From IMG/VR virus record IMGVR_UViG_3300011971_000137, positions 1 through 29,894 of that record: a stretch of DNA of 29,894 nt, one strand, 5' to 3'. Origin of the DNA: a virus (taxonomy: Duplodnaviria > Caudoviricetes). How positions within the stretch are numbered: the first letter of the stretch is position 1; every line of letters begins with the position of its first letter. The notes beneath the pieces were generated by a model, which saw nothing but the letters and a program-made list of their open reading frames with translations, was not told the origin of the DNA and searched no databases. Shown one piece after another: positions 1 to 29,894 of this stretch. Position numbers and translations under genes: made by a program.

Positions 1-402
1 CTAATACCCATCCTCCCCCAGGTTGTCATAAAACTGTAGAAGGTGAGTTGGTTGCAGTTTAGCAAGTTTATGGTGACCTAATGCTGGGAGGATCCTCGAC
101 TTAAGCATGTCTTTATACCGATGCAATGTTTTAGGTGCTAATTGTTTTTCTGCGTAGTCCTTAAGCCAGCGTTCTGTGAATTCTGCAAGGGTTATCTTGG
201 AACCGTCTAGATAGGTTCCATTTTCTACTTCCTGCTCGAACAGGGTGGCTTGTTTCTGAAGTTCTTTGTCGGCTTGCTTTAGAGTGAGGCCGGGATCTAT
301 GGAAATGGTCTTAGTCTCTGTTAACTTTTTACCTTGGCCATCATATCCACAGCTAACGGTTATTTGGTATGAATTTTCACCGCGTTTTTTGATTGATGCC
401 AT
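1..402 (-). CDS. int: Tyrosine integrase, N-terminal part (arm-binding and SAM-like core-binding region); truncated at 133 aa
   Basis: MASIKKRGENSYQITVSCGYD...TLAEFTERWLKDYAEKQLAPKTLHRY...RILPALG...LQPTHLLQFY is typical of Tn916/ICEBs1-like phage integrases. TAG at 1-3 comes before any catalytic domain. Confidence 0.85.
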   Translation of the reverse strand: MASIKKRGENSYQITVSCGYDGQGKKLTETKTISIDPGLTLKQADKELQKQATLFEQEVENGTYLDGSKITLAEFTERWLKDYAEKQLAPKTLHRYKDMLKSRILPALGHHKLAKLQPTHLLQFYDNLGEDGY

Positions 403-406
403 GGAC

Positions 407-1084
407 TTAAACCTCCGTATTTAGTTTCTGTTTTTCTAAATCGATAAGTGCATAAACATAAAGCGAAATGAATTCATTTAAAGATATTGTACAATACCTA
501 ATCTGAGTTTGATTTGCTTGTATATGTCCGAAATCGGAGGAATAAAGAGGAGAGTCTTTCAACCTATCGAGAAACTGAATATATTCACGCATGTCATTAT
601 CGTCTTCTTTTATAGTATCACCTGTATAAGTAATCGCTTTTAAAAGCTGGTTTAGCGCAGTTAAGGCTAACGTTCTATATTTTTCATTACCAGTGATTAT
701 TTGTGCAATTATTGATGAATAGTTTTCGTCAATTGATACCATCATGGCATTTAGCTCAAAGAGGTCTAATGATGAACTAAAGTTTTCGTATATCTTAGTA
801 AAATCATCGTAACGATTAAAAAATTCTGGGGCAAGTTTTCTCCTGAAATCATATTCCTGTCCATAACACTTGAACTCGCTTATCCCTAATAGATAGTCAG
901 CTGAGACACCGAAATAATCAGCAAATCTAATTATCAAGTCTGCGTCAGGAGTGCGATCTCCATTTTCGTAGTTACTAACAGACACGCGTCCAATATCTAG
1001 GGCCTCCGCTAATTGCAATTGAGTTAAACCTTTGGCCTCTCTAAGCTCCTTTAATCGTTTGTGTAAATTATTAATCTTAGACAT
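407..1084 (-). CDS. XRE-family HTH phage repressor (cI-like)
   Basis: N-terminal HTH (RLKELREAKGLTQLQLAEALDIGRVSVSNYENGDRTP...FGVSADYLLG); divergent from a cro-like gene; AGGGGG RBS upstream. Confidence 0.9.
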   Translation of the reverse strand: MSKINNLHKRLKELREAKGLTQLQLAEALDIGRVSVSNYENGDRTPDADLIIRFADYFGVSADYLLGISEFKCYGQEYDFRRKLAPEFFNRYDDFTKIYENFSSSLDLFELNAMMVSIDENYSSIIAQIITGNEKYRTLALTALNQLLKAITYTGDTIKEDDNDMREYIQFLDRLKDSPLYSSDFGHIQANQTQIRYCTISLNEFISLYVYALIDLEKQKLNTEV

Positions 1085-1145
1085 GGGCGAATCAACCCCT
1101 TTAATCTTTGTATGTATTCATATTAATACATATTTAATCAATGTG

Positions 1146-1245
1146 CAACATAGCTGTTGACAACTATGCATAATGCGTAGTAGAATCAAGTCAAATAAAT
1201 GTCGCAATTTGTGAAGTGTAATACTAACAAGTAGCATTATGCATA
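1146..1245. promoter_or_regulatory. Immunity switch: rightward sigma-A-like promoter and candidate operators
   Basis: TTGACA (1157-1162), 18 bp, TAGAAT (1181-1186); 12-bp inverted pair TATGCATAATGC (1165-1176) / GCATTATGCATA (1234-1245); CAACA-N4-TGTTG palindrome at 1146-1159. Confidence 0.5.
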
Positions 1246-1295
1246 TATTACAAACAAATTGTAGACAGATATTCTATAAGAAAGGGGGGATAATG

Positions 1296-1520
1296 ATGAA
1301 AATATTAAGCGTTAATTCGGATAAGCTTTGTGAACTTCGTATGAAACAAGGGGATACATTCACATCTTTATCCAAAAAAGCGGGCGTACATTACCTTGTC
1401 ATTTCGAGGCTTGAAAATGGAAAAAATATTACTAGGCCAGCAAATGCTGTTCGCATAGCCAACGCATTAGGAGTTCCGTTTAGTGAACTATTTGACATTA
1501 TCGATAAAAAGGTGGTGTAG
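1296..1520 (+). CDS. Cro-like XRE HTH regulator
   Basis: HTH (LRMKQGDTFTSLSKKAGV...ISRLENG...IANALGV). GGGGGGA RBS at 1284-1290 favours a start at 1293/1296 over 1239. Confidence 0.85.
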   Translation: MKILSVNSDKLCELRMKQGDTFTSLSKKAGVHYLVISRLENGKNITRPANAVRIANALGVPFSELFDIIDKKVV

Positions 1521-1523
1521 CTT

Positions 1524-1754
1524 ATGCCCAGAATGCGAACAATCACACAAGCGGTCCAGCAAATTAAACAGGATGACCCAGCAAGTTGTATTTCAGAGTG
1601 GTGGCTTCGTCAGCTCGTAAAGTCTGACAAACTTAAATGTCATCGCGCAGGCAATCGGTATCTAATTGACATGGATCTTCTGGAAGAGTACCTGCGAAAC
1701 CCACCAATCATTCAAGAAGTTAAGCAATTTGGCGTGTTGCGAAAAATAACATAG
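1524..1754 (+). CDS. Excisionase-like winged-HTH DNA-binding protein
   Basis: LRQLVKSDKLKCHRAGNRYLIDMDLLEEYL matches the HTH_17/Xis pattern; follows cro. Confidence 0.75.
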   Translation: MPRMRTITQAVQQIKQDDPASCISEWWLRQLVKSDKLKCHRAGNRYLIDMDLLEEYLRNPPIIQEVKQFGVLRKIT

Positions 1755-1819
1755 TTTAACAACAATGGATGATTAAGTTAACCGATCAGATGTTTTGAAA
1801 AGAGTTTTAAGGAGGATTT

Positions 1820-2461
1820 ATGAACGATTTACAAACCCAATCGATAACAAAGGCTAAGCAATTGAGGGAACAACTCGGAGGAACAATTTTTACTTTTCCA
1901 ATTGAGGAGGACAACCCTTTTTCTCCCTATGCCATTGTTATGTATGCGGGGGATCAATATTTCGCTTATCCCGATGCTACCGATATATCAATGGCAGCCT
2001 CAGGCGTACTCATCCTCCTAGAAGAGATGAAGAAAAGTGGAATGGACGCAGATTACAAAAGAAACGTCCGCTTGATTTCTCATCAAGCCCAAATGGATGC
2101 TCCCAGTACTACAATGCGGAGGCTGAAAAAAGGAAACATCAGTAAACCTTTTTTTAGTGGAGATGATTATAAGCCCGCGAGTGAGGAAGTTGAAGATCAG
2201 ATATCGGCGCGCGGCCTACTCAAGATAAGCTATATCGAAATGGTTGATGAAAAGAATCCAAAGGCAAGTCAATTCATGGAAGAGTATTACAGGTTATTGG
2301 CAACGCGCAAATACGGTAAAACTGCTGCCGCAATTAGGCAAGAAGTTCGCAAGATGGGCAAAGATCAAGCTGCCAGGTGGCTGGAGCAAACATTTAGTAA
2401 ATACACTTCTGACAGAGAGGTTATGGATATTCTTGATAGTTTAGGAGGAATAAAACCATGA
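1820..2461 (+). CDS. Hypothetical phage protein (213 aa)
   Basis: Long ORF with AAGGAGG RBS; stop overlaps the next ATG; no family recognised. Confidence 0.75.
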   Translation: MNDLQTQSITKAKQLREQLGGTIFTFPIEEDNPFSPYAIVMYAGDQYFAYPDATDISMAASGVLILLEEMKKSGMDADYKRNVRLISHQAQMDAPSTTMRRLKKGNISKPFFSGDDYKPASEEVEDQISARGLLKISYIEMVDEKNPKASQFMEEYYRLLATRKYGKTAAAIRQEVRKMGKDQAARWLEQTFSKYTSDREVMDILDSLGGIKP

Positions 2462-3375
2462 GCAATTTGATTCCGGTCGAACAAAAGTTAGTTAATTTTA
2501 ATGGCGCTGAGATTATGGCGATCAAATGCAATGATGGAAAGATTTTCGCTGGTATCCGTTGGGTGTGTAATGGGCTTGGATTAAGTAAGGGCCAGATGCA
2601 GGCTGAAAGAAAAAGAATACAGGAAGATATCGTGCTTTCTAAAGGGGAACGAAAAATCGTTCTACCTACTACAGGCGGAAACAAAGAAGTCCTTTGTTTA
2701 GAACTAGACTTCCTTCCTCTTTGGCTGGCCAAGATCAATGCTAACATAATCGATAATCCAGAAGTCCAAGAGCGTTTAGTAGATTATCAATTAAACGCAA
2801 AAGACGTGCTTGCAGAGGCATTTTTAGGAAACAAGAAGGCGAGTCGCGTAAATGATCGTCTAGTTGAATTAAAGTTGCAAGAACTTGAGTCCAAAAACAA
2901 AAATGCCCAGGCTCGTTTAATGAATGCTCAAGTCCGGCAATCTCGCTTTATTCTTGAAGAGGCTGACAAACGCAAATCAAACCTTTCTCCAGAGTCCTAT
3001 GAGCTTCTTCAGATCAACGGCTTTGAGGCAGTCGTAGGAAAGAACGTACTTCCAAGACCCAAGCTAGCAACGGAACTTTACGATTTAGGTACAATGGCCG
3101 AGATACTAGGAATTAACTCAGGTAGCAAACTGCCACACGCTCAGGCTGTTGGGGCAATCGTGTCCAAGCTCGACATAAACGAGAGCGAGCGACTGATAAC
3201 AGCCTATGACCGCAACGGGCATCAAGGGAGTACTTATCAATACACTCAGAGTGTTTTAGACAAGGCCAGGGAGTGGCTTTTGACTAATGGGAACCCCGCT
3301 GAAATTGTCTACACAGACAAAGTGGGAAAGACCAAGACCTACAAGGTAACGTATGGTGACGGTTTAGCCAGATAA
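2458..3375 (+). CDS. Phage antirepressor (P22 Ant N-terminal domain)
   Basis: VNFNGAEIMAIK...GIRWVCNGLGL...LCLELDFLPLWLAKI...LVDYQL is the P22_AR_N pattern; AGGAGG RBS. Confidence 0.85.
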   Translation: MSNLIPVEQKLVNFNGAEIMAIKCNDGKIFAGIRWVCNGLGLSKGQMQAERKRIQEDIVLSKGERKIVLPTTGGNKEVLCLELDFLPLWLAKINANIIDNPEVQERLVDYQLNAKDVLAEAFLGNKKASRVNDRLVELKLQELESKNKNAQARLMNAQVRQSRFILEEADKRKSNLSPESYELLQINGFEAVVGKNVLPRPKLATELYDLGTMAEILGINSGSKLPHAQAVGAIVSKLDINESERLITAYDRNGHQGSTYQYTQSVLDKAREWLLTNGNPAEIVYTDKVGKTKTYKVTYGDGLAR

Positions 3376-3396
3376 ATTTAGAGGGGGATATTAAAG

Positions 3397-3894
3397 ATGA
3401 AAAAAGAGATAGTGATGCATGAAGTTTGTAATCATCAAGAGTTAATGGCGTTAAAGGGTTGCACGATAACAAGCGTTTTAGGAGTGGATGAAAACGTGGA
3501 CGCTGGTGGGGTTCTCCTTGAGTGCAAAGATGAGAATGGCAACGAAGTAAGTCTTTGCATCTCGGAAAACGGACAGTGGCACTTTTATGACGCCAAAATG
3601 ATGAATATCACAGTAGAACAATTTGGAGAACTTGCAATGCTCGCTGACTGCTCGGATATCGATTCTGTTCACTTCAATGGGATGATTGGTTCTTTGACTG
3701 AAATCATCATAAAAGCAATAGGACCCAACTCTGCAGATCGAGTCTTAACAATACTCAATGATATTTTTCCAATGTTAGAAGTTAAAGAAAGCGAATGGAA
3801 TTTCGAAGATGTACTCTATCCAATGTATTGTTGTAGCGATCCAAATTGTTACATTATTGTCACAGTAGCTGTAATGCCAATTGGAGATATGTAA
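3397..3894 (+). CDS. Hypothetical phage protein (acidic, 165 aa)
   Basis: ORF with GAGGGGG RBS in the early operon. Confidence 0.7.
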   Translation: MKKEIVMHEVCNHQELMALKGCTITSVLGVDENVDAGGVLLECKDENGNEVSLCISENGQWHFYDAKMMNITVEQFGELAMLADCSDIDSVHFNGMIGSLTEIIIKAIGPNSADRVLTILNDIFPMLEVKESEWNFEDVLYPMYCCSDPNCYIIVTVAVMPIGDM

Positions 3895-3978
3895 ATTCGC
3901 AAGCGCTTGCCAATTTGGTCAACTATTCTAGTACTAGTTATGAACAACGAGTAAATATTGAAAGACGGGGGAAATGAA

Positions 3979-4614
3979 ATGAGCGTTATGGGTAAAGAAA
4001 AAAGTCCGTCGGTGTTAGCGCACCGAGCGGACCACAAAGAAACAACTTTCAACAGAAGTATACCACAAGTTAGTCACACCGAAAAGATCCAATCTTTAGA
4101 ACTTGAAGAGTTAAGAAGGAAATATGCTCATCAACTTCAGCGGAATAATAGCTTATCTATCGACACATTAGAGGGCCACCTTGATCAGACAAGGGTAGTC
4201 AACAGCCGTTTCCTCATCAACCAGGGCATTGAGCCTACGACAGAGAATCTAAAAAAACTCCAAGAGGAAACAAAAGCAGGGATATTAGAGCGGGAGAGGA
4301 CCCATCCGCTCAAGCCTATTGAACGAGTATCTGTCAAAGTTGCCAATCAAGGCGAGCTGATCACCGCATTAACTGAGGAAGAAGTATTGTGGGCACGTGA
4401 ATTTGACGAAATTCTAAAAATTCTCGGTCAAGCTCGTTGGCCTTGGAAACACATAAAGACCATCAAACGGTTATTTGATGAAAAGAATACCGGTAATAGC
4501 GGTACTCTTTGGGGTTCGATTAACGTTTATGAATTGGGGCGTATCCATGGCATAAGGCAAGAGCGTGAGCGTCGAAAAAAGAGGCAAGCGGTTAACTATA
4601 AGAATGCAATATAA
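3979..4614 (+). CDS. Hypothetical phage protein
   Basis: ORF 3958-4614; GGGGG RBS favours the ATG at 3979; basic C-terminus (YELGRIHGIRQERERRKK). Confidence 0.7.
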   Translation: MSVMGKEKSPSVLAHRADHKETTFNRSIPQVSHTEKIQSLELEELRRKYAHQLQRNNSLSIDTLEGHLDQTRVVNSRFLINQGIEPTTENLKKLQEETKAGILERERTHPLKPIERVSVKVANQGELITALTEEEVLWAREFDEILKILGQARWPWKHIKTIKRLFDEKNTGNSGTLWGSINVYELGRIHGIRQERERRKKRQAVNYKNAI

Positions 4615-4958
4615 TCCAATGCAAGCAAATGATATCAAAGTATTCATCTGCTTGCAAATTACCCTGTATTCGTAAATTTTAATTAGATTTGTGTCCTTCT
4701 TAACAAAGTTTGTCGAAAGAAAATAATGTTAACTATTAATCTACGCGATAAAGGCGGTTCCGATCGCCCTCCACATGAAACGAAGGTGATTAGATGGCAA
4801 GGCCACATAAAGACGGCATGGATTACTTCCCACACGACAGTGATGCCGTGAACGATGAGAAGATCGAAGCGCTCAGAGTTTTGTATGGAAATGACGGTTA
4901 TGCTTTTTACTTTATCCTCCTCGAAAGGATCTACAGAACGGCTGATTTCGAGCTAGAC

Positions 4959-5215
4959 GTTTCTGACGCAGAAACTACACAGATACTAAGCAGAAAGGTA
5001 GCAGTAACTGAACAGCAATTCGGAATAATGCTAGAAACTGCATTGAAGCGAAAGTGTTTTGATCGAGAAGCGTATGAGGAAAGAGGAGTATTGACCAGCC
5101 CTGGCATCAAGAAAAGGGCTTCCGTAGTTCTTGAAAAGCGTGAAAACATGCGGTCTAAGTACCAACCGAAGCGGGAAATAGTTTCTGACGCAGAAACTAC
5201 ACAGAAACTAAGCAG
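4959..5215 (+). repeat. Two 35-bp direct repeats (4959-4993, 5181-5215), candidate origin iterons
   Basis: GTTTCTGACGCAGAAACTACACAGA(T/A)ACTAAGCAG, one mismatch; each contains the palindrome GTTTCTG-ACG-CAGAAAC. Confidence 0.8.
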
Positions 5216-5235
5216 TAAAGCGACAGAATCGCCAC

Positions 5236-5300
5236 AAAGTAAAGTAAAGGAAAGTAAAGTAAAGTAAAGTAAAGGAAAGTAAAGAAGAGGAAAGTAAAGA
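5236..5300 (+). repeat. AAAG(T/G/A) pentamer tandem repeat, 13 units including degenerate ones
   Basis: aaagt aaagt aaagg aaagt aaagt aaagt aaagt aaagg aaagt aaaga agagg aaagt aaaga. Confidence 0.95.
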
Positions 5301-5536
5301 AGTAATTCCGCCGGATAGATTTGAGGAATTTTGGAGCCTATATCCTAAAAAGATAGGCAAGACCGCAGCACTTAAAAACTGGAAAACCCTTATTAAAAAC
5401 AGGACAAGCCCTGATGATTTAATCAAAGCATCTAAAAACTACGCAATAGCAATGAGTGGAAAAGATGCTCAGTTCATTTTGCAGGGGTCAACTTTCCTTG
5501 GACCGCAGAAACGCTTTGAAGATTATGTGAAAGGAG

Positions 5537-6319
5537 TTGGCAACAGTGGATTCACTCAAAAAACTACTAGCTCGATTGCAAGCGGAGAGGCAGAAACAGA
5601 TCCAGAATGGCCAATCTCAAACTCTTCCTCACGTTGAATGCGAAATTTGCAATGACACTGAGCTGGAAGTCGTGTGGGATGAAGAGTCAAACGATTGGTT
5701 AGCCAAGGCTTGTAAATGCAAAGAGCAAAAGTCGATCAATCGCATGTTCAAGAATTCTGGGATAGATCCAGAGCAAAGAGCCTACACTCTGAAAGATTAC
5801 TGCATTACACCTGAGAACGAGAATTTATTCGTGACGGCCAACGAATACATTGCTAAGCTGCCTGAGATATACAGCCAAAGTGGATACAACAAAGGCCTTG
5901 CACTCATGGGGACTGTTGGAACAGGAAAGACCATGCTTGCAACTATCATCGCTAATGAATTCATGGCCCACAGAATACCGGTAGCCTTTGTTATTACGGC
6001 GGATCTCATGGACGAGCTTAGGCAATCCCAATTCGGAGAAGCAAGGGACTTGGAAGATAGGATCAAGAGACTAGTAACTACGCCAGTTGTATTCTTTGAC
6101 GATATTGGCAAGGAAAAAGCAACAGAATGGGTGCAAAATCAATATTTTAGGATAGTCGATGGTCGTTATCGGAGTAAGTTAACCACTATTTTCACAACTA
6201 ACCTGAGTTTTAGGGAACTAGGGAATAGGTTGGGGGACGCTGTAGTGTCGAGGCTGTACGAAATGACCAAGGATAGGCAAGTAGTCGTGAAGGCGAAGGA
6301 CTATAGGAAATTTGGATAA
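5537..6319 (+). CDS. DnaC/IstB-like AAA+ helicase loader
   Basis: CEICND...CKC zinc motif, Walker A GTVGTGKT, Walker B VVFFDDIG, TTNL, SRL; TTG start after AAGGAG. Confidence 0.92.
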   Translation: MATVDSLKKLLARLQAERQKQIQNGQSQTLPHVECEICNDTELEVVWDEESNDWLAKACKCKEQKSINRMFKNSGIDPEQRAYTLKDYCITPENENLFVTANEYIAKLPEIYSQSGYNKGLALMGTVGTGKTMLATIIANEFMAHRIPVAFVITADLMDELRQSQFGEARDLEDRIKRLVTTPVVFFDDIGKEKATEWVQNQYFRIVDGRYRSKLTTIFTTNLSFRELGNRLGDAVVSRLYEMTKDRQVVVKAKDYRKFG

Positions 6320-6365
6320 GCATCAGAGGAAACAGACGAGTTTTTACTTCTAGGAGGGGAAAGTT

Positions 6366-6620
6366 GTGACGAGGAATGAATTCGAGGAGTTTTACGACTA
6401 TATAACTAGATTAGAGCACGGGACAACATACCGCGCCACAAAGGAATTTGTTTGGCAAACGCTGAAGGATCTTCCTATCGAAAAGGTCATGATGCGCGCG
6501 AAGGATGTTTATAAATATCTCGAACATTCACCATCCTTGATTAACCCAAAAGTTTTCAGAGGAGAATTACCCAATCCTGGACTATATAGAAACTTCAATA
6601 ATTGTGATCTGCCGTGTTAG
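6366..6620 (+). CDS. Small phage protein, possibly G39P-like helicase loader/inhibitor
   Basis: MTRNEF...W..LKDLP.E.V...P pattern loosely resembles SPP1 G39P; AGGAGG RBS; follows DnaC. Confidence 0.55.
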   Translation: MTRNEFEEFYDYITRLEHGTTYRATKEFVWQTLKDLPIEKVMMRAKDVYKYLEHSPSLINPKVFRGELPNPGLYRNFNNCDLPC

Positions 6621-6728
6621 GACGATGAGCATAGGACTGAGAAAAACCCGTAATGGAGGAAATGGAGTGATCCGATCGGGTGACTGTATGCATTGTATGG
6701 AATGCGGGTGGATGAAGGAGGAAGATAC

Positions 6729-7178
6729 ATGGCGTTAATATCAAATCAACTAATCAGAAAGATAGAGTCTGAGCTATACGATTATCCCTTAAACCTGAAG
6801 AAGTTAAACGAGCAGCGTGACGATATCATGAATGGATCTCACTATCCTGACGTTAGTGTCTCAGGCGGGGAGATGGGGAACACAACACAAAGTAAGGGAT
6901 TAAGAATGGCACAGCTAGAGAAGGGATGGACGGATCTTATAACGGAATCCCTAGCGACTATGCCGATGCAATATAGTTTGCTGATTAGGCATAAGTATTT
7001 TAAGCATAAGGATAACATGTCAACGGCAGAAGCGTTATTTGTAAGCAGGACAATATACTTTGCATGGAAAGAAAGTGCCTTGATGTGTCTTGCATTCCTA
7101 GCTACACAAAGGGGATTGATTGAGACAACGCCTAAACAGGGAGTTAGTAAAAAGTCCGAACTCTTTGGCAAGATATAG
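6729..7178 (+). CDS. RinA/ArpU-family late transcriptional activator
   Basis: RKIESELYDYP...NTTQSKGLRMA...LIRHKYF...AEALFVSRTIYF (C-terminal HTH); last early gene before packaging; AAGGAGGA RBS. Confidence 0.8.
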   Translation: MALISNQLIRKIESELYDYPLNLKKLNEQRDDIMNGSHYPDVSVSGGEMGNTTQSKGLRMAQLEKGWTDLITESLATMPMQYSLLIRHKYFKHKDNMSTAEALFVSRTIYFAWKESALMCLAFLATQRGLIETTPKQGVSKKSELFGKI

Positions 7179-7179
7179 G

Positions 7180-7188
7180 TGATATACT
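7180..7188 (+). promoter_or_regulatory. Extended -10 element, candidate activator-dependent late promoter
   Basis: TGaTATACT immediately after the RinA-like gene, with no consensus -35. Confidence 0.4.
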
Positions 7189-7205
7189 AGTAAGGTAGTA
7201 AATAC

Positions 7206-7236
7206 AAAGACGTGCCGAGAGGTGCGTCTTTTCTTA
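7206..7236 (+). terminator. Intrinsic terminator
   Basis: AAAGACGTGCC-GAGA-GGTGCGTCTTT followed by a T-rich run. Confidence 0.6.
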
Positions 7237-7263
7237 TTGTTCATTTATCTAGGAGGTGGCACG

Positions 7264-7416
7264 ATGTCTGAGCCAAGATGTAAACACTCTGACGCTAAGA
7301 ATACAAAGCAAAAAGAAACGACTAAGCCACCTCCAAAGATTAAGTATGAGGATACAGAGAAGTTCAGGGCGCTGGATCGGATGATGCGGAGTAATCGAGG
7401 GGTGAGGTTTGGATAA
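7264..7416 (+). CDS. Small basic hypothetical protein (50 aa)
   Basis: AGGAGG RBS before ATG 7264; stop overlaps the HNH start. Confidence 0.6.
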   Translation: MSEPRCKHSDAKNTKQKETTKPPPKIKYEDTEKFRALDRMMRSNRGVRFG

Positions 7417-7784
7417 TGGCACTAAGAGCATTCCGGCCATGCAAGCAAGCAGGATGCATACAACTAACTAGGGATGCGAACGGATACTGTACTGATCATA
7501 TACATGCAGCACAGGAGACACACTCGGAGTACAAGCGCAACAGGACAGACAAGAGAGAGCAAGCGTTCTATCACTCGGGTGCATGGATAAAGATTAGAGC
7601 AATGGTAATGAGCAGAGACCATGGCCTGTGCCAACAGTGCATGGTGGATGGAAGGGTGACGCTTGCTGATGTAGTTCATCATCGCGTAGAGATAAAGGCT
7701 AACTGGTTGCTTAGGTTAGTGCTCAGCAACCTTGTGCCATTGTGTAATGGGTGTCATCAACGTGTTCATAGGGGAAAGGGTTAA
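7416..7784 (+). CDS. Phage HNH endonuclease (terminase-associated)
   Basis: FYHSGAW...RDHGLCQQC...VHH...NLVPLCNGCHQRVH; upstream of terS. Confidence 0.92.
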   Translation: MALRAFRPCKQAGCIQLTRDANGYCTDHIHAAQETHSEYKRNRTDKREQAFYHSGAWIKIRAMVMSRDHGLCQQCMVDGRVTLADVVHHRVEIKANWLLRLVLSNLVPLCNGCHQRVHRGKG

Positions 7785-7870
7785 CAACCCCCCACCCTTT
7801 GAATTCTACGACGAAATCAAGCTGGGTCGGTGCCACCCTCAGCGTGTGAAAAAATCCGTTTTTGAAAGTT
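7785..7870. other. Likely cos/packaging region
   Basis: Non-coding gap between HNH and terS with a C-run (CCCCCCACCC), GC-rich CGGTGCCACCCTC and A/T tracts. Position is typical of HNH-associated cos phages; exact cut site not determinable. Confidence 0.35.
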
Positions 7871-7890
7871 TTGGGAAAGGAGTGGTGGCC

Positions 7891-8451
7891 GTGGGCGGTA
7901 GAAATGGACAACCAACTAGTTTGATTTTAGCAAAAGGACGCAGCCACCACTTAACCAAAGCGGTGATTGAACAGAGAAAAGCGGCTGAGATAAAAACAGG
8001 TACCCAATCATTAAAGTGTCCTGATTACGTCAAGAATGATGTCAACGCATTCAAGCGTTGGAAGGAAATCATCAAGATTTATAAAGATGTTGACTTTGTT
8101 TCATCTGGGGATATCGGGATGTTGGCACGTTATTGCATGACCCATGCTGAGTATATGGAATTGCTAAAGCGAAAGAAAAGGATCAATAGTATAAGTGAAG
8201 ATCCCGACGAAGTAGAGGATTATATACAAGGCGAGGAACGCTTTGATAGCAGGGTTCAAAAACAATTGCTCGACATGATTTCAACAAATGCAATCTTAAG
8301 AATTGAAACAGCAATCAACAAAAAGATGGATCTCCTAATAAAAATGGAAGATCGATCTTTTCTTAATCCTCTGGCAAAGGTTAAAAACATCCCGAAGAAG
8401 GAGCCTGAGAAAGCTAATCCCTTGGCAGATAGAGGGTTTGGTGATGTGTAG
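7891..8451 (+). CDS. terS: Terminase small subunit (P27-like)
   Basis: GTG 7891 after AAGGAG: MGGRNGQP...HLTKAVIEQRK...CPDYV...D..MLARYC...FLNPLAK; directly before terL. Confidence 0.85.
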   Translation: MGGRNGQPTSLILAKGRSHHLTKAVIEQRKAAEIKTGTQSLKCPDYVKNDVNAFKRWKEIIKIYKDVDFVSSGDIGMLARYCMTHAEYMELLKRKKRINSISEDPDEVEDYIQGEERFDSRVQKQLLDMISTNAILRIETAINKKMDLLIKMEDRSFLNPLAKVKNIPKKEPEKANPLADRGFGDV

Positions 8452-10037
8452 TGTCCTTACTGGAAGAATTAATCAATTACTCCGACGATGTGATAGCGGG
8501 TAAGGTTGTTGCATGCGTTAAAAATAAGTGGGCTTGCCAAAGATTTCTAAACGATATAGCCAGACAGGGAACCGAAGAGTTTCCTTTTGTTTTTGTCGAG
8601 GAAAAATCAGAACGGTTCAACGATTGGATGAGGATGTTTAAGCACCGTAAAGGTGTACTCAAGGGCCAATACATTGAACCGCACATAATCCAAAAGTTTG
8701 TCTTTGGAAATATATATGGCTGGGTCCACAGAGATACAGGGTACCGAAGATTCAACAAAGCCTACTGGCAAGTTGGCCGTAAGAATGCCAAGTCTCAAAG
8801 CCTGTCTTGTGTCGGAAGCTATGAGTTAATGGCATTTGGCGAAGGGGCTTCCGAGGTTTACTGTACAGCAACAAAGCGAAAACAGGCTCGAATAGTTTGG
8901 GAAGAGACAGAAGCTATGCTCTTGGGGTGCCACGAGCTAAAGGGTAAGTTCAAAATTGCATACGGTCAGATAAAGCACGTAAAAACAGGGTCCATAATGG
9001 ATGCACTAAGCAAAGAGGATGAAAAGACTGGTGATGGACTTAATCCTCAATGCGGAATTATTGACGAGTACCATGCTCATAAAACGTCTGAAATGTATGA
9101 CATCATTGATAGTGGTATGGTCGCGAGACCACAGCCGTTACTGATGATCATTACTACTGCTGGATTTGACCTGTCTAATCCATGCTATTCCGTAGAGTAT
9201 AAGCTCGTCTCACATATCCTTGACCCTGATAACCCTTACTTGAATGAAAATTATTTCGTCATGATCAACGAATTAGACAAAGATGATGACATAAAAGATG
9301 AATCAGTTTGGGAAAAAGCTAACCCAATTGTTTGCTCTTATCCAGAGGGTGTTGATTCCATCCGTAAAAGGCTGAACTTAGCGCTTGAAGCACCCGAAAA
9401 GATGCGTGATTTTCTCACAAAAACAGTAAACGTCTGGGTTCAAATGCGGGAATTCGGATATATGGATCTCTCAAAGTGGGCCAAATGTGGACAAGAAATT
9501 GATCTGGAGATACTTAGGGACCAAGAATGTATCATTGGTAACGATTTATCTTCTACGTTGGACTTAACCAGTGTGGCCCATGAGTTCAAGATAGAGGAAA
9601 AATACTTTACTTTGTGTCATTCTTTCATGCCTGAAGAACGACTCAATGAAAAGATGGCAACAGACAAAGTTCCTTATGATCTTTGGGTTAAACAAGGATG
9701 GATCACATTAACACCAGGTGAAGTCGTGGACTATGCCTTTGTAATTGAGTACATCAACTCTACCAATGAAAAATACGGATTCATCCCCAAAGAACTTTGT
9801 TATGACAAATGGAATGCGACAATGTTCGGTACTGAAATGACTAATCAAGGTTATACGTGCGTGGACATTCGGCAGGGGATGCAGACGTTAGGGGAACCGA
9901 CCAAGAGTTTCAGGGAAGAAGTGTATAAGGGAAATGTGATACACAATAATAACCCTGTCTTAACATGGGCGATTGGAAATGCAGTCACAAAGATGGCTCC
10001 TAATGAAACAAGAACATCGGAGAGACAAGCGGATTAA
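8451..10037 (+). CDS. terL: Terminase large subunit, C-terminally truncated
   Basis: Walker A VGRKNAKS, Walker B GIIDEYH, ITTAG, GNDLSSTLDLT, YDKWNA, NPVLTWAIGN. Similarity stops at MAPNE; the usual final K...RID motif is absent. Confidence 0.92.
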   Translation: MSLLEELINYSDDVIAGKVVACVKNKWACQRFLNDIARQGTEEFPFVFVEEKSERFNDWMRMFKHRKGVLKGQYIEPHIIQKFVFGNIYGWVHRDTGYRRFNKAYWQVGRKNAKSQSLSCVGSYELMAFGEGASEVYCTATKRKQARIVWEETEAMLLGCHELKGKFKIAYGQIKHVKTGSIMDALSKEDEKTGDGLNPQCGIIDEYHAHKTSEMYDIIDSGMVARPQPLLMIITTAGFDLSNPCYSVEYKLVSHILDPDNPYLNENYFVMINELDKDDDIKDESVWEKANPIVCSYPEGVDSIRKRLNLALEAPEKMRDFLTKTVNVWVQMREFGYMDLSKWAKCGQEIDLEILRDQECIIGNDLSSTLDLTSVAHEFKIEEKYFTLCHSFMPEERLNEKMATDKVPYDLWVKQGWITLTPGEVVDYAFVIEYINSTNEKYGFIPKELCYDKWNATMFGTEMTNQGYTCVDIRQGMQTLGEPTKSFREEVYKGNVIHNNNPVLTWAIGNAVTKMAPNETRTSERQAD

Positions 10038-10120
10038 CGGATCCAGCACAATGGCTAATTGATCTCTTTGGCGGGGGGGTAACAACCTCAAGCGGCGAAC
10101 AGATCACGGCAGTAAACTCC

Positions 10121-11248
10121 TTGGAGATTGCAACGGTCTATGCATGCGTCAATATCAAGTCAAATGCAATCGCAAAGCTACCAATGCAAGTCTTTAAGAC
10201 CACACCAACCGGCAGGGAACGAGACAAAGCACATCAAGTAGCAAAACTTCTTGAAGTGCGGCCAAATCAATTCACAACTCCGTTCACCTTCAAGCATACG
10301 TTATCAGTCCATCAAAACCTTTGGGGAATAGCCTATGTTTACATGGAACCAGACCCTAGAAACGGAAAAATTATTGCATTATGGCTATTACATCCAGACG
10401 TTACGCAGCCATATCGAGACATCGAAACAGGACTCTACACCTATATTACAACACTGAATAGCAAGACAATGCGCCTGCAAGAGTCGGAAATTATTAAGCT
10501 TCCTTATCTCTCCCTTGATGGTGTGCGCGGCAAGAGTCCTATTGCTGTAGCTCGCGAGACGCTTGAGGTAATGAGAGCCAGCAATAAGTTTATCGGTGGA
10601 TTCTACAAGAACGGAACAAGCACTAAGGGAATCATCACAACTCCGGCACAACTTGGATCCCCAGCGAAAGATGCCCTCAGGTACGAATGGCAGAAAGCAA
10701 ATGGTGGGGTTGATAACGCTGGCGGTGTTGCGGTTGTTGATGCCGGTATGACCTATCAAAGTATTTCAATGCCCTTGGCTGATGCTGAGTTCATTGCAAC
10801 AGGTAAGTTCAATGTGGCTGAGATAGCCAAGATATTCAACGTCCCGCTTCACAAGCTTGCCGAACTTGATCGAGCGACATTCTCCAATATTGAAAGCCAG
10901 AACATGGACTTCGTTGGGGATTGCATCGCACCTTCTTTGATTAGTTGGGAAGAGGAATTTTCCTACAAGCTATTCTGTACGGAGAAGGATGCTGGGCATT
11001 ACGTTAAGTTCAACCTTAACAGCGCATTAAGGGGCGATTCAGCAAGCAGGGCGACCTACTACCAGACCATGACAGGTATTGGGGCGTACAGTATCAACGA
11101 CGTTCTTGAGCTAGAAGAAAAGGAAAGCATCGGGCCTGAGGGTGACGCGCATCGCGTTGACCTTAACCATGTAAATGTCTCTCTTGTCGATGAGTATCAA
11201 ATGAATAAATCGAAGATACCGAGTAAAACAGAGCCTCCTAAACAATAG
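10121..11248 (+). CDS. HK97-family portal protein, natural 5' end missing
   Basis: TVYACVNIKSNAIAKLP...GKSPI...EIAKIFNVP...ATFSNIE...LRGD. The frame is open back to 10007 with portal-like residues but no start codon or RBS. Confidence 0.92.
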   Translation: MEIATVYACVNIKSNAIAKLPMQVFKTTPTGRERDKAHQVAKLLEVRPNQFTTPFTFKHTLSVHQNLWGIAYVYMEPDPRNGKIIALWLLHPDVTQPYRDIETGLYTYITTLNSKTMRLQESEIIKLPYLSLDGVRGKSPIAVARETLEVMRASNKFIGGFYKNGTSTKGIITTPAQLGSPAKDALRYEWQKANGGVDNAGGVAVVDAGMTYQSISMPLADAEFIATGKFNVAEIAKIFNVPLHKLAELDRATFSNIESQNMDFVGDCIAPSLISWEEEFSYKLFCTEKDAGHYVKFNLNSALRGDSASRATYYQTMTGIGAYSINDVLELEEKESIGPEGDAHRVDLNHVNVSLVDEYQMNKSKIPSKTEPPKQ

Positions 11249-11270
11249 TAAAAGGTGGCGATCTTCAATC

Positions 11271-11296
11271 TAGCACCTTATGGGTGTTATTTTTTA
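11271..11296 (+). terminator. Possible intrinsic terminator after the portal gene
   Basis: TAGCACCT-TAT-GGGTGTTA followed by a T run. Confidence 0.45.
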
Positions 11297-11321
11297 TGGT
11301 TTAAGGAGGTGATGAAAAGAT

Positions 11322-12047
11322 ATGGCCAAGAAAGCGCCAAATAAGAAGTTTTGGGACTTTAGAAATGCGCTCAGTGATAGAGCAGAGCTATATGTCTACG
11401 GAGAAATCGTGTCCGGGTCCTACAAATGGGATGACACAGACGTTACTATCACCGATTTTAAAGACCAATTAGACCAACTCGGTGACATAAAAACCCTAAA
11501 TATGTACGTTTCCAGCCCAGGGGGAAGCATTTTCACAACGGTTGCTATGATGTCCATGTTACAAAGAGCAAAAGACAAGGGGTTAGTTGTAAACGCTTAT
11601 ATCGACGGAGTTGCTGCGTCTGCCGCAGGTTTTCTGCTAATGGCTGCAACAAATATTTACATGTATGCCAACAGCACCTTAATGATCCACAAACCCCTAT
11701 TAATGGGGCAAATGGCAGCTAACGCAGATGACTTAAGGAAGATGGCCGATTCCCTTGACGCGTTAGAGAGCGGAAGCCTGATAGGGTCTTACATGACTAA
11801 GGCTAAAGAGGCGTTGACGGAGGACAAGTTGAGGGAATTGCTCGCGGCTGAAACTTGGATGGACGCAAAGATGGCTAGCGAATATTTCGACATCACTATC
11901 CTAGAAGAAACTAAGCAATATGTCGCGAGCGTAAAGGATTCCCTCATTTTTGCTAGTTATAAACATGCTCCCGAGTTTGCCAAGGAAGAACTGCCAGACC
12001 CGAACGCCTTACTAAAACAAAAGATTGAAATAGAGCTAGGACTCTAA
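11322..12047 (+). CDS. ClpP-like prohead maturation protease
   Basis: SSPGGS, IDGVAASAA, LMIHKP, ETWMDA; AAGGAGG RBS. Confidence 0.93.
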   Translation: MAKKAPNKKFWDFRNALSDRAELYVYGEIVSGSYKWDDTDVTITDFKDQLDQLGDIKTLNMYVSSPGGSIFTTVAMMSMLQRAKDKGLVVNAYIDGVAASAAGFLLMAATNIYMYANSTLMIHKPLLMGQMAANADDLRKMADSLDALESGSLIGSYMTKAKEALTEDKLRELLAAETWMDAKMASEYFDITILEETKQYVASVKDSLIFASYKHAPEFAKEELPDPNALLKQKIEIELGL

Positions 12048-12068
12048 ACAAAGAAAGAGGTTTTTAGA

Positions 12069-13199
12069 TTGACAAAAGAATTACGCGCTATTTTCGAGGC
12101 ATTGAACGGTAAAAAGACCCAAGTACAAGCGTTGCTTGCAGAAGACAAACTCGTTGAAGCCGAAGCGCTCATGGTTGAGGTTCGAAATCTCCAAAAGAAA
12201 GCCGACTTACAGGCGGAAATCGAAGCGCAGGCTCGCGTCACAATCCCTAAGGTTGTTCCTGACGATAAAGTATTGACTCCTGAAGCCCAATACAAAGCGG
12301 CATTCTTCAAAGCATTCCGAGGTAAGAAGATCACTGAGATTGAAAACAGCCTATTAGAAGCTCAAGCAGCCCTATCCAGTACAACTGGAGAAGATGGAGG
12401 ATTCATCATTCCGCAAGACATCCAAACGCGGATTCGCGAACTAAAACGCGACCTTCCAATCCTTGAGAACTATGTCAATGTTGAGCCTGTCACAACCCTT
12501 ACTGGTTCGCGAGTCATCGAGAAGTATGCCGACATCGTTCCATTTGTAGAATTTGCAGAGGGCGATGATGTACCAGGAACTACCACTCCTCAGTTTATGA
12601 ATATTTCCTATGATATTAAAGATAAAGGCGGTATTCTCCCAGTTCCAAACAATCTCATGAATGACACCGACCAAAACCTCATGGCTTATCTTGAAAAATG
12701 GTTACTTCGTAAATCCATCGCCACTCGTAACGTGATGATCGTAAATAAGCTCAAAACACTTACACCTGTAGCGGTTTCCGGATTCGACGACATTAAGAAA
12801 GCGATCAACGTAACCCTTGATCCTATGCTTGCAGCTGGGGCAATCATTATCACCAACCAAGACGGATATAACTACCTTGATACCCTCAAGGACGGTGATG
12901 GCGAGTACATCCTGAAGACAGATGTTACCAACGCAAGCGGGAAAACTGTTGTATCGAAAGAAGTTGTGACTATTTCCAACAAACAACTTCCAACCATCGC
13001 GGGAAAAGCCCCTATTTTCATGGGCGACCTGAAAGAATTTGTCACATTGTTTGACCGCCAGCAAATGTCCTTGCTCGCCACTAACATCGGCGGTACTGCA
13101 TTCACCAAAAACCGCACTGACATTCGCGCAATCGTGCGTGATGATATTCAAACTGGTGACGTTGACGCAATGGTCTATGGTGAGTTTACAATCGTTTAA
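12069..13199 (+). CDS. Major capsid protein, HK97 family
   Basis: Coiled-coil delta domain, DGGFIIPQDIQT, TLTGSR, IITNQDGYNYLDTLKDGDGEYIL, GDLKE...FDRQ. Confidence 0.95.
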   Translation: MTKELRAIFEALNGKKTQVQALLAEDKLVEAEALMVEVRNLQKKADLQAEIEAQARVTIPKVVPDDKVLTPEAQYKAAFFKAFRGKKITEIENSLLEAQAALSSTTGEDGGFIIPQDIQTRIRELKRDLPILENYVNVEPVTTLTGSRVIEKYADIVPFVEFAEGDDVPGTTTPQFMNISYDIKDKGGILPVPNNLMNDTDQNLMAYLEKWLLRKSIATRNVMIVNKLKTLTPVAVSGFDDIKKAINVTLDPMLAAGAIIITNQDGYNYLDTLKDGDGEYILKTDVTNASGKTVVSKEVVTISNKQLPTIAGKAPIFMGDLKEFVTLFDRQQMSLLATNIGGTAFTKNRTDIRAIVRDDIQTGDVDAMVYGEFTIV

Positions 13200-13244
13200 T
13201 AATGGGGCTTCGGACCCTCAAAATATTAGATAGGAAGTGATTAA

Positions 13245-13451
13245 ATGCCATATGTACCAAAAAACTACGAGGACCAAGGCGGGAATAGGACTGTGATCGG
13301 TGGCGAGCTGAAAGTTATAGCTGGCGGAAAGATTACGCCTGCCAGCGGTGTCCAAGCTGCAGCAATTACGAACCCAACAGACTTGGCAACAGCGTTAACG
13401 GTTATAGCAGCTATAAATGCAGCCATTAAAGCGGTCGGAATAACTTTATAG
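13245..13451 (+). CDS. Head fibre/decoration-like small protein
   Basis: KNYEDQGGNRTVIGGEL N-terminal motif seen in small post-capsid proteins; position. Confidence 0.6.
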   Translation: MPYVPKNYEDQGGNRTVIGGELKVIAGGKITPASGVQAAAITNPTDLATALTVIAAINAAIKAVGITL

Positions 13452-13487
13452 GGAACCTCGGTCCCTTGCTCTTAAGGGGGTATTAAA

Positions 13488-13781
13488 TTGGAACTAGAAG
13501 ACCTTAAGCTATATTTACGCGTTGACGGAACAGACGAAGATACCCTGATTGGTAGTTTACAGGTGGGAGCGGAAACGTACCTCACCAACGCAGGGATAAC
13601 GGTAGACTACTCAAACGATCTGTATAAACTGGCCGTGAAAATGTTGATCCTCCACTGGTACGATAACAGGATGCAATTCGCCATCGGAAGGGTGGCAGAA
13701 AAGATCGCATTCACACTGGAAAGTCTTATCTATAGCATTAAATATAATCAAGTGACGGTAGACCCGGTGGTGACACTATGA
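13488..13781 (+). CDS. Head-tail connector (HK97 gp6-like)
   Basis: LEDLKLYLRVDGTDEDTLI...AVKMLILHWYDNR. Confidence 0.9.
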   Translation: MELEDLKLYLRVDGTDEDTLIGSLQVGAETYLTNAGITVDYSNDLYKLAVKMLILHWYDNRMQFAIGRVAEKIAFTLESLIYSIKYNQVTVDPVVTL

Positions 13782-14107
13782 ACTCAGGAAAGCTGAACAA
13801 ACGAATAACTATACTCACAACGGTTGAGGGTACAAACGAAGCGGGGGATACGATACTAGCTCCATCTACTTTAAAAACAGTGTGGGCTAGTGTGTCCCCA
13901 ACTACAGGTAGGGATTATGTGGAAGCGAAAAAGTTCCAAGCTGAGTTAACCTATAAGTTCACCATTCGCTATCTGGCTGACGTAACACCCGACATGACGA
14001 TACAATTTAAGACCAGAATATTCCTTATCCGAGACATCATTAATCCCTTCGAACATAATGAAATGCTTGAGATTATGGCAATCGAGAGGGTGATTAAGAA
14101 TGGCTGA
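13778..14107 (+). CDS. Head closure / head-tail adaptor (SPP1 gp16-like)
   Basis: MNSGKLNKRITI...VWASV...GRDY...FTIRY...DMTI. Confidence 0.9.
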   Translation: MNSGKLNKRITILTTVEGTNEAGDTILAPSTLKTVWASVSPTTGRDYVEAKKFQAELTYKFTIRYLADVTPDMTIQFKTRIFLIRDIINPFEHNEMLEIMAIERVIKNG

Positions 14108-14516
14108 GGACTTCGAAATTAGGTTTAGTGGAATGGATAGTATCCGAACTAAACTTGAAGAAGTAAGAACTAGGTATCCCTACAAGGAGGAAGAAATACT
14201 CCTGAAATTAGGCGCAACCTTAAAGGCCAGCGCCAAGGAAAAAACTCCAACCGGAGCAAGTAAAAAACACCTAAAGAGTCAGTACAAACTCTCTAAGGTG
14301 AATTACGAAAAAGACGGAGCAAACATAACCATGACGAATACGAGCCCGCTTTTTCATCTTGTAGAAAAAGGACACGTGATAAAGAATAAAAAAGGCGGAT
14401 CTTCGCTTGGTTTCGTACCTGGAAAGCACATGGTAGAGACGGCTATGATCGAATTAGATCAGGCAATACCAGCAGCGGTAGGGGCTTGGCTAGACGGCAT
14501 ATTGGGCGGTGTGTGA
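14100..14516 (+). CDS. HK97 gp10-family neck protein
   Basis: KEKTP...HLK...HLVEKGH...FVPGKHM; position. Confidence 0.85.
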   Translation: MAEDFEIRFSGMDSIRTKLEEVRTRYPYKEEEILLKLGATLKASAKEKTPTGASKKHLKSQYKLSKVNYEKDGANITMTNTSPLFHLVEKGHVIKNKKGGSSLGFVPGKHMVETAMIELDQAIPAAVGAWLDGILGGV

Positions 14517-14959
14517 TGATTACGCTAGTAGACATCAAGAAAGCTATTAATGATGCATTAGTGCCCACTGGGTTAAAGCCTCCATATGGGAACGAGGTCA
14601 AAGAGGGATTCTCTAGACCTTGTTTTTTTGTGAACTTAATTCCGGTTACGAGCGATACCTTCAAGCGAGATACAAGTGAAAATTCCTTGATGGTTGAAAT
14701 TGTTTACTTCTCCGCAAATAAAACAGACCTAGAAAATCTTCAAATGTACGACACTCTGAAAGGAATCCTAACGCCTATACTGACCATAGGGAACAGAAAA
14801 CTATTAGTGAGGAATTTCCGGGCAGAAGTAATCGACGAGGATGATCATATATACTCTGTTAAATTCGACTTAAACTATTATGACGAGATCGTAGATAACA
14901 CACCAGAAGCAGAACCGTCTCAAGCAACCGGCTTAAGTTTAAACATAGGAGGTAATTAG
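14516..14959 (+). CDS. Tail terminator/completion protein
   Basis: DIKKAIN...EVKEGFSRPCFFV...EIVYF; directly before the sheath gene. Confidence 0.75.
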   Translation: MITLVDIKKAINDALVPTGLKPPYGNEVKEGFSRPCFFVNLIPVTSDTFKRDTSENSLMVEIVYFSANKTDLENLQMYDTLKGILTPILTIGNRKLLVRNFRAEVIDEDDHIYSVKFDLNYYDEIVDNTPEAEPSQATGLSLNIGGN

Positions 14960-14960
14960 C

Positions 14961-16025
14961 ATGGGGCTTCCCAACATAGAGGTAATTTTTAAATCCTTAG
15001 CCATAAGTGCAATTAAAAGAGGAGCAAGAGGAGTCGTTGCCGTCGTTCTAAAAGATGCGTTGCATAATGGGGCTAACGTCTATACGGATTCAGCAATGAT
15101 CCCACAGGACTATTCGGCGTATAATCTTAACCAAATTAACCTGGCCTACATGGGTGGAGTGCAACCTCCCACTAGCTTAATCGTATATGTCGAGCCGGTT
15201 GATGCCGCCAATTACACGGCTGCTATGACCTACCTAGAAACAGTTAAGTGGGATTATGGGTGCGTACCTGAAATTGGTTTGTCAGATGCCTTGTTGTTTG
15301 CGACGTGGATCAAGGGTCTAAGAGATACGAAGGATATTAAGTCTAAAATGGTCTTGCCTAATACAGCAAGTGATCACGAGGGAGTCATAAACTTCGCCAC
15401 AGACGGAATTATTACAGCAGGGGGAACGGTAGCAGCCACAGATTACTGCAGTAGGATAGCGGGCATCTTGGCTGGAAATCCATTAACCATGAGTGCTACC
15501 TATCAAGTGCTATCGGAGGTTTTGGACGTTCCTCATTCAACAAAAGCACAATTCAATACACTTATTGATGCCGGTAAACTTGTCCTTATGAATGACGGCG
15601 AAAAGGTTAAGATCGCACGGGCGGTAAATAGCCTGGTTACTATCATTCCGGACAAGAGTGCTGACTTCAAGAAGATCAAAATTGTCGACATTATGGATTT
15701 AGTCAACAACGACATAAAAAAGACTTATGACGATAATTACGTTGGCAAGGTTCCGAACGATTATGACCATAAGTGCTTACTTATCACGGCTATTAATGCC
15801 TACCTTGAAGGGTTAGAGAAATCAAATGCTTTTAGACAAAGGAAAGAACAGTGTTAAGTAGACGTAGAGGCCCAAGGATTGTACCTCAGAGGAATCGGGA
15901 TAGATACCAGCCTAATGACTAGCGCGGAGATTAAGCAAGCAAACACCGGGTCATCCGTTCTATTGACGGGCACAACAAAGCCTTTGGATGCAATGGAAGA
16001 TTTGATTCTGAATTTATTTTTATAG
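14961..16025 (+). pseudogene. Contractile tail sheath (XkdK/C. difficile phage type), interrupted by TAA at 15855-15857
   Basis: MGLPNIEVIFK...DHEGVINF...SRIAGILAG...KVKIARAVNSL...YVGKVPNDYDHK. Sheath-like sequence resumes in the same frame after the stop (VDVEAQ...ANTGSSV...LDAMEDL) to TAG at 16023-16025. Confidence 0.88.
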
Positions 16026-16039
16026 GAGGTATTTGATAC

Positions 16040-16468
16040 GTGGATAATTTTAAAGGCAGCCAGGTAATTAGCGGTACCTGGGGTGAAATGTGGCTTAACG
16101 GCGATAAAATGTCTGAGACGAGCGCGTTGCAAGCTAAAGTTTCTCTAAAGAAAACAGCAGTCAATATGTGCGGATCGCTCGTGGATGGGCAGAAGGTTTC
16201 GGGTATGGAGCTTAAAGGAACCCTGAAAATGCACAAAGTAAGTTCTGCCATGATCAGGGCCAACAGTGTCAGCATCAAGAACGGTAAAACTCTTGACTAT
16301 ACCATTATCTCCAATTTGGATGATCCAGACAGCTTAGGAGCGGAACGAATCGTTCTCAAGGGCGTAACCTTCGACGAATTAACTCTTGTAGATTGGGAAG
16401 CTAAGAAAAACGGCGAAGAATCAGTGCCGTTTACTTTTCAAGATTGGGATTTATTGGACTTGATATAG
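16040..16468 (+). CDS. Tail tube protein (XkdM-like)
   Basis: VISGTWGEMWLNG...KGTLKMHKVSS...LDDPDSLGAERIVLKGVTFDELTL...PFTF. Confidence 0.9.
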   Translation: MDNFKGSQVISGTWGEMWLNGDKMSETSALQAKVSLKKTAVNMCGSLVDGQKVSGMELKGTLKMHKVSSAMIRANSVSIKNGKTLDYTIISNLDDPDSLGAERIVLKGVTFDELTLVDWEAKKNGEESVPFTFQDWDLLDLI

Positions 16469-16502
16469 TATGGGATTTAAATTTTATTTAGGGGGATATG
16501 TT

Positions 16503-16904
16503 ATGAATTTAGTAGATAAATTATTAGCTCTGGATGCCGGGACAATAGCGACTCCAACGAAGGTTATCATTATCCAATCAAAGAAAATAAATGATACTCT
16601 CGAATTCCCATGTAAAGCAGTCGATGCGGAGAAATATGCAGAGATCCAAGAAGGCGCTCTGGAGATCCGCAAAGGCGACGTCAAGAAGATCAATATGTAC
16701 AGCATGAAAACCCTAATCATCATCGAAGGCTGCCCGGATGTTTTCAAAAGTAAAGAGGTAATGGCGCACTTCGGAGTGCCAACACCCAAAGAACTTATTA
16801 AATTGTTACTCCTGAGCGGAGAGATCGACGATCTTTACAACGGTATCAATGAGTTATCTGGATATGAAAAAGACGACGAGGACGAAGAAATCATAAAAAA
16901 CTAA
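16503..16904 (+). CDS. Tail assembly chaperone (XkdN-like)
   Basis: PTPKELIKLLLLSGEIDDLYNGINELSGY; ends EIIKN on slippery A AAA AAC; RBS favours ATG 16503. Confidence 0.85.
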   Translation: MNLVDKLLALDAGTIATPTKVIIIQSKKINDTLEFPCKAVDAEKYAEIQEGALEIRKGDVKKINMYSMKTLIIIEGCPDVFKSKEVMAHFGVPTPKELIKLLLLSGEIDDLYNGINELSGYEKDDEDEEIIKN

Positions 16905-17074
16905 TCACGGAAGATAGGAATGTTGAGACAGCCTATCTTCTTTTCAGATTCAAAAACATGAATCCTAGTGAGTATTACAATAAAAAGCCTGGCGAGAAGA
17001 AGATTCTCCAGGCTTTTATGCACTTTGAGATCGAAGAAAGAAACCGAGTAAACCCACAGGACGGGGGTGATTAA
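16901..17074 (+). CDS. -1 frameshift extension of the tail chaperone (gpGT-like)
   Basis: Open -1 frame LITEDRNVETAYLLFRFKNMNPSEYY...GEKKILQAFMHFEIEE ends at TAA 17072-17074, abutting the tape measure ATG. Confidence 0.75.
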   Translation, partial: LITEDRNVETAYLLFRFKNMNPSEYYNKKPGEKKILQAFMHFEIEERNRVNPQDGGD

Positions 17075-19345
17075 ATGGCCCATGTGATTGATGCTGTTAT
17101 TCACTTGCGAGATCAATTCAGTGCAACGTTACGAAATGTAACAGGGAATCTTACGGCGTTTCAGAGACAAGCAAATGTTATGAGCCGTAACATGATTGCA
17201 GTGGGTAAAAGTGTAGAAAAGGTTGGAAAAAGCCTTGTCGTAGGAGTCACATTGCCGATCGTGGGGATGGCGGCGGCATCGGCTAAAGCGGCAACATCAT
17301 TTCAGCACGAAATGGCGGACATCCGAAAAGAAGTTGACGCAACAGGAATAACTACTACCCAAACGAACAGCCTGATGGCAGAAATGTCTAAATCCTCGTT
17401 GAAATGGTCACAGGACTTTGGGCAATCTACGGAAACGATAAACGAGGGATTACTCGTACTGGTTAAGGATGGATATACGGCGGGAGAGGCCATGAGTATC
17501 ATGGGAACCTCGCTACTCACAGCGCGGGGAGCAAATGAAGATTTAGCAACCGTAGTGGATCAGCTAGGTTCAAGCCTGGAAGCATACGGGATGAAAACAA
17601 ATGATGCTGCAAAAACGACCCAAAACATGGCTCACATGGCCGATGCCTTTGCCTACATTGCGAACCACACGAAAGCGAGCATAACCTCCCTTGGTTCAGC
17701 ATTTAGCACAGCTGGATCAACTGCAGCAGCCTTACACATTCCTATGACGCAGACAGCCGCCGCAATCGGGATACTTGAATCCAACGGAGTTGACGCTGAA
17801 ACGGCAGCAACTTCCCTAAAATCGGGACTAGTGAACCTTGCAAAACCTACAAAGAAAATGCAGACAGCACTTAAAGAAATGGGGTTCAGCGCCTTTGATA
17901 GCAAAGGGAATATGAAGGATCTCGGGACAACCCTAAACGAGATCGAGAAAAAAACAGAAGGATATACCAATCAACAAAAGCAAGCGGCTATTGCCACTAT
18001 TTTCGGGAAAGAGTCTCTTGCATCGTGGAATATTTTACTCCACAAGGGTGGAGGTTACTTAACTACTCTAGCGGATAATGCTAATGGTGCGGCGGGAGAA
18101 GTTCAGAAACTGTCGGACGCGATGAAAGACACGGCTCAAAATAAATTTAAAGAACTCGAAGAATCCGTTCATGCATTGGGAGTCGTATTTGGGGCATATA
18201 TACTGCCCTCGATAATCCCATTAGTAAATAAATTATCCGAACTAATTCAAGGCTTTGCCGCCATGGACGAGGAAACAAAGAAAGCAATTGTTAAATATGC
18301 TATGTACGCTGCTGCGGTAGGACCTGTAATACTCATGGTTGGCAAGATAACCCGCACCATAGGTGACGCGTTTAAAAGGTTTTCTGAATTATCACTAGCA
18401 ATAAGTCGAGCTGGGGGAGCCCTTAATTACCTAAAGTCTCCGGGAGTGATTGTGGTAATAGTGTTACTTGCTTTAGTTGCTGCTGCAGTCTTGGTGGCTA
18501 CCCATTGGGATCTAGTCAAGAAAAAGTTTAACGACTTCAAAAAGGTCTTAAAAGATAACGAGGTTGCGATAAGGAATGTTGCCATAGCCCTTGGCGTTGT
18601 ATTCGGACCTGCTTTAATTGCTTTAGGAGCCCAAGCGGTACTTACGGGGGGGCAAATAGTTGTAGGGCTTATAGCCTCGATCATATCCACCGGAGTCCAG
18701 GCAGCCATAACGGCATCAATTTTTACAGGGAAAATGATTGTCTCTCTGGTTTCCTTTGCACTCCAAGCGTGGAAAACAGTCGCAGTAATCACGTTTCAAA
18801 CGGCTTTATTTGTTGCCCAAAGGCTGGGTATTATCAGCGCATCTGAAGCAACGAGTATTATAACAGCAGCACAATGGTTATTTAACGCAGCTATGGATGC
18901 CAACCCAATCGGGGTGGTTATATTAGCACTCGCGGCGCTGGGTGTAGCAATCTATGAGGTCGTGACCCACTGGCAAGATATATGCACATGGGTAGAGAAA
19001 GCTTGGAATTGGTTAACAAAGTGGAATGACACTGAAGTTGCAGATAAGCATTTAGATGTTTCCATGAACACCACATCGGACGGTATGCGAGCAGGAAGAA
19101 ACGCACTTGGTACAAGCTACTGGGGTGGTGGCGAAACTTGGGTAGGTGAGCATGGTCCCGAGAAGGTTACACTGCCCAAAGGGTCTAGGGTGCAGAATCA
19201 TCAATCCTCCGTGAATTCCGGTAGCGGAAGTATATCCATAGCAAAGTTAGCAGACATGATTATAGTCCGGGAAGAGGCGGACATAGACAAGATCGCCAAT
19301 GCTTTGGCATTAAAGATCAAAGCAACAGCACTGAATATGGCTTAA
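17075..19345 (+). CDS. Tail tape measure protein
   Basis: 756 aa, Ala-rich, TP901-type core, hydrophobic segments, AQWLFNAAMDANPIG, WVGEHGPE. Confidence 0.93.
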   Translation: MAHVIDAVIHLRDQFSATLRNVTGNLTAFQRQANVMSRNMIAVGKSVEKVGKSLVVGVTLPIVGMAAASAKAATSFQHEMADIRKEVDATGITTTQTNSLMAEMSKSSLKWSQDFGQSTETINEGLLVLVKDGYTAGEAMSIMGTSLLTARGANEDLATVVDQLGSSLEAYGMKTNDAAKTTQNMAHMADAFAYIANHTKASITSLGSAFSTAGSTAAALHIPMTQTAAAIGILESNGVDAETAATSLKSGLVNLAKPTKKMQTALKEMGFSAFDSKGNMKDLGTTLNEIEKKTEGYTNQQKQAAIATIFGKESLASWNILLHKGGGYLTTLADNANGAAGEVQKLSDAMKDTAQNKFKELEESVHALGVVFGAYILPSIIPLVNKLSELIQGFAAMDEETKKAIVKYAMYAAAVGPVILMVGKITRTIGDAFKRFSELSLAISRAGGALNYLKSPGVIVVIVLLALVAAAVLVATHWDLVKKKFNDFKKVLKDNEVAIRNVAIALGVVFGPALIALGAQAVLTGGQIVVGLIASIISTGVQAAITASIFTGKMIVSLVSFALQAWKTVAVITFQTALFVAQRLGIISASEATSIITAAQWLFNAAMDANPIGVVILALAALGVAIYEVVTHWQDICTWVEKAWNWLTKWNDTEVADKHLDVSMNTTSDGMRAGRNALGTSYWGGGETWVGEHGPEKVTLPKGSRVQNHQSSVNSGSGSISIAKLADMIIVREEADIDKIANALALKIKATALNMA

Positions 19346-19352
19346 TGGAGGT

Positions 19353-19763
19353 ATGGCAATGGAATTTTGGCTAATGCAGAATACAGAAAAACTTCAACTC
19401 CCTGTACCTCCTGCAAACTATGCCATCAAGAGAGCACTAAATAACAGCACTGTGATCGTGGAAGGACTAGGAGAGGTAAGCTTCATAGGGAAACCTAAGT
19501 TGGCAGAGATACCAACGATAGATTCATTTTTCCCCAACCAAGCTTATAGTTTTTGCCAATATAGTACTTTCCCAACTCCTAAGGAGTGCACGGACCTCAT
19601 TGAAAAATGGATGGAGAATGGGAAGTCAGTACGATACTTAGTTACCGGCACAGGCATAAACATAGAGTGCACTATTGAAGACTTTCAGTACGGAGAACAA
19701 GACGGAACAGGAGATGTGTATTTTTCTCTTAACCTGAAGGAATACAAGGTGATTGCCTTATGA
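19353..19763 (+). CDS. XkdP-like tail tube initiator (no LysM domain)
   Basis: LQLPVPP...GLGEVSFIG...SFFP...IEDFQYGEQDGTGDVYFSLNLKEYK. Confidence 0.8.
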   Translation: MAMEFWLMQNTEKLQLPVPPANYAIKRALNNSTVIVEGLGEVSFIGKPKLAEIPTIDSFFPNQAYSFCQYSTFPTPKECTDLIEKWMENGKSVRYLVTGTGINIECTIEDFQYGEQDGTGDVYFSLNLKEYKVIAL

Positions 19764-20746
19764 TTCAATTATTCAGTCTCTACAACGGGGCCGTAACCGA
19801 CATAACCAACGTAATCAAGAGTATAAGTTGCTCGGGTGACAAAGCGCAGGTGGCAAGAAAGCTAGATATCACGCTTGCTTATCCAATATGGGATCGCAAC
19901 CAACCTAGAACTCAAATAGCTCCAGGGACAAAGGTTTGGTTGTTACTGGATGGCAAAGAGATATTTAGGGGTATTGCTTGGGATAGGACGATAAACTCAG
20001 CCAGTGAAGATCTGCCTTTTGTCGCCTATGACTATCTGATTTACCTAACGAAGTCCAAGGTGACTTATAATTTTGTGAACATTACTCCGGAAGATGCAAC
20101 CAAAAAAATATGCTCCGAGCTTGGAATTGAAACTGGGGGTATAGCAAGCACCGGAATTAAAGTTAACAGGCTCATAGCCCAAAAAACAGGCTATGAGGCC
20201 ATCATGGAAATGTATACCCAGGCAAGCAAGACAAACGGCAAGAAATACATCCCAGTCATGGATGGCATAAAGCTGAGCGTAATTGAAAAGGGAAAAGTTG
20301 TTGCGGATTACACCTTGAAATCCCAGCTTGACGGCAAAGGGAACAACATGCTAAGCACTAGCTACCATGACACGATGGATGGAATGCTCAACAAGGTTAA
20401 AATTTACGACAGTGAAAATAAATATCTTGGAGAAGTCAGCAATGGATCATGGGTCAACGATTATGGGCTCATCCAAGATAACTACACCAAAGAGGCTGAC
20501 AAGGATAGCAATGCAGTTGCTAACGGGATGCTGACAGGCATACAGCGAGAAGTAACTATCCCGGCCTTGGGAAATTGGGACTGTCGAACAGGTTACGCGG
20601 TAAGCACCGAAATATTTTATATCAGCACCCTACAAAATGCGACGATGTTTATCGACGGGGATACCCACACCTGGGAACCGGGTACAGGAAAATATACGAT
20701 GTCATTAAACTTAAGTTACAAGAACGTCATGGATAGTAAGGAGTGA
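19760..20746 (+). CDS. XkdQ/YqbQ-like baseplate hub protein
   Basis: SGDKAQVARKL...FRG...AYDYLIYL...YGLIQ...GYAV...DTHTW...TMSLNL. Confidence 0.85.
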   Translation: MIQLFSLYNGAVTDITNVIKSISCSGDKAQVARKLDITLAYPIWDRNQPRTQIAPGTKVWLLLDGKEIFRGIAWDRTINSASEDLPFVAYDYLIYLTKSKVTYNFVNITPEDATKKICSELGIETGGIASTGIKVNRLIAQKTGYEAIMEMYTQASKTNGKKYIPVMDGIKLSVIEKGKVVADYTLKSQLDGKGNNMLSTSYHDTMDGMLNKVKIYDSENKYLGEVSNGSWVNDYGLIQDNYTKEADKDSNAVANGMLTGIQREVTIPALGNWDCRTGYAVSTEIFYISTLQNATMFIDGDTHTWEPGTGKYTMSLNLSYKNVMDSKE

Positions 20747-20783
20747 TATTATCAAGAACCCATATAGCGAAATCATTAATCAC

Positions 20784-21122
20784 ATGAGAACACAAGGGGG
20801 AAAGAATAACACGCCTTATGTCCAGGTGGGCGTAGTTGTAGCCGCCGATCCACTGACCATTAAGCTCGGAGATCTACAGATCGGGAAAGAAAACATCCTA
20901 GTTGCAGATTACTTGATCCTGGATTATACGCGGAAAATTACCATCCCGACAACCCCCGCCAGTGGAAGCACAACAGAGGAAAGCGTTACAAGCATTGGTA
21001 TACCGGATGGAGATATTACCTTAACGGATGGGCTAAAGGTCAATGATATTGTCGCTCTGATTCCTACGCTTGAAGACGAGGAGCAGACCTATATCGTGTT
21101 AGCAAGGTTGGTGAGCCCATGA
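20784..21122 (+). CDS. DUF2577/XkdR-like baseplate spike protein (true start possibly ATC 20751)
   Basis: GVVVAADPLTIKLGDLQI...LKVNDIVALIP...QTYIVLAR. Confidence 0.8.
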   Translation: MRTQGGKNNTPYVQVGVVVAADPLTIKLGDLQIGKENILVADYLILDYTRKITIPTTPASGSTTEESVTSIGIPDGDITLTDGLKVNDIVALIPTLEDEEQTYIVLARLVSP

Positions 21123-21556
21123 TCATATTCCCATCGGAAACTATAACCATTAGCAACCTTATTCAAGCCACGGTGACAGCCTCGATAGAGTTACCACTTG
21201 CCAAAGAATACGCATGGGATTTCGACAACAATGATTTCCTGCTCGTTGATGGTAAAAACGTCATTAAAACTGGCAAGGAAGCGGTCAAGGTGTGGATATG
21301 GAAATCCTTGCAGACTCAAAAAAGCAGATACAGGGCATATACCAAGAGTTTCGGGAATGAGTTAGAATCATTAATTGCCCAAGGACTCTCAAGTGGGGCT
21401 TTAAAAGCTGAACTTGAACGGTATCTGAAAGAATCGTTGCTGATAAACTCATATGTCACGGGTATTAAAAATATCGACATTGGGGTTGATGGAAGTAAAA
21501 CGTCTGTTACCTTTACAGCAACAACAACCTATGGGGATGTGATAATAAGTGTATGA
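21119..21556 (+). CDS. DUF2634/XkdS-like baseplate wedge protein
   Basis: KEYAWDF...GKEAVKVWIWKSLQT...RYRAYT..FGNEL...T.YG. Confidence 0.88.
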   Translation: MIIFPSETITISNLIQATVTASIELPLAKEYAWDFDNNDFLLVDGKNVIKTGKEAVKVWIWKSLQTQKSRYRAYTKSFGNELESLIAQGLSSGALKAELERYLKESLLINSYVTGIKNIDIGVDGSKTSVTFTATTTYGDVIISV

Positions 21557-22604
21557 AGCTGAGACTCAAAGCACGATCATGCAACGTATGCTTGGTAATA
21601 CCAGCAACGATGTTGACAAGTCCGAGGGTAGTATTACTTATGATGCTCTATCCCCGGTGGCAATCGAGCTAGCTTTAGCTTATACGGAGCTGAATCGTGT
21701 CCTAAACTTAAGTTTTGCACCAACGTCTTCCGGACAATATCTTGATTATAGGGCTGCGGAGCATGGCTTAACCAGGAAATCTGCTACGGTTTCTACCGGG
21801 ACCGTAACCATAACTGGTTCAGAAAATACAGTTATTCCGGCTGGATCATTGTTCGCGACCAATGGCGGGGTACAGTTTGAGACGGTATCTGCAGCAACGA
21901 TTCTCTCTGGCGGAACAGTAGACGTAGTTGTTAAAGCAATTTTAACCGGATCTACAGGAAATGTACTTGCAGGGATGATTGGCGTTATCTCTGTAGCAAT
22001 ACTGGGAGCAGTCATGGTTACTAACTCCGCGGCAACGACCGGAGGGGTAGACGAGGAATCGGACGTTGCATTATTAGCAAGGCTCTTGCAGTCTGTAAAG
22101 AATCCGGCTACTAGTGGAAACGTAGCGCATTATCTACAATGGGCGACTGAGGTTGATGGTGTTGGCTCAGCGAGGGTTATTGCTCCATGGAACGGACCAT
22201 TGACCGTAAAAGTGGTGCTATTAGATGGAAGCAAACAACCAGCAGACACCAGTATAGTATCGGCGGTGGCAAGCCACATTGAGAGTGTCCGTCCAGTCGG
22301 TGCAGATGTAACGGTTGTGGCGGCCACAGGGCTGACAATTAATGTTGTAGCGACGTTGACATTACAGATGAGGTGCGTACTGGCTGATGTTACCACGACA
22401 ATTCAAAATAACTTGATCAGTTACTTAAAGTCAATTGCTTTTGTCGAGGGGGCGTATGTGAGCTATGCAAAAATAGGCGATGCAATATTAAACAGCGCAG
22501 GCGTGCAGGATTATTCTGGCTTGACAGTCAACGGCGGAACGGCCAATATTACTCCGGCAATTGACCATGTTGCGATTGTGGGTACAGTCAATTTTACGAC
22601 ATAA
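21549..22604 (+). CDS. Baseplate J/gp47-family protein (XkdT-like)
   Basis: DKSEGSITYDAL...GQYLDYRAAEHGLTRK...GGVDEESD...SGNVAHYLQWA...WNGPLTVKV. Confidence 0.93.
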   Translation: MYEAETQSTIMQRMLGNTSNDVDKSEGSITYDALSPVAIELALAYTELNRVLNLSFAPTSSGQYLDYRAAEHGLTRKSATVSTGTVTITGSENTVIPAGSLFATNGGVQFETVSAATILSGGTVDVVVKAILTGSTGNVLAGMIGVISVAILGAVMVTNSAATTGGVDEESDVALLARLLQSVKNPATSGNVAHYLQWATEVDGVGSARVIAPWNGPLTVKVVLLDGSKQPADTSIVSAVASHIESVRPVGADVTVVAATGLTINVVATLTLQMRCVLADVTTTIQNNLISYLKSIAFVEGAYVSYAKIGDAILNSAGVQDYSGLTVNGGTANITPAIDHVAIVGTVNFTT

Positions 22605-22617
22605 GGGGGAATGATAC

Positions 22618-23004
22618 TTGAGCTATCAAATGAGCGATTATCTTGAAAACAAGCTTTTGAACGTAATCTTCAAAAAGGATACATGGACAGCGATCGACGT
22701 CTATGCAGCCCTTTTTACTGCTGATCCTACCGACGCCGGAACAGGCCCGGAGGTTGTAGCGGCCAGTTATGCACGCCAGAAAATAACGAGTGGTACTCCG
22801 GTTTCTGGGATGATTAATAATTCAGCGGACATTCTTTTCCCTGTGACTGGCGAGAGTTGGGGAACCATAACACATGTTGCCCTCTTTGATGCGGCAAGCA
22901 GTGGAAATATGCTCTTTTATGGTACCTTGGCGGTCCCAAAAGCGATTACCATGTCCGATCAGTTTAAAATCCCGCAAAACTATCTACAAGTTACATTAGA
23001 TTAG
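22618..23004 (+). CDS. Phage tail/baseplate-associated structural protein (128 aa)
   Basis: SDYLENKLLN...ALFTADP...SYARQ...FP...WGTITHVALFDA..GNML, a widespread tail-associated domain. Confidence 0.7.
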   Translation: MSYQMSDYLENKLLNVIFKKDTWTAIDVYAALFTADPTDAGTGPEVVAASYARQKITSGTPVSGMINNSADILFPVTGESWGTITHVALFDAASSGNMLFYGTLAVPKAITMSDQFKIPQNYLQVTLD

Positions 23005-23017
23005 GGCGTGATGCGTT

Positions 23018-23824
23018 ATGTTGATTAGCCTGGAGACAACGCACGAAGAACTTAATCGTTCTACGTTCGCACAACTGGCATTGCATACCTATGGTGCATT
23101 TAACACCGGTGTGCATATTGAGGGTACAGCAATAGAACAGGCACAAGCTGTGGCTATACGGCAAGGTTCCGTGAATATGCGTGTGGTGGCCAGCACTGCT
23201 ATTGCAGCCGTTGGGTTGAAGAGTGCAGCCGCGCACATGTTTGGGGTTGCTTCGGTAAGCATTGAAACGGATTATTTTCCACGCAATATATTGGACTCTA
23301 TGATAAGTTATCTCCCCGATTTTGTTAGTGCCGCCTTGTCGACACAGCAGAAAACGCAAGCAATGGATCTTCGCTTTTTGTGGAGCAATATCCAAGATAT
23401 CTTGAACCAGAATTTTGTCCAGACAGCGACCACTAAACTCACGGATTACGAAAACTACTATGGAGTGCAGACTATATCAGGGCTACCACAGGACCAACGC
23501 AGAGAGCAAATATTAGCCAAGGCGGCTATTCCGGGAACATGTACCAAGCAACATTTGATAGATATTGCGAGTGCATACACTAACGGCCAGGTCGAGGTTG
23601 TTGAGGATAATGTTAATGGTATCGTCCATATCAAGTTCAGTAGTCAGCATGGGGTACCACCCAACATCACAGGGGCACAAGCTATGATCAGCCAGGCTTT
23701 GCCAGCCCATCTAACAGTTGCCTATGAGTATACCTACAATAATTATGGGCAGTTGAGTAGTTACACACACGGGCATCTGGCTACTTACACATACGACCAG
23801 TTGCGAGAAGGAAATATTGCATAG
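23018..23824 (+). CDS. DUF2313/XkdU-like baseplate protein with N-terminal extension
   Basis: YLPDF...NQNFVQTAT..L..YE..YG...RREQILAK...PAHL...Y.Y in the C-terminal ~175 aa. Confidence 0.8.
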   Translation: MLISLETTHEELNRSTFAQLALHTYGAFNTGVHIEGTAIEQAQAVAIRQGSVNMRVVASTAIAAVGLKSAAAHMFGVASVSIETDYFPRNILDSMISYLPDFVSAALSTQQKTQAMDLRFLWSNIQDILNQNFVQTATTKLTDYENYYGVQTISGLPQDQRREQILAKAAIPGTCTKQHLIDIASAYTNGQVEVVEDNVNGIVHIKFSSQHGVPPNITGAQAMISQALPAHLTVAYEYTYNNYGQLSSYTHGHLATYTYDQLREGNIA

Positions 23825-23836
23825 GAGGTGCTACGA

Positions 23837-24199
23837 TTGCCTAACTATACGACCAATCTAAACCTAAAAAAGCCACTGGCCACTGAGAATTTCAACATTG
23901 ATGACTTTAACAGCAATGCTGACTTAATCGATGCTGCCGTGGCCGCTAAAGAAACCCCTGCCGGAGCTCAGGCTAAGGTGGATGCGGCAATAACTGCTTT
24001 ATTAAACGGAGCCCCTGGAGCCTTAAACACATTAAAGGAATTAGCTGATGCACTAGGCGATGACGCAAGCTTTGCTGCATCCGTCACAACTGCCTTGGCG
24101 AGCAAGGCCGATCAGACAACCGTTGCTGCGCATTTGGCGGATGAAGCTCAGTACCGATTAAATATCGGAAGAATATTAAGCATGGGAGGAATGGCGTAA
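23837..24199 (+). CDS. Tail fibre proximal protein
   Basis: TTNLNLKKP...DFNSNADLID and GAPGALNTLKELADALGDDASFA fibre motifs; GGAGG favours TTG 23837. Confidence 0.75.
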   Translation: MPNYTTNLNLKKPLATENFNIDDFNSNADLIDAAVAAKETPAGAQAKVDAAITALLNGAPGALNTLKELADALGDDASFAASVTTALASKADQTTVAAHLADEAQYRLNIGRILSMGGMA

Positions 24200-24534
24200 T
24201 GGCATTAGGGGATCGTATACCAACAGAGCTTTGCCAATCGGCCTTAACCGCCAGCGTAGCAACGTATTTTACAAACGCTTCGACAAGCTATAGGACACAA
24301 ATGATGCAGATTTTCTTATGTAATACCGGGGCATCACAAAGAACCATTACTTTTTATAAAAATGGAACAGCAGCATCAAACCAAATAATGAATTCCGTAG
24401 TTCTCCCAGCCAATGGGTCCACAATTATCGATACTAAGTTGGTGTTTACTGGAACGCAGACCTTCTCAGTAAAGCAAGATACCGGTACAGACGTTACTAT
24501 GACCGCCGAGGGCGTAGTAGAACAGATAGTGTAG
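24199..24534 (+). CDS. Tail fibre-associated beta-rich protein
   Basis: Translationally coupled to the fibre gene; IFLCNTG...TIT pattern. Confidence 0.6.
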   Translation: MALGDRIPTELCQSALTASVATYFTNASTSYRTQMMQIFLCNTGASQRTITFYKNGTAASNQIMNSVVLPANGSTIIDTKLVFTGTQTFSVKQDTGTDVTMTAEGVVEQIV

Positions 24535-24542
24535 GTGATGAT

Positions 24543-25097
24543 ATGATTAGGAATTTTGGGAGTGTGGCTGGTTTAGTATCTCAACCAGCAGGATTAGATT
24601 TAGGTGTTAGCAGTGGAAGTCTTATAAAAAATAGCATACTTGGTATATCTACTATTCCAACTAATTCTAATACTTACGAAACAAGTATATCACCAGTGAA
24701 TTTGTCTAAAGCAATAGTTGTATTGGATGGTTTTAGATCGGATGGCTCCGGTTCAGATTGGTCCTATATATTACCTAAGGTCAAATTTTCTGCTGTAGAT
24801 AAATTATATTTTTCGAGACATGGAAACGGTATACCATTGCAGATACGATGGACAATAATCGAATTTGCGAATATCAAAAGTTTACAAGGCGGGGAACTAA
24901 TAATAAATACCACAAGTTTTGTAAACATTCCAATTTCTCCCGTATCTCCTAAGGCCCAAGTTTTTATTAGTTATAGTGGGTTAGGAAATACAACATATCA
25001 ACCTCTATGGTATATAAATGGTGCAAATGCCTTAACTATTGAAAACCCCAGTCAAGGAGTTATAGATATACAATGGTATATCGTAGACCCTATTTAG
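24543..25097 (+). CDS. Putative distal tail fibre / receptor-binding module
   Basis: Two internal repeats (ISPVNLSKAIV...RWTIIEF; ISPVSPKAQV...QWYIVD); position. Confidence 0.55.
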   Translation: MIRNFGSVAGLVSQPAGLDLGVSSGSLIKNSILGISTIPTNSNTYETSISPVNLSKAIVVLDGFRSDGSGSDWSYILPKVKFSAVDKLYFSRHGNGIPLQIRWTIIEFANIKSLQGGELIINTTSFVNIPISPVSPKAQVFISYSGLGNTTYQPLWYINGANALTIENPSQGVIDIQWYIVDPI

Positions 25098-25109
25098 GAG
25101 GTATGAGAT

Positions 25110-25421
25110 ATGAGAATAATATTGTTAAATGAGGATAAAAAAATTGTAGAAATAAAGTTTGGATTGAACGAAGATTATATTAATTCACCGGGTTTACAGC
25201 CAGGAGAGATTGTTAGCGACGCTGGATTATATGGACAAATTATGCAAGCAGATGGAAGTTTTATCACACCAGAACCAACTCCTGTTGAACCAAAACCAAC
25301 ACTGGAAGAACAAATCGCAAAGCTTCAAGCCGATAATGCTCAACTTAAAGACGATAATATTACTATTATGGATGTCCTCGGCACAATGTTCGAGGGTATG
25401 CTTGATAAGGGGACGGTGTAA
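25110..25421 (+). CDS. Tail fibre chaperone-like protein (XkdW-like position)
   Basis: GQIMQADGSFITPEPTPVEPKPTLEEQIAKLQ coiled coil; AGGAGG RBS. Confidence 0.65.
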   Translation: MRIILLNEDKKIVEIKFGLNEDYINSPGLQPGEIVSDAGLYGQIMQADGSFITPEPTPVEPKPTLEEQIAKLQADNAQLKDDNITIMDVLGTMFEGMLDKGTV

Positions 25422-25423
25422 AC

Positions 25424-25555
25424 ATGGCTGATATGTACTTTAAGTTAGTAAAAGAGGGTAGACGACAAATGGAGTCAGGAGGTCCACTCGCCCAAGTACC
25501 TGAAAAATACAGGGCAGAAGTGCAGGTTATACTGGATGCTCAAGTCGTTGTTTAG
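25424..25555 (+). CDS. Small CD1375/XkdX-like phage protein (43 aa), copy 1; not in the ORF track
   Basis: MADMYFKLVKEGRRQMESGGPLAQVPEKYRAEVQVILDAQVVV; AAGGGG RBS. Confidence 0.75.
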   Translation: MADMYFKLVKEGRRQMESGGPLAQVPEKYRAEVQVILDAQVVV

Positions 25556-25589
25556 GTTTCTCATCTCTCTGATGAGGGGAGGTGATATC

Positions 25590-25748
25590 GTGGTAGATAT
25601 GTATTTGGCTTTGGTTATGAATCATAGACGACAAATTCCAGCAGGTGGCCCATTAGCAATGGTCCCTGCAATGTACTCAGTCGCAGTAATGGCAGACCTA
25701 ACGGCGCTTGGACTCGACGGATATGGTAATCTAATCGTAGTAGAGTAA
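25590..25748 (+). CDS. Small CD1375/XkdX-like phage protein (52 aa), copy 2
   Basis: GTG 25590 after GGAGGTGA: MVDMYLALVMNHRRQIPAGGPLAMVPAMYSVAVMADLTALGLDGYGN. Confidence 0.7.
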   Translation: MVDMYLALVMNHRRQIPAGGPLAMVPAMYSVAVMADLTALGLDGYGNLIVVE

Positions 25749-25756
25749 TTACAACA

Positions 25757-25799
25757 AAGGGCAAAGCAGACACCACAGAGTGTTTTTTTCTTTGCCCTT
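25757..25799 (+). terminator. Terminator at the end of the late operon
   Basis: Outer inverted repeat AAGGGCAAAG/CTTTGCCCTT with an inner GACAC...GTGTT stem and T7 run. Confidence 0.6.
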
Positions 25800-25801
25800 C
25801 T

Positions 25802-25829
25802 ACTACATAGTAGACGCATTATGTGCTCA
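25802..25829 (+). repeat. dif/Xer-like recombination site 1
   Basis: ACTACATAGTA-GACGCA-TTATGTGCTCA. Confidence 0.7.
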
Positions 25830-25863
25830 AAATTAATATTTACTAAAAACGCATGATGAGAAC

Positions 25864-25891
25864 AAAAAGGACACCATTTATTGGCGTCCTT
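25864..25891 (-). terminator. Terminator for the minus-strand cargo gene
   Basis: AAGGACACCA/TGGCGTCCTT stem preceded by an A run (T run on the minus strand), 20 bp past the stop. Confidence 0.6.
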
Positions 25892-25910
25892 AGATATTAC
25901 TTGCTAAGAG

Positions 25911-26822
25911 TTATCGGGATATGTTAATTAATTTTTCTTCAGATGCTAACCTTAGATACCAATTTCGAATGGAGGAAACATACCATTGAGAAAAATCTAT
26001 CTCCATTTGAGGAGCAAAATATTGAATAGCCGAACGATAGGTAGTAATAGCCATGCTCAGCGCTAAACTGGAATAGGCCTGAAGATTTCGCTGATCTCGT
26101 AAACCTAGAATCATCGCGCGTTGTCCCTGGCGAACTATGTTATTAAACGTATCTGTTGCGTGTACGCCGGTTGACCATTTGCGGTATAAGCTGTCATACC
26201 AGTCTCTATAACCAAGTTCACCTGCTAGGGCTTGGATGGATTGAGGACCTTCGAACAATGAAAACCAATTTGGATTTCTCTTTTGGAAGTTTCTTACTCT
26301 ATACCATTCGTTTATGATTTTAACAACTTCTTTGTTTTTGATTTTTCTTTGAATTTGCTGCGAATTGGAAAGTATGCCGCCCTTAAGCTTTTCCAACCTT
26401 GTTTTGTGGCTATGGAATTTACTGTTCTGTAGAATACTTTTCTCAATTTTTCTATACGTGGAAAGTCGTTGAATTTGGTTGCTAATTTGATAAGCGAGTG
26501 CCCTTCTCTTTGTATCCTCTTTTAGAATATAATTTATACCTAAAATGGCTTCAAATAGACTTCTTAGAAGTGGTTCCGAGGAATTTATACATCCTTGCCG
26601 ATATAAAACTGAGATTGAGTCTAGGATTTCTAAAACATGTCGTATTAGCATAATGGGGGTAAGCTCGTAATTATTCTGGTTAGTAATCTTCTCTGTGCAC
26701 CAAGTTAAACAGTGTGTCCCATAATTAACACATTCATCTAATACATTGGCATTAATATCTAATAGTTGTTGATGCTCTTTTGTTCCAGGTTTTCTTCTAA
26801 GATAATTTTCATGTGGTTCCAT
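25911..26822 (-). CDS. DUF5677-like / HEPN-related cargo protein
   Basis: LLRSLFE...YIL and LAGELG...YDSLYRKWSTGVH (Rx6H); AT-rich, opposite strand to phage genes, AGAGGGA RBS. Confidence 0.7.
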   Translation of the reverse strand: MEPHENYLRRKPGTKEHQQLLDINANVLDECVNYGTHCLTWCTEKITNQNNYELTPIMLIRHVLEILDSISVLYRQGCINSSEPLLRSLFEAILGINYILKEDTKRRALAYQISNQIQRLSTYRKIEKSILQNSKFHSHKTRLEKLKGGILSNSQQIQRKIKNKEVVKIINEWYRVRNFQKRNPNWFSLFEGPQSIQALAGELGYRDWYDSLYRKWSTGVHATDTFNNIVRQGQRAMILGLRDQRNLQAYSSLALSMAITTYRSAIQYFAPQMEIDFSQWYVSSIRNWYLRLASEEKLINISR

Positions 26823-27064
26823 TTTGATAAGTCCCTCTCTTTCTAAGGTGGTCGAAAACGTTCCGTGTATTTGTTACGAGCCCCAACAACATTTCGTTAG
26901 TCAACGTAGGCCGTCTTACAAATATCTTAATATCCACGAAATTGATCTCAACAGAGTTCATTTACTATTTCAACATATTAACAAGTATTCCTTCATTTAA
27001 GCACATACGGATCCGAACAATAGGATTCCTTATGCAATTGGAAGAGGGGATTAAATGCAAATTT

Positions 27065-27092
27065 ACTTCGCTTAAGACGCATTATGTCCAGC
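27065..27092 (+). repeat. dif/Xer-like recombination site 2
   Basis: ACTTCGCTTAA-GACGCA-TTATGTCCAGC. Confidence 0.75.
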
Positions 27093-27259
27093 AAACGCCC
27101 TGAGACAAGAGCGTTTCTTTTATGCCAGCACCTATCATCTTCTCAGAAATCAGGTCCAAAGTCCTATCAAGGTGTGCCGTATGGACATTATGGGAAAAGA
27201 TAGAGAGTATTATACTGAGTTTAAGACCTACAAAAATGAAAGAAGGCGATATAGTGGTA

Positions 27260-28402
27260 ATGCTTAAAATTAGCAAAATAAATACATTTCTTATCGGTAT
27301 AATGATGATGGCTATTTTATTGTGCTTTAGCAGCCAAGTCCTAGCGGCTGTTCCGGTCACTGGTATCACTGTGACAAGTGCAGGAAATGTAACTACGGTA
27401 GTTAATGCTGGAACCCTGCAAATGAGTGTAGCTATTCTGCCAGTAAATGCAGACGATCAGACTGTAAGTTGGTCAGTAGCACCAGGAACTGGAACAGCAA
27501 CAATCAATGCAACTGGTTTACTAACAGGAACGGGATTAGGAACTGTAACCGTAACAGCAATAGCTAATGACGGTTCAGCCATTACAGGGACGAAAACAAT
27601 CGCAGTTATAGACAATACCCTGCAAAGTATAGCCATAACTGCCCCAGCCACCAAATTAAGCTATAGCATCGGTGATACACTAGATATAACAGGACTTGTA
27701 GTAACCGGAACTTATAGCGATAGTAGCACTAAGGCTGAGAGCATAACCGCTGCAAATATAACGGGTTTTGATAGTACAGCGCCAGCCGCAAGCCAAACGT
27801 TGACGATCACTATTGGAGGCAAAACCACAACCTATAATGTAGAGATCAAAGCAGCCCCAGTCGTCGTGCTTAACAGCATAGCAATCACAACACCGGCGAC
27901 GACACTAATCTACAACGTAGGAGACACGCTTGACCTAACAGGTTTAGTCGTCACAGGAACGTATAGTGACATCAGCACCAAAGAGGAAACAGTAACTGCC
28001 ACGAATATAACCGGTTTCAACAGCGCAGTAGTAGCAACTGATCAGGTTCTCACTATTACAATTGGTGCTAAGACAACGACTTACAAAGTGCAGATCGAAG
28101 CCGCACCTACTGAAATAGGAACCGCCTCACCTATAGTTGGGCCAAGTAAAGTATGGACAATTAAACTAAGTGGCCTGGTAAATGAATCTAGCCTTAACGG
28201 TAAGGTTTATGTAACTAACTCTAAAGGAATTAAACAAAAAATCAGTTGCACAGCTACAGTGGTCAACGGATTTTCGCAAATAGAGGTTAAACCAGATAAG
28301 AATTATGTTCCCGGTGACTATATACTATGGGTAAAGAACATTAAGTCCATAAAAGAAGTTGGTATCAAAAAACAAGTATTTATGAAGTTTACAGTAAAGT
28401 AG
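27260..28402 (+). CDS. Secreted/surface protein with bacterial Ig-like domains (Big_2, two Big_3-type repeats, C-terminal Ig-like)
   Basis: Signal peptide MLKISK...LLCFSSQVLA; VPVTGITVT...VTVTAIANDGS; twice SIAIT.PAT.L.Y..GDTLD.TGLVVTGTYSD...ITGF.S...TTTY; KVWTIKL...KFTVK. The ORF-track start at 27122 is probably too early. Confidence 0.85.
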   Translation: MLKISKINTFLIGIMMMAILLCFSSQVLAAVPVTGITVTSAGNVTTVVNAGTLQMSVAILPVNADDQTVSWSVAPGTGTATINATGLLTGTGLGTVTVTAIANDGSAITGTKTIAVIDNTLQSIAITAPATKLSYSIGDTLDITGLVVTGTYSDSSTKAESITAANITGFDSTAPAASQTLTITIGGKTTTYNVEIKAAPVVVLNSIAITTPATTLIYNVGDTLDLTGLVVTGTYSDISTKEETVTATNITGFNSAVVATDQVLTITIGAKTTTYKVQIEAAPTEIGTASPIVGPSKVWTIKLSGLVNESSLNGKVYVTNSKGIKQKISCTATVVNGFSQIEVKPDKNYVPGDYILWVKNIKSIKEVGIKKQVFMKFTVK

Positions 28403-28459
28403 TACGTATGGTTATTGGACTGTAAGCTACGCTTTCATTGACGATGTTTGTGGTAGTAT

Positions 28460-28488
28460 AACGAGATACCGAAGAGGTGTCTCGTTTT
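28460..28488 (+). terminator. Terminator after the Ig-domain gene
   Basis: AACGAGATACC-GAAGA-GGTGTCTCGTT followed by TT. Confidence 0.7.
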
Positions 28489-28503
28489 GTATTCTAAAAG
28501 TAA

Positions 28504-28531
28504 ACTGCGTATTAGACGCATTATGCGCAAC
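28504..28531 (+). repeat. dif/Xer-like recombination site 3
   Basis: ACTGCGTATTA-GACGCA-TTATGCGCAAC. Confidence 0.75.
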
Positions 28532-28766
28532 AATACTCAGTTTAACAAACGCCTCTGAAATACGGGGCGTTTTGTTATGCTCAAAAAGAGACGAAAGGGT
28601 CGGTTGCATTGTCTTTACAACGCGTATACAAGCAAAATGATTATTCTTGCCTATCAACTGATTAAGCCTGTAGTCCTAATAGAGGGAGGATCAAGGTGTC
28701 GCGAGAACGCACGGGATATGAATTCATTTTTAGTGGGACAGTTTGGGCGCCAATTGTGTAACTAAA

Positions 28767-28794
28767 ACTTCGATTACTGGGAGTTTAGCGAACC
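28767..28794 (-). repeat. dif/Xer-like site in opposite orientation with a different core
   Basis: Minus strand GGTTCGCTAAA-CTCCCA-GTAATCGAAGT; left arm matches site 4 at 9/11. Confidence 0.5.
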
Positions 28795-28886
28795 CAATAA
28801 CATTCCAAACGGATTAAAAATAAATTTGGTGAATAATTCGGGGGGAATTGTAAACAATAATTTTTTACGAAAAGAATAAATAGGGA

Positions 28887-29492
28887 ATGGAGAATGTGGA
28901 TTGCATGGGAGAGGAACAATTAGGAGCATTTAATCACCTTGTTGAAATGCAAAAAGAACTAACAACGTTGGAGATGAAATATTGGAATCAATATTCATCG
29001 TATAATGATTGGCATTTCTGGTTTATGGTTGTATTATTGATCTTACCGTTAATTGTATTATACTTATTTATTGACAGAAGAAGGATGTTCCATCTAGGTT
29101 TCTTTGGATTTAGCATTCACATTTTGCAATCATATGTGGATTCTGCGGCAGTATATCTTGGTAAGTGGACGTATTTATACAAATTAATCCCCATCTATCC
29201 AATTAGTTTTGCATTAGATGCCTCCTGTATCCCAGTAACTTTTATGCTCATTTACCAGTGGACATTAAACCATAAGAAAAATTTTTACTTATATGCGACG
29301 ATGCCTGCCATTTTCTTTGCCTTTATTGCAAAGCCCTTTTTGGTTGGCATTAATATTACTAAGCTAGGACCAAGTGGAGGAGGGTTTGCCTATCTTATCC
29401 TATTCATTAGTCATTTATTTATAGCCTATGCATCAAAATGGATAACCGATTTATTCAGAAAACTCCTCGTGAAAGAGACTCAAATTCAATAG
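28887..29492 (+). CDS. CBO0543-like multi-pass membrane protein
   Basis: YW..Y....W.FW...IDRRR...D......G.W.Y...LIP...D....PV.FMLIYQ; about five hydrophobic segments. Confidence 0.75.
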   Translation: MENVDCMGEEQLGAFNHLVEMQKELTTLEMKYWNQYSSYNDWHFWFMVVLLILPLIVLYLFIDRRRMFHLGFFGFSIHILQSYVDSAAVYLGKWTYLYKLIPIYPISFALDASCIPVTFMLIYQWTLNHKKNFYLYATMPAIFFAFIAKPFLVGINITKLGPSGGGFAYLILFISHLFIAYASKWITDLFRKLLVKETQIQ

Positions 29493-29517
29493 AAATGCTA
29501 AAATGATAAAGACACTG

Positions 29518-29548
29518 AAGACTGCCATGTTCTTGGTAGTCTTATTTT
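29518..29548 (+). terminator. Terminator after the membrane-protein gene
   Basis: AAGACTGCCA-N6-TGGTAGTCTT followed by ATTTT. Confidence 0.6.
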
Positions 29549-29618
29549 ACATATCAGCCATTATCGGATCCAATGTCAAATAATTTCCTCCTTTTAAGAT
29601 CAAAAGTATTGGAACTTA

Positions 29619-29646
29619 ACTTCGCTAAAGACGCATTATGCGCAGT
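29619..29646 (+). repeat. dif/Xer-like recombination site 4
   Basis: ACTTCGCTAAA-GACGCA-TTATGCGCAGT. Confidence 0.75.
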
Positions 29647-29717
29647 AATGCGCATGAATAAGCGCAACCAACTCAAACCCAACTTTTGGGTATATAATCA
29701 CCTTATTGGGGGTGGTT

Positions 29718-29894
29718 ATGCTGGTAAGGAAAGCCGTGAATATCACCTTGGAGCCAGACGTATATGATGAGCTTTGTAATTATGCGGGCAAGAAGGGAAT
29801 TCGAGTTTCTCCATGGGTTAGTGCAAAAATGAAAGAGTTCATCGAAGAGGAAAAAGAAGCTGAAGCCGAAAAAACTAAAAGAGCGAAAAGATAA
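29718..29894 (+). CDS. Ribbon-helix-helix (CopG-like) DNA-binding protein
   Basis: RKAVNITLEPDVYDELCNYAGKKGIRVSPWV: alternating beta strand then two helices; GGGGGTGG RBS and TATAAT at 29693-29698. Confidence 0.7.
   Translation: MLVRKAVNITLEPDVYDELCNYAGKKGIRVSPWVSAKMKEFIEEEKEAEAEKTKRAKR

Follow-up and report, generated by a model that had tools for sequence, protein, structure and literature searches.

Repeated dif-like dyad sites as probable crossover points for gene exchange in a soil prophage of a likely Desulfosporosinus-type host

Four short sites that separate accessory genes behind the tail genes of a soil prophage are probably, judging from the sequence, the crossover points of a phage gene-swapping platform, likely operated by one phage-encoded Xer-type recombinase, and we put the probability of this reading at roughly 0.65. 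The window, i.e. the whole stretch of 29,894 nt that was analysed, stems from a prophage whose host is likely a Desulfosporosinus-type sulfate-reducing bacterium. It contains four 28-bp sites, all on the + strand and all with an 11-6-11 layout around the spacer GACGCA, namely site 1 at 25802..25829 (ACTACATAGTA GACGCA TTATGTGCTCA), site 2 at 27065..27092, site 3 at 28504..28531 and site 4 at 29619..29646, with positions, strand and sequences as they had been given in a sequence-only reading of the window. When at most two mismatches are allowed, the pattern ACTN7AGACGCATTATG matches the window at exactly these four places, where 0.03 matches are expected, and none of 100 shuffles reached four. 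The right arm mirrors the left with 4-8 of 11 dyad matches, giving the sites the 11-6-11 dyad layout of dif and IMEX attachment sites, and across loci the spacers fall into the classes GACGCA, TGGGAG, GGCGGA and GATACA. Most single matches from the site search were taken to be chance, as they lay inside open reading frames or came from unrelated taxa. A search of Rfam gave no match, and no RNA data set containing the sequence was listed.

The proposal that the sites border swappable single-gene blocks is supported by junctions in related contigs, by the ends of alignments and by the partners of the flanks. The Ig cassette (27076-28529) moves as a unit, recurring in two other contexts at approximately 96.5% identity with both flanks different. 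In the relative L012 the left flank of the window's site 1 is joined directly to the right flank of site 2, and the Ig cassette follows at 96.8% identity over 27076-28529 and then holin and amidase genes. X3 and X4, from an independent study, represent a contig that matches 27075-28528 with 51 differences and has foreign flanks on both sides. Furthermore X2, from the same study as the possible source of the window, joins 28513 to 29629 and thereby skips 1115 nt, which is the spacing of sites 3 and 4, and in X5, from a third study, the Ig cassette ends at 28529 and gives way to a variant of the final one, so that both junctions omit the CBO0543 cassette and lead from the right end of the Ig cassette to variants of the last one. 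Among 28 array segments, whose pairs are not independent, 57 of 364 internal BLAST ends fall inside a site in both partners, the site windows making up 1.9% of the sequence, and in 67 distinct site contexts from 47 loci picked by eye at least two different partners were found for six of seven multi-member left-flank families and nine of ten multi-member right-flank families. Cargo borders coincide with the sites and the same module occurs in several contexts, as in pdif modules. The outer right arm of site 2 differs from that of L012 at five of seven bases despite the 96.8% identity of the cassette, and is similar to the arm of L309, so one exchange seemingly took place just past the arm and not in the spacer. 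Excised circles, which the sequence-only reading had suggested seeking, were not found in contigs, which drop rare forms; the sole candidate, in X4, where 28530 appears to lead back to 27094, has on its left side only 23 nt of site sequence with 97 foreign nt ahead of it, and is another upstream context.

It had been stated that each interval holds one unrelated major gene with its own terminator, and this description is accurate, including the labels DUF5677, Ig and CBO0543. The tail module ends with a CD1375-family gene (25424-25555), the product of which scores above the cut-off of NF040910, and a similar small gene behind it (together 25424..25748, + strand), followed by a terminator-like inverted repeat (25757..25799, +) that forms the left flank of site 1 and is common to L012 and L196, where different cargo follows. 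Cargo 1 (25911..26822, - strand, in an interval with a GC content of 0.36) encodes a DUF5677 protein of 303 aa (PF18928) and is absent from the corresponding position in L012. Cargo 2 (27236..28402, +) encodes a likely exported Ig-domain protein (Big_2 and two Big_3 domains), the start of which is placed further out, at 27122, by the ORF finder, and cargo 3 (28887..29492, +) encodes a likely membrane-bound protein of the CBO0543 family (NF041644, 36.4 bits against a cut-off of 35). Cargo 4 (29718..29894, +), a gene for a small Arc/ribbon-helix-helix-like protein, is preceded by tandem TGCGCA repeats, and its homology to relatives begins at 29629, the spacer edge of site 4; an Arc-like cluster at 0.92 is a lead only. 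Terminator-like stems accompany the cargo genes at 25867-25891 (-), 28460-28486 (+) and 29518-29543 (+). PADLOC gave no match for the four cargo proteins of the window, and single-protein patterns for the DUF5677 and CBO0543 cargo retrieved no viral relatives.

The array was originally placed at the prophage end, but in relatives it follows the tail genes and precedes the lysis genes, with genes for holin and amidase coming next, and the window ends mid-array, the source contig extending 1037 nt beyond 29894. The only recombinase-type gene found in the window is a truncated integrase at 1-402, in agreement with the remark that none adjoins the array there. In many relatives an intact Xer-like recombinase gene is found in the same array row and itself starts at a site, which makes a phage-encoded enzyme a likelier actor than host XerC/XerD. 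Matches to the site matrix were observed at 18 of 44 viral recombinase loci, or 13 of 39 without the five first reached via the site pattern; all 25 of 25 matches are on the 3' side of the gene and on the opposite strand, and in L196, L202, L203, L204/L205 and L224 a site is found 62-67 bp from the gene end. There were no matches in 68 baseplate loci (885 kb), which were however unmatched for host group, so that taxon is a confounder. The recombinase retains the R, K, HxxR, H and Y motifs and aligns in one stretch to XerD and in two to IntI4; its best profile is NF040815 with 214-226 bits (cut-off 220), whereas the IntI profile TIGR02249 gives 113-120 bits in two stretches against a cut-off of 265. 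In a quick tree, which left out loci without an ORF above 250 aa and duplicate proteins, the site-bearing loci fall within one clade (SH-aLRT 96), and at recombinase loci of at most 63% identity a GAC-type site was found in 0 of 16, some having GGACGA or GGCTGA sites instead. Among 69 family genomes, sites are present in 16 and the recombinase was found, at E<=1e-60, in only 5, and in L113-L117 the sites are found in prophage tail clusters with no recombinase gene in the 14 kb read. The segment from the recombinase to the lysis genes is reversed relative to the tail genes only in L200.

Two additional sites had been missed. A fifth site, ACTTCGATTAC TGGGAG TTTAGCGAACC (28767..28794, +), is the left end of a module and has an inner arm that mirrors the left arm of site 4. 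Cassette 3 holds this module (28767-29632), which belongs to a second, host-wide family, contains cargo 3 and is fused to site 4 after GAC, the identity of the left flank of site 4 to G036:C188 stopping after GAC at 29632. Site 4 is a hybrid of the right end of the module and a phage-type right arm, and site 2 is likewise a hybrid, its left flank, left arm and GAC matching the right end of the host-wide module family and the remainder being of phage type. The four array sites repeat in direct orientation; in the nested module and in 11 chromosomal pairs the inner arms are inverted. Prophage L309 contains another complete nested module. Host-wide modules are numerous in G031, G035, G036 and G037, but close homologues of the phage recombinase were found neither in these four genomes nor near chromosomal modules, and the family may therefore use another enzyme. 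The second addition is a related 11-6-11 matrix match with the spacer GGCGGA inside a gene of the tail-fibre region (24125..24152, +), where it reads AHLAD in frame. Short homology of the window to the fibre genes of L125/L127 stops at 24146-24147, and sites of the GGCGGA class are found in the fibre regions of L189, L190, L195, L196, L198, L203, L220 and L224, so this site is possibly a fibre-tip exchange point.

The designation of the sites as dif/Xer-type holds for the 11-6-11 layout and the swappable borders and fails for dif identity. The dif sequences of B. subtilis and E. coli had been quoted correctly, in agreement with the supplement of PMC3025954, and the left arm of site 1 does equal that of B. 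subtilis at 8 of 11 positions. The dif of the host family, however, has the spacer TAGATA and the outer right arm TAAA, and in comparison with one such dif (L138), the host being inferred at the family level, the window sites agree at 2 of 6 spacer and 4-5 of 11 left-arm positions and lack TAAA, on which grounds we rejected them as copies of host dif. The possibility that the sites, like plasmid pdif, are substrates of host XerC and XerD, leaving the phage recombinase as a passenger cassette or accessory factor, survives best among the alternatives, yet we regard it as unlikely. It would be in agreement with the layout and with the inner right arm TTATG, which sites and dif have in common, with the XerC/XerD-like genes of the host genomes checked, and with the presence of sites and modules in genomes that yielded no phage enzyme; furthermore TLC attP and difGGI are recombined by host Xer despite divergent XerD arms, according to PMC5357621. 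It is in poor agreement with the low similarity to the family dif, the left arm of which scores approximately 0 bits in the pooled-arm matrix, with the mirror-image nature of both site arms, and with the dedicated intact recombinase so close to a site in several phages. Hosts also carry a separate single-copy dif.

Less probable again is the notion that the sites are conserved linkers at gene borders, across which relaxed homologous or micro-homology recombination swaps the blocks with the aid of a common hairpin. Many right flanks do open with a similar AACGCC..GGCGTT hairpin, the exchange at site 2 apparently occurred just past the arm, and relaxed homologous recombination has been described in temperate phages (PMC3945230), but the common identity amounts to only 12-16 bp, the partners joined at hybrid sites have little in common beyond the palindromic arm and GAC, and linkers would not be expected to have dyad arms, a constant spacer length of 6 bp and distinct spacer classes. 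That the motif is an operator or promoter element, e.g. for the Arc-like protein after site 4, with cargo borders coinciding secondarily, is highly improbable, since, for all the TTATGCGCA tandem repeats upstream of the Arc-like gene and similar repeats ahead of homologues without a site (L262, L263), promoter matches are rarer than in shuffles (10 vs 13.1), the exact GACGCA-site core occurs in just 2 of 42 genus genomes, which also excludes the genome-wide regulator box named earlier as a possible refutation, the sites follow terminators or overlie stop codons, and the spacer breakpoints are left unexplained. A point on the side of an operator is that weak promoter matches on the reverse strand overlap sites 2 and 3, and the right arm may have such a role in addition.

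Integrons have an IntI integrase gene beside a one-orientation row of single-gene cassettes, with attI and attC sites. The term integron-like, as used originally, fits the layout, as relatives (though not the window itself) have a tyrosine recombinase gene beside a one-orientation cassette row, but it fits neither the enzyme, which scores well short of the IntI cut-off and can be aligned to IntI4 only in two separate stretches, nor attC. No GTTRRRY was found within 150 nt of any site on the + strand, bottom-strand folding gave z values of -0.76, -0.44, -4.57 and -1.45 with no shared structure, and attC identity was rejected for want of a RYYYAAC..GTTRRRY core pair and a conserved single-strand hairpin; the cassettes also differ in having their own terminators and in facing either direction. 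The array is not an integron and works like pdif modules, which in Acinetobacter plasmids hold accessory genes between 28-bp Xer-type sites, in several contexts and with hybrid sites (PMC9455709 and PMC9947245). Varied accessory genes bounded by such sites, multiple contexts and hybrid sites are common to both, and cointegrate-mediated movement is a plausible common route. The pdif sites, however, resemble chromosomal dif and use host XerC/XerD, and pdif modules are flanked by inversely oriented sites according to a title cited in PMC9947245, whereas the array has mirror-image arms in place of XerC and XerD arms resembling host dif, one orientation of its four sites (with inverted inner arms in the nested module), a fixed phage position and a phage-encoded recombinase. 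The Rin shufflon of Bifidobacterium prophages, which inverts receptor-binding tips at asymmetric 11-bp rix sites (PMC6109161), is reminiscent of the array in its phage-encoded, XerD-like, armless tyrosine recombinase by the tail genes, separate from the prophage integrase, and in its short repeated sites, but here the four sites are 28-bp dyads in direct order, with no inverted sites and no inversion of alternative gene ends, and unrelated whole genes are gained, lost and exchanged between genomes. XerS/difSL, XerH/difH and XerA resolve chromosome dimers at one site, and the IMEX CTXphi, VGJphi, TLCphi and GGI integrate at host dif (both PMC5357621). The former are similar in having one enzyme and a site adjoining its gene, as with the intact Xer-type enzyme of the relatives, though the sites here are multiple and mobile, and the latter in a dif-like site whose XerD arm diverges or whose spacer is partly homologous, though the sites here are internal to the prophage and the spacer does not match dif. 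No description of this phage array system was found in the literature searched, with few subscription papers covered.

In the gene-swapping platform that we favor, single-gene blocks would be exchanged among phages and chromosomes behind the tail genes by one phage-encoded Xer-type tyrosine recombinase binding both mirror-image arms, presumably as a homotetramer. The first strand exchange may require only the first three spacer bases, GAC, which would allow phage sites (GACGCA) to pair with module ends (GACCCA), and blocks may pass through a pair of crossovers from one phage or prophage genome to another in the same cell, or travel as rare circles. For the prophage of the window the enzyme would be encoded past the end of the window or supplied in trans. 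The broader notion that Desulfitobacteriaceae temperate phages own an integron analogue is evenly balanced between right and wrong; it would be a recombinase-cassette platform between tail and lysis genes, in which spacer classes serve as separate exchange slots (GACGCA for cargo, TGGGAG and GACCCA for host-wide modules, GGCGGA for fibre genes) and accessory genes and possibly fibre tips are traded among the phages and with the chromosome.

The gain of single accessory genes by temperate phages at fixed places is usually ascribed to illegitimate or relaxed homologous recombination, and, given defined border sites and a candidate enzyme, a single cloned gene and a reporter plasmid would suffice to test this question. 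The platform would carry Xer-type module exchange from Acinetobacter plasmids to Bacillota phages and tie phage cargo to a host-wide module family, and it could yield a compact recombinase with natural non-cross-reacting sites. If so, these phages would have an integron-like gene-capture system made of different parts.

Comparison of related loci indicates, at a probability of about 0.95, that cargo genes are swapped at the four sites. The sequence-only reading had seen these sites correctly: at 25802 (site 1), 27065 (site 2), 28504 (site 3) and 29619 (site 4) an 11-6-11 layout encloses a common GACGCA spacer, and with up to two mismatches these are the sole matches in the window, against 0.03 expected by chance. 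DUF5677, Ig-domain and CBO0543-family genes, each with a terminator-like stem, occupy the intervals, and a small Arc-like gene lies 3' of site 4. The 29,894-nt window, a complete virus record, carries head and contractile-tail genes of a temperate phage, and none of its genes matched a holin or endolysin; since the source contig extends 1037 nt past the window end, the record is cut inside the array.

At the related locus L012 the left flank of the window's site 1 leads into a site; the Ig cassette follows (96.8% over 27076-28529), closed by a second site, and then come holin and amidase genes. A 2453-nt contig from two runs of an independent study (X3 and X4) likewise matches 27075-28528 with different flanks, run X5 of a third study departs from the Ig cassette at 28529, and last-cassette homology in genomes G023 and G027 begins at 29629, the spacer edge. 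Internal BLAST ends among 28 array segments fall within a site in both partners in 57 of 364 cases, counted over segment pairs that are not independent, while the sites make up 1.9% of the sequence. Furthermore, 67 different site contexts were gathered from 47 loci picked by hand; several partners occur in 6 of 7 families of left flanks and in 9 of 10 families of right flanks, the latter possibly inflated by look-alike terminators. The outer right arm of site 2 differs from L012 at 5 of 7 positions and does not follow the cassette, which suggests one exchange just beyond the arm. Contig C273 of G023 holds an 88%-identical Ig gene with a downstream site only, so that a gene may first be captured by some other route. 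Run X2, which belongs to the study that also gave the possible source, passes from site 3 to site 4 with 1115 nt missing, into a diverged last cassette; with 41 differences in 266 nt this is another allele, and an excision product is rejected. Excised circles were looked for and none was found. At L098 (G023:C254:4854-6900) a leucine-rich-repeat/Ig gene lies between two direct sites behind a conserved TPR gene, and in genomes G001 and G026 the neighbouring genes are the same, with no site match at that place.

A regulon box can be dismissed, since the exact core occurs in just 2 of 42 genus genomes; this, and a relaxed pattern present in 16 of 69 genomes (32 matches against 4 in controls), marks the motif by its distribution as patchy and mobile. 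The dif identity proposed for the sites likewise fails. Taking the dif predicted for Desulfitobacterium in supplement rows of PMC3025954 as its basis, a search pattern matches in 58 of 69 family genomes, singly in 51 of these and mostly with a TAGATA spacer. Compared with one such dif, the window sites agree at 2 of 6 positions in the spacer and at 4-5 of 11 in the left arm, and their right arm mirrors the left, so that they are rejected as host dif copies.

A phage-encoded recombinase is the likeliest driver of the swapping, a role that is fairly probable. At L126/L128, L129, L132 and L183 a tyrosine recombinase of 314-335 aa lies 0.6-1.3 kb behind a site and reads towards it. Matrix matches occur in 18 of 44 viral loci encoding the enzyme, some of them duplicates (13 of 39 without the five first reached through a site); all 25 lie 3' of the gene on the opposite strand, at most three per locus, and none was found in 885 kb of baseplate control loci, which were not host-matched. 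The usual order is fibre, small tail genes, site, Arc-like cassette, site, cargo, site, terminator, recombinase, small genes and holin. Homology between recombinase segments begins at a site, which argues that the gene is one more cassette, capable of being lost; some sites occur where no recombinase was found. The enzyme keeps the full set of catalytic motifs, lacks the RQG motif present in the compared helix of the XerD-like host proteins L323/L324, and scores best with profile NF040815 and under the XerC, XerD and IntI cut-offs. It is matched by 767 protein clusters at E<=1e-80, and 5 of the 69 family genomes were found to encode it, including G023, the one with most sites. Distant homologues (57-60% identity) at L207-L210 have GGACGA-spacer sites upstream of the gene, at a distance of about 340-550 nt. 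Relative to the tail genes, the recombinase-to-lysis segment at L200 has the opposite orientation to that at other loci, possibly through an inversion.

Desulfosporosinus fructosivorans alone among eight genome matches has a 12-kb locus matching window DNA, and the best array-DNA matches belong to the same genus, which would place the host at genus or family level only. Relatives L113-L117, L125, L127 and L133 have one site between the tail and lysis genes; it directly follows the last tail gene and in many cases lies over that gene's stop codon.

A second, host-wide module family meets the array. To the left of sites 2 and 4 the flanking DNA is shared with host repeats as far as the left arm and GAC, and these repeats are right ends of modules reading TGGGAG TTTAGCGAA ... 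gene ... TTCGCTAAA GACCCA. Five genomes gave 53 module-end matches against 15 in controls, including 11 outward-facing pairs separated by 0.6-3.9 kb. For the left end there were 41 matches, spread over 23 of 91 genomes, against one in the control. It was also seen in 105 viral loci, and a match resembling the right end, weak in some cases, lies downstream of 21 of 74 distinct viral left ends. A complete module at 28767-29632 is fused into site 4 after GAC, which places one crossover within the spacer, and prophage L309 holds another complete nested module. By analogy this points to a need for 3 bp of homology in exchange, as passages of PMC5357621 give for first strand exchange in IMEX. In PADLOC the nested cargo at L309:5059-6141 weakly matches PD-T4-6 (E 3.7e-7). 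At L408 (G011:C6:857494-865850) a chromosomal tandem of three left and two right ends surrounds a gene pair of regulator/peptidase-like type together with other genes. L409 and L101, in different genomes, share a three-gene operon that we take to be germination-receptor-like; it adjoins a module left end at L409 and lies within a phage-remnant array at L101 (left end G043:C6:241391).

Several local features of the window may be mentioned. A possible decayed site copy (25837-25864) lies 35 nt behind site 1 and equals site 4 at 18 of 28 bases by eye. Behind the right arm of site 3 an inverted copy of its left arm (28532-28545) explains why this site is the only one to fold well (z -4.6). Tandem TGCGCA-like repeats (29637-29668) lie ahead of the Arc-like gene and overlap with site 4 in its right arm, and a repressor bound there could gate recombination at site 4. 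The integrase ends after 133 aa (1-402), the end of the terminase gene overlaps the start of the portal gene in a different frame (9950-10121) and the sheath gene goes on in another frame (15840-16025), reflecting either a decaying prophage or assembly errors.

We found no description of such a system in the literature searched, and conclude that the array is probably a form of Xer-type module exchange in a variant not described there. It resembles pdif modules in mode of working, going by passages of PMC9455709 and PMC9947245, but its sites fail the host-dif test. Its layout is integron-like, yet it does not pass as an integron in the IntI and attC tests. With the Rin shufflon, as portrayed in parts of PMC6109161, it shares enzyme type and genomic place, whereas here whole genes are swapped at direct dyad sites. 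A GGCGGA-spacer site (24125-24152, AHLAD in frame) lies inside a gene of the tail-fibre region, and several phages with the recombinase also have sites of this class in their fibre regions, which suggests that fibre tips may be exchanged by the same enzyme family.
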